Source of the DNA: Candidatus Sericytochromatia bacterium
Lineage (GTDB): Bacteria > Cyanobacteriota > Sericytochromatia > UBA7694
Assembly (NCBI GenBank): GCA_963797915.1
Contig: CAWCRG010000017.1
Span: 299,074 to 363,073, forward strand
Length of the DNA stretch: 64,000 nucleotides
Direction: 5' to 3'
The notes below the pieces were generated by a model. The model had not been told where the DNA came from and searched no databases. It saw nothing but the letters and a program-made list of their open reading frames with translations. The position numbers and the translations under genes are program-made. This document shows positions 1-64,000 of the stretch, in pieces; position 1 is the stretch's first letter, and each line of letters starts with the position of its first letter.

Positions 1-932
1 TCTTTGACCTGTCTCGCGAAAACGCTGTCATTATTGGACAGGGGAACGTTGCTGTCGATGTCTGTCGTATTTTATCGAAGAGCATTGAAGAGCTTAAAGC
101 GACAGATATTGCCGATCATGCTTTAGAGGCGCTGGCCGAAAGCAAAATCAAAAATATTTATATGATTGGCCGTCGAGGCCCTGCTCAGGCAGCTTTTACT
201 CCTCAGGAAGCCAAAGAGCTGGGCGAGCTCGAACTCACCGAAGTTGTCATTGACGCCGCCGATCTTGATCTGAGTGAAGCCGATGAAGCTGAGTTAGAGA
301 TGAATCCTGCCAAACGCAAAAATGTGGCCATGATGCGCGATCTGCTCTCCAAATCTCAGGCAGGTGAATTTGCTAACAAGCCCCGCAAACTGCATCTGAT
401 GTTTTTCCAAAGCCCTGTCGCTTTGGAAGGGGACAGCGGTAGCGTTGAACACGTTATTTTAGAACGCAACGCGCTGAGTGGCGAAGCTGGCCAGCAGCGA
501 GCCCGCGGCACCGGAGAAAAGACATCTCTGGACAGCGGCATCTTTTTCCGCAGCGTAGGCTATCGTGGCTTGCCGATGCAAGGGGTTCCTTTTCGCGATG
601 ACTGGGGCGTATTTCATAACGAAGGAGGCCGCATTGAAACCGGTATGTACACCGCTGGTTGGATCAAGCGCGGTCCCTCGGGGATTATTGGTACCAATAA
701 GCCCTGCAGTTATGACACCGTAAAAATGTTGCTGGAAGACGTGGATCAGTTAGAGTGTGCGGTGGCCGATACAGAACCTTTGCGTGCTAAGCTTCAAAGC
801 AAAGCCGTTCGTGTGGTGTCTTATGCAGACTGGAAAAAGATTGATGAGGCAGAGGTTGCTGCTGGCGCCGCTAAAGGTAAATCCCGCAGTAAATTTACCC
901 GTGTAGAAGATATGCTGGCAGTACTGACCTAG
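1..932 (+). CDS. NADPH:ferredoxin/adrenodoxin-type reductase (FprA-like), 5' end lies outside the window
   Basis: ORF is open to position 1 in the frame of the 162..932 ORF. The translation (…IGQGNVAVDVCRIL… GWIKRGPSGIIGTNK…) resembles the C-terminal NADP-binding part of adrenodoxin reductase/FprA family flavoproteins. Confidence 0.65.
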   Translation, partial: FDLSRENAVIIGQGNVAVDVCRILSKSIEELKATDIADHALEALAESKIKNIYMIGRRGPAQAAFTPQEAKELGELELTEVVIDAADLDLSEADEAELEMNPAKRKNVAMMRDLLSKSQAGEFANKPRKLHLMFFQSPVALEGDSGSVEHVILERNALSGEAGQQRARGTGEKTSLDSGIFFRSVGYRGLPMQGVPFRDDWGVFHNEGGRIETGMYTAGWIKRGPSGIIGTNKPCSYDTVKMLLEDVDQLECAVADTEPLRAKLQSKAVRVVSYADWKKIDEAEVAAGAAKGKSRSKFTRVEDMLAVLT

Positions 933-947
933 ACAGGTCCGATAGAA

Positions 948-995
948 AACTGCCCCGTTGCAAGCCGTCTGACTTCTTTTGTCAGATGGCTTTTT
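948..995. terminator. Putative bidirectional rho-independent terminator between convergent genes
   Basis: Inverted repeat agccgtctgac / gtcagatggct followed by a T-run (ctttttt), lying between the stop at 932 (+) and the stop at 1002 (-). Confidence 0.4.
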
Positions 996-1001
996 TAGTC
1001 T

Positions 1002-1934
1002 TTAGCATAAGGGAACAAATGCGTTTCTGGCTTCAAGGCGTTCGATAAGTGGGTCGGCTTCGGCTTTGCGTAAAAGATTTTTAAGCAGGCTGAGTTTGCG
1101 CTGGGTTTCTGAAGTTGCGTTGAGTTCTTCGAGAACCCGCTGTCGTTGTGCAAGAGAAAAAGGCCCCACATGTTGGTTAAGGATCTCAAGGGTGCTGACG
1201 GGGCCAACAGCGACCAATTGCAAAAACTGACACAGCTTATCTTCTAAGTAGTCTAAATCCTTGCTGCTTAAGTCTTGAATATCAAAAAGAGACAGACCAC
1301 TGCCGTGATGAGCAGCCTCATCGGCCAAAATGCCGTGCAGGGCTTTACGCGCTTCTGGATGTTGGCAGGTATTGGCCATTTTTGCGTAGTGCTCTACCCC
1401 CCATCCTTCGAGGACCACTTGTACTAACAGCAATAAACAGCTGCGCTCTCCTGTTAAGATCAGATGGTGGAGAAGCTCTACAAAAGGGTTCGTGGTCAAG
1501 TTTTCTGGGTGTCCCATACTGTTATCAATGAAGTGAAAGTGCCGTGCTTCTTCTGCGGCAAACAGAGAATAAAGCTTTTGCTCATTGAGGGTTGGGGCCA
1601 ATAGGCTCATCTTTGCAGCAAAGCTCATGCCCGCCTTTTCAATGGCGTAAGCCTCACTAAAACGGGCGTAGGCCAGATCATAAGCCACCCGCTCCTGCGT
1701 CAGAGGAGACGCCTCTTGTAAACAACTGACGGCACCCACCTCTAAGTCAGCCAGACTCCACAGGGTTTCAAAAGGAAGCGGCTGACTGCTCGATGTGGAG
1801 TGCCCTTCGGTAAACCGGCGACTTAAAATACGCTCGACTTCAGCCGTGCTCAAATGGTGGGCTTTGGCTAAGGATTGTGCCAGCGTTTCCTGAAGGGTGT
1901 TATTGAGACTGCCTCGCAAGCTGTCAACGCTCAT
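1002..1934 (-). CDS. Ferritin-like diiron-carboxylate protein (putative oxygenase, AurF/desaturase-like)
   Basis: Two E-x-x-H motifs (EEARHF… ADEAAHH) at the spacing typical of diiron four-helix-bundle oxygenases. Its start at 1934 overlaps the upstream ORF stop, suggesting an operon. Confidence 0.45.
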   Translation of the reverse strand: MSVDSLRGSLNNTLQETLAQSLAKAHHLSTAEVERILSRRFTEGHSTSSSQPLPFETLWSLADLEVGAVSCLQEASPLTQERVAYDLAYARFSEAYAIEKAGMSFAAKMSLLAPTLNEQKLYSLFAAEEARHFHFIDNSMGHPENLTTNPFVELLHHLILTGERSCLLLLVQVVLEGWGVEHYAKMANTCQHPEARKALHGILADEAAHHGSGLSLFDIQDLSSKDLDYLEDKLCQFLQLVAVGPVSTLEILNQHVGPFSLAQRQRVLEELNATSETQRKLSLLKNLLRKAEADPLIERLEARNAFVPLC

Positions 1935-2721
1935 AGGAGGGGGTTCCTTCGGGCGACTTTTTTTCTTGTGGCGCAGGCGCTCTTTTTTTTCCGCGCTTTT
2001 TAAAGGTCTTTAGGGCATAGGCGAAGGGCATGGCAAAAGTCATTTCTGCGATGCAGGCCAGTTCGTCTCCCTTTTCCCAGTGGGGGTTTTGTTCGGCAAA
2101 AAAGGCAATGCGTTGATTACCGTCACACATGTCTGAGGTAATGGGGGTGACTTCTGCTTTTAAACAGTCCTTGGTTTTGAGCTGTTGGTTCGAAAATTGA
2201 ATGATGCCGCTTTCGGCGTTGTAGTGTTCGGGGTAAAGGGTCTTTCCAAAGGCGTCAATGATCTGCTGCATGGGTGACGGCGTCGGCTTTTCATGGCGAG
2301 GATAGTGTACCGGGAAGTTATTGGCCATCAGCAGATAAGTCTTGTAACCTTTGGAGATCAAAAACCAATAGAGCGGTGTGAAGGGTTTTTTTAATTTGGC
2401 CAAAAACAGATGCTTTAAAAAGGCCACGCCCAGGGTGCCCTGCCCCCAGTAGTCTTCATGCACCACGGTATCTCCGCTGAACATGCCGCGCACGCGTTGC
2501 CCGCTGATTTCTGTTTCCAGACCCACCAGGGTAGAAAACCCTTGAATGCTGTTGTCTTTGCGATCTTTGAGTAAAAAAACGTGGTCTTTGTGTTGTAGAT
2601 CCTGCTGAAACTGAACAAAATCGATATTGCTGTAATACTGAGAAAACAGACGAAACATATCCGCGATGGTGGTTTGTGATAGAGCGTTAACGGCAACGCC
2701 TTCGGCTTTGAGCTTTTTCAT
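1924..2721 (-). CDS. Putative N-acyltransferase (GNAT-like fold, resembles N-acyl amino acid synthase/OlsB-type)
   Basis: 265-aa ORF whose stop overlaps the downstream gene start. The assignment rests on weak overall resemblance to PF13444-like acyltransferases; no catalytic motif was verified. Confidence 0.35.
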   Translation of the reverse strand: MKKLKAEGVAVNALSQTTIADMFRLFSQYYSNIDFVQFQQDLQHKDHVFLLKDRKDNSIQGFSTLVGLETEISGQRVRGMFSGDTVVHEDYWGQGTLGVAFLKHLFLAKLKKPFTPLYWFLISKGYKTYLLMANNFPVHYPRHEKPTPSPMQQIIDAFGKTLYPEHYNAESGIIQFSNQQLKTKDCLKAEVTPITSDMCDGNQRIAFFAEQNPHWEKGDELACIAEMTFAMPFAYALKTFKKRGKKRAPAPQEKKSPEGTPSYER

Positions 2722-2726
2722 GATGA

Positions 2727-3812
2727 TTATCCAGATATTTTTCGTGGTTGACTGCGTTGCAGCAGCGCGTTTAGGTCTTCTTCGGGCAGGGGAGTCGGGC
2801 TGGCATAAGTGCCAAAGCCCCAGGGTGTGGCCACTTGTTTTTCAAGATGCTGAATGAATTTAATAATGGCCTCGTCTTCTTTGATGGGGTGCTGAAAGCG
2901 AAAACGGATGGTTTCGAAAACCTGCGTATCGCCTTTGGCGAAGTAGTTACCCACTTGCTTCGTGGCCCATAAAATCAGGGGATTTAAGGCACTCAACCCG
3001 GGCAAGTTGGGCTTTTGCTTGGGCGTTACCAACAGGGTCAGGCCTTCGGCTTTGCCCTCGGCGGTGGGGCGTAGCGCAAAAATGATGTGGCAATGCAAAA
3101 AATCGGGGCCTACGGTAACGGAGCCGGTGGTGCCTGCGGTATAACACATGGAGTAGGTCAGGTGGCTGGCGTAAAAACGTTTAAAGAAGCGCAAATACCA
3201 TTTTGTCTCAGGAATGAAGGTGATGTTGTTGAATTGAATACTGTGGGCATTGAGCGCCTGGGTGTCAAAGGCCACGTCGACGGGCAGATTGTGCACCGAA
3301 GTGAAGTGATGGGCGTCGATGGCGTTAATCATAACCACATTGGGGTGGCAGCCTTTGACGAACTGATTCCCGAAGATGGTTTCGACTTCAACCCCTTCGA
3401 GTTCAGGAATCGTATGTACGTCGTGGGTCGGGGTCTCGCCGGTGTAAATCCACAGGGTGTCGTATTTTTCTCGCACAGGATGATGCTTAATTTGGGCCTG
3501 AATACCCGGTGATTTGCGGCAGGGAATATCCACCAATGCGCCCTGATCGTCATATTTCCAGTGATGAAAAAAGCAGCGAAGCCCCGTGCCGTCTACTTTT
3601 CCCTCGGCCAGATGCGCTCCCATGTGCGGGCAATATGCATCCACTGCGCGCGCTACACCATCTTCACCGCGATAGACGGCCAATTCTTTCCCCAAAAAAT
3701 TAAGATGTTTGACCTGACCTTTTTTGAGGTCTTTTGATTTCATTGCCCAATACCACGTCTCGACGACGCTCTGGGGCTGATTAAATACTTTTGTACGGGT
3801 GAGTGCGGACAT
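2727..3812 (-). CDS. Rieske [2Fe-2S] non-heme iron oxygenase, alpha-subunit type
   Basis: Rieske motif CPHMGAHL…17 aa…CFFHHW (C-x-H…C-x-x-H) in the N-terminal third. Length and layout resemble PrnD/KshA-like single-component Rieske oxygenases. Confidence 0.8.
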   Translation of the reverse strand: MSALTRTKVFNQPQSVVETWYWAMKSKDLKKGQVKHLNFLGKELAVYRGEDGVARAVDAYCPHMGAHLAEGKVDGTGLRCFFHHWKYDDQGALVDIPCRKSPGIQAQIKHHPVREKYDTLWIYTGETPTHDVHTIPELEGVEVETIFGNQFVKGCHPNVVMINAIDAHHFTSVHNLPVDVAFDTQALNAHSIQFNNITFIPETKWYLRFFKRFYASHLTYSMCYTAGTTGSVTVGPDFLHCHIIFALRPTAEGKAEGLTLLVTPKQKPNLPGLSALNPLILWATKQVGNYFAKGDTQVFETIRFRFQHPIKEDEAIIKFIQHLEKQVATPWGFGTYASPTPLPEEDLNALLQRSQPRKISG

Positions 3813-3887
3813 TCAAACCTCTTTTGGGGCAACTTTTGGGTAGGACTCACGATATATTGTAGTATATAGGCGTTGTTTATGTGAAAA

Positions 3888-5159
3888 TTGCGTCAATGTT
3901 ACCGCTTTGTTAAACAAAGTAAGGATGATGAAAAAATGTTAGAACAAAATGCTCCCGTTCAGACGACTCAGGTGCCTCCAGCGACGCTTAAGGCGCCAGG
4001 GCCTTTTGCTGAGCATCCTAAAACCTATAAAAAAATTGCTTTAAACCTTAAACGTAACCACAAGCAAGACAATACCGATGCCTTAGATGCGCTTTCAGAT
4101 CGCTTTGATTATGCGGCCTGTGCTGATCAGTACTGGAACCCCGAAAAATTCTCATTGCTTTACGGTACGCCCCTTTGGCACGAAGCGACGGCATCTCAGC
4201 GAGTCATTCTCAATCAGCTGTATTGGGTAGGTTATTATTCACAAATTATCTCAGCAGAGATTGCCACTATTTTTTTGAATCAGACCGCCGCTGCCGGTCT
4301 CTACGGCATTGAGGATTTTCGTATCGTCTGCGATACCTTAGACTTTGAGTCCCATCAGGAGCGGGCGCATATTCACGCTTTTAAAACGATTTCAGACGCC
4401 ACTGAAAACGCTATCTTTGGGGAGCGCATGTTTAGCTACCCCATGAAAAACTTTGCCTCTGAAACCATTATTTATCAAAACACCAACCCCTTTAAAAGTG
4501 CCTGGAAAAAATTTCAGCTCCACTACTTTGCCTATCTCTCTTCTTCAAACGCTTTTTTGGCCAGTCAGTATCTCACCGTGAGAGGCATGCGCACGCTAAA
4601 CGGTAAAATTGTACAGCACCAACTCAGTCAGTTTTACGACAAGCATCCCGATCAGGCCAATGCCCCGATTCCGGCTCAAATTAGCTATCATCACTTTTTA
4701 GACGAGTCTTATCACTTTAATAGTTCAACGCTGATCGGTCATGAGGTGGTCAAAAGCCTGAAGCCGCCGACGGCCTTTGAAAAGTACGTTGCCAATTTAG
4801 CAGTCAAAGGCTGTCAGCGGGATCATTATGCCTTCAACTGTTCTGTGAACGGTATTTTTTGGTACGAGCCCGCGGTGTTTGGCACCATTTACAAGATCTT
4901 ACGCAGCCAGGTCTTTGGCTTTTCGCGTGCTGAAGCCCTGGCGATGATGGAGCGTTGCTTTTGCCAGGAAAATGAAGGCGTTCACGAGGCTTTTAGCACC
5001 CATCAGGTCGCGCGTGAGTCTTATGCACAATATCTCTCGGATCTGCCTTTTTTAACCCCTGAAAACCGAGCAGTTACCCTGATGAAGCAATCCGATATTC
5101 CTGGCTATTTGCGTACCAATCGCCGCACTTTTGCGCGATTTAAGCAGGGAGTGGCCTGA
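3888..5159 (+). CDS. Ferritin-like diiron oxygenase, AurF/CmlI-like arylamine N-oxygenase family (putative)
   Basis: Motifs ESHQERAHIHAF and LDESYHFN (E-x2-H / D-E-x2-H) as found in AurF-type diiron enzymes. An alternative start at 3936 (ATG) is preceded by AGGA. The stop overlaps the next start (ATGA). Confidence 0.5.
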   Translation: MRQCYRFVKQSKDDEKMLEQNAPVQTTQVPPATLKAPGPFAEHPKTYKKIALNLKRNHKQDNTDALDALSDRFDYAACADQYWNPEKFSLLYGTPLWHEATASQRVILNQLYWVGYYSQIISAEIATIFLNQTAAAGLYGIEDFRIVCDTLDFESHQERAHIHAFKTISDATENAIFGERMFSYPMKNFASETIIYQNTNPFKSAWKKFQLHYFAYLSSSNAFLASQYLTVRGMRTLNGKIVQHQLSQFYDKHPDQANAPIPAQISYHHFLDESYHFNSSTLIGHEVVKSLKPPTAFEKYVANLAVKGCQRDHYAFNCSVNGIFWYEPAVFGTIYKILRSQVFGFSRAEALAMMERCFCQENEGVHEAFSTHQVARESYAQYLSDLPFLTPENRAVTLMKQSDIPGYLRTNRRTFARFKQGVA

Positions 5160-5452
5160 TGCCTGAGGTGAGACATACCCTGCATTTTAAAAATGCACCG
5201 TCGATGACGGTGATCGAAGGCGAAAGCCTCTCTGAATCCCTGGACGTCATGAACACCCCGATTTTATTTGGTTGTCGCACCGGCATTTGTGCCACCTGTC
5301 TGGTCCGTGTGATTTCAGGCCAGGAATCCCTGCCGCCGCTTTCTGAAGAAGAGTCTGAAGTTTTGGAGCTAGAAACCGATGATCCAGACTGCCGTTTGGC
5401 CTGTCAGTTACACTTGTCGGGAGACGTAACCCTGGAATATGTGGGTAAATAA
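5159..5452 (+). CDS. [2Fe-2S] ferredoxin
   Basis: C-x4-C-x2-C…C pattern (CRTGICATC…C); 97 aa; translationally coupled (ATGA overlap) to the upstream oxygenase gene. Confidence 0.75.
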   Translation: MPEVRHTLHFKNAPSMTVIEGESLSESLDVMNTPILFGCRTGICATCLVRVISGQESLPPLSEEESEVLELETDDPDCRLACQLHLSGDVTLEYVGK

Positions 5453-5462
5453 GTGAATACTA

Positions 5463-6515
5463 ATGAACGCTGAACCTGTTTCTGAACCCGTTAGCCACAA
5501 ACACTTTTGGTATATTGCTTGCCAGTCTCACGAGCTGGGAGAGCAAAAGCCGATTCAACGCACGATTCTCGACGAGTGGGTTGTGCTTTTTCGCGATGAA
5601 GAGGGGCAGGCCGTGGCGCTGCAAGACCGTTGCCCGCACCGAAACTTTAAATTGTCTGAGGGATATTTGCAGCAAGGTCAGCTTCAGTGCGCTTACCACG
5701 GCTGGGTGTTTGACGGCCAGGGGCAAGTCATCGCGATTCCTTCGGAGAGTCATGACTTTAAACCCCGTAAAACCCGCTGTGCTAAATCTTTTGAAGTCCT
5801 TGAACAAGATGACTTTATCTACGTGCGCCTGGCCCGCCACCCGGAAATGGACGCGCCCCCCTTTGTCATGCCCCATTACAAAGAAAAAGGCTATAAAACG
5901 GTACGCCTGTTTAATGTCTTTGAAAATGACGTGACCAATTGTGCCGAAAACTACGTCGATGTTCCCCATACCGTCTTTGTGCACGATAAAATTTTTCGGG
6001 TCAGTCGCGACGAAAAAGTAGAGGCCACGGTGACCCGTAAAGCCGGCTCTGTTTATATTGACTACCGAGATGAAACCGATAATATGGGCTGGTTTTCGTT
6101 TTTTTTAAATCCTAAAAAACAACCCATTGTCCACAAAGACGCTTTTCATAGCCCCAATGTCACGAGTGTCGAATATATTTTTTCTCCGGGCAAAAGTTTT
6201 TACATTAGCTCTCACTGCACACCGGTCAACGATCGCTTAACCCACGTCTATACTGACTTGACCTATCAATTTGGTCCCCTGTTTAATTGGGCCGCCGGCC
6301 CGATTGTTCGCTATCAGGGCCAAAGTGTGATTGACCAGGATATCAAAGTTCTCAATACCCAGATGGAGGTGATTCAAAAGTATGGGGTAAAGTTTAGCCA
6401 TTCTAACGCAGATATTGTTCATATTCTGATTGAATCGCTCCGCCACGCCATTGATAAAGGCCAGAACCCGTTGACCCTGAGCGAGCAAACCCATGACTTC
6501 CGTTTCTGGATTTAG
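5463..6515 (+). CDS. Rieske [2Fe-2S] non-heme iron oxygenase (second, distinct family member)
   Basis: Rieske motif CPHRNFKL…CAYHGW, 350 aa, immediately downstream of the ferredoxin. Confidence 0.8.
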   Translation: MNAEPVSEPVSHKHFWYIACQSHELGEQKPIQRTILDEWVVLFRDEEGQAVALQDRCPHRNFKLSEGYLQQGQLQCAYHGWVFDGQGQVIAIPSESHDFKPRKTRCAKSFEVLEQDDFIYVRLARHPEMDAPPFVMPHYKEKGYKTVRLFNVFENDVTNCAENYVDVPHTVFVHDKIFRVSRDEKVEATVTRKAGSVYIDYRDETDNMGWFSFFLNPKKQPIVHKDAFHSPNVTSVEYIFSPGKSFYISSHCTPVNDRLTHVYTDLTYQFGPLFNWAAGPIVRYQGQSVIDQDIKVLNTQMEVIQKYGVKFSHSNADIVHILIESLRHAIDKGQNPLTLSEQTHDFRFWI

Positions 6516-6524
6516 GGGGCCGTT

Positions 6525-7250
6525 ATGTTAGTCGCGATCACCTTCGGCTTGCTTTTTTTATGGTTATTGACCGCTGCGGCTGAGCGGGCGCAATTGCGTC
6601 AGAAGACCCTGTTTGAGTGGGTCTTAGACAGCAGTAACTTAACCATCCAGGGCACCCTGATTCCGCTATTGCAAACGGGCCTGCTTTTTGGCGCGCTTGC
6701 TTTTATCTGGCCCGAAGGGCGTGGATTCCTGAACATAGAACCCTTTTGGGGCTTCGCTCTCAATTTTTTTATGGTGGACTATTTATACTACTGGAACCAC
6801 CGTCTCTTGCACCAGCGGTCACTGTTTCCCCTTCATGTGGTGCACCATACGGTAAAGCATATGGATGTGTTTGCCACCTCTCGCAATAGTTTGATCACCA
6901 GCTTTTTTATTGTGTACCTCTGGGTGAATGGCTTTTTATTGTACGTGACGGATCTCAACAGGGGCTTGCTATTGGGCATGAGTGTGTCGGCAGCCCTGGA
7001 TATTTGGAAGCATGCCTCGCTCGGCAAGCGTCACCCTCAGCTTCAGCGCCGTTTGTCTCAGGCGGGAATCATGACGCCACTGGATCACGCCTGGCATCAC
7101 GCTCAGCGTTTAAACAAAAATTATGGGGCCAATCTGAACTGGTATGACAAACTTCACGGCACGTATTATGCCAGTGATACCTATCCAGAACGTATGGGTG
7201 TAAAAACCGCCTTAAGGCCCTGGCAGAAGCTCTTGTTTCCTTTCTCATGA
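6525..7250 (+). CDS. Fatty acid hydroxylase / sterol desaturase superfamily membrane protein
   Basis: Histidine boxes WNHRLLH, HVVHH and HAWHH within a hydrophobic membrane protein, typical of the FA_hydroxylase family (PF04116). Confidence 0.75.
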   Translation: MLVAITFGLLFLWLLTAAAERAQLRQKTLFEWVLDSSNLTIQGTLIPLLQTGLLFGALAFIWPEGRGFLNIEPFWGFALNFFMVDYLYYWNHRLLHQRSLFPLHVVHHTVKHMDVFATSRNSLITSFFIVYLWVNGFLLYVTDLNRGLLLGMSVSAALDIWKHASLGKRHPQLQRRLSQAGIMTPLDHAWHHAQRLNKNYGANLNWYDKLHGTYYASDTYPERMGVKTALRPWQKLLFPFS

Positions 7251-7888
7251 CCCTTTTATCTCGGTTATTGGCGCTCTTTCCTGCATCGGTGGTGCTACTC
7301 ACTGTTCTGGCTCTGGGTCTTGCCCTTAGCCCTGTTTCACTGCTGTGGCGAATCGTGGGGGCTTTGACTTTGCCCTTCATTCTCTATCTTTATCCGGTCA
7401 TGGTTTATCGTTTATTGACTTACTTTAAGCCGTTGAACACCCCTTTGCGTGAAGAATTAACGGGCAACCATTACAGCCACTGGTGGGGCAGTCACCAGGT
7501 GCAGCTGATTTATTTGGTGCTGCCTGTGCTGGAGCGCTTTTTACGGGTGATGCCCGGCGTTTACAGTGCCTGGCTAAGACTCTGGGGCGCAAAGATTGGC
7601 CAACAGGTCTATTGGACGCCCAATGTCGAGGTTCATGATCGCGCATTGCTGCAGCTCGGAGACGGCGTATTACTGGGGCACGAAGTCAAGCTGGTGTCTC
7701 ATGTGGTGATGCCTCATCGACAGCATCTAAGGCTTTACGCCAATCCGATTATTATTGGCGATCGGTGTTTTATTGGTGCGGGTTCTGTCCTGGGGCCGGG
7801 CGTGCGAGTTGATGCACAGCAGGTTTTACCCGTGCGCACCGAAGGGCGCATTAATCAGCGTTTCCAACGCTTTGAGAAAACCCCTTGA
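7247..7888 (+). CDS. Membrane protein with a hexapeptide-like C-terminal segment (possible acyltransferase)
   Basis: Two N-terminal hydrophobic helices. A C-terminal IGDRCFIGAGSVLGPGVRV segment resembles left-handed beta-helix hexapeptide repeats. Start and stop codons overlap the neighbouring genes. Confidence 0.3.
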   Translation: MTLLSRLLALFPASVVLLTVLALGLALSPVSLLWRIVGALTLPFILYLYPVMVYRLLTYFKPLNTPLREELTGNHYSHWWGSHQVQLIYLVLPVLERFLRVMPGVYSAWLRLWGAKIGQQVYWTPNVEVHDRALLQLGDGVLLGHEVKLVSHVVMPHRQHLRLYANPIIIGDRCFIGAGSVLGPGVRVDAQQVLPVRTEGRINQRFQRFEKTP

Positions 7889-9525
7889 TCTTAAGTTCTC
7901 TTTTACAGGGCTATACCGGCTACGCTTACCGGCGGTGGCAGCATGCTTTAAAGCACCCGCAACAGGCCCAGCAGCGCACGCTTCAGCAGATCCTTGCCTT
8001 ACAAGCGCGCTTGCCTCAGCGTAAAGGACGCTGGGGTAAACGGCAAAAGCTTCAGGCGCTGCTTGCCCACTTGCGTCAGCTGCCCTTGCAAGATTATGAG
8101 GCCTTGCCAGAGCTGTCCCCATTAACCCATGATCCCCCACTGTTTTATGAGCTCACCAGTGGTTCCAGCGGCGCGAAAAAGCGCATTCCTTACACCCGCC
8201 CCTTGCTCAAGAGCTTTACCCAGATGTTCTTGTGCTGGGCCCATGATATTTTAGTGACCTTACAGCAACAGGGCAGACCTTTTGCCGGCGGACAGGTGTA
8301 CTTTAGCGTGTCTCCTCAGTTTCATGAGCCATCGACCCATGTGGACAGGGGACTGATTGATGACAGTGATTACCTGACCGGGTTGAGTGCGCGACTGTTT
8401 CAGCGCTTTCGGGCGGCTCCCAATACCCTGCGCCACCTACAGCAGCCGGCTCACTTTTGGGATGTGCTGGCCCTGGCACTCTTGCGAGCCCCCCAATTGG
8501 AGGTCATTTCGGTCTGGTCCCCCAGTTTTTTGCGGGTGCTTCAAAGCCATATACGTCAACATGGTGAGCGTTTGTCGGGGTTATTGGCGGAGCCTGAGTT
8601 GCATTATGAAGGCCTTTGTTTTGCCCTGCCCGTGCCCGCGCCCGCTCGACAGCGGCGCTTAAAAGAGACGCTGCTGTGGCTCGCGCATCAAGACCGTCAA
8701 CAACCTCAGCCTCCTGTGCCTGTCTGGGTGTGGGCGCAGTGTTTTCCTCACCTCAAACTGATTTCTGCCTGGGGGGCTGAAAATGCGGCCCGCGACTTTG
8801 CTGCTTTGCGGGCCGACTTTTCGTTTGCGCATGTGCAAGAAAAGGGGCTATTGGCTACTGAGGCTCCCCTCACGATTCCTTCGGAGCAATGTGGGGGGTT
8901 CTTACCTTTACCCCAGGAGGTTTTCTACGAGTTTATCCCTCTTGATGGTCAGGGACAGCCGATACTTTCACGTCAGTCCTCAGAGCAGTCTCAGCCCCTG
9001 CTCTTACATGAGTTGACCCCTGGCGAAGCCTATGAAGTGGTGATTAGCCAAAAGTCGGGGTTGCTGCGCTATCGCTTAAAGGATCGTGTGCGGGTGACTG
9101 CTCTGTGGGGGCTTACGCCCCATTTGCGTTTTGAGGGGCGCAGTGAGGCCCTGTGTGATCTCGTAGGTGAAAAGCTCAACGCCGCCTTTGTGGCGCAGGG
9201 GGTGCAGCAATGTTATCCGACGCAGCGGGTCTGTGTCATTCCTCAGCTGTCCCCAGCGGGCTACGTGTTGGTCGCAGAGCAGGCGCTCAATGCCGCAGAC
9301 CTTGAATCCTATTTTTTGACCTCGCCCCATTATTGCAACGCGCGAAGCTTAGGCCAGCTTCAGCCGCTTCGCTTGCAGGTTATTCCTCAACTCCACAGTC
9401 ATTTACATCAATTTTTTGTGAGCCAACGCCACATGAAGTTAGGGGATATTAAAGATCAGTTGCTTTATTATCGGGAGCAAGACGGTCAGCTGCTGCAATA
9501 CCTTTTGGCAGCGGCGCATCTTTAA
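7885..9525 (+). CDS. GH3-family acyl-acid amido synthetase-like adenylating enzyme
   Basis: YELTSGSSGAKKRIPYT resembles the GH3 (PF03321) phosphate-binding motif. 546 aa; start overlaps the upstream stop (ATGA). Confidence 0.55.
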   Translation: MILSSLLQGYTGYAYRRWQHALKHPQQAQQRTLQQILALQARLPQRKGRWGKRQKLQALLAHLRQLPLQDYEALPELSPLTHDPPLFYELTSGSSGAKKRIPYTRPLLKSFTQMFLCWAHDILVTLQQQGRPFAGGQVYFSVSPQFHEPSTHVDRGLIDDSDYLTGLSARLFQRFRAAPNTLRHLQQPAHFWDVLALALLRAPQLEVISVWSPSFLRVLQSHIRQHGERLSGLLAEPELHYEGLCFALPVPAPARQRRLKETLLWLAHQDRQQPQPPVPVWVWAQCFPHLKLISAWGAENAARDFAALRADFSFAHVQEKGLLATEAPLTIPSEQCGGFLPLPQEVFYEFIPLDGQGQPILSRQSSEQSQPLLLHELTPGEAYEVVISQKSGLLRYRLKDRVRVTALWGLTPHLRFEGRSEALCDLVGEKLNAAFVAQGVQQCYPTQRVCVIPQLSPAGYVLVAEQALNAADLESYFLTSPHYCNARSLGQLQPLRLQVIPQLHSHLHQFFVSQRHMKLGDIKDQLLYYREQDGQLLQYLLAAAHL

Positions 9526-9931
9526 AAAAGACCCAGAGCACGTGGGGATACTTTTGCATAAAGGCGTCTTCATACCCTTTTTGTGAGCCCTCCACGACCC
9601 GCCAGTTCATGATAATGGCTTCGCGATAGGTGGCAAAAAAAGACGTGATCGTTTTCGAAACCTGTCCATCTTCTGTCCAGTGAGCGACAAATCCTGACCC
9701 GTAAAAAAGAGCCGATAAGCCCAAAAATGGCCAGGGGTTCTTTTCTCTCCAGAGTTTTTTTATTCCCCAGGGGAGAAAGGGTATCGCGAGCCAATACCCG
9801 AAGGCGTGAATAACCTGCACCCGTGGGTTCAGGTGCAGGTAAAGAAAATAGTCTGAAAAGTTTTCAAAATCCGCGGGTCCATAATGGTGAAGGTGTGTTT
9901 GTCGAAAGGCCCGAGTGGTGGTGCTTTTCAT
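9449..9931 (-). CDS. DUF962/Mpo1-like small membrane protein (putative)
   Basis: 160-aa hydrophobic protein with overall resemblance to the DUF962 family. It overlaps the convergent GH3 gene by 77 bp. Confidence 0.35.
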   Translation of the reverse strand: MKSTTTRAFRQTHLHHYGPADFENFSDYFLYLHLNPRVQVIHAFGYWLAIPFLPWGIKKLWREKNPWPFLGLSALFYGSGFVAHWTEDGQVSKTITSFFATYREAIIMNWRVVEGSQKGYEDAFMQKYPHVLWVFFKDAPLPKGIAAADRLAPDNKATDL

Positions 9932-9936
9932 GGCGG

Positions 9937-10428
9937 TTATTCTGCAATCACCACTTCTTGCGTCCAGGCGCTTAAGGATAAGCGACAGGTTTTTAAGTAA
10001 TCGATGATCCTGGCTTTGCTAACGCCGCCTTCGAGGCTCAGGTCAAGCTCTAGCACAATACGATCATCGTCAGCGATGTAACTCCGTGAATAGCGTTTAC
10101 TCTGATTCCAGGTATTGACGTGCTGTAAATTGGCCTTGGAGTCTGAAAAAGAAATTTGAAATAGCAGAGACTTCCCATTTTCGTCAATCATGAGCGCGGC
10201 GCTGAGACCGTCGATTTTCCAGATGATATCGTCTTCTTTATCGACGGTGACGCTATACCCTTCGGTTTTCATAATGGCTTCAAGGGTTGTTGTATCGAGA
10301 GCGGTGTAGAGGGGCGCTGTGATCTGACTTGTGGGTTTTGCATCGGCAGCCGCTACAGCTTGCTGAGTCGGAGTGGCTACAAAAAGTAACAAAAGGCTGA
10401 GAAAGAGTGTTGAACAAGAATTTTTCAT
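9937..10428 (-). CDS. Secreted hypothetical protein (YbjN-like?)
   Basis: N-terminal signal peptide (LFLSLLLLFVATPTQQAVA), 163 aa. Confidence 0.35.
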   Translation of the reverse strand: MKNSCSTLFLSLLLLFVATPTQQAVAAADAKPTSQITAPLYTALDTTTLEAIMKTEGYSVTVDKEDDIIWKIDGLSAALMIDENGKSLLFQISFSDSKANLQHVNTWNQSKRYSRSYIADDDRIVLELDLSLEGGVSKARIIDYLKTCRLSLSAWTQEVVIAE

Positions 10429-10513
10429 CGCGATTTCCTTTGGGCTAAGATGAGAGATAGGTCAAAATGATCTTACTATATCAAAGATATTCTTTTTTGG
10501 GGAGAAAGGTGAT

Positions 10514-11204
10514 TTACCGAGATCTCAACGGGTTTTGGGCCTGCACACGGCACGGATTACCGTAGGCAATACTGTTGGCGGGAATATCCTTGGTGACCAC
10601 ACTGCCCATGCCAATCATGCAGTTTTCGCCAATGGTCACATGGTCCCGCACCGAAGCTCCTATCCCAATGCGCGTTCCTTTACCTATGCGTACAAAGCTC
10701 CCTAACATTACGCCTGGATTGAGGGTTACAAAGTCATCAAGAACACAGTGGTGGCCAATACTACAGTTGCTTCTAATATTGATGCCAAATTTTAGTGTGC
10801 TGCAGGCACCAACTGCGGTGAATCGCTCTATTTGAGCTCCAAAGTCCAGGCTTGCAGAGCGAGAAATGATGGCGGAAGGATGAATAAGTCGAGGAAACTG
10901 TTCGTTCGTAAGCTAACGGTAACAGTTTTTTAAAGGCCTGGTACACAATGGCCTTGACCGGGCTGTGGGCCATTGAAAACGCGAACTGTCCGCTCTGGGC
11001 CAATTTTTCTCGCTCTTCAGAGTTTAAGGTGCCGAGGGTATACACGTCGTGTTGCCAATTGGAGTGCGGTTGAAACTCTGCTCCAATGTTTACAGGAATA
11101 TTAAGTAAGATATTGAATTGAGTTATGTCCAGGGCCTCTTCGGCGAGCTCCATCAATGAGTTCAGTAATTTTGGCTCACAGCCGAGAATAGATAAAGAGT
11201 TCAT
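10514..11204 (-). pseudogene. Frameshifted tandem paralog of the NeuD/PglD-like hexapeptide acetyltransferase
   Basis: ORFs 10773..11204 and 10514..10708 together align along the full length of the intact 11386..12072 protein, with about 85% nucleotide identity in the aligned 3' region. The reading frame is lost near 10709-10772. Confidence 0.6.
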
Positions 11205-11385
11205 TTTTCTACTTCTTTGGGGTTGATTGGGTTTCAGCGTCGATGGCGCTATCGCTCAGTTAGCATAGCAAATATGCCCGGTGTTGGTGGCTTTATTGAA
11301 TGCTGACCATCCTTTGGCGTTTGCCCGTTAGTGAGGTTGTTTTGCGAATAGCGTTTCTTTCGTTGCTTTGAAGGCTTTGTTGCGC

Positions 11386-12072
11386 TTATAAAGTTCCCAG
11401 GGCATTTTGCCGCTGCACACGGCATGGATTACCGTAGGCAACACTATTGGCGGGAATATCTTTTGTGACCACACTGCCCATGCCAATCATGCAGTTTTCG
11501 CCAATGCTCACGTTATCTCGCACCACAGTACCTGCGCCAATACGTGTCCCTTTACCTACGTGTACAAAACTACTCAGGGTCACGCCGGGGTTGAGGGTTG
11601 AGAAGTCTTCCAGAATACAGTGGTGTCCCACGCTACTGCTTCTTTTGATATTGACACCAAAGCCCACCCTACTGCAGGCACTTATGGTCACGTTAGGATC
11701 AATGTGTACACCAAACCCGACGTTAGCAGAGCGAGACACCACAGCGGATGGGTGAATAAGTTGGGGAAATTGAGCGTGCTCCAAAGCAAAGACATTTTTA
11801 AAAGCCTCGTATAGAATGGTTTTGACCGGGTGGTGAGATACGGAAAAGGCAAACTGTCCCGCATTGCGCAGACGATCGATATGCTCTGGTGTCAGGGTCT
11901 CCAGGGTGTAAACACGGTGTTGCCAATGGGCGTGTGGTTGGAACTCTGCTCCTATTTTCACAGGAATATTCAGCAAAATGTCAAAGTGAGCCATGCCTTG
12001 AGCGTCCTCAGCCAGTTCCATAAGAACATTGAGTAGGCTTGGATCACAGCCGAGAATGGTTAACGGTTTCAT
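11386..12072 (-). CDS. Hexapeptide-repeat sugar N/O-acetyltransferase, NeuD/PglD-like
   Basis: C-terminal left-handed beta-helix repeats (VGKGTRIGAGTVVRDNVSIGENCMIGMGSVV) and an N-terminal Rossmann-like segment. Start overlaps the upstream stop. Confidence 0.6.
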   Translation of the reverse strand: MKPLTILGCDPSLLNVLMELAEDAQGMAHFDILLNIPVKIGAEFQPHAHWQHRVYTLETLTPEHIDRLRNAGQFAFSVSHHPVKTILYEAFKNVFALEHAQFPQLIHPSAVVSRSANVGFGVHIDPNVTISACSRVGFGVNIKRSSSVGHHCILEDFSTLNPGVTLSSFVHVGKGTRIGAGTVVRDNVSIGENCMIGMGSVVTKDIPANSVAYGNPCRVQRQNALGTL

Positions 12073-12899
12073 CTGGTATTTCTTTTCGTATTATAGATGT
12101 TGAGTGTTTTACTGGGCATAAGGACTCTTTCATGAATCGCCATCAGCTCATGGACACGCTTCAATAAACTTAAATTAGAAGCCTGCTGGGTCCGTTGGGA
12201 GTCAAACCACAAATTATCTTCTAATCCCACCCTTACGCCCAGTCCTTTGGCAATGGCAATGGCGTTGGTTTCTAATTGATAGTTTCCAATGCCTCCCAGG
12301 CTGATAAAGTGATCCTCAGGAAGCTGATCCACCATGGAGCCCAATTGACTCAATTGGGTTTGTGCGCCAAAAATATTGCCAAAGAGCAAATTCCAGTAGA
12401 TGGGATGCTGTAGATTAAACTTTTGAATGAGAAATTTTCCGTAATTGATCATTCCTAAATCAAAACATTCCAGCTCAGGCACAATGCCATAGGCGAGCAT
12501 TTTGGTGAGTAAATCCTGGATCATTTGGGGGGCGTTAACGGAGGGGGTATTTAAAAAATTCAATGAAGAAAGCGTCAACGAGCACATATCTGGATAGAGC
12601 TCCATGACCGCAGAACGCTTTTCCAGCTCGGGAAAGTTTCTGCCCGAAGTACTTAAACAGAGAATAAGATCAGGACAGAATTTATGGAGTCCTGTCATGA
12701 TTTCCTGGTAAATTTCCGGCTCATATGCCGGACTTTCATCGGTGTGGCGGGCATGTAAGTGGGCGATCGTTATGCCTATTTCGTAAGCCTCATGGGTTTG
12801 CTCAATAATTTCGTTGGGCGAAATGGGGACACAAGGGTTTTGCTGTTTGGTGGGAACCATTCCTGTGGGGCAAAAATTTACAATAATTGGGTTAGGCAT
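12069..12899 (-). CDS. BKACE family enzyme (3-keto-5-aminohexanoate cleavage enzyme-like, DUF849)
   Basis: NFCPTGM… motif and a TIM-barrel BKACE-like sequence of 276 aa; translationally coupled to the acetyltransferase. Confidence 0.65.
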   Translation of the reverse strand: MPNPIIVNFCPTGMVPTKQQNPCVPISPNEIIEQTHEAYEIGITIAHLHARHTDESPAYEPEIYQEIMTGLHKFCPDLILCLSTSGRNFPELEKRSAVMELYPDMCSLTLSSLNFLNTPSVNAPQMIQDLLTKMLAYGIVPELECFDLGMINYGKFLIQKFNLQHPIYWNLLFGNIFGAQTQLSQLGSMVDQLPEDHFISLGGIGNYQLETNAIAIAKGLGVRVGLEDNLWFDSQRTQQASNLSLLKRVHELMAIHERVLMPSKTLNIYNTKRNTR

Positions 12900-13049
12900 T
12901 TTTGTGCGACCTATCTTTTATGCTGTCTGGGCTATGCTAATAATATCAAAGTATGCATGTTTTGTTCCCTCCATTTACGTGAAGCAATAATACGGGGTAT
13001 AGTGAGAGTGAGCCAATTGTGACTTCAATAAGAGAGGCAATATCGCGGT

Positions 13050-13460
13050 ATGCAACACATTTATCGGGTCATTATGATTGCTGTCCTTTTACTTTGGTCA
13101 GGCACCGCTGCCGCCTTTTTCGAAGGCACACCCGATCTTGAACTTACGTCAGAGTCTGTACAAGCGGTGCTGTTAAAATTAGCCAATGAAAAAATATGTG
13201 ATCCTGAAAGCGAAATGTATTGCGAAGCCCACACGGCTTTTGTCTTTAAAAACGACGCCGTCGTTTTGCTTTCTGTTCAACCGACAGCGGGTTTGTTTAT
13301 GATCTTTCAAAAAGATGCGGATCGGTGGACGCCCAGAGGCACGTATCCCCTTCTCGACTACGAAAAGACCCTGGTCGATAGTGAACTTTCAAAAGCTGCA
13401 CAGAAGCACTTTATTCAAGCTTTTACTGCTTATGTTGCGTCCAGGGCAAAGTCCAAGTAA
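13050..13460 (+). CDS. Secreted hypothetical protein
   Basis: Signal peptide (IAVLLLWSGTAAAFF); 136 aa; immediately upstream of, and 2 nt from, the Rieske gene. Confidence 0.45.
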   Translation: MQHIYRVIMIAVLLLWSGTAAAFFEGTPDLELTSESVQAVLLKLANEKICDPESEMYCEAHTAFVFKNDAVVLLSVQPTAGLFMIFQKDADRWTPRGTYPLLDYEKTLVDSELSKAAQKHFIQAFTAYVASRAKSK

Positions 13461-13462
13461 AC

Positions 13463-14539
13463 ATGAACGAACCCCGCACAGAGCTTTTGAATCAAACCAC
13501 ACAGCCTCCCGTTGTCCACAAGGTTTTCAACAACTGGCAGGTGGTAACTGAAGGTTGGTATATCTGGGGTGAGGCCAGTCTCCTGGCGCGCAATACGGTA
13601 AAAACCCGCAATATTGGATCCCAAAAGATTTGCGTGTTTCGCGATGATACCGGTGCTGTTCACGCCATGGACGGTTTTTGCCCACATATGGGTGTAGATC
13701 TGGGCATTGGTAAAGTGGTTAATAATCGGGTTCGCTGCTTTTTTCATCACTGGGAATACGGCGCCAACGGTAAATGCCAGCATATTCCCATTCAGCAGGA
13801 GATTCCCAAAAAAGCCTGTTTACGTACCTATGCCTGTCAAGAAAAATATGGGTATATCTGGGTGCACCCCGATAAAGACACGGCGACATCAGTCCTTGAA
13901 ATACCGGGTCTGGCCGGACAAGCAGTGACGGTAAAGCCGGGCAAGGCGTATACCCGCCGTTGCCACCATCATATTACGATGATTAACGGCATTGATCCTC
14001 AGCACCTGAGTACGGTGCACGATATTCATATGAATATGGATGTGGTGATTGAACAAGCCGAGCCGCGATTGGTGGAGATTGTCTTAACAGGACAAATTCC
14101 TGACGTGACCTGGCAAGAGCGGCTGGCTCGTAAAATACTGGGCCCTCAGTACAGCTACGCGATGAAGTATGCCGACGGATGCCTGGCAGGATTGACCCTG
14201 CTTAAAGATGTGCAGTTTTTTGGCCGTAAAAATGGCTTGCCTGAATTGTATATGTTTTTTGCTTACCAGACCGAAGCGCCGGGTAAAACCCGCGTTCAGC
14301 CCATTTTCGTGACCCGTCAGCGCAAAGGCTTCAGCGGTTGGATCATTTCTCAACTGTGTTTGCTTTTTACCCGTATCGGTTTTCAGTCGCTTCAGGGAGA
14401 AGACGGTCAGGTCTATGAAAATATTCGTTTCAGCACCCAAAATCTGCTGGCGGTTGACGCCCCTGTAGCCCGTTATATTCGTTATATTAACCAGCTTAAA
14501 TCTTCTTGCTGGGGTTTTTCTGGCTCAGCTTCACCTTGA
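13463..14539 (+). CDS. Rieske [2Fe-2S] oxygenase, paralog of the 2727..3812 gene
   Basis: CPHMGVDL…CFFHHW Rieske motif. Collinear similarity to the 2727..3812 protein includes the shared CFFHHW(K/E)Y segment. Confidence 0.8.
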   Translation: MNEPRTELLNQTTQPPVVHKVFNNWQVVTEGWYIWGEASLLARNTVKTRNIGSQKICVFRDDTGAVHAMDGFCPHMGVDLGIGKVVNNRVRCFFHHWEYGANGKCQHIPIQQEIPKKACLRTYACQEKYGYIWVHPDKDTATSVLEIPGLAGQAVTVKPGKAYTRRCHHHITMINGIDPQHLSTVHDIHMNMDVVIEQAEPRLVEIVLTGQIPDVTWQERLARKILGPQYSYAMKYADGCLAGLTLLKDVQFFGRKNGLPELYMFFAYQTEAPGKTRVQPIFVTRQRKGFSGWIISQLCLLFTRIGFQSLQGEDGQVYENIRFSTQNLLAVDAPVARYIRYINQLKSSCWGFSGSASP

Positions 14540-14613
14540 TCGATCATTGAAAGGGTGTTGCGTCATTTTGGGGTGAAGGCTTTTTTCTAAAAGAGTGCTA
14601 AGCTGTAAGGCAT

Positions 14614-16629
14614 ATGAAAGCGCGTGTGTTGTTTTGGTGTCTGGGCTTATGTGTGTGGGTGTGTTGTATTGGGTGGAGTGGTTTTGCTGCCTTATCTGCG
14701 TGGTCATCTCCGTTGACAACAGGTACCGTTCGTTTGTATACAGCCCCGGTAGGCACCTCTTTATCGATTCATGAAATTCGCCGCCTGTCAGAAAACCAGT
14801 GGCGTCTGTCAAATCTTAACAAAAGCTTCGGGCTTATTCCTGAACAGGAAGCCTGGCTTCGCGTTCCTGTGTCTTTTGCAACGTCTGGTGCTCCACCCTA
14901 TTATCTGGTGGTGCATCGTGCGAATTTAAAAGAGGTGTGTCTTTTCTCGCAGGCTTTTGAGTCCTGTTCCTCGGCCCGTCATGCTCTGGCCAGGGACTCT
15001 CTCATTTTGGCAACAGAACCTATTTTTTCTTTAGCGCATCTGTTGCCTGAGGAATCGGTCATGTACCTGCGTGTTCGAAGTGCAAATTATATTACTGTGC
15101 CCTTTAGCATTGTCTCTCAGCAGGCCTTAAAGTCTCAGTATTTACTCAAACAGCTGTTGGACTTTAGCGCAATGGGCACTTTTTTTAGCCTGATTTTCTT
15201 AAATCTGGTATTGGCCTTTTGGCTCAAGAAAAGTGTTTATCTTCTACATGCAGGTGCTCTTCTCTGTTGGAGTATTGCCTGGTTCGGGATCGTGATGGGG
15301 TACAGCGCTTTTTTACCTGCGAGCTTTCATGATTTGCTGCTGGGTCAAGGGCCGATTTTTGCACTGCCAGCCATTTTATTTTCTTTGCTTGCTTACCAGC
15401 TCTTTGCGCGTCATGAGTTCAGTCCGAGTTTAAGGCGATGGCTCTGGTTTTTTCCGGTATTTTTGACATTGACCTTTGTCATTTGGCTTTTACCGTTTCC
15501 GCTATTGCACCTGGTACTGATCCGCTTATGGGCGCTGGGCATGATTGTCCTGGTGGTGTTGGGGCTGTTTTTTAGCCTGCGATTCAAGTCGCATTGGTCC
15601 GCGTTTTATCTTTTTTGCTGGCTGGCTTTTTATGGCACAGTATTTGGATTGAATTTATTTCATTTTTCGCTGCTGCCGTTGACGTTGCTTGCTTATAGCT
15701 ATTTTTCGTGGCTGCAGTGCTTGAGTATGTTGACCCTGGTCTTGATTCCGCTGTTGTCGGTGGAAAGCTTAAAGCGTGTCGCCGATGTGTTAATGATGCG
15801 AAACCTTATGTTTGCATTGGATCAGCGGCAAGTTTTAGAAAAGCGAGTAGCAGAACGGACCCTGGCTTTGCAGGCATCTGTGGCGTTGCTAGAAGAAGCC
15901 AATGAGAAGCTCACTGTGCTGAATCGTTCCAAAGCCCGCCTTTTTGTGATCCTGGCCCATGACTTACGCACACCTTTTTTGAGTATGCTAACGCTTCTGA
16001 AGGTGTTTGAGCGGGGGAAAATGAACCAGGCTGGCTTTTTAGAGATGCTGCCGCGTTTAAAAGGTCACCTTGAAAATGTAAGCGCTTCTTTAGACAATAT
16101 GCTCACGTGGATTAAAGCAGAGCTGGAGGGTTACTCTCATCAGCGTCAATCCTTGTCTGTGAAAGATTTGATCACCGAAGTTTATGGCATGTATGAGGAG
16201 CCTGCGCGACAGAAACAGGTTCACCTGAAAATGAAGCAGATCAGTTCAGAGCTGCGGGTGTGGGCCGACCGAAACCATGTGCGGTTGGTGTTGCGTAATA
16301 TTGTGGGCAATGCGCTGAAGTTTACCCCGGCGGAAGGGACGATTGAAATCTGGGCTGAACGGGAAAGCGGCACAGAGATCAGGATCTTGGTTCAGGATAC
16401 TGGAATGGGTTTTTCTGCAGCTGACCTGGAGCGCTTTCACGCCAGAAAGGCTTTAACATCGCAGGCGGGAACTTCAGGTGAAAAGGGGCTGGGCCTGGGA
16501 CTTCAGGCTTGTTTGGCTTATTTAGAAGTCAATCAAGGCACCTTAAGTCTGACGTCTTCCTCGCCGGGCTCCTGTGTTCAGTTTACGCTGCCCTGCACTT
16601 CGGTACGTGATGTCGACACCCAGGACTGA
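14614..16629 (+). CDS. Sensor histidine kinase with 7TMR-DISM extracellular and 7TM domains
   Basis: Signal peptide plus periplasmic domain, seven hydrophobic helices, an H-box (ILAHDLRTPF) and a HATPase_c segment with N, G1 and G2 boxes (NALKFTP… DTGMGF… GLGLGL). Confidence 0.8.
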   Translation: MKARVLFWCLGLCVWVCCIGWSGFAALSAWSSPLTTGTVRLYTAPVGTSLSIHEIRRLSENQWRLSNLNKSFGLIPEQEAWLRVPVSFATSGAPPYYLVVHRANLKEVCLFSQAFESCSSARHALARDSLILATEPIFSLAHLLPEESVMYLRVRSANYITVPFSIVSQQALKSQYLLKQLLDFSAMGTFFSLIFLNLVLAFWLKKSVYLLHAGALLCWSIAWFGIVMGYSAFLPASFHDLLLGQGPIFALPAILFSLLAYQLFARHEFSPSLRRWLWFFPVFLTLTFVIWLLPFPLLHLVLIRLWALGMIVLVVLGLFFSLRFKSHWSAFYLFCWLAFYGTVFGLNLFHFSLLPLTLLAYSYFSWLQCLSMLTLVLIPLLSVESLKRVADVLMMRNLMFALDQRQVLEKRVAERTLALQASVALLEEANEKLTVLNRSKARLFVILAHDLRTPFLSMLTLLKVFERGKMNQAGFLEMLPRLKGHLENVSASLDNMLTWIKAELEGYSHQRQSLSVKDLITEVYGMYEEPARQKQVHLKMKQISSELRVWADRNHVRLVLRNIVGNALKFTPAEGTIEIWAERESGTEIRILVQDTGMGFSAADLERFHARKALTSQAGTSGEKGLGLGLQACLAYLEVNQGTLSLTSSSPGSCVQFTLPCTSVRDVDTQD

Positions 16630-16709
16630 GCCTCACTTCACTTAAGAGAGAGTCAGGTAGCAGTTGAGCAATGAGCGTTTACGAAAAAGAGTGATAGGCT
16701 GTAATACAT

Positions 16710-18704
16710 ATGAGAATGAGCGTTTGGTTTTGTTTACTGGCTCTATATGCTGGGGTATGCACTTTTTCTATGCCATTTGCTTACGGATCCCCTTTTTTGA
16801 GAGATTCTATTGAACTCTATACAGCTCCTGTGGGCTCTCATTTGTCTATTCAGGATATTCGTCAGCTGCCGGACCACCATTGGCGTCCTTCAGATCTCAA
16901 TAAAAGCTTTGGGTTTATTCCTGGACAAGAGGCCTGGCTAAAGATCTCATTGACTGACCCTGGCGCGCAATCCCGCTATGTGGTGGTATACCGAGCCAAT
17001 TTAAAAGAGGTCTGTTTTTTCTCAAGGGGTCCTGCCTCCTGCTTTTCATCCGCTCAGCCCGTTGAGACCTTTCCGTTTTTACCTGCGGCGGAGCCCGTTT
17101 TCTCTCTGGGGAAGCTATGGTCTGGAGAGTCTGTCGTTTACGTCCGCGTTCGCAGTATAAATTACGTTACCGTACCTTTGGCCATTGTTTCTCAGTCGGA
17201 ATTAAGGGCTCAGTTTTTTCTGAAGCGACTATTGGACTTTAGCGCGATGGGCACTTTTTTTAGTCTGATTTTATTAAACCTGATATTGGCCTTGTGGTTG
17301 AAAAAAAATGTGTATGTTCTGCATGCGCTCGCTCTTCTCAGTTGGAGTGTTGCATGGTTCGGTATTCTGATGGGGTATAGCCGTTTTTTACCTTATCCCT
17401 TTCATGGTTTTGCGCTGGAACACATGCCGGTCTTTGCCTTAATGGCAGTGCTCTTTTCTTTACTGGCGTACCAGCTCTTTGCACATCATGAACTCAGTCA
17501 GAAAGTAAGGCGCTGCTTCTTCTTGCTTACCCTGCTTTTGACGTTGACGCTGTTGAGTTTGTCCTTGCCGTTTCCGTTACTGCATCTGTTGCTGGTGCGC
17601 TTATGGGCCTTAGGAACGTTGGCTTTGGTTGTGTCGGGCTTATTTTTGAGCCTGCGGCTAAAAAAGTACTGGTCCGCGTTTTATCTTTTGTGCTGGCTGG
17701 CTTTTTATGGCACCACTTTTGTGCTGATTTTACTTCAGTTTTCAGTGCTGCCCTTCACACTGCTGACCTATAGTTATTTTTCGTGGTTGCAGTGTTTGAG
17801 TATGCTGGCCTTGATTTTGATTCCACTACTGTCCGTAGAGAATCTTCAGCGCATTAAAGAGGTGTTAATGATGCGCAATCTCATGCTTGCCTTGGATCAG
17901 CAGCAAATTTTAGAAAAGCGGGTTGAAGAACGTACTCTGGCTTTGCAGGAGTCTGTGGCATTGCTGGAAGAAGCCAATGATAAATTGACCGTGCTAAATC
18001 GTTCCAAAGCCCGTCTTTTTGTGATCCTGGCCCATGATTTACGCACGCCTTTTTTGAGTATGCTATCGCTCTTGAAGGTGTTTGAGCGAGGGAAAATGAA
18101 TCAGGCCGGTTTTTTAGAGATGTTGCCGCGTTTAAAACGTCACCTTGAAAACGTTAGCGCTTCTTTAGACAATATGCTTACCTGGGTTAAAGCAGAACTA
18201 GAGGGTTATTCTCATCAGCGTCAATCGTTGTCTATAAAGCGTTTACTTGAGGAGGTTTATGGTGTGTATGAGGAGCCTGCACGACAAAAACAGGTGCATT
18301 TGAAAATGCGTGCTGTGGGTGCAGACTTACGGGTATGGGCAGATCGAAACCATGTGCGGCTGGTGTTACGCAATATTGTGGGTAACGCGTTGAAGTTCAC
18401 CCCGGTGGAAGGGACGATTGAAATCTGGGCTGAACGGGAAAGCGACACAGAGATCAGGATCACTGTTCAGGATACTGGAATGGGTTTTTCTGCGGCTGAC
18501 CTGGAGCGCTTTCAGGCCAGAGAGGCTTTAAATTCGCAGGCGGGAACCTCTGGTGAAAAGGGTTTGGGTCTTGGACTCCAGGCTTGTCAGGCTTATTTAG
18601 AAGTCAATCAGGGCAGCTTAAGTATTGCTTCTCTTTCTTCAGGAGCCAGCGTTCAATTTACGCTGCCCTGTGCTTCGGTTTACGATGAAGATATCCTGGA
18701 TTGA
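16710..18704 (+). CDS. Sensor histidine kinase with 7TMR-DISM and 7TM domains (tandem paralog)
   Basis: Collinear, roughly 70% identical to the upstream kinase, with the same domain order. Confidence 0.8.
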   Translation: MRMSVWFCLLALYAGVCTFSMPFAYGSPFLRDSIELYTAPVGSHLSIQDIRQLPDHHWRPSDLNKSFGFIPGQEAWLKISLTDPGAQSRYVVVYRANLKEVCFFSRGPASCFSSAQPVETFPFLPAAEPVFSLGKLWSGESVVYVRVRSINYVTVPLAIVSQSELRAQFFLKRLLDFSAMGTFFSLILLNLILALWLKKNVYVLHALALLSWSVAWFGILMGYSRFLPYPFHGFALEHMPVFALMAVLFSLLAYQLFAHHELSQKVRRCFFLLTLLLTLTLLSLSLPFPLLHLLLVRLWALGTLALVVSGLFLSLRLKKYWSAFYLLCWLAFYGTTFVLILLQFSVLPFTLLTYSYFSWLQCLSMLALILIPLLSVENLQRIKEVLMMRNLMLALDQQQILEKRVEERTLALQESVALLEEANDKLTVLNRSKARLFVILAHDLRTPFLSMLSLLKVFERGKMNQAGFLEMLPRLKRHLENVSASLDNMLTWVKAELEGYSHQRQSLSIKRLLEEVYGVYEEPARQKQVHLKMRAVGADLRVWADRNHVRLVLRNIVGNALKFTPVEGTIEIWAERESDTEIRITVQDTGMGFSAADLERFQAREALNSQAGTSGEKGLGLGLQACQAYLEVNQGSLSIASLSSGASVQFTLPCASVYDEDILD

Positions 18705-18771
18705 CCCTGTTCAGGTCTCTCGATCTATGTTCAACTGATATATATAGCATAAGCAAAAAAAGGAATACACT

Positions 18772-20595
18772 GTGGACATTCAACAACAAGTTAATAATGT
18801 GAATATTCAAATTGCCACGGTCAACGGAACAGGCAGCCAATCGGCCAACCTGATTCTGATGCGCTCTATTTTTAATATGAGTGTACCCGTGGCCGCCAAG
18901 AATCTCTTCCCTTCAAATATTGCCGGGCTTCCCACCTGGTACACCGTCAGAGTGCACGAAAAAGGCTATCAGGCGAACCAGCAAGCTTGCGATATGATCG
19001 TTCTGATGAACCCGAATACCGTTTATGACGATATTCGCGCCCTGCGTCCCGGCGGGGTGGTGATTCACGATCAGGATATGAAAGTCGATCACGCGTTGCG
19101 AGAGGATCATATTAATTATGGGGTGCCCTTTGGCAGCCTGGTGAATGAAGCCACAGATAACGCCAAACTCAAGAAAAAAGTCGTCAATATGATCTATGTG
19201 GGGGTGTTGGCCCATCTGCTCGACATTGACCCGGCATCTATTGATCAGGCGGTGCAAAAGCAGTTCTCAGGCAAAGAAAAAGTGGTCAAGCTGAATGCTG
19301 AAGCGATTCGTATTGGCCGCGACTGGGCTGCCGAGCACTTAACCAAGCAAGATCCCTTTGTTTTGGAATCTGTGCCTGGCGCCACCGAAGGTAAAATACT
19401 CATTGAAGGCAATAACGCCACCGCCCTGGGGGCCTTAATGGGGGGCTGTACGTTCTTGTCCTGGTATCCTATTACCCCTTCGAGTTCTGTGTGTGAAGGT
19501 CTTATCGATTACTTCGGGGCTTTTCGCGTTAAAGACGATAAAAACCTTTATGCAGCGATACAAGCCGAAGATGAGATTGCAGCCATTGGCATGGTGTTGG
19601 GGGCTGGCTGGGCCGGTGCTCGGGCGATGACCGCTACTTCAGGCCCCGGTATTTCTCTCATGTCGGAACTGGCGGGCTATGCTTACTATGCCGAAATACC
19701 CAGCGTGATTGTCAATGTACAGCGCATGGGGCCAAGTACGGGCTTACCCACTCGCAACTCACAAGGTGATTTAACCTCTGCCTACGGTTTGTCTCATGGA
19801 GACACCCAGCATATTGTCTTGATTCCTGGCAATGTCGAAGAATGTTATACCATGGCCCAGGACGCTTTTGACCTGGCAGAACGCTTTCAAACCCTGGTGT
19901 TTTTACTGAGTGACTTGGATCTGGGCATGAACACCTGGATGGCTGAGCCTTTCAGTTATGCCACCCAAAGTCTGGACCGGGGTAAGGTCTTAGATGCTGC
20001 CGCTCTGGAGCAAGTGGAGCAGTTTCACCGTTACGCCGATGTCGACGGTGACGGCATTCCTTACCGAACCCTACCCGGCACCCGTCATGCGAAAGCGCCT
20101 TACTTTACGCGCGGCTCAGGTCACAACGCCCAGGCCAAATACACCGAAAAACCTGACGAATGGAAAGCTGGCCTGGATCGTTTGACCCAAAAATTTGCCA
20201 CGGCAGCAAAAGAGCTTCCTGCTCCTTTACTGCAAGTGGGAGACGGTCATACCGATTTCGCTTTAATTGCCTATGGCTCGACAGATGTTGCGATGCCAGA
20301 GGTTCTCGATATGCTTCAAGATCAGGGAGTCCAGCCCGATTATTTGAGGTTGCGGGCTTTGCCTTTTCATCCTCAAGTGCGCGCTTTTATTGAAGCTCAG
20401 GAACGGGTCTATATCCTTGAACAAAACCGGGACGGACAATTATTGCGTCTGTTGGCTGCGGAGTATCCCGATTTGGCGCCTCGCTTGCGTTCGGTTACCC
20501 ATTATGACGGCACCTTTGTAGACGCTTTGTCTTTAAGTAATGCGGTTCTTACTCATGAAAATATCTCACCAGTGGAGGCTATCGCCCATGTCTAA
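18772..20595 (+). CDS. korA: 2-oxoglutarate/2-oxoacid:ferredoxin oxidoreductase alpha subunit (KorA-type)
   Basis: 607-aa protein with the N-terminal gamma-like region, YPITPSS and TPP-enzyme motifs. A GTG start is preceded by AGGA. Confidence 0.8.
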   Translation: MDIQQQVNNVNIQIATVNGTGSQSANLILMRSIFNMSVPVAAKNLFPSNIAGLPTWYTVRVHEKGYQANQQACDMIVLMNPNTVYDDIRALRPGGVVIHDQDMKVDHALREDHINYGVPFGSLVNEATDNAKLKKKVVNMIYVGVLAHLLDIDPASIDQAVQKQFSGKEKVVKLNAEAIRIGRDWAAEHLTKQDPFVLESVPGATEGKILIEGNNATALGALMGGCTFLSWYPITPSSSVCEGLIDYFGAFRVKDDKNLYAAIQAEDEIAAIGMVLGAGWAGARAMTATSGPGISLMSELAGYAYYAEIPSVIVNVQRMGPSTGLPTRNSQGDLTSAYGLSHGDTQHIVLIPGNVEECYTMAQDAFDLAERFQTLVFLLSDLDLGMNTWMAEPFSYATQSLDRGKVLDAAALEQVEQFHRYADVDGDGIPYRTLPGTRHAKAPYFTRGSGHNAQAKYTEKPDEWKAGLDRLTQKFATAAKELPAPLLQVGDGHTDFALIAYGSTDVAMPEVLDMLQDQGVQPDYLRLRALPFHPQVRAFIEAQERVYILEQNRDGQLLRLLAAEYPDLAPRLRSVTHYDGTFVDALSLSNAVLTHENISPVEAIAHV

Positions 20596-21634
20596 CGTAT
20601 CAGCTAAATCGGCCAAACCGGCCAAAACCAATCACCTCGGATTATCCAAAGCGGATTACCAGGGGGGGCCCACCACCCTGTGTCCCGGTTGTGGTCACAA
20701 CGCGATTTCAAATCATATTATTCAGGCCTGTTACGAAGCGGGTGTCGATCCTGCCATGCTGGGTAAATTTAGCGGGATTGGCTGCTCTAGCAAGACCCCC
20801 GCTTATTTTGTAAGCCAGGCTCACGCGTTTAATTCGGCCCACGGTCGCATGCCCTCTGTAACCACGGGAGCCCTGGTGGCCAACCACAAGCTTGTGGGAC
20901 TGTCTGTCAGTGGCGATGGAGATACCGCCAGTATTGGTATTGGGCAGTTTATTCACGTGATTCGGCGTAATTTAGATATGGTTTATATTATCGAAAATAA
21001 CGGTGTCTATGGCTTAACCAAAGGGCAGTTTTCTGCCACCGCAGATCTGGGTAGTGTCTTAAAAAAAGGCGCAGAGAACCCCTTTGAACCTGTCGACCTC
21101 TGTGGTTTGGCGATTGAGCTTGGATGTGGCTTTGTAGCTCGCTCCTTCTCAGGCGACAAAAAGCAGCTGGTGCCCCTCATTCAAGCGGCCTTATCGTTCC
21201 GGGGAACGGCCGTTATTGATGTGGTGAGCCCTTGCGTCACCTTTAACGATCACAGTGGTTCCACCAAAAGTTATGAGTACGTCAAGGAAAACGATCAGCC
21301 TTTACAAGAACTGGATTTTATTCCTCACTTTGACGAAATAGAAGTCGATTACACCGACGCTGTGGATGTAAAGCTACATGATGGTTCTCACCTCAAACTC
21401 AAAAAACTGGGCAATGATTACGACCCTAAGGATCGCTTAGACGCCATGCGTCAAATTAAGGTGAATCATGAAGCCGGACATTTGCCCACCGGGCTGTTGT
21501 ACTATAACGACGCCAAAACGCCCTTTGATGAGGTTTTAAATCTGTCTGATACCCCATTGTCGTTATTGCCCACCGAGGATTTGCGCCCGACCCAGGCTCA
21601 GTTTGACGCGGTGATGCAGCGTTTTATGGGATAA
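20588..21634 (+). CDS. korB: 2-oxoacid:ferredoxin oxidoreductase beta subunit (TPP-binding)
   Basis: CPGCGH motif, GDGD TPP-binding motif; ATG at 20588 overlaps the korA stop. Confidence 0.8.
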   Translation: MSNVSAKSAKPAKTNHLGLSKADYQGGPTTLCPGCGHNAISNHIIQACYEAGVDPAMLGKFSGIGCSSKTPAYFVSQAHAFNSAHGRMPSVTTGALVANHKLVGLSVSGDGDTASIGIGQFIHVIRRNLDMVYIIENNGVYGLTKGQFSATADLGSVLKKGAENPFEPVDLCGLAIELGCGFVARSFSGDKKQLVPLIQAALSFRGTAVIDVVSPCVTFNDHSGSTKSYEYVKENDQPLQELDFIPHFDEIEVDYTDAVDVKLHDGSHLKLKKLGNDYDPKDRLDAMRQIKVNHEAGHLPTGLLYYNDAKTPFDEVLNLSDTPLSLLPTEDLRPTQAQFDAVMQRFMG

Positions 21635-21643
21635 CCACAGCGG

Positions 21644-22210
21644 GTGATGTTTGAAACCGATCGGCTGATCTTGCGTCCCCTATACGAAGCGGATTATGAG
21701 GCCTGGGTAAGCGGATACGCCCAGGCCTTACCTGCTCAGGGGCCTTTCGACAGTGCTCCGCTGTCTGAAGCGCAATTAACCGAAGACTGCTATAAAAGCT
21801 TACTCTGGTCAGACTGGCAGGCCTTTGAAGCGGGGTGGTCTTTTAATTTTTATGCCTTTCGTAAAGACGCTGGTGATTTTATAGGCGCCTCTCAAGTTTG
21901 GGGGGTACAACGGGGCGACTGTCAACGCGGAACCCTGGGCTTTTGGGTGTTTAATACCCATTGGCGACAGGGTTTGGGTTACGAAATGGCGGCGGCGACC
22001 CTGGCTTATGGTTTTCGTGATTTAGGTCTACATCGTATTGAGGCAGAGGTTTTACCGGAGAATGAAGCTTCTGTAATCTTATGTCACAAACTGGGAATGA
22101 AGCCCGAAAGCCTTCGCAGGGGCGCTTTACGCGTAGCGGGTACCTGGCGAGATCACGCGGTTTTTGCGGCGCTGGCGTCTGACGTGCCCGCGCCAAAGCC
22201 AGGCGTTTAA
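21644..22210 (+). CDS. GNAT family N-acetyltransferase (RimJ/RimL-like)
   Basis: 188-aa protein with the characteristic acetyl-CoA-binding segment (QRGTLGFWVF… QGLGYEMAAA). Confidence 0.7.
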   Translation: MMFETDRLILRPLYEADYEAWVSGYAQALPAQGPFDSAPLSEAQLTEDCYKSLLWSDWQAFEAGWSFNFYAFRKDAGDFIGASQVWGVQRGDCQRGTLGFWVFNTHWRQGLGYEMAAATLAYGFRDLGLHRIEAEVLPENEASVILCHKLGMKPESLRRGALRVAGTWRDHAVFAALASDVPAPKPGV

Positions 22211-22364
22211 ATGCAAAATATAAAAATTTCGAACTTTTTTACTCGCCGCGTCATAAAAAGCCTTGCCTTTTTACGCGCCGTGTTATAAACTAATAATATA
22301 AGAAAAGCGAACACCTCGAAAAGGTCAAAAAGTATCGCAAACGGATAAATCAGGAGATATTAAC

Positions 22365-22772
22365 ATGGATATTCTTAAAAGAGCCAGTCTATTAACCGCG
22401 GAGTTTATTTCTCTAAGCGCAGATAAAGTACAAGAAGTTGCTGACGAGTTTGTGAAAAAAGGAACCCTTCACGATAGCGAAGCCAAAAAGTTCGTTTCTG
22501 AAGTGCGTGATAACCTCGAAAGTCGCGAAAAAGAATTCACCCAGCGTTGGGAAAACATGGTGTCTAGCGTTCACCAATTGGGTACCACCCTCGGTATTTC
22601 CAAGGTCGAAAAAGACAATCTCGACGATCGTATCGATGAGTTAGAGCGTCATGTAGACGAACTTAAAATCCGTCGTACGACCCTGAGCAAAGAAATCGAA
22701 AAAGACGAAGTTTTGGCCACTGCCTCTGCCCAAACTTCAAGCAAAATTGCTGCTTCTACTCCCAAGAAGTAA
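22365..22772 (+). CDS. Hypothetical coiled-coil protein (phasin-like?)
   Basis: 135 aa, highly charged and predicted helical. Followed by a terminator. Confidence 0.4.
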   Translation: MDILKRASLLTAEFISLSADKVQEVADEFVKKGTLHDSEAKKFVSEVRDNLESREKEFTQRWENMVSSVHQLGTTLGISKVEKDNLDDRIDELERHVDELKIRRTTLSKEIEKDEVLATASAQTSSKIAASTPKK

Positions 22773-22796
22773 GCATCTGAAACCCTTGCATTAACC

Positions 22797-22837
22797 CCCC
22801 CGGGGCTCCATGACTTTGTCAGGAGCCCTTTTTTTCA
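22797..22837 (+). terminator. Rho-independent terminator
   Basis: Stem ggggctcc…ggagccc followed by ttttttt, directly after the 22365..22772 ORF. Confidence 0.45.
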
Positions 22838-22931
22838 TGGGGGTTGTCAAAGGAATATTGGCAATTGTTCAAAAAATAGGGCATAATGCCATAAATCACT
22901 CGCGAGATGATCAAAAAGGAACTTTAACCCC

Positions 22932-23249
22932 ATGATACTGCTTACAAATATTGAAACGATTCCCGGTAAAAAGATTGTTGAACATTATGGTGTTGTCAGC
23001 GGAAGCACGGTCAGAGCTAAGCATGTAGGCCGTGACTTTATGGCCTCGCTTAAGAATTTGGTGGGTGGAGAATTGACGGGCTATACTGAATTACTCAGTG
23101 AAGCACGGGAAGAAGCCACGAAACGTATGCGTCAACAAGCTGAGGCGCTGGGGGCCAATGCCGTCGTGAATATTCGCTACTCAACATCTTCGGTGGCAGC
23201 CGGTGCTGCCGAACTTTATATTTACGGCACGGCAGTGCGGATAGAGTAG
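22932..23249 (+). CDS. YbjQ/UPF0145 (DUF74) family protein
   Basis: 105-aa protein with the family-typical GGELTGYTELLSEAREEA and IYGTAV segments. Confidence 0.7.
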   Translation: MILLTNIETIPGKKIVEHYGVVSGSTVRAKHVGRDFMASLKNLVGGELTGYTELLSEAREEATKRMRQQAEALGANAVVNIRYSTSSVAAGAAELYIYGTAVRIE

Positions 23250-23258
23250 GTACTTACG

Positions 23259-23738
23259 ATGGCACTCGTTCTTAATTTAATTATTTTTCTGGGACTCCTG
23301 GCCATTGGCTACTTTTTTGGACAGCAAGCAGAAAAAAAACACTATCTCAGTATTAACGCCCGTGAAAAAGAATACCGCGCCCTGCCTTTGATTAATCTCA
23401 AAAATCCTGATTTTTTAGAGCAAGATGTAGAATTAGCGGTACTGGTCACCGGCAATATGGTGGTGGCCGTGGATTATTTTAAAGTCTTTGTGGCGGCCTT
23501 GCAAAATCTTTTTGGGGGCCATGTTACGCAGTACGAGCCCCTTGTGGATAGAGCCCGCCGGGAGGCGACGTTACGTATGCAGGAAGAAGCGCTGCGTCAC
23601 GGGGCCGACTTGGTTATGAATGTGCGTTTAGATACCAGCTTTTTGGGCGATATGCACAAACGCAAATCGGGTGTGGGCAGTATTGAGTCGATTGCTTATG
23701 GCACCGCCATTCGCTACAAAGCCAAGCAGCTGTCTTAA
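23259..23738 (+). CDS. Membrane-anchored YbjQ/UPF0145-like paralog
   Basis: N-terminal TM helix followed by a YbjQ-like domain (GGHVTQYEPLVDRARREA… AYGTAIR). Confidence 0.6.
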   Translation: MALVLNLIIFLGLLAIGYFFGQQAEKKHYLSINAREKEYRALPLINLKNPDFLEQDVELAVLVTGNMVVAVDYFKVFVAALQNLFGGHVTQYEPLVDRARREATLRMQEEALRHGADLVMNVRLDTSFLGDMHKRKSGVGSIESIAYGTAIRYKAKQLS

Positions 23739-24567
23739 TGCAGTACGTTCCGACACCCCTTCCCGAAGAAAATGTGAATGTCTCCAGGCGCTCGCCGCTT
23801 TGGGATTTGACCACTCTATTGGGTGGTGTGTTATTGATTTTGCTTTTGGTCTACTGGCTGCTTGGTTTTGCGGTGGATTATTATGTGCCGCGTCTTTCCA
23901 TTGAAAGAGAATCCCAGCTGGGGCAGTCTTTTTCAACGGCTTTTGAGCATGAGCTTACGGCGGTTCAGGCTCGAAAACAGGCCTACTTACAAAACCTAAT
24001 GAACGCTCTCGTCAAAGAAAAATACGGGAACACGCCGCATTTGGATTATCGTATTCATCTCAATCCAGAGCCCGAGTCCAATGCTTTTGCTTTTCCCGGG
24101 GGGCACATCGTGGTCATGGAGGGCCTGGTGGATCAGGCCAGTTCTGAAAATGAGCTGGTTTTTGTATTGGGCCATGAAATGGGACATCTGCATCATCGTC
24201 ACAATTTGCGTGCCATGGGGAGAAGCTTGATCTTCTCTATCATGACAGAAGCTGTTTTGGGGGGACCAGCGGCATTAGCAAAAATGTATCCAGCTTTACG
24301 CAGGGCTTGCAATATGGTTTTTCTCGGGCCCAGGAGCTAGAGGCTGACCTCACGGGGATTGATGCGAGTTATGCCCATTATCATCATGTGGGGGGGGCGC
24401 TAGATTTTCTGACGCGCCATCAAAAGGAAGCGGGCTTTGCCGGTTCTCAACTCGGACAGTATTTCGCCTCTCATCCCCATCCTGAGGGCCGCATTGAGCG
24501 ATTAGAAGCGCAGTTTGCCCAAAACCAGTGGACGTTAAAACCCATCAAACCCCTGCCCAATTTTTAG
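23738..24567 (+). CDS. M48-family zinc metallopeptidase, reading frame interrupted near 24290-24305
   Basis: HEMGHLHHRH (HExxH) lies in ORF 23738..24340. The downstream FSRAQELEAD motif typical of M48 lies in ORF 24307..24567 in another frame. A single frameshift joins them. Confidence 0.6.
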
Positions 24568-24579
24568 AGCTTTAGCAGC

Positions 24580-25275
24580 TTAGGTACCGATTACCGTGTC
24601 GGGCAAAATAACAAAAAAGAACACGCTGAGATAATGGCAGAGTGAACCCGCCATGACACACAAATGCCAAATAGCGTGGGCGTATTTAAATTTGTGGTCA
24701 AACAAGTAAAAGAGTGAGCCCAGGGTGTAAAAAATACCGCCTGTGCCTAAAAGGGCCAGGCCCTGCCAGCCAATACTGTAGTAAAGATCTTTCATAAAAA
24801 ACACACACATCCAGCCCATGGCAATATAAGCGAGGGTTGATAAGACGTCGGATTTATAAAAGAAAAAGACCTTGTATAACACACCAATCACCGCAATGAG
24901 CCAGATCAATCCCAACATAATCCATGATTTGGTGCTGTTGAGAGAAACCATTAAATAAGGCGTGTAGCTGCCCGCGATCAGCAAGTAGATGGCGCTGTGA
25001 TCCACAACTTCCAGGGCTTTTTTCCAGGGCACGTCTATGGCAAGTGATGTATGAAACAGGAGCGAGCCAATATACATGACAATTAACGTGGCGCTATAGG
25101 TGCTTGCCGCAAAGATTTTTGTTATCGAGTGGCTTTGCACTGCCAGGCCCACGAGGGTGCCAAAACCAATCAGACTCAACAGCAGCCCAAATCCGTGCAG
25201 GGTAATATTCAAAATTTCTTCTTGAACCTGTGATTCAAGCGGAGGGGTAAGAACAGGTACTGTCGATTTTTTCAT
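24580..25275 (-). CDS. Hemolysin III / PAQR family channel protein
   Basis: Seven-TM protein with LDHSAIYLLIAGSYTP and HAIWH motifs. Probable start is MKKSTVPV at 25275; the ORF extends further, to 25371. Confidence 0.75.
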   Translation of the reverse strand: MKKSTVPVLTPPLESQVQEEILNITLHGFGLLLSLIGFGTLVGLAVQSHSITKIFAASTYSATLIVMYIGSLLFHTSLAIDVPWKKALEVVDHSAIYLLIAGSYTPYLMVSLNSTKSWIMLGLIWLIAVIGVLYKVFFFYKSDVLSTLAYIAMGWMCVFFMKDLYYSIGWQGLALLGTGGIFYTLGSLFYLFDHKFKYAHAIWHLCVMAGSLCHYLSVFFFVILPDTVIGT

Positions 25276-25465
25276 ACTTATCATTTTATGCGTTGCGTCA
25301 TTTTTGTGCAAGTTTTTCTTTTGTAGTGCCCCTTTTAGCCAGATCTTAACCTGAAATGTGATACATTGCACAGTAAGGTTAAGAGAAAGTTATTAACCTA
25401 AAATTAACCTTGCCAGAGAATCCCTCCTATCTCATTAAACACAAAAGAAAGCCCCATGTTTAAAT

Positions 25466-26984
25466 ATGTTTAATCCACTTGTTTCCACGCCTAAAAACAC
25501 CCATACCTCTGACTTTAATGCCCAGGCGCGCGCTCCTTTTTTTGAGGCCTTAAAGGCTTATACCGAAAAAGATATGGTGGGTTTTCATACTCCAGGACAT
25601 AAATATGGAGCCGGTATTGATCCTGAGTTTCTGGACTTTGTGGGGCGAAAAACCTTTGAGATTGATCTTTGTGAACTGCCTGAAGTGGATAATCTCCATG
25701 ACCCGGAGCACGTGTTAAAAGAGGCGATGGAGCTGGCAGCCCAGGCTTATGGCGTGCAGCACAGCTTTTTTCTGGTGAACGGCTCCACCTGTGGAAACAA
25801 CACCATGGTGCTGACGGTATGCGATCCCGGAGACAAAATTTTGATTCCCCGAAATGTTCACAAATCGGTGATTAGCGGCATTTTGCTGAGCGGGGCTATT
25901 CCTGTTTATATTACCCCGACCTGGGATCGCGAGCTTGGAATCGACCATAACCTAACCCCTGAGGCGGTAGAGGCGGCTTTAAATCGTTACCCTGATGTCA
26001 AAGGCCTTTTTGTGGTGAACCCCACCTATTATGGCGTAAGTTCTGATTTGCGGCGCATTGCCGAGATCTGTCATCGCCACGGCAAGCCCCTGCTGGTGGA
26101 CGAAGCCCATGGCCCTCATTTGCACTTTCATGAAGACTACCCCTTGTCTGCAGTGGATGTGGGCGCCGATATGGTGGTGCAGTCTACCCATAAAATTATT
26201 GCGGGCATGACCCAGAGTTCAATGCTGCACATTAACGAAGGCCGTGTTAATCTCAATCGGGCCCGCAAAGTGTTGCAGTTAATGCAGAGTACGAGTCCCA
26301 ATTATTTATTGATGGCCTCTTTAGATACCGCTCGACGCCAGATGGCGCTGCACGGTCAAACCCTTTTGCAGCACGCCTTAGATATTTCTCGCTGGGCCCG
26401 TACCGAGCTCAACAAAATTCCGGGTATTCATTGTTTTGGCACCGAGCGCGTGGGCTTTCCGGGCCTGTTTGCCCTGGATGAAAGCAAGCTTACGATGAAT
26501 GTTTCTGACCTGGGAGTCTCTGGCTTTGATTTTTGTGACTGGCTCAATGAGCGCTATGGCATACAGTCAGAAATGGGCACCCTGACTAACGTTTTAGAAA
26601 TTGTCACTTTTGCCAATACCCATGACGAAATGGTTCGTCTGGTCGAGGCCGTGCGAGGAATTTCTCAGGACATACATACCCAGGGGATTCCCCGCCAGGC
26701 GCTGCCTCTACTTGCAGCAAATGGATCTGCCTGACTTACCTCAAGCTGTTTTAACCCCTCGTGAAGCCTTTTACGCCACGGTAGACACCGTGCCCTTTGC
26801 ACAATCGGCAGGCCGAATCTGTACCGAAGTCGTTTCTCCCTATCCACCAGGTATTCCGATTTTGGTGCCCGGCGAACGCATTACCCAGGAGCTGGTGGAC
26901 TATTTACAGTTGGTGTATCGCCACGGCGGGTTTATTAACGGGCCTGACGATGTCCGCCTCAACACCATTAAAGTGGTGGCTTAG
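25466..26984 (+). CDS. PLP-dependent Orn/Lys/Arg decarboxylase (SpeA/YaaO-like), frameshift near 26720-26730
   Basis: HTPGHK motif and the major domain in ORF 25466..26734. The C-terminal OKR_DC_1_C-like region (AVLTPREAFYA…) continues in ORF 26601..26984 in another frame. Confidence 0.75.
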
Positions 26985-27862
26985 AGCATCCAGCCGATGG
27001 CAAACAAGAAACTATAAATCAGCAGGCATTTGCCCGTTTCCCCCAGCATCGGATTGAGTGCGGGGTCTGCGTCTAAACGAAAGACTTTCAGCAAGTTGGG
27101 TATACAGAGTACAAACGTAAAGCTGGCAGCGAGGGAGTAGGGGTGCTTCTCGGGGGTGAAGTAGAAGATTATCCAGGGAATTAAACACGCGATCAAACAA
27201 CATAAAAAATACTCTATGCGTACGACATTTGCGCCAAAGCGAACCGCCAGTGTGCGCTTATTGCTTTCGGCATCGGTGAGACGGTCCCGCAGATTGTTTA
27301 CCGCCAGAATCGCTGTCGAAAAAAGCCCGGGTCCTAAAGAGGCTAAAAAGATAGCGCTGTTGAGTTGTAAGGTTTGCACATAATAGGTGCCGACGGTGGC
27401 GACCACGCCAAAAAACACCAGTACAAAAATATCGCCTAAACCGAGATAGGCCAGAGCGTAGGGCCCGGCGGTATAGAGCACGCCGCTAATGACCGACAAA
27501 CACCCTAAAATAAAGACCGGCCAGCCCCCGATATAGCTTAAATAGAGGCCTGGAACGGCTACCAGGGCAAACATGAGAATAAAAGCGTTACGCACGGTCT
27601 CAGGCGCAATCAGGCCCGCCTGAGTGACCCGTGTGGGGCCTAATCGCGTGCTTGTATCAGCCCCTTGTACAAAGTCGAAATAATCATTGGCAAAATTGGT
27701 GCCCAGCTGTAGTAGTAGGGACCCCACCAGGCAGGCGAGCATGGCCCACCAGGCAATACCGCTGCTTTTAAAGGCCATCGCCGTGGCAACCACCACGGGA
27801 GCTACCGCTGCACCCAGGGTTTTGGGCCGCGAGGCCATGAGCCAGAGTTTCCAGGTTTTCAT
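26981..27862 (-). CDS. menA: 1,4-dihydroxy-2-naphthoate octaprenyltransferase (UbiA superfamily)
   Basis: 293-aa polytopic membrane protein with NDYFD and DxxxD-like motifs (NNLRDRLTD); overall MenA-like. Confidence 0.7.
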   Translation of the reverse strand: MKTWKLWLMASRPKTLGAAVAPVVVATAMAFKSSGIAWWAMLACLVGSLLLQLGTNFANDYFDFVQGADTSTRLGPTRVTQAGLIAPETVRNAFILMFALVAVPGLYLSYIGGWPVFILGCLSVISGVLYTAGPYALAYLGLGDIFVLVFFGVVATVGTYYVQTLQLNSAIFLASLGPGLFSTAILAVNNLRDRLTDAESNKRTLAVRFGANVVRIEYFLCCLIACLIPWIIFYFTPEKHPYSLAASFTFVLCIPNLLKVFRLDADPALNPMLGETGKCLLIYSFLFAIGWML

Positions 27863-28380
27863 GGGTTGTTACTTTCTATTGAAACGTTATAGACCCATCC
27901 CAAAGCCGGGGTCCAGTTTACTTCGGCCAGACGCTTTGCTGACAAGAGGGGCGGATGCAGGTCAAGTTGTGCAGATAGCTCGCTCAAGAGCATTTCTATC
28001 GCCGAGGGCACAGCTGTTGGCATGGATATTGTCTCCTTGATGACTTGTGTTAAACGGAGCCCCTCGTCGTTGTAGGTCCATTGTTTCTGATCAGCGGCAA
28101 ACGTATACTCCCATTCTCCCCACAGGTTTTTATCCACCCACTGGCCTTGAATACCGATTAGTTGAATCCCCGTGCCGGTGTTTTCTTGCAGCATGCTGTA
28201 ATACGCTCTGGCATAAGCGCTCAGAGCATCTCGCTTCCCGTTTGTGCCTTTGCTTAAAAGGGGGAGTGGTGGGTCGGCGTCTCCTGGGGGATTTGTGTCG
28301 CTGGCATTTGGTAAGGCGCATCCAGAGTTTGCGCAGAGCAAAAGGCCCGCAAGCAGGTGAAAAAATATTTGCTTAATCAT
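27859..28380 (-). CDS. Lipoprotein, hypothetical
   Basis: Signal peptide with lipobox (LLCANSGC); stop overlaps the menA start. Confidence 0.5.
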   Translation of the reverse strand: MIKQIFFHLLAGLLLCANSGCALPNASDTNPPGDADPPLPLLSKGTNGKRDALSAYARAYYSMLQENTGTGIQLIGIQGQWVDKNLWGEWEYTFAADQKQWTYNDEGLRLTQVIKETISMPTAVPSAIEMLLSELSAQLDLHPPLLSAKRLAEVNWTPALGWVYNVSIESNNP

Positions 28381-28542
28381 TGTTTAATAAACTTAAATTG
28401 TTCTTACCTCTCATTTTAACAGGCAAAACAGCTACTTTCATTAACTTTTTTGATAAAGCGTCTAAAAAACGCTTGCAATTTAAGATTAAAAATATTAAGA
28501 TAAAGATAACAAAGTTAAATAAAGATTATGCAGGTTAAATAA

Positions 28543-28998
28543 ATGCGTTTAAGCACCGCCCAGAACACACAAAACTTAGGCACTTTTCACTTTCAGGACA
28601 CCGCTTTTAAATCCGGCGATAGCAGCAAGGACCGCCAGTCTGGTAACGCGATGTATGCGCCTTATGAGCAGGGTGATCAGGTTCATTTTCAAAACCGCAC
28701 TGCGCCTCTGCATTATGCAGCACCGGCTCAACCCTCTGAACTGATGCTTTTTATTGAGCGTTTACTTTCCCTCGATATTCGTTTTTATACCTCTATTGTT
28801 GCCACCGTATTGTTTGCGGTTTTTCTCCAGGCCTTCAGTGGCTTGAGCGTTGTGCTTGTGGCACTCATTGCCGTTCCCTTCTTTTTGGTGTGGTATGTCA
28901 TGAGCTTCTTTAACTTTCAACGGGTGATGGATAATGTAAACCATGCTCAGGCCATGCGATCTCGCCAGCACAGTATGCAGATTCCTGCTACTTTTTAA
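28543..28998 (+). CDS. Hypothetical membrane protein
   Basis: 151 aa with two hydrophobic helices in the C-terminal half; followed by a terminator. Confidence 0.4.
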   Translation: MRLSTAQNTQNLGTFHFQDTAFKSGDSSKDRQSGNAMYAPYEQGDQVHFQNRTAPLHYAAPAQPSELMLFIERLLSLDIRFYTSIVATVLFAVFLQAFSGLSVVLVALIAVPFFLVWYVMSFFNFQRVMDNVNHAQAMRSRQHSMQIPATF

Positions 28999-29021
28999 AC
29001 CCTTTAAACTTTGATTTAACC

Positions 29022-29057
29022 TTGCAAGACCGTTTTTAATAACGGTCTTTTTTTTTG
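29022..29057 (+). terminator. Rho-independent terminator
   Basis: Stem caagaccgtt…aacggtctt followed by a T9 run. Confidence 0.45.
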
Positions 29058-29163
29058 TGTAAAAAAATAGGTGTTTACAATAAGTATTTTGTTGACTTTA
29101 TGTAAACAAATGACTATAATAAAATTAGAACACGAAAAATCGTTTTCAAAGGAGAAATTATTT

Positions 29164-30306
29164 ATGCTATCTCGTCACCTGCTTGCCGTCATTGCTACCA
29201 GTCTATTGCTCAATGCCTGTGTCTCATCCCCTACCCTTACGCCTGCACCTGCTCCCGGCGGTGTGTCGTCGTCAATTACGCCTCAACGTCCTGTATTGGC
29301 TTCTGCGCTCCTTAAGCGTCCATTACGCCTGGGGCGCATTGATGGGCAAGTCGTTCCTCTGGCAGAGATTGCAGGGGCTGACGCTGCTTTTGCCGTTAAA
29401 ATGGATATTGCCGTAGGTGCTGCGATGGCAGAGCCCGCCATTGGCCGCATGCCGATTGCTCCCGGTTATTATTATGGCGGCCATGACTTTAACAGCTACA
29501 GCATTCAGTATGCTGAAGAAAATATTTACCCTGCTGCCCAGGGTAGCGGAATGATTGCCGTTTATAACCAAAGCGTTAAGCCGATTATGGCTGAGTGGGA
29601 TGCCGACGCCCGTTTATTAGAGTCTCGTGCTCAACAAAATGGTGAAAACGAAGAGTATATCCAGTTTCCGGGTAAAGATGAGCCCATTCGATTAAAGCCC
29701 CGCTTTGTTTATCGTCTGGCTTCTAACGCCAAAAAAGAAACCTTAAATGTTTATGTCCTGGATAAAGAGATTCGCGTTCACCGCATGGTTTGGGGCGAAC
29801 AAAACATTGAGATCACTCGCGTGAAAATTGACTCCGATGCTGCGTTAAACATTGCTCGCCGTGCTTTTTCCAATAAGCAAAATCCTTCCGGTATTCCGGT
29901 TTACCCTGAGGCAAATAATCCCGAAGCAACAATGATTATTTATGACATCCCTCAGGATATTCAGTGGAACCTCAATTTAAATCAGCAATCACGGGACAGC
30001 CTGCGTTATTTTGTGAATATTAATTTTGAAATCAAGTCCGAAGCGCTGCCTGAACCCATGCCTTCGCGAGCTGACAATGGAAACGATCCTGAAATTGTTT
30101 ATCCGCAAGAAAATCAGTATCTTTACGGTTCAGTAGAAATTGACGCCATTACTGGTGAGATTAAGTCGATGAATCGCCCGGTGGTTTACCCCATGTACCG
30201 TGGTGGTCCCGTTGCTTATGATGGTGGTAAGCCTATGCCCGTAGACGTTATTGCGTCAGCCGATGCTGATGATGTTGTGTCATCAGCCCCTGCTGATAAA
30301 GAATAA
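29164..30306 (+). CDS. Lipoprotein of unknown function (paralog A)
   Basis: ATG at 29164 is preceded by AAGGAG. Lipobox LLLNAC. The C-terminal half is homologous to the next gene (KKETLNVYVLDKEIRVHRMVWG). Confidence 0.55.
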   Translation: MLSRHLLAVIATSLLLNACVSSPTLTPAPAPGGVSSSITPQRPVLASALLKRPLRLGRIDGQVVPLAEIAGADAAFAVKMDIAVGAAMAEPAIGRMPIAPGYYYGGHDFNSYSIQYAEENIYPAAQGSGMIAVYNQSVKPIMAEWDADARLLESRAQQNGENEEYIQFPGKDEPIRLKPRFVYRLASNAKKETLNVYVLDKEIRVHRMVWGEQNIEITRVKIDSDAALNIARRAFSNKQNPSGIPVYPEANNPEATMIIYDIPQDIQWNLNLNQQSRDSLRYFVNINFEIKSEALPEPMPSRADNGNDPEIVYPQENQYLYGSVEIDAITGEIKSMNRPVVYPMYRGGPVAYDGGKPMPVDVIASADADDVVSSAPADKE

Positions 30307-30317
30307 GGAGTTGTAAA

Positions 30318-31436
30318 ATGATGAATCGTATGTTTTCTATTCAGCCTCTGTTAGTCGCCCTGAGCTTTAGCGTGCTTGTGGCCTGCCAATCGGCACAGAC
30401 CCCCGGGCAAACGCCGGGCCCCTCTCCGTCATCAACGCTTCCTTCACCGGTGGCATCGGCAGGTACAGACACGAATGTCTCTGCTTTATTTCCCAATGCG
30501 CTCAGCAAGCGCAGCTTGTCACCGGCCTCTTTTTCCGAAGGTCAGAACGCGCAGGATACTGCGGCTCCCGCTGCTTCTGAATCCAGTAGTGGCGCCGCTG
30601 CGCCTCGTGCTCCTGGGGCCGCCCCTGCCGGTGATGTCGCTGTGGGTAAAATGATTGCCCCCGGCTATTTTGGCAGCCCTTTTGATCAGGTGGAGCTGAA
30701 GTTTGTCGAGGAACTTCGTTTTGCCGCGCCAGAAGGCAACAGTTTGTTAAGTACCTATAAGCAGGATATGCTTCCCCTGGTGAACAGCTGGGATAGCGAG
30801 GCTCGTTTGCTCATGAGTGCGGCCTCAGAAGGGCAGGAAACGTATTACCTGCCCAATGAAAAGCAAGAATCTGAACAGGTGGCGGTTAACTTTTCGTTTC
30901 AGTGGGTGTCTAACGCGAAACAAGAAACCCTGATGATCTATGTTTTAGACAAAGAAATTCGCATGCACCGTATGGTGTGGGGGCCTCCCAATATCGATAT
31001 CAGTCAGGTAAAAGTAGATACCGCAGATGCGATGGCTCGCGCTAAAAAAGCGTTCTCTGATCGCAGCAAAGATCCGGGGTACCCCGTTTATCCTGAATCC
31101 AACAGTGTGGATCCAAACATTCGTATATTGTATGCTATACCTGAAGATGCTTCCTGGGATATTTCTTTGAACGAGCAACAGGGTAAGCTCCGCTATTTTG
31201 TATCGGTTAACTTTAAAGTGAACGATGCGGCTTCACAGCGGTCAGATATTTATGCAGGGGGTTTTATTGAAATGGATGCCATGACAGGAAAAATAGAGCA
31301 GTTGAATCGTCCCACGTGGTATGAGTGGAGTGACCGTGAACCTCAATTCTCAGAGGGTTCTACCGGCTCAGCCATTTCTTCACCCCCTCTACCTCCTGAA
31401 CCCATGCTCATGACGCCTGCTGAGGGCGTAAGATAG
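30318..31436 (+). CDS. Lipoprotein of unknown function (paralog B)
   Basis: Lipobox VLVAC. A low-complexity Ala/Ser/Pro linker is followed by a domain homologous to paralog A (KQETLMIYVLDKEIRMHRMVWG). Confidence 0.55.
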   Translation: MMNRMFSIQPLLVALSFSVLVACQSAQTPGQTPGPSPSSTLPSPVASAGTDTNVSALFPNALSKRSLSPASFSEGQNAQDTAAPAASESSSGAAAPRAPGAAPAGDVAVGKMIAPGYFGSPFDQVELKFVEELRFAAPEGNSLLSTYKQDMLPLVNSWDSEARLLMSAASEGQETYYLPNEKQESEQVAVNFSFQWVSNAKQETLMIYVLDKEIRMHRMVWGPPNIDISQVKVDTADAMARAKKAFSDRSKDPGYPVYPESNSVDPNIRILYAIPEDASWDISLNEQQGKLRYFVSVNFKVNDAASQRSDIYAGGFIEMDAMTGKIEQLNRPTWYEWSDREPQFSEGSTGSAISSPPLPPEPMLMTPAEGVR

Positions 31437-32623
31437 TGCCCCGAAGAAAAGCCAATGGCGCAGGGAAAACACCGTTTTCTCTGCGCTTGCGGGCCCTGCG
31501 CAAACAAAGTCAGCTGAAAATGGATCAGCTGGCCGAGGCCGTGGGTGTTTCTAAATCCTTTATTTCATTATTAGAGTCGGGGGGGCGACAGCCCTCTCGT
31601 GAAGTGGTCTTAAATTTATCGGAGGCGCTGTTTTCCGCGCTCTCTGATCATGAGGACGATGGACACGATCAACTGCGCGATGAGTTATTAATTTTGGCTG
31701 GGTTCATGCCCGTTAACCCCCGTGCAGTTAGTGCTTATCGTGATACGTTGCTGGTGTATCAACAAGCCCTTGCCGAAAATCCTGACGATTTTCGGTTGTT
31801 TTCGCGTTGGTTGCTGGCCCTGATTCGTGCAGAACGTCAGGAAGAGGCCTACACCCATATTCAAGAGGGCCTTCAACGTTTTCAAGAAACCGCCTATATG
31901 CAGTGTCTTTTGGCACACCTGGAGTTAAGCAAAGGCAATTACGAAGCCGCTTTAATCAATCAAGAAAGTGCGCTCAAGCACGTTCGGCAGCAACCGGCTC
32001 CCCATTTAACCGAAGCAGATCTCATCTTTAATCTGGGTGCTATCCATTTTTTGATGGGCCATAAAAGTATGCGTGAAGGCGATCAAAAAATCGCTTTAAG
32101 TCATTATGAGCAGGCCATTGAAAACATGGAAGCATCGTTAGCTCTGGCTGAATCAGATATTTATGTGCTCGACGAATATGCCCGCCTATTGTTTAACCGC
32201 GCCTACCTCACCCAGGAGAATGCTCATTGGGAACAAACCATACAGGCTTATCGTCGTGTACTTATAGACCCAAAGAAAGCAGCCCTGGGAGTGAGTGCGC
32301 TGCGAGAGTCAGCTGCGTTTTTAGCCCATGCCTATACGCAAAACCAGGATTTTGCTACCGCAGAGCTTACCCTTGGTTTGCTGAGCGCTTTTCAAGCAGA
32401 ATACTGGTTGGTGAACTATTTACAAGCCTGTCTTTATACGGCGATGTTTAAATCTTCACAACAGGACCCCTGGCTAGACCGGGCTTTGCAGGCCTTAGCC
32501 GAGAGCCTGAAGCAGTCACCAGACCGGGTGCGAGAGGAAGCCCTGCACGATCCCGACCTACAGTTGCTTCGCGAGTGCCGCGCCCAAGACTTTAACCGAT
32601 TACTTAAGGAGAAAACCCGATGA
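31436..32623 (+). CDS. XRE-family HTH transcriptional regulator with TPR-like C-terminal domain
   Basis: HTH segment LRKQSQLKMDQLAEAVGVSKSFISLLESG. The C-terminal region is helical and repeat-like. The start overlaps the upstream stop. Confidence 0.6.
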   Translation: MPRRKANGAGKTPFSLRLRALRKQSQLKMDQLAEAVGVSKSFISLLESGGRQPSREVVLNLSEALFSALSDHEDDGHDQLRDELLILAGFMPVNPRAVSAYRDTLLVYQQALAENPDDFRLFSRWLLALIRAERQEEAYTHIQEGLQRFQETAYMQCLLAHLELSKGNYEAALINQESALKHVRQQPAPHLTEADLIFNLGAIHFLMGHKSMREGDQKIALSHYEQAIENMEASLALAESDIYVLDEYARLLFNRAYLTQENAHWEQTIQAYRRVLIDPKKAALGVSALRESAAFLAHAYTQNQDFATAELTLGLLSAFQAEYWLVNYLQACLYTAMFKSSQQDPWLDRALQALAESLKQSPDRVREEALHDPDLQLLRECRAQDFNRLLKEKTR

Positions 32624-34398
32624 ACAAGCACCCTTTAATCGCTACCGCATTCTTACTTTCATTGACCCTCTACACTGCCTGTAGCGCCCAAAACACTCCC
32701 TCTACCGTCAGCCCCAATCCCTCTGTTGATGCCAATGGTAATATTACTCCTTTTCCCAAGGGCCCCAAAGAACTCGACGGTATTATGCTGCCGAATGACG
32801 CATCACTTAACGCTGGTAATGGTCTGGGTAGTCGCAAAAGCAATGACGGCCTCATAAACGATAGCGCCGCAATGGTAGGCATAGAAGCGCCTGCTGCGCC
32901 GCCGATGGCAGAGTTTGCCCCGGGCGACGATGCCGCGGATGATTTCTCTACACCGGCTCCTCAGCCTACACCCACTCCGCAAAGTGAGGAGACTCCTTCG
33001 GATAACTCGCCCGAAACTTCGGTAGTGGAAGCGCAAAACTTTTTTTATTTTTCTTATGATGACTCAGCCAGTACGGCGGGTGTAGAGCAAACCAAGTTTG
33101 CCCTTGAGCGCAGTAGCCCTGTGCTTCCCAATCCTTCCTGGGTAAGGCCCTGGGAGTTTCTCAATTACGAAACCTTTACCCCGCAAAAGCTGACGACGCT
33201 AGGTACTTTTCAAGTGGCCATGGGTGTCTGGCAACACCGTGTACCCGGAAGTAATGATCCCAATACGCTCGCCGAGGAGCAAAGTGCTTATGATCTGGGG
33301 ATTCAGGTGAAAACGCCTGAAGTGAGTAAGGCAGATCGGCAAAATATCGTCTTGACGCTTCTACTGGATGTTTCTGGATCGATGAAAAGCCCCTCGGTGC
33401 AATTGAGTGAGTCGCAGCAGGTTCCTGACCTTTTAGCGGTGGCTAAAGCGGGCTTGCGCAAGTTGCCTGAACAACTCAAAGCCGGTGATGTGGTGAATTT
33501 GGTCACGTTTTCGAATGCGGCGACGACCCGTTTGGAGTCCTGGGCTTATACCGGTGAGGATACCCAGTGGCAATCCGTTGTATCGGCGTTAAATACCGAA
33601 GGGGGCACTAACCTTAATATTGGATTAGAGAAGGCCTACGCGCTGGCGCAGAAAACCTATAACTCTGCCAAAACCAACCGGGTGATGATGTTGACCGATG
33701 CTTTTGCCAACCAGGGGCAGGTGAATGCCGATATTGTGGCGCGCAATACCCAGATTAATAATGCCGAAGGCATTTACTTTTCGGGTCTGGGCCTTGGCGC
33801 TGATTTTAATGAGGGCTTTTTAAACACCCTTACCGAAGCCGGTAAGGGAAGCTATACCGCTTTAATGAGTACCACTGATGCCGAGCGTGCGTTTGGTGAG
33901 CGTTTTATTTCACTCACCCAAATTGCGGCCCGTGACGTGCGCTTTCGCCTGGATTACCCTGCTGCCTTGCAGCGTACGATCTCTGCAGCGGAGCAATCCT
34001 CTCAGGTGGCCAGCGAGGTGGACCCCATCCACTTTGCAGCCAATAGCTCTCAGTTTTTCTTAGAGCGCTTTCAGGCCGATGGTGAGGGTAACGTTAACGG
34101 AAGTATCAAGTTGACGATTGCCTATACCGATCCCGTCACCGGAGCAGAACGCGAAGAGGTGCAGTCGCTACCCCTAAGCGACCTGTTAAATCAGGAGCTA
34201 CCCAGTATTAAAGATGCCCGTATGGTGACGTTGCTGACCCAGCTGATTCAGGGCAAGGTGTCTCCAGCGGCAGCGCGTGTAGAAATGGATGCACTGCTTA
34301 ATACCCATAGCAGTGCATTGGCCAACACCTATAAAAAATATATTGAAACCTGGTTGTCTTTAGCTCAGGGCAATCAAGACACTGTTTCAGAACCTTAA
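32620..34398 (+). CDS. von Willebrand factor A domain lipoprotein
   Basis: Lipobox LTLYTAC. A MIDAS-containing vWA core (VLTLLLDVSGSM… TNLNIGL… MLTD). ATGA overlap with the upstream gene. Confidence 0.65.
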   Translation: MNKHPLIATAFLLSLTLYTACSAQNTPSTVSPNPSVDANGNITPFPKGPKELDGIMLPNDASLNAGNGLGSRKSNDGLINDSAAMVGIEAPAAPPMAEFAPGDDAADDFSTPAPQPTPTPQSEETPSDNSPETSVVEAQNFFYFSYDDSASTAGVEQTKFALERSSPVLPNPSWVRPWEFLNYETFTPQKLTTLGTFQVAMGVWQHRVPGSNDPNTLAEEQSAYDLGIQVKTPEVSKADRQNIVLTLLLDVSGSMKSPSVQLSESQQVPDLLAVAKAGLRKLPEQLKAGDVVNLVTFSNAATTRLESWAYTGEDTQWQSVVSALNTEGGTNLNIGLEKAYALAQKTYNSAKTNRVMMLTDAFANQGQVNADIVARNTQINNAEGIYFSGLGLGADFNEGFLNTLTEAGKGSYTALMSTTDAERAFGERFISLTQIAARDVRFRLDYPAALQRTISAAEQSSQVASEVDPIHFAANSSQFFLERFQADGEGNVNGSIKLTIAYTDPVTGAEREEVQSLPLSDLLNQELPSIKDARMVTLLTQLIQGKVSPAAARVEMDALLNTHSSALANTYKKYIETWLSLAQGNQDTVSEP

Positions 34399-34461
34399 AA
34401 TGCTTGGGAGCATTTTGCCGTATACTATGAGGGTGAAAGGCCTTTCTGGTGATGGCGTGTC

Positions 34462-35160
34462 ATGATCTTTAACTTTTTTCGGCGCAATAAACCTCAGTCT
34501 CCTGCTTCAGCTGAGCAATTTCCTTTTTTTGCTTCTAAAAAAGAGCTAGAAGGCTCTAAGGCCTTGCCTTTGCTGAATGAGGTTGAGGCTGAACTGCTGC
34601 GTTTACAAGGGCTAGGCGAGAAGCAGTTGCTTACACCCGGTGATCAAAATCGCTATACAGAACTTCAGCAGCAGCATCGTGAATTGCTGGGTAGTGGTCA
34701 GCTTAACGCACCCTTATCCACAAGTCTGCTGGTGTCAGAGCAAGTTCAGCCGGGTGATCTTGCCGATGAGTGGATGCGACCTACGGCAGCGGCCCACGTT
34801 TTATTGGTGGAGGACGACCGCGATTTATCTGAAATGCTCAATTTTTGTTTGCACCGTATTACCACTCAGGTCACGGTATTGCACGACGGAAACGCCGCAG
34901 TGGAATGGATCGCTCAAAACGATCCTGTGGATTTAATTTCTTTGGATCTGATGCTTCCCCGAAAAGATGGTTTGCAGCTGCTGCATTATATTCGTGCCCA
35001 GCCCGCCTGGGAAAAAGTGCCGATTTTGGTCATGAGTTCTAAATCTGATGAGTCTACGGTACAGACAGTCCTTAATGCTGGTGCAAATGTTTACCTCACC
35101 AAACCCATTCAGCCCGATGCTTACCTGGCACAGGTTCAAAAGCTGATGGCTGACCAATGA
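34462..35160 (+). CDS. Protein with C-terminal response-regulator receiver (REC) domain
   Basis: LLVEDD acidic pocket, phospho-acceptor Asp in ISLDLMLP, conserved Ser (VMSSKSD) and Lys (YLTKP). The N-terminal ~110 aa are of unknown function. Confidence 0.6.
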   Translation: MIFNFFRRNKPQSPASAEQFPFFASKKELEGSKALPLLNEVEAELLRLQGLGEKQLLTPGDQNRYTELQQQHRELLGSGQLNAPLSTSLLVSEQVQPGDLADEWMRPTAAAHVLLVEDDRDLSEMLNFCLHRITTQVTVLHDGNAAVEWIAQNDPVDLISLDLMLPRKDGLQLLHYIRAQPAWEKVPILVMSSKSDESTVQTVLNAGANVYLTKPIQPDAYLAQVQKLMADQ

Positions 35161-35173
35161 GTAGCTGATCACG

Positions 35174-36235
35174 ATGGGTACGCCATTGCAATGGTTGCTG
35201 GTGGTTGTTTTTTTTGATATTTCCCTCATTTTTGCCTTGTTGCTGTGGCGTTTGGTTTTACGCACGCAATCAAAGCGCAAGCTCGCCTTTATTAAGCAGT
35301 GGCGCTCCGTGTTGATGGGTTATGCCATGGGGCAACCCTTAACCGCTTTACCCCTGCTTAAACCCCGAGATCATAGCTTGTTCTTTATGTTGTGGAACGA
35401 CACACAGCAGCAATTGGTGGGCTCTGCCAGCCCGCGTTTAAACCAGTTGATTCAAGACCTCCAGCTGGTGCCAGAGGTTCTCAGACGTTTGCGTCGGGGC
35501 AATTTGCGAGAGCAGATGGTGGCCTGTCAAACTGTGGGCCATCTCGAAACTTTACAAGAAGCGTGGCCCTCGCTGGTGCATTTGGCTTTTGAAGGCCATG
35601 ATCGACTGGCTTTTTTTGCTTTGCAGGCTTTAATTCAGATGAGTCCAGAGGCTGCGTTACCGGTGATTTTAGATATTATGAGCACCGGTGGAGCAGCGCC
35701 TGCACGACTTTTGGGGCTGTTTCGTCGCTACCCATCTGGCGCTCTGGTGGAACCTCTCCTGGGGTTTCTACAAGAAGCCCTTTATGCGCATGATCTTAAG
35801 CGATCTTTGCATATTATTGCGCTCTTGGAAGTCCTGCCTTTTCCTTCGGTGTTGCCCACCATGCGCCAAATTTTGGTAGAAGCGACGGATCCAGAGCTTA
35901 TTGTCAGTTGTTTGCAGGTGATGACAGATTTACACGACCCCTGGTGTCTTGGCTTGAGCTTGCCCTATTTAAACCATCCTGATTGGCGGGTGCGTCAACA
36001 CGCGGTTGCTGCTCTTGGCAAAGTTGCCCAGGGTCCACAGGTTCCTGTACTGCTAAAGGGTTTAGAAGACGACTCGTCCTGGGTGGCTCAGGCAGCCTTA
36101 GAAGCCCTTTGGGAACTTCCCGGATTTCGCCGAGAGAAGTTACAGCAACTCAGCCGTGAGCATGGAAGTGCTCGGGTCAGAGAGCGTCTTCAGCAGTTTT
36201 TTGCAGAGCAGCAGGTGTTCACCCACCATGCTTGA
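35174..36235 (+). CDS. HEAT/PBS-lyase-like repeat protein with N-terminal membrane anchor
   Basis: N-terminal TM helix, then repeated helical HEAT-like units (…DWRVRQHAVAALGKV…). Confidence 0.5.
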   Translation: MGTPLQWLLVVVFFDISLIFALLLWRLVLRTQSKRKLAFIKQWRSVLMGYAMGQPLTALPLLKPRDHSLFFMLWNDTQQQLVGSASPRLNQLIQDLQLVPEVLRRLRRGNLREQMVACQTVGHLETLQEAWPSLVHLAFEGHDRLAFFALQALIQMSPEAALPVILDIMSTGGAAPARLLGLFRRYPSGALVEPLLGFLQEALYAHDLKRSLHIIALLEVLPFPSVLPTMRQILVEATDPELIVSCLQVMTDLHDPWCLGLSLPYLNHPDWRVRQHAVAALGKVAQGPQVPVLLKGLEDDSSWVAQAALEALWELPGFRREKLQQLSREHGSARVRERLQQFFAEQQVFTHHA

Positions 36236-37607
36236 ATACTTTTTTACCGTCTATTTTGTGTTGCTCAACAGCAGTTACTTACTGCTCAATTTAATTGGGG
36301 CCTGCAGCATCATTCGCCGTCGGCCCACTTATGAGTTATCTCGTTTGCCGATGGACTACGGGCGTTTTGAGCCTGCTGTCAGCGTTTTAGTGCCCGCTTA
36401 TAACGAAGAACAAACCATTGTAAGCGCCTTACAATCGGTATTACAGCTGGAGTATCACTGCTATGAAGTCCTGGTGATTAACGATGGATCGAAGGATCAA
36501 ACCCTCCAGGTATTAACGACTCACTTTGAACTACAGCCCATGCCTCTGCCTCCTGTTGAGGGGTTATCGACGGCGGAGGTCAACGGTTTTTATCGCTCGC
36601 GCCGCTATCCTTTTTTGCGTGTCATAGATAAGGCTAACGGGGGCAAGGCAGACGCATTGAATGCGGGTGCAAATCTCGCCCGGTATCCATTGGTGTGTTG
36701 TCTGGACGCCGACTCGATTTTACAGCGCGATAGCTTACGTGATGTGGTGCAGCCTTTTATTGACGGGGTTGATGTGGTTTGTTCAGGCGGAACGGTGCGG
36801 GTGGCGAATGGCTCTGCGATTCGGGACGGATTTTTAGATGCTGTGGGCATCTCAAATCATCCGCTGGCTTTGTTTCAAACGGTGGAATACCTGCGCGCGT
36901 TTTTGTTTGGTCGCGAAGGCTGGTCGCCTTTTAACGCCTTGCTGATTGTGTCCGGTGCTTTTGGCGTTTTTGATCGCGAAGTTTTACTTGAAGTGGGCGG
37001 ATATCGCCGACAAACCATTGGAGAAGACATGGAGCTTACGGTGCGTTTGCACCGGTTTATGTCCCAACGAAAACGGCCTTACCGAATTCAGTTTTTGGCG
37101 GAGCCTGTGTGTTGGACCGAAGCCCCTGAAGATTTAGGCACCTTACGCAATCAGCGTATTCGCTGGCAGCGTGGTTTGTTGGAGAGCTTATGGCTCAACA
37201 AAAAACTGCTGTTTTCTCCCCGTGGAGGCTTTGCGGGCAATGTTGCCTTTCCCTTCTTTTTGATTTTTGAGGCCGTTGGCCCACTGATTGAAGTCGCTGC
37301 TTATCTCTTTATGTCACTGGGCGTATTATTCGGATATGTTGACACAGACAGCCTGGTGCTGTTTACGATAGCCTCTATCGGTATGGGGATGACCATGTCG
37401 ATTAGTGCGCTACTCATGGAGGAAGTTTGTTTTCATATGTACCCGCGTACCCGTCAGGTCATGGTGCTCATTGCTTTTGCACTCTTAGAAAACCTGGGGT
37501 ATCGCCAGTTGAACTCATGGTGGCGTTTGCTGGGGTTATACCAATGGTTGACGGGCCAACAGCAGCAGTGGGGAGTGATGAAGAGAAAGGGAAATGAGCG
37601 CGCCTGA
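36228..37607 (+). CDS. Family 2 processive glycosyltransferase (PgaC/IcaA/NodC-like beta-glycan synthase)
   Basis: DGSKDQT (DxD-like), LDADS, and QRIRWQRG (QxxRW) motifs with flanking TM helices. ATG at 36228 overlaps the upstream stop. Confidence 0.7.
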   Translation: MLEYFFTVYFVLLNSSYLLLNLIGACSIIRRRPTYELSRLPMDYGRFEPAVSVLVPAYNEEQTIVSALQSVLQLEYHCYEVLVINDGSKDQTLQVLTTHFELQPMPLPPVEGLSTAEVNGFYRSRRYPFLRVIDKANGGKADALNAGANLARYPLVCCLDADSILQRDSLRDVVQPFIDGVDVVCSGGTVRVANGSAIRDGFLDAVGISNHPLALFQTVEYLRAFLFGREGWSPFNALLIVSGAFGVFDREVLLEVGGYRRQTIGEDMELTVRLHRFMSQRKRPYRIQFLAEPVCWTEAPEDLGTLRNQRIRWQRGLLESLWLNKKLLFSPRGGFAGNVAFPFFLIFEAVGPLIEVAAYLFMSLGVLFGYVDTDSLVLFTIASIGMGMTMSISALLMEEVCFHMYPRTRQVMVLIAFALLENLGYRQLNSWWRLLGLYQWLTGQQQQWGVMKRKGNERA

Positions 37608-37623
37608 AGTTTAAGCGGCTCTG

Positions 37624-38154
37624 CTAGGACACCCGTTGTTGCGGCAGTGGCGCGCTTTCCACAAATTGTCGAACGGCCTGCAGGTCTTCTGTTTGGAGAT
37701 CTTCGGTAAAGGCTTGCCCAGCAAATTTGGCCTGTTCTCCGTGCTGTAAGACCAGCAGGAGCGCATTAAGATGATGGGCGCTGAAATGGCGATCATAGGC
37801 CTGGTTGTGAAAAAATTGAGAGAGCTCGCTGCCGGTATAACTGGTGATACTTAACTGGTAATGGTCACTCAGATAAAGGCGTAAAATGTGCTCTAATTTG
37901 ATATAAAAAGATTCCGGGTTATGGGGCTGGGGCTTTAGTTTCTTGAGGGCTTTAAGGGCCTGATCGCGAGGATCTTTTTGAGGGACTGCTTTAACGGGCG
38001 CTGTTTTAATAGCGGACTTTTTACGTTTGAGCAATTTCCAAAGGATAACGCCAATCACGCTGAGCAGCAATAATAAAATGAGCCCAAAAATAGTGACGCT
38101 CAACCACGGGAAGTCCATACCCATCAGCGGTTTTAATCCGTGAATATCTTCCAT
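37624..38154 (-). CDS. Single-pass membrane hypothetical protein (DUF4381-like?)
   Basis: One TM helix near the N-terminus; 176 aa; 1-bp gap to the downstream gene. Confidence 0.3.
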   Translation of the reverse strand: MEDIHGLKPLMGMDFPWLSVTIFGLILLLLLSVIGVILWKLLKRKKSAIKTAPVKAVPQKDPRDQALKALKKLKPQPHNPESFYIKLEHILRLYLSDHYQLSITSYTGSELSQFFHNQAYDRHFSAHHLNALLLVLQHGEQAKFAGQAFTEDLQTEDLQAVRQFVESAPLPQQRVS

Positions 38155-38155
38155 G

Positions 38156-38662
38156 TTACCTCAACCTGTCTGTGTCATTTAATCCCTGCTCAAACAAAGC
38201 CACGTTGGCTGGCCAGGCGGCAATCTCATCTCGCCCTAGCATACGTTTTAATTGCCATACAATGCTGTTGGGCTGGCAGCAGGGAATATGGGCGAGTAAA
38301 ACCCCCAGGGTGAGCATATTTAAGCCTTGCTCAAAGTTAAGTGCACGCGCCTTCTGTAGCCATCCATCGGCATAGGCATCAATCCGTAGCGCATCTTCTG
38401 ATTGAGGGGGGGTTAAATCTCGCACGCCGGGGTGTAGATAAATCAGGGCGTTATAATCCTGGGCTTCGCTCAAGTTAATGCGCTGGGTGTCCATGAGTAC
38501 TGAGGCCACAACCCGGCCACCGCGGATTCCCCACTCCGGGTCACTACGACTCATGGCAAATTTTTGTTCGTGAGAGAGTGCGCGACACAGCAATTGGGCC
38601 ATAAAGCTGACGCCCTGTCCTCCCTGTCCGGCGATCCATAAACGCAGAGGGAGTGAGCTCAT
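38156..38662 (-). CDS. 2-oxoacid:ferredoxin oxidoreductase gamma subunit (POR_G type)
   Basis: IAGQGGQG motif characteristic of pyruvate/2-ketoisovalerate:ferredoxin oxidoreductase gamma subunits. Confidence 0.65.
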   Translation of the reverse strand: MSSLPLRLWIAGQGGQGVSFMAQLLCRALSHEQKFAMSRSDPEWGIRGGRVVASVLMDTQRINLSEAQDYNALIYLHPGVRDLTPPQSEDALRIDAYADGWLQKARALNFEQGLNMLTLGVLLAHIPCCQPNSIVWQLKRMLGRDEIAAWPANVALFEQGLNDTDRLR

Positions 38663-39375
38663 ATAAACGATCTTTCGTGGCGAAAAACGCCCAGGGGAAA
38701 TTTGCGCAGTACTCTTTTTTCGAGTCGCTCGCGAGCCTCTACAGGGCTACAGTCCCAGTAAGGAGGACACCAGCCCAGGACTTCGACAAAGCTAATGCCG
38801 GGGCCGCTACTTTGAAAGTCAAAGGCATTGATGAGCGCTGTTCGGGCTTGCTCGACGGCCTGAGGGGTGTGCAGTGCGACCCTTTGGGCGAATCCTATAC
38901 CGGGAAAGTGAGCCACTGTTTCTGTCAGCTTAAGGGGGGCACCCATGCGAGAGTGCGAGCGGCCTAAGCGCGTGCTGGTGGTGATCTGGCCCGTTAAACT
39001 GGTGGGGCTCATTTGCCCACCACTGCCGGCCATCACCAGATTATTTAAACAAATGACGGTAATGGATTCCTGACGAGAGGCGACACTCATTAAGGTATCA
39101 AGGCCTCTGGCTGCCAGATCGCCATCTCCCTGATACGTAAAGACAAGCCGTTCCGGGCGGGTGCGTTTTAATCCCGCCGCGACCGCAGGAGCTTGTCCTG
39201 CAGTGGCAGATACAAAGGGTATATTAAAGTATTGCCCCATCGCTTCACTACAGCCGCTTCCACTCACGCCAATGGCGGTATTGCGTAAGTCCTGGGGTTG
39301 AAACTGCTCCAGGACTTCTGCCAGTAAGACTTGAAGTTGGCTGTGGGTACAGCCCGCACAGTAAGCAAAACTCAT
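38659..39375 (-). CDS. 2-oxoacid:ferredoxin oxidoreductase beta subunit (TPP-binding)
   Basis: YCAGCTH and GDGD motifs; overlaps the gamma gene start. Confidence 0.7.
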   Translation of the reverse strand: MSFAYCAGCTHSQLQVLLAEVLEQFQPQDLRNTAIGVSGSGCSEAMGQYFNIPFVSATAGQAPAVAAGLKRTRPERLVFTYQGDGDLAARGLDTLMSVASRQESITVICLNNLVMAGSGGQMSPTSLTGQITTSTRLGRSHSRMGAPLKLTETVAHFPGIGFAQRVALHTPQAVEQARTALINAFDFQSSGPGISFVEVLGWCPPYWDCSPVEARERLEKRVLRKFPLGVFRHERSFI

Positions 39376-39418
39376 GGGTCAAGCTCCTCTCGAGAGGGTT
39401 TGATCTGGAGCTGCTCCA

Positions 39419-40372
39419 TTAATGTGAGCTGTAGCCCCACGGGAGCCGAGCGTTCCCAGGGAATTTTGAGGGGGCGCAAAGCATAGTGGGGTAATGTTGA
39501 CGGAGTTGTTCCCAGAGACAGCCGGGTTCAAACTCCACCACATAGAGCGGAAGATCCACGGGGTAATGCTCGGGAAGTGTTAACACTCCGGGATATAAGC
39601 TGTCGAGTACCAGCACCGCATTGTCCTTCCAGTCCATCTCTAATAGCCAGCCGCCCATGGCTCCGGTCGCAATTAAGGCATAGTTTGGCGACGATTCGGG
39701 GCTCCAGTGCCGTAACCAGCGGGAGGCCAGTTGCTGGAGTTGTTGATGCTTTTTCTGGGCTCTGCGTAAGACATTGTTGCCCTGAATGGGGGGCAGCGCT
39801 AATGCTATCCATTCTGCATCTTGTACACTCTGTGTCGTACTGAGGAGCATGGGGTCGAGCAATAAAATAACCGGCTGGCGCAGGTATGCTGCCAGGGCAA
39901 AGGCTTCCTGCACGTTGTTTTGTACATGACTCAGGTGAGAAGGCATTAAATGGGGAAAGGGGAACCCGCTCCCGGGCCAGGCGTTTTGGAAACAGGCATA
40001 GCCGTAAGGGAGGGTAGAGGCACCGCGGTATTCCGGTGCTTGATAGAGCACCACCGCATAAACACAGGGAATCTCCTGCTGAAAAAAGTGAGCTAAGCCA
40101 TGTTGCACACTGAGAAAGTCGCTGTAATTGCTGCTAATAAACGGAATGTCTCCGAGCTGCCCTACCCCCTGAGCCATTGACAGCGCCTCAGTGGGCGTTT
40201 GGGTTTGCAAACAGATCCCGTGATGTTGTTGAAAACGGGTGAGTCCTTCATTGAGGAGCAGTGACTGCATGGGACTGGGACTTCCAAAATAATGGCGACA
40301 GCCGCTTTTAAGGACTGCTTCAATACACATTTGAAAGCCGTTGTAGACGGCAGCGTGTTGTTCAACAATCAT
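39419..40372 (-). CDS. 2-oxoacid:ferredoxin oxidoreductase alpha subunit (divergent, short)
   Basis: N-terminal AVLKSGCRHYFGSPSP resembles the PorA AGCRFFAGYPITP segment. At 317 aa it is shorter and more divergent than typical PorA. Confidence 0.5.
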   Translation of the reverse strand: MIVEQHAAVYNGFQMCIEAVLKSGCRHYFGSPSPMQSLLLNEGLTRFQQHHGICLQTQTPTEALSMAQGVGQLGDIPFISSNYSDFLSVQHGLAHFFQQEIPCVYAVVLYQAPEYRGASTLPYGYACFQNAWPGSGFPFPHLMPSHLSHVQNNVQEAFALAAYLRQPVILLLDPMLLSTTQSVQDAEWIALALPPIQGNNVLRRAQKKHQQLQQLASRWLRHWSPESSPNYALIATGAMGGWLLEMDWKDNAVLVLDSLYPGVLTLPEHYPVDLPLYVVEFEPGCLWEQLRQHYPTMLCAPSKFPGNARLPWGYSSH

Positions 40373-40683
40373 GGGTTAGTAGACTGCCCGTTCCAGAACT
40401 TGTGAAATCTTAGACTCAGACCAAAGACATAACCCTTGATGTTTTTTTGCGGAAAAGCGGGCGCAATAAATGCGTCATCTGGACAAATATCAACGCAATG
40501 CATGCAGTTAATACAATATTCAGGCCACTGCATTTGCACCGGAAGAAAACCCTGAGCATTTGCCTCTGTGTGGACGCCTGCCTCTTCAAAAAGTGCGTTG
40601 GGACAGACATTGATGCACAAGTTACAGCCTTTACATTGTTCGCTGTCTAACTGGACGGTGTTCAGATGTTCTGCAGTTCTCAT
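40369..40683 (-). CDS. 2x[4Fe-4S] ferredoxin (oxidoreductase delta subunit)
   Basis: Two CxxCxxCxxxCP motifs (CKGCNLCINVCP; CINCMHCVDICP). Overlaps the alpha gene start. Confidence 0.7.
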   Translation of the reverse strand: MRTAEHLNTVQLDSEQCKGCNLCINVCPNALFEEAGVHTEANAQGFLPVQMQWPEYCINCMHCVDICPDDAFIAPAFPQKNIKGYVFGLSLRFHKFWNGQSTNP

Positions 40684-40798
40684 AAGGCTATTGTCGCATA
40701 TTTGTCAGGGGGATCACAGTTTTTATGTGCGCCAATGGCTGGTGTTTCATCTATATAAGTGTATATAATACATTTATTAAGTCTCAAGGAGTTTTATT

Positions 40799-43304
40799 AT
40801 GTCAGATCAATCCAGAGAGCGGGATCTTGTATTGGCCCCCAATGAGTATGCCTTTATTTCGGATCAAACCAAAGGCAATATTAATGTGTATGTGGGCCCC
40901 TACAAAACCAGTTTGGCCAATACAGATCAGCCGGTGTTTTTTGATGAGCAGAGCAAACGCTTTGATCGCTGTGGCTTAGAGCAGGCCACGCGGGTTTTTG
41001 CCACCGCCCCTGAAGGATGGTATATCACCCTTAAAAACCCTGCCGGTGACCAAATGCAGCCTAAAAATGGCACGGTTAATAATTTGCCCGATCTGCAGGT
41101 GGGGCATAAGATTAATTTACCCGGACCGGTTTCTTTTGGCTTATGGCCCGGACAAATGGTGAGGGTACTTAAGGGGCATCACCTGCGCTCTAACCAGTAT
41201 TTACTGGTGCGCGTCTATGACGAAGCCTCAGCCCGCAGTAACTGGACACGGGCCGTGATGAAGCTTCAGGGCAATGTGCCCGAAGAGGGGCTGAATCTGA
41301 AAAGCGCTGCTGAAGAAACGTTAAATCTTGGACAGGAAATGGTGATTCGAGGCACCGAGGTTTCTTTTTATATTCCCCCGACCGGTATTGAAGTTGTTAC
41401 TGACAGGCAGGGCGGGTTGGTGAGAGAAGCGGTAACGTTGGAGCGACTTGAGTACTGCATTTTATTGGATGAAGACGGCAATAAACGCTATATTCAGGGG
41501 CCCGATGTGGTCTTTCCTGAGCCCACAGAACGTTTTGTGGAGCGGCAAGTGAGCGGTGTGCTCTGTAAAAAGTTTCGGGCTGTCGAACTCAATGAAAATA
41601 GCGGCATTTACGTGAAGGTGATTGCGCCCTATACGTCTTCTGACGGCGATAAAGTAACCCAGCATGGCGTGGGCGACGAACTGTTTATTACGGGTAAAGA
41701 TCAGATGATTTATTTTCCGCGCCCGGAACATGCGGTGATTAAGTATGGTGCCCAGGATATTCACTATGCGGTGGCCATTCCTGCGGGCGAAGGGCGTTAT
41801 GTGATGGAGCGTAACACCGGGCAGATTAGACTGGTAAAAGGGCCCCACCATGCTGCTGCCTGACCCCCGGCGAGAGGTCATGATACGGCGCGTACTGACC
41901 ACGCCCCAGGTGCGTCTGTGGTTTCCGGGCAATGCCGAAGCGATGGAGTATAATCACCAATTGCAGGAACTCTTAGCCGATGAAAAGGGAGCTTCGGTAT
42001 TGCCCCTTTCTGTACCCCTTGCGCCGACGGGTGGGCCTGCGGATGCAAAATCTCGCAGCGCTGCCAAATCCTCAAAAAGAGAAGTTACTCCCGCGTTGGC
42101 GGGTGAGGACTTTCATCGCAATACGCAGTATACGCCACCTCGGACCATTACCTTAAACACCAAGTATGATGGGGCGGTCGCGGTGTCCATCTGGACTGGC
42201 TACGCGGTGCTCGTGGTAAGTAAAACCGGAGAGCGTAAAGTCGTGGTGGGTCCACAAACCTACCTGCTGGCGTACGATGAAGCCCTGGAGCCCATGGCTT
42301 TATCTACGGGATCTCCCAAAAGCGAGTCTCAATTGCTTAAAACCGTTTACTTGCGGGTGTTGCACAATAAAATCTCCGATAAAATTCGTGTGGAAACGCG
42401 CGATCTGTGCGAGGTAGAGATTCAGCTTTCTTATCGGGTGAACTTTGAGGGCGATTCCCAATACTGGTTTAATGTGGAGAACTATGTCAAGTTTTTGACG
42501 GAGCATATGCGTTCTCGCATTCGCAACGCGGTCAAGCAGGTGGGTGTGGAAGCTTTTTATAGTCAGGCGGCTGATATCTTGCGCGATACCGTGCTGGGAG
42601 TCAGTGACGGACAACGGACCGGCTGCACCTTTGCTGAAAACGGCATGCGGGTGTATGACGTCGAGGTGCTCAATGTCACGCTGGTGGACCAAAGCGTGGA
42701 GCAATTGTTGATTGCCGCGCAACGGCAAGGGGTTGAGCAGACCTTGCAACTCAACGCCGAACGGCGCAAGCTGGACTTTGTGCAGGCTGAAGAGGTCGTC
42801 AAGCGAGAAATGTCTGAAGCCCGCATTCTCACGGAGACTCAGCATCATGATATAGAGCTTGAACGCTTACACCGTCAGCAGGCCTTACAATTGCAGCAGT
42901 TAAAAAGCCAAAGTGAAGCAGAACAAACCCGCCTGCTCGGCGAATTGGCCAATCAAGAGCAAATGAGTGCGGTGCATGAGGCTGAGTTAATGCGAGAGCG
43001 GGTGCGTTTAGAGCAGGAGTTGGCCATGGCTCACGAACGGACGCAGCAGCGTCTGATGCTGATGCAGGGTGAGGTAGAGGCGATGGCCCGCAAAGCAGAA
43101 GCCATTTCACCTGACCTGATTGCTGCTTTACAGGCTTTTGGCGATAAAGCGCTGGCGGAGCGCATGGCGGCATCGATGGGGCCACTCGCCATTCTCGGCG
43201 GCAATAGCGTGGCCGATGTCTTGTCCCAGCTGCTGGGCGGTACCCAGCTCGAACACCTTGTGCGCAAGGCGATGCCCCTCATGGGCCATATTACTGAAGA
43301 CTGA
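40799..43304 (+). CDS. Major vault protein (MVP) homolog, single gene with apparent frameshift near 41845-41865
   Basis: The N-terminus (LVLAPNEYAFISDQTKGNINVYVGPYKTSLANTDQPVFF) parallels the first MVP repeat of eukaryotic MVP ([38 protein letters not shown]). The C-terminal ORF parallels the MVP shoulder/cap-helix region (…VDQSVEQLLIAAQRQGVEQTLQLNAERRKL…). Combined length is about 835 aa. Confidence 0.6.
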
Positions 43305-43390
43305 AACCTCAGAGGCGTTGGGAATCGGGTATAATGGGTAGTCTTCATACATGATGTATGAAAAAGTATACACCACAGAACAGGTATCCC

Positions 43391-44325
43391 ATGACCGACG
43401 TCTCTCCCATTATCTCAATTACGAATTTATCCAAGGTCTACGCCTCAGGCTTTCAAGCCCTTAAAGCCGTGGACCTGGATATTCATCGCGGGGAGATTTT
43501 TGCGCTCCTCGGTCCCAATGGTGCGGGTAAAACCACCCTGATTAGTATTATTTGCGGCATTGTAAATGCTTCTACCGGTGAAGTGCTGGCCGATGGCCAC
43601 TCGGTATTTAAAGACTATCGACAAGCGCGTAGCAAGATCGGCCTGGTACCCCAGGAGCTTACCAACGATATGTTTGAAACGGTGTGGAATACGGTAAAGT
43701 TTAGCCGTGGGCTCTTTGGTAAAGCGCCCAATCCGGCCTTGCTCGAAGATATTTTGCGCCGTTTGTCACTGTGGGACAAAAAAGATCAGCAAATTCGCGC
43801 GCTTTGGGGGGCATGAAGCGACGGGTGATGATCGCCAAGGCGCTGTCTCATGAGCCCATGATTTTGTTTCTGGATGAACCCACTGCGGGTGTTGACGTGG
43901 ATTTGCGTAAAGATATGTGGGAAATGGTGCATCAGTTACGCAAAACCGGTGTCACGATTATTTTAACCACTCACTATATGAAGAAGCTCAGGAAATGGCT
44001 GACCGTATTGGTTTTATTCGCAGCGGTGAAGTCTTTTTAGTGGAAGAAGAAAAAGGCGCTGATGCAAAAATTAGGCAAAAAGCAATTGACGTTGCAATTG
44101 GCTGAACCCCTGTCAGAGATTCCAGCGACTTTACAAAGCCTGCCCCTTACGCTCTCCGAAAATCATATGCAGTTGGTATATACCTTTGATGCCCAAACGC
44201 AAAAAAAGGGCATTGCCTCGCTTTTACGGCAATTGTCCGATGAAGGCATTGATTTTCAAGATCTGTACACCAGTGAAAGCTCCCTCGAAGATATTTTTGT
44301 TAAATTGATTGGAACCTCAGTATGA
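43391..44325 (+). CDS. ABC transporter ATP-binding protein, broken into four frames (three frameshifts)
   Basis: Walker A (GPNGAGKTT), signature (LSGG-like at a G6 run), Walker B (ILFLDEPT) and H-loop (TTHY) are spread over ORFs 43358..43816, 43771..44040, 43917..44105 and 44062..44325. Confidence 0.6.
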
Positions 44326-44331
44326 ACCTTT

Positions 44332-45082
44332 ATGCGGTTAAGGCCATTTACGGCTTTGAATTGGCGCGCTTTTTTGCACCCTTTTTCAGAGCATTGCTTC
44401 CCCGGTGATTTCGACGTCGCTCTATTTTATTGTTTTTGGTTCGGCCATTGGTTCGCGTATGACCGATATCGAAGGCACGACTTATGCCGCTTTTATTGTG
44501 CCCGGTTTGATCATGCTATCGGTGCTGACAGAAAGTCTCTCTAACGCTTCTTTTGGTATTTATATGCCCAAGTATTCAGGAACAATCTATGAAATCCTCT
44601 CTGCACCCATTTCGGCCTTTGAAATTGTATTGGGTTATGTGGGCGCTGCGGCCAGTAAGTCGGTCATGCTTGGCTTTATTATCCTGGCCACCGCGCGCTT
44701 GTTTGTGGATTTTCAGATTATGCACCCGTTTTGGATGCTCGCCTTTTTACTACTGACCGCGCTGACCTTTAGCCTCTTTGGCTTTATTATTGGGGTGTGG
44801 GCAGATGGCTTTGAAAAACTGCAAATTATTCCCCTGATGGTGATTACCCCGCTGACCTTTTTGGGAGGAAGCTTTTACTCGATCAAAATGCTGCCCCCCT
44901 TTTGGCAAAAGGTCACGCTGTTTAATCCGATTGTGTACCTGATTAGTGGCTTTCGCTGGAGCTTTTACGGTGTGGCAGATGTGAGCATTGGACTCAGTCT
45001 TGGCATGACGGCGCTGTTTTTGTCAGTGTGTTTGGTACTGGTGTGGCTGATTTTTAAAACAGGGTATAAGATTAAAAATTAA
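44332..45082 (+). CDS. ABC-2 family permease, frameshift near 44365-44395
   Basis: The N-terminal [18 protein letters not shown]… is in one frame. The remainder (ORF 44405..45082) has six hydrophobic helices. T6 and T5 runs lie at the junction. Confidence 0.55.
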
Positions 45083-45224
45083 AGTGAGCTGACCAGATTG
45101 TGTTACAGCGGTGATTTAAGAGTGAAACCCTGTGAATTGGATTCGTCCGCTTTTATTTTATCTGGTGGGAAAGGAACCGTTGTGGTAAGCGGTAGCCCTG
45201 GAAACGACTTCACTGGTGAGGTGT

Positions 45225-46112
45225 TTAGAGGCTGCGTCGCATGAGTCCATTTAATTGTATAGAGTAATGGGCTTTAACATCCCGAGTCCCGATAAGGGCT
45301 AACCCTATATTTTCTAAGTCTACGGTGACTTGTAATTTGTCACTGGTTTGAACGGTTTTCCAAGCTTGTTTCATGCCTTCCGACCAAAGGATATCGTCAA
45401 AAATAAGTAGGCTATTGGTGTGTAAATAGGGAAGAAATTGTTCAAAGTAAGCCAGGGTGGCAGTATGGTCATGGTGACCATCAATAAATGCGAAATCAAT
45501 GGGCTGGTGGTTCTCCAGCAATGCAGGCAGACAATCCTGAAAACGTCCTTCAATCACGGTGGCATAATCAGAGAGCCCCAGATTTTCGAGGGTGGAACGG
45601 CTTTGCTTAGCCAATACGGGAGAGCCTTCCAGGGTGAAAACTTGGCCTTGTTGTGTTTGTTTTAAAGCGCTTGCCTGATATGCCGCTGAAATGCCGACAC
45701 AGCTTCCCAGTTCGATACTGATCCGGGGCTCAAATGTTTTGGTCAGGTGGTATAGTAAGCTGGCCCAAAATGCAGGTTTGCTCGCGCGAGCCAAAGTGGC
45801 CAGTGATATTTCTGTTTTTATGCCCTGATACATTTCTTCTGTTGTGCGTTGCTTTTCGGGGGAGCCTGCCCCATAATCGATGCTTTCAACGATTTGTGTG
45901 CTTTGGTGAAGTTGTTGGCGATGGGATTCAATGGCCCGTATTGCCAGGGTTTCTTTTGGAGATAAGCGCTGAAAAAAGGTGTCTTCAATGGCTTTTGCCA
46001 GGGCCTGTGTCTGAGGGTTTTTGCTGTGTTTCATTTCTTGTAGAGCGGGTGGAAGCTGAGTTAATGCCACTTGGCGAAGTGCTTTTTTTAATACCTGTTT
46101 TAGTTTGCTCAT
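45225..46112 (-). CDS. Class I SAM-dependent methyltransferase (O-methyltransferase family 3-like)
   Basis: Motif I-like IELGSCVGISAAY and FIDGHHDH are characteristic of CmcI/family-3 O-MTases. Confidence 0.65.
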   Translation of the reverse strand: MSKLKQVLKKALRQVALTQLPPALQEMKHSKNPQTQALAKAIEDTFFQRLSPKETLAIRAIESHRQQLHQSTQIVESIDYGAGSPEKQRTTEEMYQGIKTEISLATLARASKPAFWASLLYHLTKTFEPRISIELGSCVGISAAYQASALKQTQQGQVFTLEGSPVLAKQSRSTLENLGLSDYATVIEGRFQDCLPALLENHQPIDFAFIDGHHDHTATLAYFEQFLPYLHTNSLLIFDDILWSEGMKQAWKTVQTSDKLQVTVDLENIGLALIGTRDVKAHYSIQLNGLMRRSL

Positions 46113-46186
46113 TGCGCCACCTCAAAAATATAATAAGTCAGTATACAGGAGTCATGAAAAAAGTCACCAATCCCTTAGCAATCCGT

Positions 46187-46345
46187 GGCTTTGATCGACT
46201 TCTCTTAAAACGGCTAAAATCTTAAATGTGATGTCCTACAATGTTGATATCGATGATTTTTAGCTGACCGCGCATGTCTTCGTCGAGTACGGTACTAAAG
46301 ATAACGTTGGCGTCGGGGTTAACTGTGTTTTCAATGGCTTCATCA
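46187..46345 (-). pseudogene. 3' fragment of a diverged ftsZ-like paralog (last ~40 codons plus downstream sequence)
   Basis: About 75% nucleotide identity to 50768..50930. It translates to …DEDMRGQLKIIDINIVGHHI*, compared with …[20 protein letters not shown] in the intact gene. Confidence 0.55.
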
Positions 46346-46609
46346 GCTTTGGATAAACCCACTGCGGGTGTTGACGTGGATCTGCGTAAAGATATGTGAG
46401 AAATGGTGTGTCAGCTGTGTAAAACTGGCGTCACGATTATTTTAACCACTCACTATATCGAAGAAGCCCAGAAAATGGCTGACCATATTGGTTTTATTCG
46501 CAGCGGTGAAGTCTTTTTAGTCGAAGAGAAAAAGGCGCTGCTGACCTTTTGGGGGGAAGCTTTTACGGTGTGGCTGATTTTTAAAACCGGCTACAAAACT
46601 AAGAACTAG
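46346..46609 (+). pseudogene. Remnant of the ABC transporter operon (ATPase fragment fused to permease 3' tail)
   Basis: 46346-46545 matches 43870-44060 (…[35 protein letters not shown]…). 46546-46609 matches the permease tail at 44862-44880 and 45040-45082 ([10 protein letters not shown]). Confidence 0.6.
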
Positions 46610-46638
46610 GGTCTGGTCTTGTGGCCTGACCCCGCGCC

Positions 46639-47757
46639 CTAGTTTTGATCCCGAGCGATGCGCGACACTGAGATGTAGGCATTGGGTTTTGACTGGGCCT
46701 GCGCGCCTTTGAAGTTCTGACGGTGTTTAAAAACCGATTCAAACTCCGCAAAAGACACGCTGCTGGAATCATTGGGATTGTAGGGATCCGCCAATAGCAG
46801 GTTATTGTCTTTATCGATGCCTGTTAGCACAACATAATGGCCCGTGTTACCTATTTGATTGGGGTTATTGTCCATAAACTGAGTGAGCAGAATGACTGAG
46901 TTGCCCTGATTCAGCTCGTTTCGCATGCGTTCCAGCATATCGGTGGCGTTACGCATGCCGTCTTTTTTTTCTCGGTGCACTTCTGCTTCAAGCTTACCTT
47001 CCGAGAGTTTCTCTAGACTTTTAGCCATCGGCTCAGGATCGATGGCTCCTGAATTGCTCACACCCATCAGCTTTCGCATTTCGCCGATGCTCTCAATATT
47101 TCCGGCCAGGCCCTGTTCTTTTAGCACCATTAAGGTACTGGTGGGACCACAAGAGGAGCCTGCTTGTTTGTGTAGTCGCGCCTGTTCACCGCTCAGCCTT
47201 CCTGCCTTGGCGGCATCTTTATCCCGGTTATAGCTGCCTTCGCCGTATTTTTTATCGTAATCAGCAAATTGTTTTGTATGCCAATCTTTGTTTGCACCCG
47301 GCTTATAAAAGTCGACGCCCTTTGGATTAAACTTTCCCTGTGCGCGGGCCTGGGCTTCGTTTCGCTCCTGTGGCTCAAGCATCTGCAATGTAGACTGGCT
47401 TAGTTCTCGGGCCAGGGCCTGGTTTTTAACCTGACCTAACGCCTGACTCACTTGTGCATATTCTTTAGGCGAAAGCTTATGGTCTGAAAAAAGCTTTCCC
47501 GTGCGGGTCTTGTCTTCAATGCCTTGAATAAATCCAGCCAGCAGCTGTTTGTCTTCTGGGCTTAAGTTTTCCTGAGCAAGCAATTGCTGTAAATTTTTGC
47601 CCTCGTCTTTTTGCAAGTGTCTGTCCTGAGTTGCCTGCTGAAAGCTTGAGCTTAAACGGGGAGGAATGGTTGTCATGGGTGTTGACGATCTTTCTGAAGA
47701 TATTAAGGGTACGTAGGAATAAACAAAAAAGCGACTTGTCTCAGCTTGAAGATTCAA
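46639..47757 (-). CDS. Peptidase C39-like (papain-fold cysteine peptidase) domain protein
   Basis: The C-terminal domain has a candidate catalytic Cys (QAGSSCGPTSTLMVL) and His (GHYVVLTGID). The N-terminal ~190 aa are charged, low-complexity and coiled-coil-like. Confidence 0.5.
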   Translation of the reverse strand: MNLQAETSRFFVYSYVPLISSERSSTPMTTIPPRLSSSFQQATQDRHLQKDEGKNLQQLLAQENLSPEDKQLLAGFIQGIEDKTRTGKLFSDHKLSPKEYAQVSQALGQVKNQALARELSQSTLQMLEPQERNEAQARAQGKFNPKGVDFYKPGANKDWHTKQFADYDKKYGEGSYNRDKDAAKAGRLSGEQARLHKQAGSSCGPTSTLMVLKEQGLAGNIESIGEMRKLMGVSNSGAIDPEPMAKSLEKLSEGKLEAEVHREKKDGMRNATDMLERMRNELNQGNSVILLTQFMDNNPNQIGNTGHYVVLTGIDKDNNLLLADPYNPNDSSSVSFAEFESVFKHRQNFKGAQAQSKPNAYISVSRIARDQN

Positions 47758-47802
47758 GTCAAAACAAGCCGCTCAATCTACTGATTAAATAACGACGGGT
47801 TA

Positions 47803-48718
47803 CTAATCTATAATTTTTTTGCCGGGATAGATAGTGGCTCCTGGGGGAGGTGTTCCCTCAACGCCCATATTTCCTTTGTCGCCCATAGGAAAGTTAGGCT
47901 TTTGTCCTGGACTGGGCTTCGTTCCGATGGGTGCCTGGCCGGGTTTACCCGTGGGGAAATTGGGTTTATTACCCAGTTCAGGCTTGGGTTTTTGTCCGTC
48001 GTGAATGTGAGCGCCTTGAGGGGGCTTGCCTTCGGTACCCATTTGAGGTTGCGGCTTTTGTCCCTGGCTAATTTGTGCGTCTTTGGGAGGCTTGCCTTCG
48101 GTACCCATTTGAGGTTGCGGCTTTTGTCCCTGTGAATTTGTGCGTCTTGGGAGGTTTACCTTCGGTACCCATTTGAGGTTGTGGCTTTGTGGTAATTTGT
48201 GCGTCTTTGGGAGGCTTGCCTTCGGTACCCATTTGAGGTTGCGGCTTTTGTCCCTGGCTAATTTGTGCGTCTTTGGGAGGCTTGCCTTCGGTACCCATTT
48301 GAGGTTGCGGCTTTTGTCCCTGGCTAATTTGTGCGTCTTTGGGAGGCTTGCCTTCGGTACCCATTTGAGGTTGCGGCTTTTGTCCCTGGCTAATTTGTGC
48401 GTCTTTGGGAGGCTTGCCTTCGGTACCCATTTGAGGTTGCGGCTTTTGTCCCTGGCTAATTTGTGCGTCTTTGGGAGGTTTACCTTCGGTACCCATTGAA
48501 GGCTTGTCGGGAAATTTTTGAGGGGTTTTAAGACTATCACTTTTCACGGGGGTAGATTGAAGGGTGTCTTTCTGGTCAATGGCTGGCTTCTGTGCTTGAG
48601 TGATGTCCTCTTTTTTAATGTCTTTGTCTTTAACTTCTCCCTTTTTCCCGATAGGGAAGGCGTTTGCTGCGCTATTTACTGCTGAAGACAGAGGGCCGGT
48701 ACTCATACTCATACTCAT
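47803..48718 (-). CDS. Lys/Pro/Gln-rich tandem-repeat protein (22-aa repeats MGTEGKPPKDAQISQGQKPQPQ), frame broken within the repeat array
   Basis: ORFs 48068..48718 and 47803..48540 overlap in two frames. The frame changes at a 64-bp variant repeat copy (48100-48163). No signal peptide. Confidence 0.5.
48034..48520. repeat. 66-bp tandem repeat array (about 7.5 copies; one 64-bp and one 60-bp variant)
   Basis: The anchor ggtaccc recurs at 48034, 48100, 48164, 48224, 48290, 48356, 48422 and 48488. Confidence 0.85.
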
Positions 48719-49236
48719 GACATCCTTTGGATTTTTAATGGTTTTAATAAAATAATTTTGTAGGCACTTATCTACGAAGACTTTTTGAGAATAAATCTAA
48801 AGACAAACGTGAAAAGTAACGATTTAAAAAACAATATGCTTCTATTTTAACTTTTTTTTCGTGAACTCTTGCGGAATTTAATCAATTATTAAGATATTTT
48901 AATCAAGCTTAGCTTTCTGCTGACGGTATTTTCTTGAAGGTCTCTTTGGGGCGTGTCCTATCGTTTACACGACGACATTTCAATTTAGAATTCTATTTTG
49001 CATCCAGCACATGCTCTAAGAGGCCGTCCCATTGCCAGGACTGCATGGGAGTATACTCAGCCCCAAGACCAATGGCACCGTTGAATATACCGGAGTTGTT
49101 GACTTCATTGCGTCTGTTGACCGTAACTTCTGTGTCACCTTGATCATCATGGCGCTGGTTCACAAAAACATTTTTATGCCTTTTGACCTTATCATTCTAA
49201 ACCACTTTGCAAACAAGGCCGATTTTTTCTTGACAA

Positions 49237-49839
49237 ATGAATATTTATTCATTTAATATAATGTGTATGAAAAGCAAAGACCCCGAAAAAATTAAAGCGA
49301 TACATTGCGCCACCCTCAAGCTCGCCAGTGACAAAGGTCTCAGTGGCGTTACGATGTCAGGGGTGGCCAAAGCTTCAGGCATGGCTACCGGTACACTGTA
49401 TATTTATTTTGAGAGTAAAGCAGCACTGTTGAACCATTTGTATCAAACCTTGAAGCAGGAGCGAGACGTGTATCTGCAACCGCAATTTGTGGAAGGTCCG
49501 GTAAAAAAACGTCTGCAACTGCTGTTTAACGAATCCATCATTTATCGTTTTGTGAATTATGAAGCCGCGGCTTTTATGGAGCAGTTTTATTACACTGCCG
49601 ATTATGACGCTACCAGCCGCGCGCTTTCAGAACAAATTATGCAGGGTCTTTGGCGTCTGTTTGAGGTGGGCAAGCAAGAGGGTATTATTAAACCGCTGGA
49701 TAACCGGCTATTATTGACCCTGGTATCAGGCTTTATGAAAGAAATTGTGCTGCAATGTAAAGCCCAGGGCACAAATCCTGAAGCGGGCGATCTATTGAGT
49801 CAGAGCTTTGATCTATGCTGGGATGCTTTAAAGGCTTAA
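49237..49839 (+). CDS. TetR/AcrR family transcriptional regulator
   Basis: N-terminal HTH (SGVTMSGVAKASGMATGTLYIYFESKAALL); 200 aa. Confidence 0.7.
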   Translation: MNIYSFNIMCMKSKDPEKIKAIHCATLKLASDKGLSGVTMSGVAKASGMATGTLYIYFESKAALLNHLYQTLKQERDVYLQPQFVEGPVKKRLQLLFNESIIYRFVNYEAAAFMEQFYYTADYDATSRALSEQIMQGLWRLFEVGKQEGIIKPLDNRLLLTLVSGFMKEIVLQCKAQGTNPEAGDLLSQSFDLCWDALKA

Positions 49840-49902
49840 CAGGCCAATCAACGAAAAATTTTTAAATTAAAAATGAATATTTATTCATAAAAAAGAAGGT
49901 GT

Positions 49903-50718
49903 ATGATGACGAAGCGTATTTTAATTACCGGGGCCAGTTCAGGCATTGGCGAAGGCACAGCACATTATTTTGCAGCCCAGGGCTGGCAAGTGATAGCCAC
50001 CATGCGCAATCCAGAAGCGGAACCGTTTGATCACGAAAATATTCGCACACTGGCGCTCGATGTGACCGATAAAACGAGTATTCAAAATGCCGTGGCCTTT
50101 GTCAAAGCGGAGTACGGGGGATTAGACGTGGTTCTCAATAATGCAGGTTATGGTGCGGCAGGGCCTTTAGAAGCCGCTACAGACGCACAAATCAAGCGAC
50201 AGTTTGATGTAAATCTCTTTGGCGTGATTGATATAACGCGGGCTTTTCTGCCGATGTTTAGAGCCCAAAAGTCAGGCCTGTTCATTAACATTTCTTCGAT
50301 TGGGGGTTTAATTACGATGCCCATGTTTTCGCTTTATCATGCCACCAAATGGGGGATTGAAGGCTTTAGTGAGAGCTTACGCTATGAACTCAACGGCCTG
50401 GGGATTCAGGTGAAAATTGTGGAGCCGGGTGGTGTGAAAACGGATTTTTCAGGCCGCTCATTGGATATGTTTGATGTCGGTGAACACGCAGATTATCGAC
50501 CCTTTGTGGAGCGTATGCTCGCTAATTTTACACCCGATCGTCAGGCGGCTTACTCTACTGCTGAAGATATGGCCAAAGTGATTTTTACAGCGGCCACCGA
50601 CAACTCAGATCAAATGCGTTATGTGGCGGGTCCTGATGCCCAGGCCCTATGGGAGCGGCGTCAAGCTGTTCCTGTAGAGACCTTTATGAGCGAAATGCGC
50701 CACAATATGTTGGGTTAA
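49903..50718 (+). CDS. Short-chain dehydrogenase/reductase (SDR) family oxidoreductase
   Basis: TGASSGIG cofactor motif, NNAG, and catalytic YxxxK (YHATK). Confidence 0.8.
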   Translation: MMTKRILITGASSGIGEGTAHYFAAQGWQVIATMRNPEAEPFDHENIRTLALDVTDKTSIQNAVAFVKAEYGGLDVVLNNAGYGAAGPLEAATDAQIKRQFDVNLFGVIDITRAFLPMFRAQKSGLFINISSIGGLITMPMFSLYHATKWGIEGFSESLRYELNGLGIQVKIVEPGGVKTDFSGRSLDMFDVGEHADYRPFVERMLANFTPDRQAAYSTAEDMAKVIFTAATDNSDQMRYVAGPDAQALWERRQAVPVETFMSEMRHNMLG

Positions 50719-50802
50719 CGCTTAAAGGGAAAGCCGCTGGACTTGAGCAAATGCTCTGGAGTCTAGCGGCTTTGATGGGCTCATCTTAAAACGGTTAAGA
50801 TC

Positions 50803-51744
50803 TTAAAGGTGACGGCCCACAATGGCGATGACGGTCACTTTCACCTGATCGCGCATGTCTTCGTCGAGTACGGTGCCAAAAATAACGTTGGCATCGGGGT
50901 TGACCGTATTGTAAATGACTTCGGCGGCTTCGTTAATTTCATGGAGCGAAACATCCTGGCCGCTGGTGATGTTAAAGACCACACCGGTGGCGCCGTCAAT
51001 GGAGTATTCCAGCAGTGGGTTCTCGATGGCTTTTTTGACAGCGTCTACAGCGGGATTTTCCACGTCCATAGAGCTGACGCCCACACCCATGACACCCACA
51101 CCGGCGTCGCTCATAATGGCGCGCACATCAGCAAAATCGACGTTGATCAGGCCGGGGATGTTAATAATGTCAGAAATGCCCTGAATGGCGAGCAATAAAA
51201 CATTGTCGACTTCTTGAAACGCATTTTTGACGGCCAGGCCGCCTTTCATGCTCTGTAATAAGCGATCGTTAGATACCACAATCAGGGTATCTACAGCGTT
51301 CAGCATGCGTTGAATGCCAGCATCGGCCTGTTCTTTACGGCGCTTGCCTTCAAACATAAATGGGCGGGTCACAACGCCTACGGTCAGTGCGCCCATGGAC
51401 TTTGCCATTTCAGCGAGAGCCGGGCCTGCGCCGGTACCGGTACCACCACCCATACCGCAGGTGACAAAAACCATGTCGGTGTCTTGCAAGTAGTGGCTGA
51501 GTTCTTCGCGACTTTCTTCGAGGGCCTTCATGCCCACTTCGGGGTTTCCGCCGGCGCCGAGGCCGCGGGTGCTTTTGCCGCCAATTTGAATGCGTTCCTG
51601 AGCGTCGACCATTGAAAGGGCCTGGGCATCGGTGTTGACAGCAATAAACTCGACCCCTTCAAAGGCGGCAGCGCGCATATGATTAATCGTATTTCCGCCG
51701 CTGCCGCCAACGCCGAAAACTTTAATGCTAACCAGTGGTGTCAT
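50803..51744 (-). CDS. FtsZ paralog comprising only the core GTPase and C-terminal domains (no linker or C-terminal tail)
   Basis: FGVGGSGGN, tubulin signature [12 protein letters not shown] and T7 loop NVDFADV. 313 aa ending …VIAIVGRHL, with 85 bp to the next gene. Confidence 0.8.
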
Positions 51745-51842
51745 GTAACTGATTCCTTATGTGTACAAAAATAGTTGAAAATATTTATTGGAAGTGTGAA
51801 ATAAATATATCGAGTGTCTCTTGCTCACAAGCATAGCACTCC

Positions 51843-53030
51843 TTAACGGGGTTGCTTGGTGTCCAATGCACAGTTCTCACCATTCCACTCGATATCCAGA
51901 GTGCTGGCAGAAAGCAGGTCAGTACCTGCTTTTTTGGCTCGCTGCAGGGTGCGAAAAAGCATGCCAAACTGTTGCCAGAAGGGGCCAGGGTCTTGCCATT
52001 TCATGAGGGGATCCCGCGCTCGCCAGAGGTCCTTTAAAATGCGGGGGGTGTGTAAGAGATCTTGTGGAATGGCGTAGCCTATCATGGCAATACTCAGGGC
52101 CACCGGTTGTCGAGCCAGGGGACGCACCGTGCGGCTTGCGGTTTGCGGCAAAAAGGCCCGTGGTAGTTCATCTTCTTTTTCAAACAAAAAAGTGCCGGTG
52201 GTGGTGCGTGGGTTGCACTCAATGGCGTAATACAGGCCCTTATACAAAATAAAGTCAAAGGAAATTTGACCCGTATAGCCAAAATAGTGCACAATGGCGC
52301 GCACAATATGCTCAATTTCGGGAATATCGACGGATTCAAAGTAAATGGTGGCTCCAGGCCCCGCAGTGTAGACGGTGGGATACACGCTGTGGGCCGTCAG
52401 CTCGCCGTTACGCGCCACGCTATAAGAGCAAAACTGAGGGCCGTCCAAATACTCTTGTAAGACCCAGGGGCTTTGGGGTGTGGGCTGAATATTTTGGTAC
52501 ACCTTATGCATGGGGGCATTAATATACACCGCACTGGCAAAACGAGAAAACTCGGCTTTGAGTACATATTGGCCCCATTCCGGTAAACGGGTTTTGAGTT
52601 GGTCTCGGTTACCAATGCGCTCGGTGGCGGGAGCCGGTAGCTTGAGCCGTTGCAAGAGTTGGTTGAAGCGGTATTTGCTGTGCAGTTCATGGAGACAGGC
52701 CATGTCGGCGGTAAACACTTCACAGCCTTTGCCCGTGCCTTCTAAGGTTTCGCGATGCTGGGCAATATAAAAGGTTTCTTCGCAGGTGGGAATGAGGAGA
52801 TCAATCTCGCGATCCACAATAATTTCTTGTAAAGCCCGAATATAGGCGGCGGTGTGTTGGCGCGGGGCGGGTACGGTAAAGTTTTTAGCGCAGGCCCGCG
52901 AAGCCCCGGCGAGGTTAGGCTGAAGGCTTTCGGCCACATCACAGCGGTGTCCCGCTTCGGCAAAGCGACGAATCAACGCTAAAGTGGCCGGACTGCGCCC
53001 GCCGGTAAACAAAATCTTGTGTGACGGCAT
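51843..53030 (-). CDS. ATP-grasp domain protein (carboxylate-amine ligase-like)
   Basis: 395 aa with ATP-grasp-like central and C-terminal segments (…LQEYLDGPQFCSYSV… ISFDFIL…ECNPR). Confidence 0.5.
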   Translation of the reverse strand: MPSHKILFTGGRSPATLALIRRFAEAGHRCDVAESLQPNLAGASRACAKNFTVPAPRQHTAAYIRALQEIIVDREIDLLIPTCEETFYIAQHRETLEGTGKGCEVFTADMACLHELHSKYRFNQLLQRLKLPAPATERIGNRDQLKTRLPEWGQYVLKAEFSRFASAVYINAPMHKVYQNIQPTPQSPWVLQEYLDGPQFCSYSVARNGELTAHSVYPTVYTAGPGATIYFESVDIPEIEHIVRAIVHYFGYTGQISFDFILYKGLYYAIECNPRTTTGTFLFEKEDELPRAFLPQTASRTVRPLARQPVALSIAMIGYAIPQDLLHTPRILKDLWRARDPLMKWQDPGPFWQQFGMLFRTLQRAKKAGTDLLSASTLDIEWNGENCALDTKQPR

Positions 53031-54073
53031 CAGTACACCAGCACCAGCCCACCCAGCGAGAGCCCGGCACCGGTGCCCAATAAACAGACCCGATCCCCAC
53101 GGGCAATGCGGTTTTGGCTGATGGCGTCATAGAGCGCCATGGGAATGGAGGCGGCAATGCAATTGCCGTGGGTGGCCAGATGATCAATATATTGGTCTTC
53201 GCGCCAGCGAAACAAACGGCGGGCGGTCTCAATGGCTCCTTTGCTGGCCTGATGGGGCACAATAAACTCACAGTCTCTGAGTCCAAAGCCTAAAGGTTTA
53301 AACAGCGTTTTTAAGAACGGCCGCAATTTTTTAAAGGCCATGCCAAGCACTTTGGGCCCATCCATGTGAAAGGTAAAGTCTGTGGGGTTGGCGCCGGCGG
53401 TGGCGATGGCGTTGGGGTGGAGGACGTTACCGCCCCCTTTGACGTAGGTGTACATTGCGCCGTCGCCATAGGTTTCTAAGCGACTCTGCAACAGCGCGCT
53501 GGATTCGCCCTCGGGAGCGATACCCACAATGGCCGCTGCTGCCCCATCGCCGAGCAGGGTGGCACTCTCTTTTTCTGCTGGATTTAACGACCGGGAGGAA
53601 ATTTCGGCAGAGACAATGGCAATGCGCCGATAACGACCCGAAGCCAGAAAGCTGGCCGCCACTTCTAAAGCGGCAATAAAGCTCAGGCAGGTGGCATCGA
53701 CGGTAAAGCTGGGAGTCCCCGAGTTTCCTTTGCCCATGGCCCGTTGAATCAAGCAGGAGGTGTCTGGAATGGGGTAGTCATAAGAGCCAGAGGCGTTAAT
53801 AATCAGGTCGAGTTCTTCGTAAGCTAAACCCGCATTTTGAAGGGCTTCGGTCAGGGCCTGGGCACCGAGATCGGCGTTGCTTTCGTATTCAGCCCAGTGG
53901 CGAACTTCAACCCCCGACTTTTGTAAAATCCAGCCGGGCTTTAGGCCCATCTGGGTCTCCAGGGTCGAAGAATGCACGGTGCGTGGCGGCAGGTACTTAC
54001 CCATGCCAAGAATCTTGAGGGGAATGGACGGTTGCTCGTGGGGGGGCTGTATGCTCATCGTACGCTCAGTCAT
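53030..54073 (-). CDS. 3-oxoacyl-ACP synthase III (FabH-like KAS III)
   Basis: Catalytic Cys (DATCLSFIAAL), His (VPHQAS) and Asn (HGNCIAASIP) triad at the canonical spacing. Confidence 0.75.
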   Translation of the reverse strand: MTERTMSIQPPHEQPSIPLKILGMGKYLPPRTVHSSTLETQMGLKPGWILQKSGVEVRHWAEYESNADLGAQALTEALQNAGLAYEELDLIINASGSYDYPIPDTSCLIQRAMGKGNSGTPSFTVDATCLSFIAALEVAASFLASGRYRRIAIVSAEISSRSLNPAEKESATLLGDGAAAAIVGIAPEGESSALLQSRLETYGDGAMYTYVKGGGNVLHPNAIATAGANPTDFTFHMDGPKVLGMAFKKLRPFLKTLFKPLGFGLRDCEFIVPHQASKGAIETARRLFRWREDQYIDHLATHGNCIAASIPMALYDAISQNRIARGDRVCLLGTGAGLSLGGLVLVY

Positions 54074-55704
54074 TACTTTAGGCGATATACGCTGTAATCA
54101 ATATCAGGGAAGATATTGTCTAAATACTCTACTTTGCCCAACCATTCGGGGTCGATTTCATTGCGGTAAATCCCCTGATAGAGTTGGTTAAAGCGGTGCA
54201 GGTGGGTTTTTACCCGCTTCACCGCATACTCCACCATGGTTCCCGTTTTCATAATAAACGGCCAATCGGAGCTCTGGGCCAGCAAGAGCTCACGGGCGGC
54301 CTGGTTAAGGGCGCGCTCAGTCTTGCCTTCGGTCACCGGGAAGCGGTAGGCCAGTTCGATCATGCGCTCGGTGGCCTTGTGCAGGTGGCGGTAAATTTTG
54401 TCGTTGGTTTCATTGAGCCAGAAGCTATTATACCCGTTGGCTCCCCAGCTCGATGGCGAAGGTTCTGCCATTTGTTGGGTGGGGTTATTGAGTAAATACT
54501 CGTAGGGCGTGGTCATTTTGTAGGTGGACTGGTTATGGGCGGCTTTGCGCATGACCAAATTGAGCCATTCGGGGCCTTCAAACCACCAGTGACCGTAGAG
54601 TTCTGCATCGTAGGGAGACAGTACCAGCGGTTTGTGTCCGTTGAAGACGTGGGCTAAATTGGTGATCTGCTCGGCCCGGCTACGAACAAAATGGTTGGCG
54701 TGGATATCGCTTTTTTGGCGCGCCATTTCGAGATTGTAGGGCTGCTTCTCGGCGGTTTTGCCCGTGATGCGGTAATACTTAATGCCGGTGTTTTTGCGGG
54801 TGCCGTCGGGCTGGACATAATCTTTAATATAGTCAAAGTCAAGATCGTAGCCTATGTCGCGGTAATACTCTCTAAAGTAATGATCGCCAGGGTAGCCTAT
54901 TTCTGAACTCCACACCTGCTCTGAGGACTCACGGTCTCGGCAAAAAACAGCCACACCGGTATCGGGGCAAAAAATGGGGGCGTAAGCGCCGTAGCGAGAG
55001 CGGGGCGTTGAGTTGACCACGCCGTGGGTGTCGGTAAAAAAGAATTCAATGCCCGCCGCTTTAATAAAGCGATCGGCACCGGGGTAAAAGCCGCACTCCG
55101 CCAGCCAAATGCCCCGTGGGCTGCGGTCAAAGTGCTTTGTATAACTCTGGGCCGCCACCTCAATTTGGGCCTGCACGGCCTCAGGGTACATTTGAAACAG
55201 CGGTAAAAAGCCGTGGGTGGCACAGCAGGTGACAATTTCAAGACAGCCGTAATCCTGAAATTTTTTGAAACCGTTGACCAAGTTGCGGTGATAGGTATCG
55301 TTAAACAGGGTATAGGTGGCCTTAAAGCGGTCGGCGTAATACAGCGCCAGCGGGTGAAACTGGCTATCCCCTCGGGTACGCACCACTTCTTTTTCGGCCA
55401 GCTCCACCAGACGGCCAATGTATACGAGGTAGCGATCCTGAAGCAAAGGATCCGCCAGCATGGCCAGCAGTGACGGGGTCATGGTCATGGTTAAGCGAAA
55501 ATCAATGCCGTCTTTGACCAGGTTTTCAAACATCACCAATAAAGGCACGTAGGTTTCGGTAATGGCCTCATAAAGCCAGTGTTCTTCGAGAAAGTAGTCA
55601 TACTCCGGGTGGCGTACATAGGGCAGATGGGCGTGAAGCACCATGGCGTGATAGCCAATGGGATCAATCTCTAAAGCGGGGGATTCAAAGCTTTTCTGTA
55701 TCAT
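54073..55704 (-). CDS. Glycoside hydrolase family 57 protein (alpha-glucan branching enzyme/amylopullulanase-like)
   Basis: N-terminal GYHAMVLHAHLPYVRHP (GH57 HxHxPY region) and a conserved C-terminal helical domain. The likely start at 55704 overlaps the upstream stop (ATGA); the ORF extends further, to 55857. Confidence 0.65.
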   Translation of the reverse strand: MIQKSFESPALEIDPIGYHAMVLHAHLPYVRHPEYDYFLEEHWLYEAITETYVPLLVMFENLVKDGIDFRLTMTMTPSLLAMLADPLLQDRYLVYIGRLVELAEKEVVRTRGDSQFHPLALYYADRFKATYTLFNDTYHRNLVNGFKKFQDYGCLEIVTCCATHGFLPLFQMYPEAVQAQIEVAAQSYTKHFDRSPRGIWLAECGFYPGADRFIKAAGIEFFFTDTHGVVNSTPRSRYGAYAPIFCPDTGVAVFCRDRESSEQVWSSEIGYPGDHYFREYYRDIGYDLDFDYIKDYVQPDGTRKNTGIKYYRITGKTAEKQPYNLEMARQKSDIHANHFVRSRAEQITNLAHVFNGHKPLVLSPYDAELYGHWWFEGPEWLNLVMRKAAHNQSTYKMTTPYEYLLNNPTQQMAEPSPSSWGANGYNSFWLNETNDKIYRHLHKATERMIELAYRFPVTEGKTERALNQAARELLLAQSSDWPFIMKTGTMVEYAVKRVKTHLHRFNQLYQGIYRNEIDPEWLGKVEYLDNIFPDIDYSVYRLK

Positions 55705-57413
55705 GAGCGGAAAACCCCACTTCCTGAGGCCAGAGAGAGGGCCGCGTTGGCTGTGGGGGCTGGAGGCCAGCTTTCCCAGGGGTGAACATGCTGCTGACGC
55801 TGGGGCTGCAAGCTGCCCGACCAGTAGTGTTCTGAGGCACCCTGAGGCCGTAGCCAATGTATTTGTTCACTGCCACCGGGCTGGGTTTGCCAGCGCACCA
55901 TGCGCTCGCTACCGGCCTGTCTAAACCAGCTAAACAGACTTGCACCCAGAAATTTCTGAAGCATGGCGTCACTGGCACCTAAGGGCAGGTACTCTGTGAT
56001 TTCCCAGGGCCAAATGGCATAAGAGATCATCAGGGCCTGATCGTAAGGGTCGGTAATCCATTGCTCAAACATCATGGGCAAGGCATCGGTGGGGAAATCA
56101 CTAAACCAGCGCACATCGTAAGGTAAGCCGAGCCAGTTTTTGATCTCACGGCCTCCGGCTTCGCTGAGCCAGCTTTCGGTTTCTTGCTGATTAAAGCCTC
56201 GGGTGCTCTGATCGCCCTGGGCGTTGACGGTTGCGGGTCTTTCGAACGTCATGGCTTCAGTGCGAGGTGCCTCAGGCTGCTTTAAGAAGACGGCACGGCT
56301 GGGGGCCGGTCTCCAGTTGACCGCTGGAGGCGTGGTGTGTGTGTGTTGCTCTGGCGCAGGGGCTGTGGGGGGCTCCGGTACAAAGGCCCGCGGAGCGGCT
56401 CTTGCTATGGCGGGTGTTGCCACGGGACTTGCCGGTGGCGTGGGGTTAAACTGGATGGATGTGGGCTGATAGGTTTCAAAAAATGCGCCCACCAGAGACT
56501 CGGCAGCTGCGTTCTCGCGGTCCCCAGCGGGTAGGGTGAGTGGGCGATGGGTGTCTTCTAGCAGGCGATCGGTGGCCACCGGACGGGAGGGCACAAACTG
56601 GGCGAATTTGTCTTGACGAATGGGGGAAACGGTGGCGGGTGGAATATAGACGGTGTTGGAGCGGAGCAAGACCTCAAAGCCCTTTGCATGGCGATACCCC
56701 AGCTCAATGCAAAGATTGCGGTCGTGCTGTTGGGTGTTGAGATACCATTCCTTAATGAGGGGGTTACAGGGCTCAAGGGTGGTGGAATGGGCGTTGCTGC
56801 CGTTATACACAATGCCGGTGACGTCAGAGACCCTGAGCATAAACACATCGGGGGCCTGGGCCAAAACGCCTTCGACCTCAACCTGACGGGCGGTGTCAAA
56901 ATCCCAGTAGACATAAAAACGGTACGGGTCAATGGGCAGGGCCACCAGCTCGTTTTCGGCGTAGTAGTCGGGTAGCTCGATCTCTTCGTCTTTTTCTAAG
57001 ATAAAGTCTTCGTGGGTGCCTTTGTGTACAAACCGGGAGGGGCTAAATAAATAGCGGAGTCGGTGTTCTTCAATGGCTTTGCGCTCGGCGGCCTGACGGT
57101 CTTCTACGGCCTCTTCGAGGGCGCGAAGGTTTTTAACCGGCGGGGTAACGGGTGGGGTGACGGGTCTCTCTGGTGTCACAGTAAGCGTAGGCGCTGCACT
57201 TTTGGGAGTGGGTTCAGCCGTGAATTGATTCACCAGGCGTTGAATTTCGGCCTGGGTATTTTCGGGGTGACGCTGGGTACAATCGCGCGTAATGCCACGG
57301 CGCAGTTTGGAGGGGGATTTGCGGTAATAGTGCTTGATTTTAAGGTGACGTGCAATTTGGCGCAGCACCCGACTGCTAAGGGCACGCAATGGATCTTTTG
57401 GTGGGGTGCTCAT
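55701..57413 (-). CDS. DUF4912-like protein with Pro-rich linker regions
   Basis: LPIDPYRFYVYWDF segment typical of DUF4912, which is often adjacent to GH57 genes. A long Pro/Thr/Ala-rich low-complexity region follows. Confidence 0.45.
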   Translation of the reverse strand: MSTPPKDPLRALSSRVLRQIARHLKIKHYYRKSPSKLRRGITRDCTQRHPENTQAEIQRLVNQFTAEPTPKSAAPTLTVTPERPVTPPVTPPVKNLRALEEAVEDRQAAERKAIEEHRLRYLFSPSRFVHKGTHEDFILEKDEEIELPDYYAENELVALPIDPYRFYVYWDFDTARQVEVEGVLAQAPDVFMLRVSDVTGIVYNGSNAHSTTLEPCNPLIKEWYLNTQQHDRNLCIELGYRHAKGFEVLLRSNTVYIPPATVSPIRQDKFAQFVPSRPVATDRLLEDTHRPLTLPAGDRENAAAESLVGAFFETYQPTSIQFNPTPPASPVATPAIARAAPRAFVPEPPTAPAPEQHTHTTPPAVNWRPAPSRAVFLKQPEAPRTEAMTFERPATVNAQGDQSTRGFNQQETESWLSEAGGREIKNWLGLPYDVRWFSDFPTDALPMMFEQWITDPYDQALMISYAIWPWEITEYLPLGASDAMLQKFLGASLFSWFRQAGSERMVRWQTQPGGSEQIHWLRPQGASEHYWSGSLQPQRQQHVHPWESWPPAPTANAALSLASGSGVFRS

Positions 57414-57577
57414 GGAAATGATCTCCTCTTATTTTGAGCCTTATGCTGATAGGTATTGTAACGCATTTATGTGTGTTTTCCCCCGAGAAGTACTGAGACA
57501 AAAAAAAGAACATATGCGACAATACGCTTAACGCCTTTTGAAATCAGTACGTGTACCGAAGGGGAATTTAAAACATC

Positions 57578-58348
57578 ATGTGTTTAGTCGTCTGGGGATG
57601 GAAAGTCCATCCTGAATATCCGCTTATTTTTATCGCCAATCGCGATGAAGCTTATCAACGTGAAACGCAACCCCTGGCTCCCTGGAATACCCAACCCGAG
57701 ATTTATGCAGGGCAAGACAAAGTCGCTGGCGGCACCTGGGCGGGCATGGCGCGCTCGGGGCACTTTGCCGCCGTCACGAATGTGCGTAGCACCACCGAAG
57801 TCAATCTTCCAGAAGATCCACAGCGGCTGAGTCGCGGCATGTTGGTGCGTCAGTTTTTAGAGAGTCGGCAAGATCCCCTCACCTATATCGCCAAAGCCGA
57901 AAACGAGAAACATCGCTACGCTGGCTTTAATCTATTGGTGGGCGATATGCAGCAGCTCATGTATTACTCCAACCACAGCGAGCGCCCGCGCTCTTTGCGT
58001 CGCGGCATTTATGCACTGAGCAATGGGGTATTGAGTGATTCCTGGCCCAAAGCCGAAGAAAGCAAGGTGGCCTTTACCCGTGCTGTCTCTTGCCGCACCC
58101 CGTTTTTTGACGACCTTTTTGCCATCATGCAAAATGAGCGCACCTATCCGACCCATATGCTGCCGAGCACCGGCCTGGCCCCTGAGGTCGAAACCGCATT
58201 GTCAGCGGCCTTTGTTAAAACGCCAAACTACGGTACCCGTTCTACCCTGCTCATGGTGGTCAACCATAAGCAAGAAGTGACGATCGAAGAGCGGGTGTAC
58301 GATGCCGGAGCCGAAGGTCAACAGAGCTATTCTTTTAGTCTGAATTAA
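57578..58348 (+). CDS. NRDE/TANGO2 family protein
   Basis: N-terminal MCLVVWG… and IANRDE motif that names the family (PF05742). Confidence 0.7.
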   Translation: MCLVVWGWKVHPEYPLIFIANRDEAYQRETQPLAPWNTQPEIYAGQDKVAGGTWAGMARSGHFAAVTNVRSTTEVNLPEDPQRLSRGMLVRQFLESRQDPLTYIAKAENEKHRYAGFNLLVGDMQQLMYYSNHSERPRSLRRGIYALSNGVLSDSWPKAEESKVAFTRAVSCRTPFFDDLFAIMQNERTYPTHMLPSTGLAPEVETALSAAFVKTPNYGTRSTLLMVVNHKQEVTIEERVYDAGAEGQQSYSFSLN

Positions 58349-58385
58349 TCCCCTTTTCTAATTAATCTAAATTTAACTAGAAAAT

Positions 58386-58436
58386 GAAAGATCGTAATGT
58401 TATGATTATCGATAATCTGAGTCATTACGATCTTTA
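58386..58436. promoter_or_regulatory. Nested perfect palindromes upstream of the large lipoprotein gene (terminator and/or operator)
   Basis: 13-bp arms aaagatcgtaatg / cattacgatcttt enclose a 14-bp perfect palindrome gattatcgataatc. Located 25 bp upstream of the 58462 start. Confidence 0.4.
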
Positions 58437-58461
58437 CACGTTTTTCTAAGGGGTATTTATT

Positions 58462-61200
58462 TTGATCTGTTTTAAACATTCCGCGTATGCGTTCGTGTTG
58501 TTCTGTTTCGTTCTGGCTGGCTGTCAGCCGCCAACACAACACAACACAACACAACACAACACAACACAACCTTCTCTTTTAAGCTCGATCCCTCAAATAC
58601 GGTTTTCTAAAGATCGTGTGGCCAATCGCAAAGCCATTATGGAGCATATTCGCTCCACTCAGCCCTTTAGCAACCCCATTGGCCCCGATAGTAATATTTA
58701 TCAAGAGTACTTAAAATACCGTTCCGGTGATTTTAATGTGAAATATTCCTGGGGGCCTGACAGCTATACCGGCGAATTTACCTCTAGAGGTTGTCGCATG
58801 AGCTTTGAGGACGATCCCACTGTCTATCGTGATTATTGGAGTATCCCTTATCACCGTCGCTGTCAAGTGCGCGAGACGGCGAGTGGTGATTGGGGAGTAA
58901 TTGCCGCCTGTGACAGCATTAAAGGATATGAAGGCAGTGGTTACCCCATTTACGATGTGCGCTTAACCTGTAGCAAAAACGCGGGGGGTAGCTGTGCGCT
59001 CTTTAACTTTGCCGCTTCTTTTCACACCTGCGAAACCACTGACGATGACGGTAACTCGGGCTGCTTTGCCCCGCTTAAAAACTCAGATGGTACATCGGTG
59101 CTAGATGCTGGAGGCTCACCGGTTTTGACGCAAGTGGCTTGTGACGGTGACGGTGACAATGAACCGACGGATCCCGATAATACCCCCGTTTTATTTGCGA
59201 TTAGAAATCGCAATCCCGTTTACGGCATGGTGCCCGGAGATGAAGATAATCAGCGGGGGAGTGTCTCACCCGCTGATCAAAACGGCGCTTATGACGCTGT
59301 TGACTTAGACGTCATTGACGATCGCAACGTGGGTTGGTTTTTAAGTGTTGATTTTAATGACCAAGAACTGCTGCGTGTTAATGGCACCGGCTCTCAATCT
59401 AGCATTGACTGGAACCCGAATAATCTGGCCATCTCTGATAATGGCATGGCCCGTATTGCTTTGATTCACGCGGTGACCCAGCGGGTCTTTAATTACAAGG
59501 TAAGGGTAGACAATGATCCTCCGGTGATTAGCGATGTGAGCGTGATGCCGACACAAAATGCTGATGTGGGAATCATTCGCGCTAAGGTTTTAGAGCGTAA
59601 CACAAGAAATTATCAGACTGGGATCAACGAGAGTCGTTTTCAGGTGCATTTCGATTCAGAGGCTCAGCAGCTTCTGGCACCCAGCGTCTCTTTTGACAGC
59701 GAAACGGGCGAGTTTAGTGCTGAATTCAGTGGTTACAGTGCCTATCATAGTGGGCAACAGGGCAGCCCCGAAAGTGAGTTTGGTTTTGAGCTGATCGCCG
59801 AAGACTATGTGGGCAACACGGCCTCTAGCCGCCCGCCCAAAGACAATCTCAAGCTTTCGATCCCCGACAACACTTGGTTCTCGCCCCACGAAGACAGCAC
59901 CAAAAAACAGGTAAGCTTTGACGTGCTGGATGTGGACAACACCGGAGCCAGCTGGACCGTTGAAATTCGCAAAAACGGCCAGGTGTACAAAACCTACACT
60001 GGATCCGGCAGCCAAACCCTGAGCTGGGACGGCCTGTTTGAGGGCGCTGCTGTGTCCGAAGGCAAGTACAATATCGTGCTGAAGAACGCGAAGCAGCCGG
60101 GGAGGGAGCGCGAGCGGGATTTTGCGCAGGTGGGTGTGGATATGAGCCCGCCGGAGATCACTTATCAATTACTAAAAACTTCTCAAGACGATCCCACTAA
60201 AGCCAAAATTAAAATTACTGCTCACGATCCCCAAACTGGTGTAAAAGAGCTGACCTTAAATCAAGTTGCTCAAAATATAATTCCTGGAGTTCCTATTATT
60301 CAGGAGTTGGAAACAGAAACGATTCTGGAAAAGAAATATATTGCAATCTATAACATAATTTATCCCACATTCACTCCTACAGAAAACAGTTTTAAAATAA
60401 CCAATACTCCATCTGACTCCATTGATGATCTACTTGATTATTTAGACAAAACACAAGTACTGGGGGAAGTCACTTCTAGGAGTAACATAAATATCCAGTC
60501 TTCTAAACCGATTACTTATAAAGGCTTAAGACCCTTAAAGTGTCAATCATATAAAGCCAACGGTACTTCAGGAAAAAGTCAATTTGAGCTAAGCTTAATG
60601 TATGATTTCGATCCTGAAGGTCCTGATTTGACTGCTATTATTTTACCTACTCAGAGCAACTATCAACCATTGGGACCTGGAGATGTAATGACGAGTGTTA
60701 TAGATGTTCCTGGTGTGAGCTCCGGTACAAATCTCAAATTGCAATTCCCTTTTTCGCAACAAAAGCAAGCAAAAATAAATGAAAAAAGAAATGCTGCAAA
60801 CGCCTTGTTTACGGAAACGAAAATTCTTAGATCTCAAGGGAAAGTAGCAAATGCTTTAGGGAAAGAAAATAGAGCAAACCTCTTGTCTGTAGATGCTCAA
60901 GTTTTAATTAATCTTGCGAACGATGAAGTAATAAGATTTGACCAAGCTACTAATGCTGCTTATTTGACTAATAGAGGTGTTTCATATAATCAAATGTACA
61001 ACCAGTATTTGTCTAATAGTCCAACTTTAGCCAGAGTTATGTCAGATATGTCTAAGTTTAAGCTGTCTTCCAATTTAAAGCTTAACAATAAAGGCTACGC
61101 TCAGTTGTTATTTTCAGGAATAAATTTGGATAGAATAAGAGACTCGCTTCAAGGTAGTGGTTCAGGCTCTTTTGAGAATTACTATAAGAAATGGTGGTGA
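58462..61200 (+). CDS. Large modular surface/secreted lipoprotein (912 aa) with a GC-typical body and an AT-rich C-terminal region
   Basis: Lipobox FVLAGC at residues 16-21. An AACAC repeat lies immediately after the lipobox Cys. Asp/Gly-rich calcium-binding-like segments. A ~105-bp block at 60056-60160 is repeated downstream. GC drops sharply after about 60165. Confidence 0.6.
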   Translation: MICFKHSAYAFVLFCFVLAGCQPPTQHNTTQHNTTQPSLLSSIPQIRFSKDRVANRKAIMEHIRSTQPFSNPIGPDSNIYQEYLKYRSGDFNVKYSWGPDSYTGEFTSRGCRMSFEDDPTVYRDYWSIPYHRRCQVRETASGDWGVIAACDSIKGYEGSGYPIYDVRLTCSKNAGGSCALFNFAASFHTCETTDDDGNSGCFAPLKNSDGTSVLDAGGSPVLTQVACDGDGDNEPTDPDNTPVLFAIRNRNPVYGMVPGDEDNQRGSVSPADQNGAYDAVDLDVIDDRNVGWFLSVDFNDQELLRVNGTGSQSSIDWNPNNLAISDNGMARIALIHAVTQRVFNYKVRVDNDPPVISDVSVMPTQNADVGIIRAKVLERNTRNYQTGINESRFQVHFDSEAQQLLAPSVSFDSETGEFSAEFSGYSAYHSGQQGSPESEFGFELIAEDYVGNTASSRPPKDNLKLSIPDNTWFSPHEDSTKKQVSFDVLDVDNTGASWTVEIRKNGQVYKTYTGSGSQTLSWDGLFEGAAVSEGKYNIVLKNAKQPGRERERDFAQVGVDMSPPEITYQLLKTSQDDPTKAKIKITAHDPQTGVKELTLNQVAQNIIPGVPIIQELETETILEKKYIAIYNIIYPTFTPTENSFKITNTPSDSIDDLLDYLDKTQVLGEVTSRSNINIQSSKPITYKGLRPLKCQSYKANGTSGKSQFELSLMYDFDPEGPDLTAIILPTQSNYQPLGPGDVMTSVIDVPGVSSGTNLKLQFPFSQQKQAKINEKRNAANALFTETKILRSQGKVANALGKENRANLLSVDAQVLINLANDEVIRFDQATNAAYLTNRGVSYNQMYNQYLSNSPTLARVMSDMSKFKLSSNLKLNNKGYAQLLFSGINLDRIRDSLQGSGSGSFENYYKKWW
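58533..58570 (+). repeat. Pentanucleotide microsatellite (AACAC)x7.6 inside the 5' coding region
   Basis: Read directly: aacac aacac aacac aacac aacac aacac aacac aac, encoding (QHNTT)n just after the lipoprotein signal peptide. Confidence 0.9.
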
Positions 61201-61269
61201 AACGCACTATATAGACTTTTTACTAACCAAAATTAGCGATACTGGTACTGGTAAAAATAGAAGAGTAAT

Positions 61270-61906
61270 ATGGGAGCAAACGTGTTTATGAAAGTAATTT
61301 CTTCACTTTGTAGAATGAGTCTGGTTGCAGTTATCAGTTATTTTTGTTTGATTCCGCAGGCAACATCTGAAGTTTTGAATTTGGGGTTTCTTCGATATGA
61401 AAACATTGATCAAACAATAATAGGTCCCCTACCCAATTGTTTATTTCCAGTAGCGGTAGATCTGTCTGTGAGTCAGTTTAAGAAAGGATATAATGATCAT
61501 TATCAGCTAACGACATTTGACCACTACATACAGTTTGTGATCAAAATTTCCATTCTGTTTAGGCGGTGATTCCAAAGGCATTGCTGTTGTACAATCAGGA
61601 AAAATAGCCGGTTATCTTTTACTAGAGCCCGTTGATCTATATCGATATGTTGAAAAACAAAGTATCATCGAATATATTACCCGTCAAACAAATCATTCTG
61701 ATTTTCTGCCTGAAAGTTTAAGAGCATCTTCGGGACAGCCATTAAATTTGTACGTGTTTCCTGAAGGCAATTACATCAAGCAGTACCTGATGTATGGAGA
61801 AGACACTATTTTATATGAGGGTCTTATAAAGTCTGACCTGTCTGCTGAGATAAAAAATATTCTGTTTGACTATGTCACGGAATATATTCAAAGCTTGCCA
61901 TCTTGA
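61270..61906 (+). CDS. AT-rich small protein with N-terminal hydrophobic/signal segment, candidate partner or immunity protein of the preceding C-terminal module (frameshift near 61545-61569)
   Basis: ORF 61270..61569 (MKVISSLCRMSLVAVISYFCLIPQATS…) continues without a start codon in the +1 frame from 61541 to a stop at 61904-61906. About 33% GC. Confidence 0.35.
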
Positions 61907-61989
61907 AGCTTTCTTCTGCCCCATAAAGTTGAGGTTCAATGAGACTTTAATCCACTGCAGGCTTATGCAAGCATAACGAGTTGGTGTGT

Positions 61990-62177
61990 CGCCAACGAAG
62001 AAGCGTTCAGTGTGTAAAACTACACGGTCGCAGCCAAATCCTGAGCTGGGACGGCTGCAAGGACAACTGTACCCGAAGGCAAGTACAACATCGTGCTGAA
62101 GAACGCAAAGCAGCCGGGCAAAGAGCGGGAGCGGGATTTTGCGCAGGTGGGTGTGGATATGAGCCCGCCGGAGATCA
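61990..62177 (+). repeat. Homology block duplicated from the main lipoprotein gene, a candidate recombination junction
   Basis: 62073-62177 is about 93% identical to 60056-60160 (…ccgaaggcaagtacaa…gagcccgccggagatca). Degenerate similarity extends upstream to about 61995 versus 59975. A 5-nt length difference upstream breaks the frame. Confidence 0.8.
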
Positions 62178-63073
62178 GTTACGAGATTGTGCGAACGGCC
62201 TCGGGTCGCAACACGGGCCAGTTAAAGATCGTGGTGACAGACAAGCAGTCGGGTGTTGATGCTGCTGCGACGGTGGCTACAAATGCCAGCGGTCAAATTC
62301 AGCCTGGGGTGCCGGTGATTCAGCAGGTGTTAACGGACAAGGAGAAAGTGGAACCCAAGCGCCAGGTGCGTTTTTATCAGCTGCTGTTTCCTGACTTTTT
62401 ACCCACAGAGACGCAGGCGGGTGGGGGTGATTTTCGGGTGGCGGCGGAAGGGGAAGCCCCTGCGGAGGCTGGCGTGGTTAACTTTGGTTCTGGACAAGTT
62501 CGCGATAATGTAGGGATCCCGTTTCAAATCGCTTACTCTTCACCTACCAATCCTTCGGAAATCGAAATAAAAAATCCTGGCAAATGCGTTTCTGGAAACG
62601 GAACTTTTAAAATTCATAAAATATACGATTTCGATTCTAGAACGGTCAAAAATGACGGCTCTGTAGATGAACGACCGGATCTTACGCTTGTTATTTTACC
62701 CAGTACGAATACCCCACAAGCACGAAAAGCAACAAATTTGGCTAAGCATTGTTTGCAATGTAATGCGCAAATTACGTCCACTCCGATTACCACAAACTTG
62801 AATAGCAATGAGTCTTACTCAGTTAGTACCATATACGATCCCAAAACAGGATTAGGGGGTGTGGCTCCAAACTTCCCGGAGGCTAAACCCATAACTTATC
62901 AAGTTGAGAACAGACAGGGAACAGCAAATTTATTAATTCAATCTGCTTGCAAAGGTAACTTGGGTTGCGCAGAAGGGTTAAAGCGAGATGAGTCTTCTTT
63001 TTACGTAGGAAGCAAAAATATTTTAGCTGGACTTGGACCATCGGCACAAGAAAATATTAGGCGGACTTCCTAA
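62093..63073 (+). CDS. Silent/orphan alternative C-terminal cassette homologous to residues ~545-900 of the large lipoprotein
   Basis: The translation begins inside the shared block (LKNAKQPGKERERDFAQVGVDMSPPEISY versus LKNAKQPGRERERDFAQVGVDMSPPEITY). It then parallels the main gene at about 35% identity (GVPVIQQV versus GVPIIQEL; RPDLTLVILPSTN versus GPDLTAIILPTQSN). It has only an internal GTG start and no RBS or lipoprotein N-terminus. Confidence 0.5.
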   Translation: MLKNAKQPGKERERDFAQVGVDMSPPEISYEIVRTASGRNTGQLKIVVTDKQSGVDAAATVATNASGQIQPGVPVIQQVLTDKEKVEPKRQVRFYQLLFPDFLPTETQAGGGDFRVAAEGEAPAEAGVVNFGSGQVRDNVGIPFQIAYSSPTNPSEIEIKNPGKCVSGNGTFKIHKIYDFDSRTVKNDGSVDERPDLTLVILPSTNTPQARKATNLAKHCLQCNAQITSTPITTNLNSNESYSVSTIYDPKTGLGGVAPNFPEAKPITYQVENRQGTANLLIQSACKGNLGCAEGLKRDESSFYVGSKNILAGLGPSAQENIRRTS

Positions 63074-63252
63074 AAATCATCCTTACAGTAGCACCATCTT
63101 TGTAATGGGGGTCGATCTAGATGTTGCTCTTTCTCTTGGCTATAATCCGACCCTTAATATCAACTTAAATAAACTCAGTCAAAGCAATAATATAAAAGTC
63201 AAACTGATAAGAAACAATCAGGGGCGCTGGCAAGCAGAGTGTCAAGGAGCAA

Positions 63253-63921
63253 ATGGAAATGGGTAAGATATTTATGAGTTCATATGTGGGTAATATGAAA
63301 ATACCGCTAGGTATACTAATGCTTCTAATGGTTTACCTGCCCGCAAGGTCCCAGTCAAATCAGTACCCTTCTCCTATTGTTGAGGTGAAAAGGGAATTGG
63401 GCAATCCTGCTCAAGGGGCAATGGGAGGAGTTTTACTCAATCAAAACTTAAGTGACTCATACGAGTTTTCCCCTTTAGTCAGAGGTTTGGGCAAAACCAG
63501 GGCAGAAATAAAAATACCCGGCTATCTCACAAAGAGCATCGGAGACATTCAGATAAACCAGGAGCTTTTCACTTTGGTTGAACATAAAAACGGTTCTTTC
63601 GTATCTCAGTACTATCTCAAGAACAAAGTAATCTTGGGTTACGTTCTTCATGATTTTTTACCCGTTACATATCACGGTGATGAGCTTTTTTTAAAACAAA
63701 TAGACACCTTTCCGAATGACTGTAGTGAGTATCTGAGTACAAAAATAGTATCTTCTACGGTAAGTTTTGATTGTTTTAAGAAAGAACATGATAATTATGT
63801 AGAAGAGTATATTTTTGAGGTGATAAATGAGCCTGATTACGTGGCCAGAATTTTGATATTAGATGCTTTCTACCGAAAAATCTGGAGCAAAATGCCAAGC
63901 AAAAAATCAATCAAATTATAG
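63253..63921 (+). CDS. AT-rich small secreted protein, candidate partner or immunity protein for the orphan cassette
   Basis: Signal peptide (MKIPLGILMLLMVYLPARSQS), 222 aa, about 35% GC, directly downstream of the orphan cassette. Confidence 0.4.
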   Translation: MEMGKIFMSSYVGNMKIPLGILMLLMVYLPARSQSNQYPSPIVEVKRELGNPAQGAMGGVLLNQNLSDSYEFSPLVRGLGKTRAEIKIPGYLTKSIGDIQINQELFTLVEHKNGSFVSQYYLKNKVILGYVLHDFLPVTYHGDELFLKQIDTFPNDCSEYLSTKIVSSTVSFDCFKKEHDNYVEEYIFEVINEPDYVARILILDAFYRKIWSKMPSKKSIKL

Positions 63922-64000
63922 ATGTCGTTTTATCTGAGTAAGGCTTTATGAGTACTCACAACGGCTTAGATAGTTGCTATGTAAAAAACCTACTTTCGTT

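Follow-up and report, generated by a model that had tools for sequence, protein, structure and literature searches.

The 5′ coding region of a large lipoprotein gene from Sericytochromatia carries a perfect pentanucleotide microsatellite, (CAACA)x7.8 or, read in the other register, (AACAC)x7.6, at positions 58532–58570 of the window, i.e. of the whole 64 kb stretch of DNA that was analysed. A change by one unit shifts the reading frame, and both shifted frames terminate at once. We give about an even chance to the reading that this tract operates as a slipped-strand translational on/off switch of a surface-lipoprotein gene. Coordinates below refer to the window, and all features described in it lie on the + strand.

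The repeat tract and the lipoprotein signal in front of it

Tandem Repeats Finder returned the region 58532–58570 as a repeat of period 5 with 7.8 copies, 100% matches and no indels, and an independent extension of the tract gave the same perfect 39 nt, CAACACAAC...CAAC, bordered by the unique flanks GGCTGGCTGTCAGCCGC and CTTCTCTTTTAAGCTCGATCC. The first-pass annotation had placed 7.6 copies of AACAC at 58533–58570, just past a lipobox cysteine and about 60 bp into the coding sequence. The repeat was recovered with one additional nucleotide (58532), and so were its location inside the coding sequence and its proximity to the cysteine, while the offset had to be corrected: the tract starts 70 nt into the open reading frame 58462–61200, 7 nt past the codon of Cys21 (58522–58524). 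It occupies codons 24–36, and the encoded peptide is PTQHNTTQHNTTQ. After 50 shuffles of the window the longest period-5 tract was 16 nt (mean 12.6 nt) against 39 nt observed, so that the observed length is far beyond chance. Since identity between the units is perfect at the nucleotide level, origin and turnover of the tract should be sought in DNA rather than in selection on the peptide.

An SSR census covered the 64 kb window, which is a part of a 363 kb contig, and 133 kb of related Sericytochromatia loci. The 39-nt tract is the only long microsatellite of the window, where the runner-up perfect SSR has 19 nt, and none longer than 11 nt was found across the 133 kb. The presence of several SSR loci per genome, which is a supporting but not a defining feature of phase variation, was not observed within these 64 and 133 kb. 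Because no further long SSR occurs in the window, in the related loci or in five homologues, there is no sign of a genome-wide contingency strategy.

An in-frame TAA at 58447–58449 bounds the reading frame, which makes TTG 58462 the earliest possible start; the SD-like sequence AAGGGG (58448–58453) precedes it with a spacing of 8 nt. The segment 58462–58524 encodes a signal peptide with the lipobox FVLFCFVLAG immediately followed by Cys21. A lipoprotein (type II) signal was accepted if there was a positively charged n-region, a hydrophobic h-region and a lipobox [LVI][ASTVI][GAS]C with the cysteine at position 15–35. The N-terminus MICFKHSAYAFVLFCFVLAG followed by C fits the corresponding PROSITE-type pattern with K5 and Cys21, and all these properties were found in the five full-length homologues as well. 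The sole start giving a lipoprotein signal sits upstream of the tract, and we infer that TTG 58462 is the real one. Initiation downstream of the tract was considered and rejected, since the canonical signal conserved in five homologues would be lost. In all homologues examined the lipobox is followed by a P/T/Q-rich linker, but a comparable repeat is present in none of the five; in L010, for instance, the linker reads TGT CAG CCC ACA CAA GCA CCA ACT (CQPTQAPT). Residues 1–50 of the product, which form this tether, are predicted by AlphaFold2 as disordered (pLDDT 26–36).

The gene belongs to a strain-specific low-GC island, which two Sericytochromatia MAGs lack at the corresponding syntenic site. 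The 113-nt intergenic region in front of it contains a strong hairpin (58386–58436, fold z = −4.0, promoter/terminator scan) with a 13-bp stem AAAGATCGTAATG...CATTACGATCTTT around the palindrome ATTATCGATAAT, followed by ACACGTTTTTCT; it may serve as an operator or terminate transcription of the gene upstream. The collections searched (protein, genome and metagenome contigs) contain this 5′ gene end only once. A word-indexed protein search with the 912-aa product gave only the self match, its protein cluster has one member, and exact look-up among assemblies recorded neither this protein nor the upstream TANGO2 gene. Scanning of genome contigs found no relative of the 912-aa protein, and with TANGO2 it returned two Sericytochromatia MAGs only, both without the island. 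In metagenome contigs the exact pattern of the left flank with the repeat start had 0 matches, and the N-terminal 480 aa as a query gave 0 confirmed relatives. L005, which is the most closely related at this position, lacks the 5′ end of the gene. Most likely the sequence is a metagenome-assembled consensus, which masks any heterogeneity.

Frame consequences and the proposed switch

The consequences of unit gain and loss were simulated in the range from −4 to +4 units. With 0 or ±3 units the frame remains open, while loss of one unit or gain of two leads to a stop 12 codons past the tract, and gain of one or loss of two to a stop 3 codons past it. The arithmetic on which the initial proposal of a switch was based, namely that 5 is not a multiple of 3 and one unit is enough to shift the frame, is thereby borne out. 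With 7.8 perfect units in 39 nt the tract exceeds the published threshold of at least 3 units for units of at least 3 nt (PMC5909438), it has a non-triplet unit with early stops in the shifted frames and, provided that the start codon is assigned correctly, lies within the translated region. In Neisseria opa genes switching was estimated as 0.09 per month at 6–8 units versus 0.007 at 5 or fewer (PMC7157529), which places 7.8 units within the range of measurable pentanucleotide switching. GCACA[n] tracts vary from 4 to 48 units between strains (PMC5909438), and indel variability of SSRs climbs steeply with tract length, being greater at protein termini (PMC3315296).

Based on this anatomy one can assume the following scenario. 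Slipped-strand mispairing at replication would add or remove 5-nt units in a hypermutable tract situated in the first 5% of the gene. With 7.8 units, or after any change by ±3, readthrough from TTG 58462 would yield the lipid-anchored protein (ON), while any other number of units would leave only a prolipopeptide of 36–52 residues, terminated 3–12 codons past the tract (OFF). The (QHNTT)n peptide would be accommodated within the disordered, P/T/Q-rich tether that links the folded domains to the lipid anchor, and in-frame changes in length should be harmless there, so that the tract would be free to expand and contract. The gene switched in this way would be the apparent expression copy of a polymorphic lipoprotein, and its C-terminal module together with the cognate small exported partner may be exchangeable with downstream orphan cassettes via a common conserved block. 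The tract, its position, its effects on the frame, the lipoprotein signal and the tether context are established directly. For the switch itself we infer a useful rate of slippage in this organism, its reversibility and maintenance by selection.

The closest parallel is provided by Neisseria opa genes with CTCTT units in the region coding for the leader peptide. Both cases have a pentanucleotide unit at the very beginning of the coding sequence, within the export signal or next to it, and a frame-dependent translational ON/OFF of a surface protein, and the 7.8 units found here fall into the 6–8 class of opa (PMC7157529), although variation is known for opa and only the layout is seen here. In contrast to opa, where CTCTT is placed inside the hydrophobic leader, the AACAC tract belongs to the mature tether, past the lipobox cysteine; the locus is single instead of a multigene family of switchable copies, and it encodes an Ig-like lipoprotein of an environmental Sericytochromatia-like host rather than an eight-stranded β-barrel. 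No Pfam or NCBIfam match assigns the product to the Opa family, and the AACAC unit follows the cleavage site, so the resemblance appears to be that of mechanism only. In hop, oipA and sabA of Helicobacter pylori a non-triplet SSR also occupies the 5′ coding region, and slippage truncates an outer-surface protein. These genes, the tetranucleotide loci of Haemophilus influenzae and the gene described here have in common that the 5′ coding part of a surface-protein gene contains an SSR with a non-triplet unit (general criteria in PMC5909438). Both species differ in that they are host-adapted pathogens with many such loci per genome, versus the one tract seen in the 64 kb window and its absence from 133 kb of related loci. 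The anatomy of the tract fits a translational switch of the opa or hop type, for which the gene is a credible candidate, and genes of this kind, situated in a strain-specific island and belonging to a polymorphic family with cassette arrays, are typically phase-variable.

The lipoprotein family and its C-terminal cassettes

The predicted layout of the protein comprises a disordered N-terminal tether, Ig-like β-sandwich domains at approximately aa 280–635 and a variable C-terminal region at approximately aa 560–912. Pfam and NCBIfam gave no match for the 912-aa protein, the orphan cassette or the partner genes, and a profile search against PDB sequences gave merely marginal FlgD Ig-like matches; FlgD_ig/CHU_C Ig-like domains were detected in the lipoprotein family. 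The AlphaFold2 model built on a 16-sequence alignment has a mean pLDDT of 52, being confident in the central Ig-like region only and of low confidence in the C-terminal module.

As it stands, the gene (58462–61200) has 912 codons, and the size of 912 aa proposed in the first-pass annotation is correct for the open frame, but the product is probably a 3′-frameshifted form of a protein of approximately 944 aa. Compared with L003, which is 95% identical, it has a 1-nt insertion in the T-run at about 61168–61173, which moves the family-typical C-terminus out of frame; this +1 frameshift costs the gene the final 41 residues typical of the family. The continuation in the alternative frame (61157–61291, ...RITIRNGGETHYIDFLLTKISDTGTGKNRRVIWEQTCL and a stop codon) was recognised by alignment to L003 and to the homologue P0002. 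Comparison with L003 also revealed a frameshift, due to an extra base at about 61538, in the small exported partner gene (61270–61906), which is intact in that contig (2420–3055, 211 aa). Since both the gene and its partner are frameshifted in comparison with this close relative, decay of the locus under relaxed selection is possible. A generally error-prone assembly was rejected as the source of the frameshifts, as other parts of the window contain intact genes.

Further downstream BLAST, tblastn and alignment revealed an orphan C-terminal cassette (61892–63266), 5′-truncated and degenerate. Its amino-acid identity to residues 466–735 of the gene product is 35–37%, and a 157-nt core has 86% nucleotide identity. 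It has stops at the 5′ end, no start ahead of the onset of homology and a frameshift near 63040, and its C-terminus is like that of the homologue P0006. The ORF list and alignment provide this cassette with its own partner gene for an exported product of 222 aa (63253–63921), the start of which overlaps the cassette end. Within the main gene BLAST and alignment delineated a conserved block (59950–60165, ...EGKYNIVLKNAKQPGRERERDFAQVGVDMSPPEI...). Each downstream or orphan cassette repeats it 5′-terminally; the shared stretch has approximately 110–200 nt and is common to 7 copies. This block is likely to be a homology handle for recombination.

A C-terminal cassette system had been suggested as another layer of variation of the same gene, and it gained support from related contigs with arrays of 5′-truncated C-terminal fragments around one conserved block. 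The order of the main gene and the modules composed of a C-terminal part and a partner was seen in L003, L007, L009 and L012. In the alignments a conserved body is followed by a C-terminus that varies past a conserved junction, with a small cognate gene after each; the silent partial copies have no start or promoter and share homology blocks with the expression locus. In L004 a gene-like 5′ sequence is joined to a variable region of the orphan type, and in L003_a the conserved block is fused straight to the distal C-terminal part. Both of them, originating from other samples, look like mosaic or deletion products. The variable C-termini make up one divergent family with a common W-x-V-x-C end, and neither Pfam nor NCBIfam found a known toxin family in this region. 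The partners are also one divergent family, with a common FYP motif and signal peptides. The two small ORFs of the window were considered as recent duplicates of a two-gene module; direct tblastn was not significant, and only the wider alignment made them distant members of one family. Judging by sequence, this is an uncharacterised lipoprotein family, polymorphic, with Ig-like domains, a variable C-terminus, a small exported partner and cassette arrays.

Such organization is reminiscent of polymorphic toxin/immunity systems (CdiA-CT/CdiI, Rhs, Neisseria MafB in PMC4287609), which also have a large exported protein with a C-terminus varying from a conserved block, a small gene abutting or overlapping each C-terminal module and arrays of 5′-truncated pairs of C-terminal part and partner behind the main gene. 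In Myxococcus SitA toxins the carrier is likewise a lipoprotein (PMC5562445). Unlike these systems, the family described here contains no known toxin domain, its partners have signal peptides, and both C-termini and partners belong each to one divergent family rather than to unrelated folds. We know of no polymorphic toxin/immunity system with SSR switching. The pilE/pilS, vlsE and MgpB/MgPar systems generate antigenic variation by gene conversion from promoterless partial copies. One complete expression gene accompanied by promoterless partial copies with short common blocks is seen here too, together with apparent mosaics in related contigs. The differences are that only a homology block at the 5′ side is evident, each cassette has its own partner gene, and the mosaics are deduced from contigs.

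Alternative readings and significance

The earlier description of the locus as a classic contingency locus holds as far as a tract in the coding sequence, a non-triplet unit and immediate termination of both shifted frames are concerned. It is tempered by the lack of another such repeat in the window and the 133 kb of related loci, by the repeat-free homologues and by the frameshifts in the gene and its partner. The same observations favour the view of an incidental microsatellite in the linker, produced by slippage expansion of the proto-repeat CCAACACAAC in an insertion-tolerant P/T/Q-rich tether; it would be perhaps unstable, but not maintained as a switch, and out-of-frame variants would represent deleterious or neutral losses in an already decaying locus. 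This is quite possible, somewhat short of an even chance. The homologues share the type of linker without the repeat, CQPTQAPT of L010 being a plausible ancestral context, no further SSR was found in 64 and 133 kb, and SSRs are generally better tolerated at protein termini (PMC3315296). The 3′ end of the gene, the partner and the orphan cassette all contain frameshifts, which points to relaxed selection, and under it the tract could be an incidental expansion. At the same time, the frame of 912 codons is still open across the tract, long non-triplet SSRs in coding sequences are generally counter-selected unless useful (PMC3315296; PMC5909438), and perfection of the repeat implies recent or ongoing turnover, not an old relic.

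If the tract or its copy number were an assembly artefact, or the gene a dead pseudogene, there would be no functional consequence. The source is probably a metagenome-assembled genome, several frameshifts are clustered in the island, and multi-copy conserved blocks invite chimeric assembly. Yet reads, and also the k-mers typical of assembly, are longer than 39 nt, so that the length was read directly, genes in the rest of the window are intact, and the reading frame is open for 912 codons; we consider this explanation improbable. Even less probable, and speculative, is a three-state switch exploiting the out-of-frame ATG at 58487–58489 (+1 frame). It follows from the frame arithmetic that with −1 or +2 units this ATG comes in frame with the gene body and gives MRSCCSVSFWLAVSRQHNTT... 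without a lipobox. The product, MRSCCSVSFWLAVS followed by RQHN..., would be perhaps secreted or cytoplasmic, while +1 or −2 units would give nothing. The alternative N-terminus has one Arg and an 11-residue moderately hydrophobic stretch (mean KD 1.68), but this stretch is short, the lipobox pattern is unmatched, no SD-like sequence precedes the ATG, and its occurrence there is not unlikely by chance.

Returning to the on/off switch, the most far-reaching version of it is the first contingency locus in Sericytochromatia, a non-photosynthetic branch of the cyanobacteria. Slippage would then control expression of a polymorphic lipoprotein system that has not been described before, with a cassette-exchanged C-terminal module and partner, toxin/immunity-like or recognition-like, and with a possible third, non-lipidated state from ATG 58487. 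Taken as a whole, this version is rather doubtful. If the repeat does not vary, it is a mere curiosity of a decaying locus; if it does, it provides a sequence-readable handle on when cells display the lipoprotein. The controlled gene is arguably more interesting than the switch, as it represents a family that lacks annotation, whose large lipoproteins have exchangeable C-terminal modules and come with small cognate exported partners; in architecture the family resembles polymorphic toxin/immunity or kin-recognition systems. If the whole scenario is true, stochastic ON/OFF and modular switching of specificity would be combined on one gene of a free-living environmental bacterium. To our knowledge, SSR-driven phase variation has been described almost entirely in host-adapted pathogens and commensals, and finding it at work in an environmental, uncultured relative of cyanobacteria would extend this bet-hedging strategy to further lineages and habitats.

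A pentanucleotide tract behind the lipobox

According to the ORF list the large lipoprotein gene spans 58462-61200 of the plus strand (912 codons). The in-frame TAA at 58447-58449 sets its 5' limit, so that TTG 58462, with AAGGGG 8 nt upstream, is the earliest possible start. The encoded N-terminus, MICFKHSAYAFVLFCFVLAG followed by C, agrees with the PROSITE-type lipoprotein pattern (K5, Cys21), and 7 nt past the Cys21 codon begins a repeat tract encoding PTQHNTTQHNTTQ. The placement of this tract in frame just past the lipobox cysteine, proposed in the first-pass annotation, was confirmed, as were its 7.6 copies at 58533-58570 when it is read in the AACAC phase: Tandem Repeats Finder registered in the window a single outstanding microsatellite, at 58532-58570 (period 5, 7.8 copies, 100% matches, no indels), and manual period-5 extension gave the identical 39-nt tract. 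It is genuine and beyond chance, since the second-longest perfect tract in a census of periods 1-9 was a 19-nt hexamer run, and the longest period-5 tracts of 50 shuffled versions of the window had a mean of 12.6 nt and never exceeded 16 nt. At 48023-48497 the window also contains a 66-bp tandem repeat (7.3 copies, 93% identity) within the minus-strand ORF 47803-48540, which encodes 22-residue units (…LKWVPKASLPKTHKLARDKSRN…) of a Pro/Lys-rich protein and adjoins a peptidase C39-like gene (46639-47757).

Frame consequences were simulated for changes from -4 to +4 units relative to the window sequence. The frame stayed open with 0 or ±3 units, closed 12 codons past the tract with -1 or +2, and 3 codons past it with +1 or -2, so gain or loss of one unit would shift the frame, as had been anticipated, and lead to an early stop. 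None of the forward frames of the tract contains a stop, and a switch would work solely through the frame downstream. With -1 or +2 units the out-of-frame ATG 58487 would enter the frame of the gene body; its product, devoid of the lipobox, is speculative and rated low because this ATG has no ribosome-binding site. The 113-nt spacer upstream of the gene carries at 58386-58436 a 13-bp perfect inverted repeat around a 12-bp palindrome (ATTATCGATAAT; folding z-score -4.0), which may be the terminator of the preceding TANGO2-family gene or a regulatory site.

The lipoprotein family, its partners and cassettes

Word-indexed search returned no relative of the 912-aa protein but itself; its family was detected when all 1.8 billion representatives were scanned with HMMER. 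It comprises full-length lipoproteins of 613-1080 aa (30-35% identity over ~aa 140-730) and shorter ORFs starting at a conserved block (~aa 468-560). In all full-length members the lipobox is followed by a P/T/Q-rich linker, often opening with C-Q-P as in the window gene, and most family C-termini end in W-x-V-x-C. Pfam assigned FlgD_ig and CHU_C Ig-like domains to 8-9 of 16 members. The AlphaFold2 model has a disordered N-terminus (pLDDT 26-36 for residues 1-50), confident beta-sandwiches at ~aa 280-635 and a C-terminus that is partly helical and modelled unreliably.

In every recovered locus a gene for a small exported protein (~210-260 aa) lies directly 3' of the large gene, these partners forming one divergent family, and some loci continue with 5'-truncated C-terminal fragments, every one of them paired with a small gene. 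In the window the partner (61270-61906) precedes an orphan C-terminal cassette (61892-63266) with a partner of its own (63253-63921). This order, together with arrays in related loci (L003, L007, L009, L010 and L012), supports the C-terminal cassette system suggested earlier; the family stretches cover 58462-64000 of the window, L003 1-7109, L009 1228-7567, L007 10001-13269 and L012 8001-15010. Seven junction-region copies have in common a conserved block of ~110-200 nt, 5' of which they diverge at differing truncation points, and they diverge also 3' of it. The arrangement resembles the orphan CT/immunity arrays of polymorphic toxins, both MafB (PMC4287609) and the SitA lipoprotein toxins (PMC5562445), and the layout of gene and orphan cassette is similar to that of gene-conversion cassette systems. 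No toxin domain was detected, so a toxin/immunity-like function of the lipoprotein/partner system is putative. Two apparent mosaics, which may be recombination products, were seen: in the related locus L004 (736-1220) expression-gene-like sequence continues into the variable region known from the orphan cassette of the window, and in L003 (1697-2441) the conserved block (…VGVDMS) is fused directly to the distal C-terminal part (SGTNLKL…), with ~200 codons skipped.

An island with local frameshifts

Upstream of the lipoprotein gene lie ordinary chromosomal genes (FtsZ, FabH, GH57 branching enzyme, DUF4912 protein and TANGO2-family protein). The TANGO2 gene matches two Candidatus Sericytochromatia MAGs (78% and 57% identity), in which the order GH57-DUF4912-TANGO2 is preserved but is followed by a convergent HAD-type gene and no lipoprotein. 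Because of this absence and of a drop in GC from ~0.55 to 0.38-0.43 over 60-64 kb of the window, the region is regarded as a strain-specific island in a Sericytochromatia-like genome. In the related contig L005 (Logan ERR3588747, 1-981; 86% nucleotide identity) TANGO2 is followed by remnants of a partner gene and of the conserved block only, with a minus-strand membrane gene beyond them; the island appears largely deleted there, and judging from these comparisons it is clearly in flux. ORF 41850-43304 of the window combines Major Vault Protein shoulder, Vault_3 and SPFH/Band 7 domains, which is unusual for a bacterium.

Single-base insertions were registered against L003, a JGI contig 95% identical over this stretch; the sites are to be compared with L003 2235-2750. 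One extra T at ~61168-61173 deprives the window protein of its last 41 residues with the W-x-x-x-C end: the window ORF ends in SFENYYKKWW, while the L003 frame continues to the family-typical RVIWEQTCL, its TGA overlapping the partner-gene ATG (TTATGA) in an intact arrangement. The partner gene is broken by another inserted base, at ~61538, and the orphan cassette contains stops and a frameshift. Since genes in the remainder of the window are intact, general assembly noise is ruled out as the source of these defects; they are confined to this locus, either as lesions or as errors of the consensus where the region is heterogeneous.

Adaptive switch or linker microsatellite

Judged on anatomy alone, the tract would be a textbook slipped-strand translational switch. 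Pentanucleotide tracts of comparable length are known to switch: opa tracts of 6-8 units undergo 0.09 changes per month of carriage vs 0.007 at ≤5 units (PMC7157529). GCACA tracts vary from 4 to 48 units between strains, at least 3 units being taken as the criterion for a candidate phase-variable gene (PMC5909438), and across prokaryotes SSR indel variability climbs steeply with length (PMC3315296). Because published tracts of such length switch, this one likely yields frameshift variants at a raised rate. Confidence is far lower that it is maintained as an adaptive switch, since no second such tract was seen, homologues are devoid of it and the lipoprotein gene shows decay. The same observations favor an incidental microsatellite of the linker, which we consider a possible but somewhat doubtful explanation; for the functional switch the chances seem evenly balanced.

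To learn whether the repeat number may vary, further copies of this 5' end were sought. The protein cluster of the lipoprotein has one member on one contig; the assembly collection indexes neither this protein nor the neighboring gene product, JGI metagenome contigs gave 0 matches to the exact flank-plus-repeat pattern, and searches with the N-terminal 480 residues brought up no relatives among metagenome contigs or species-representative genomes. None of five full-length homologues carries an SSR at all, and 133 kb of related loci have none above 11 nt. Since the L010 homologue reads CQPTQAPT (TGT CAG CCC ACA CAA GCA CCA ACT) at the corresponding place, recent expansion of an ACACAA-type proto-repeat in the linker is suggested.

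Our literature search found no paper linking phase variation with Sericytochromatia or Melainabacteria. Slipped-strand switching is an established mechanism; what is new here is the lineage and the family of the gene it would target. The unannotated, uncharacterised family of large Ig-like lipoproteins with their partners and cassettes is a more original by-product of this analysis than the switch.
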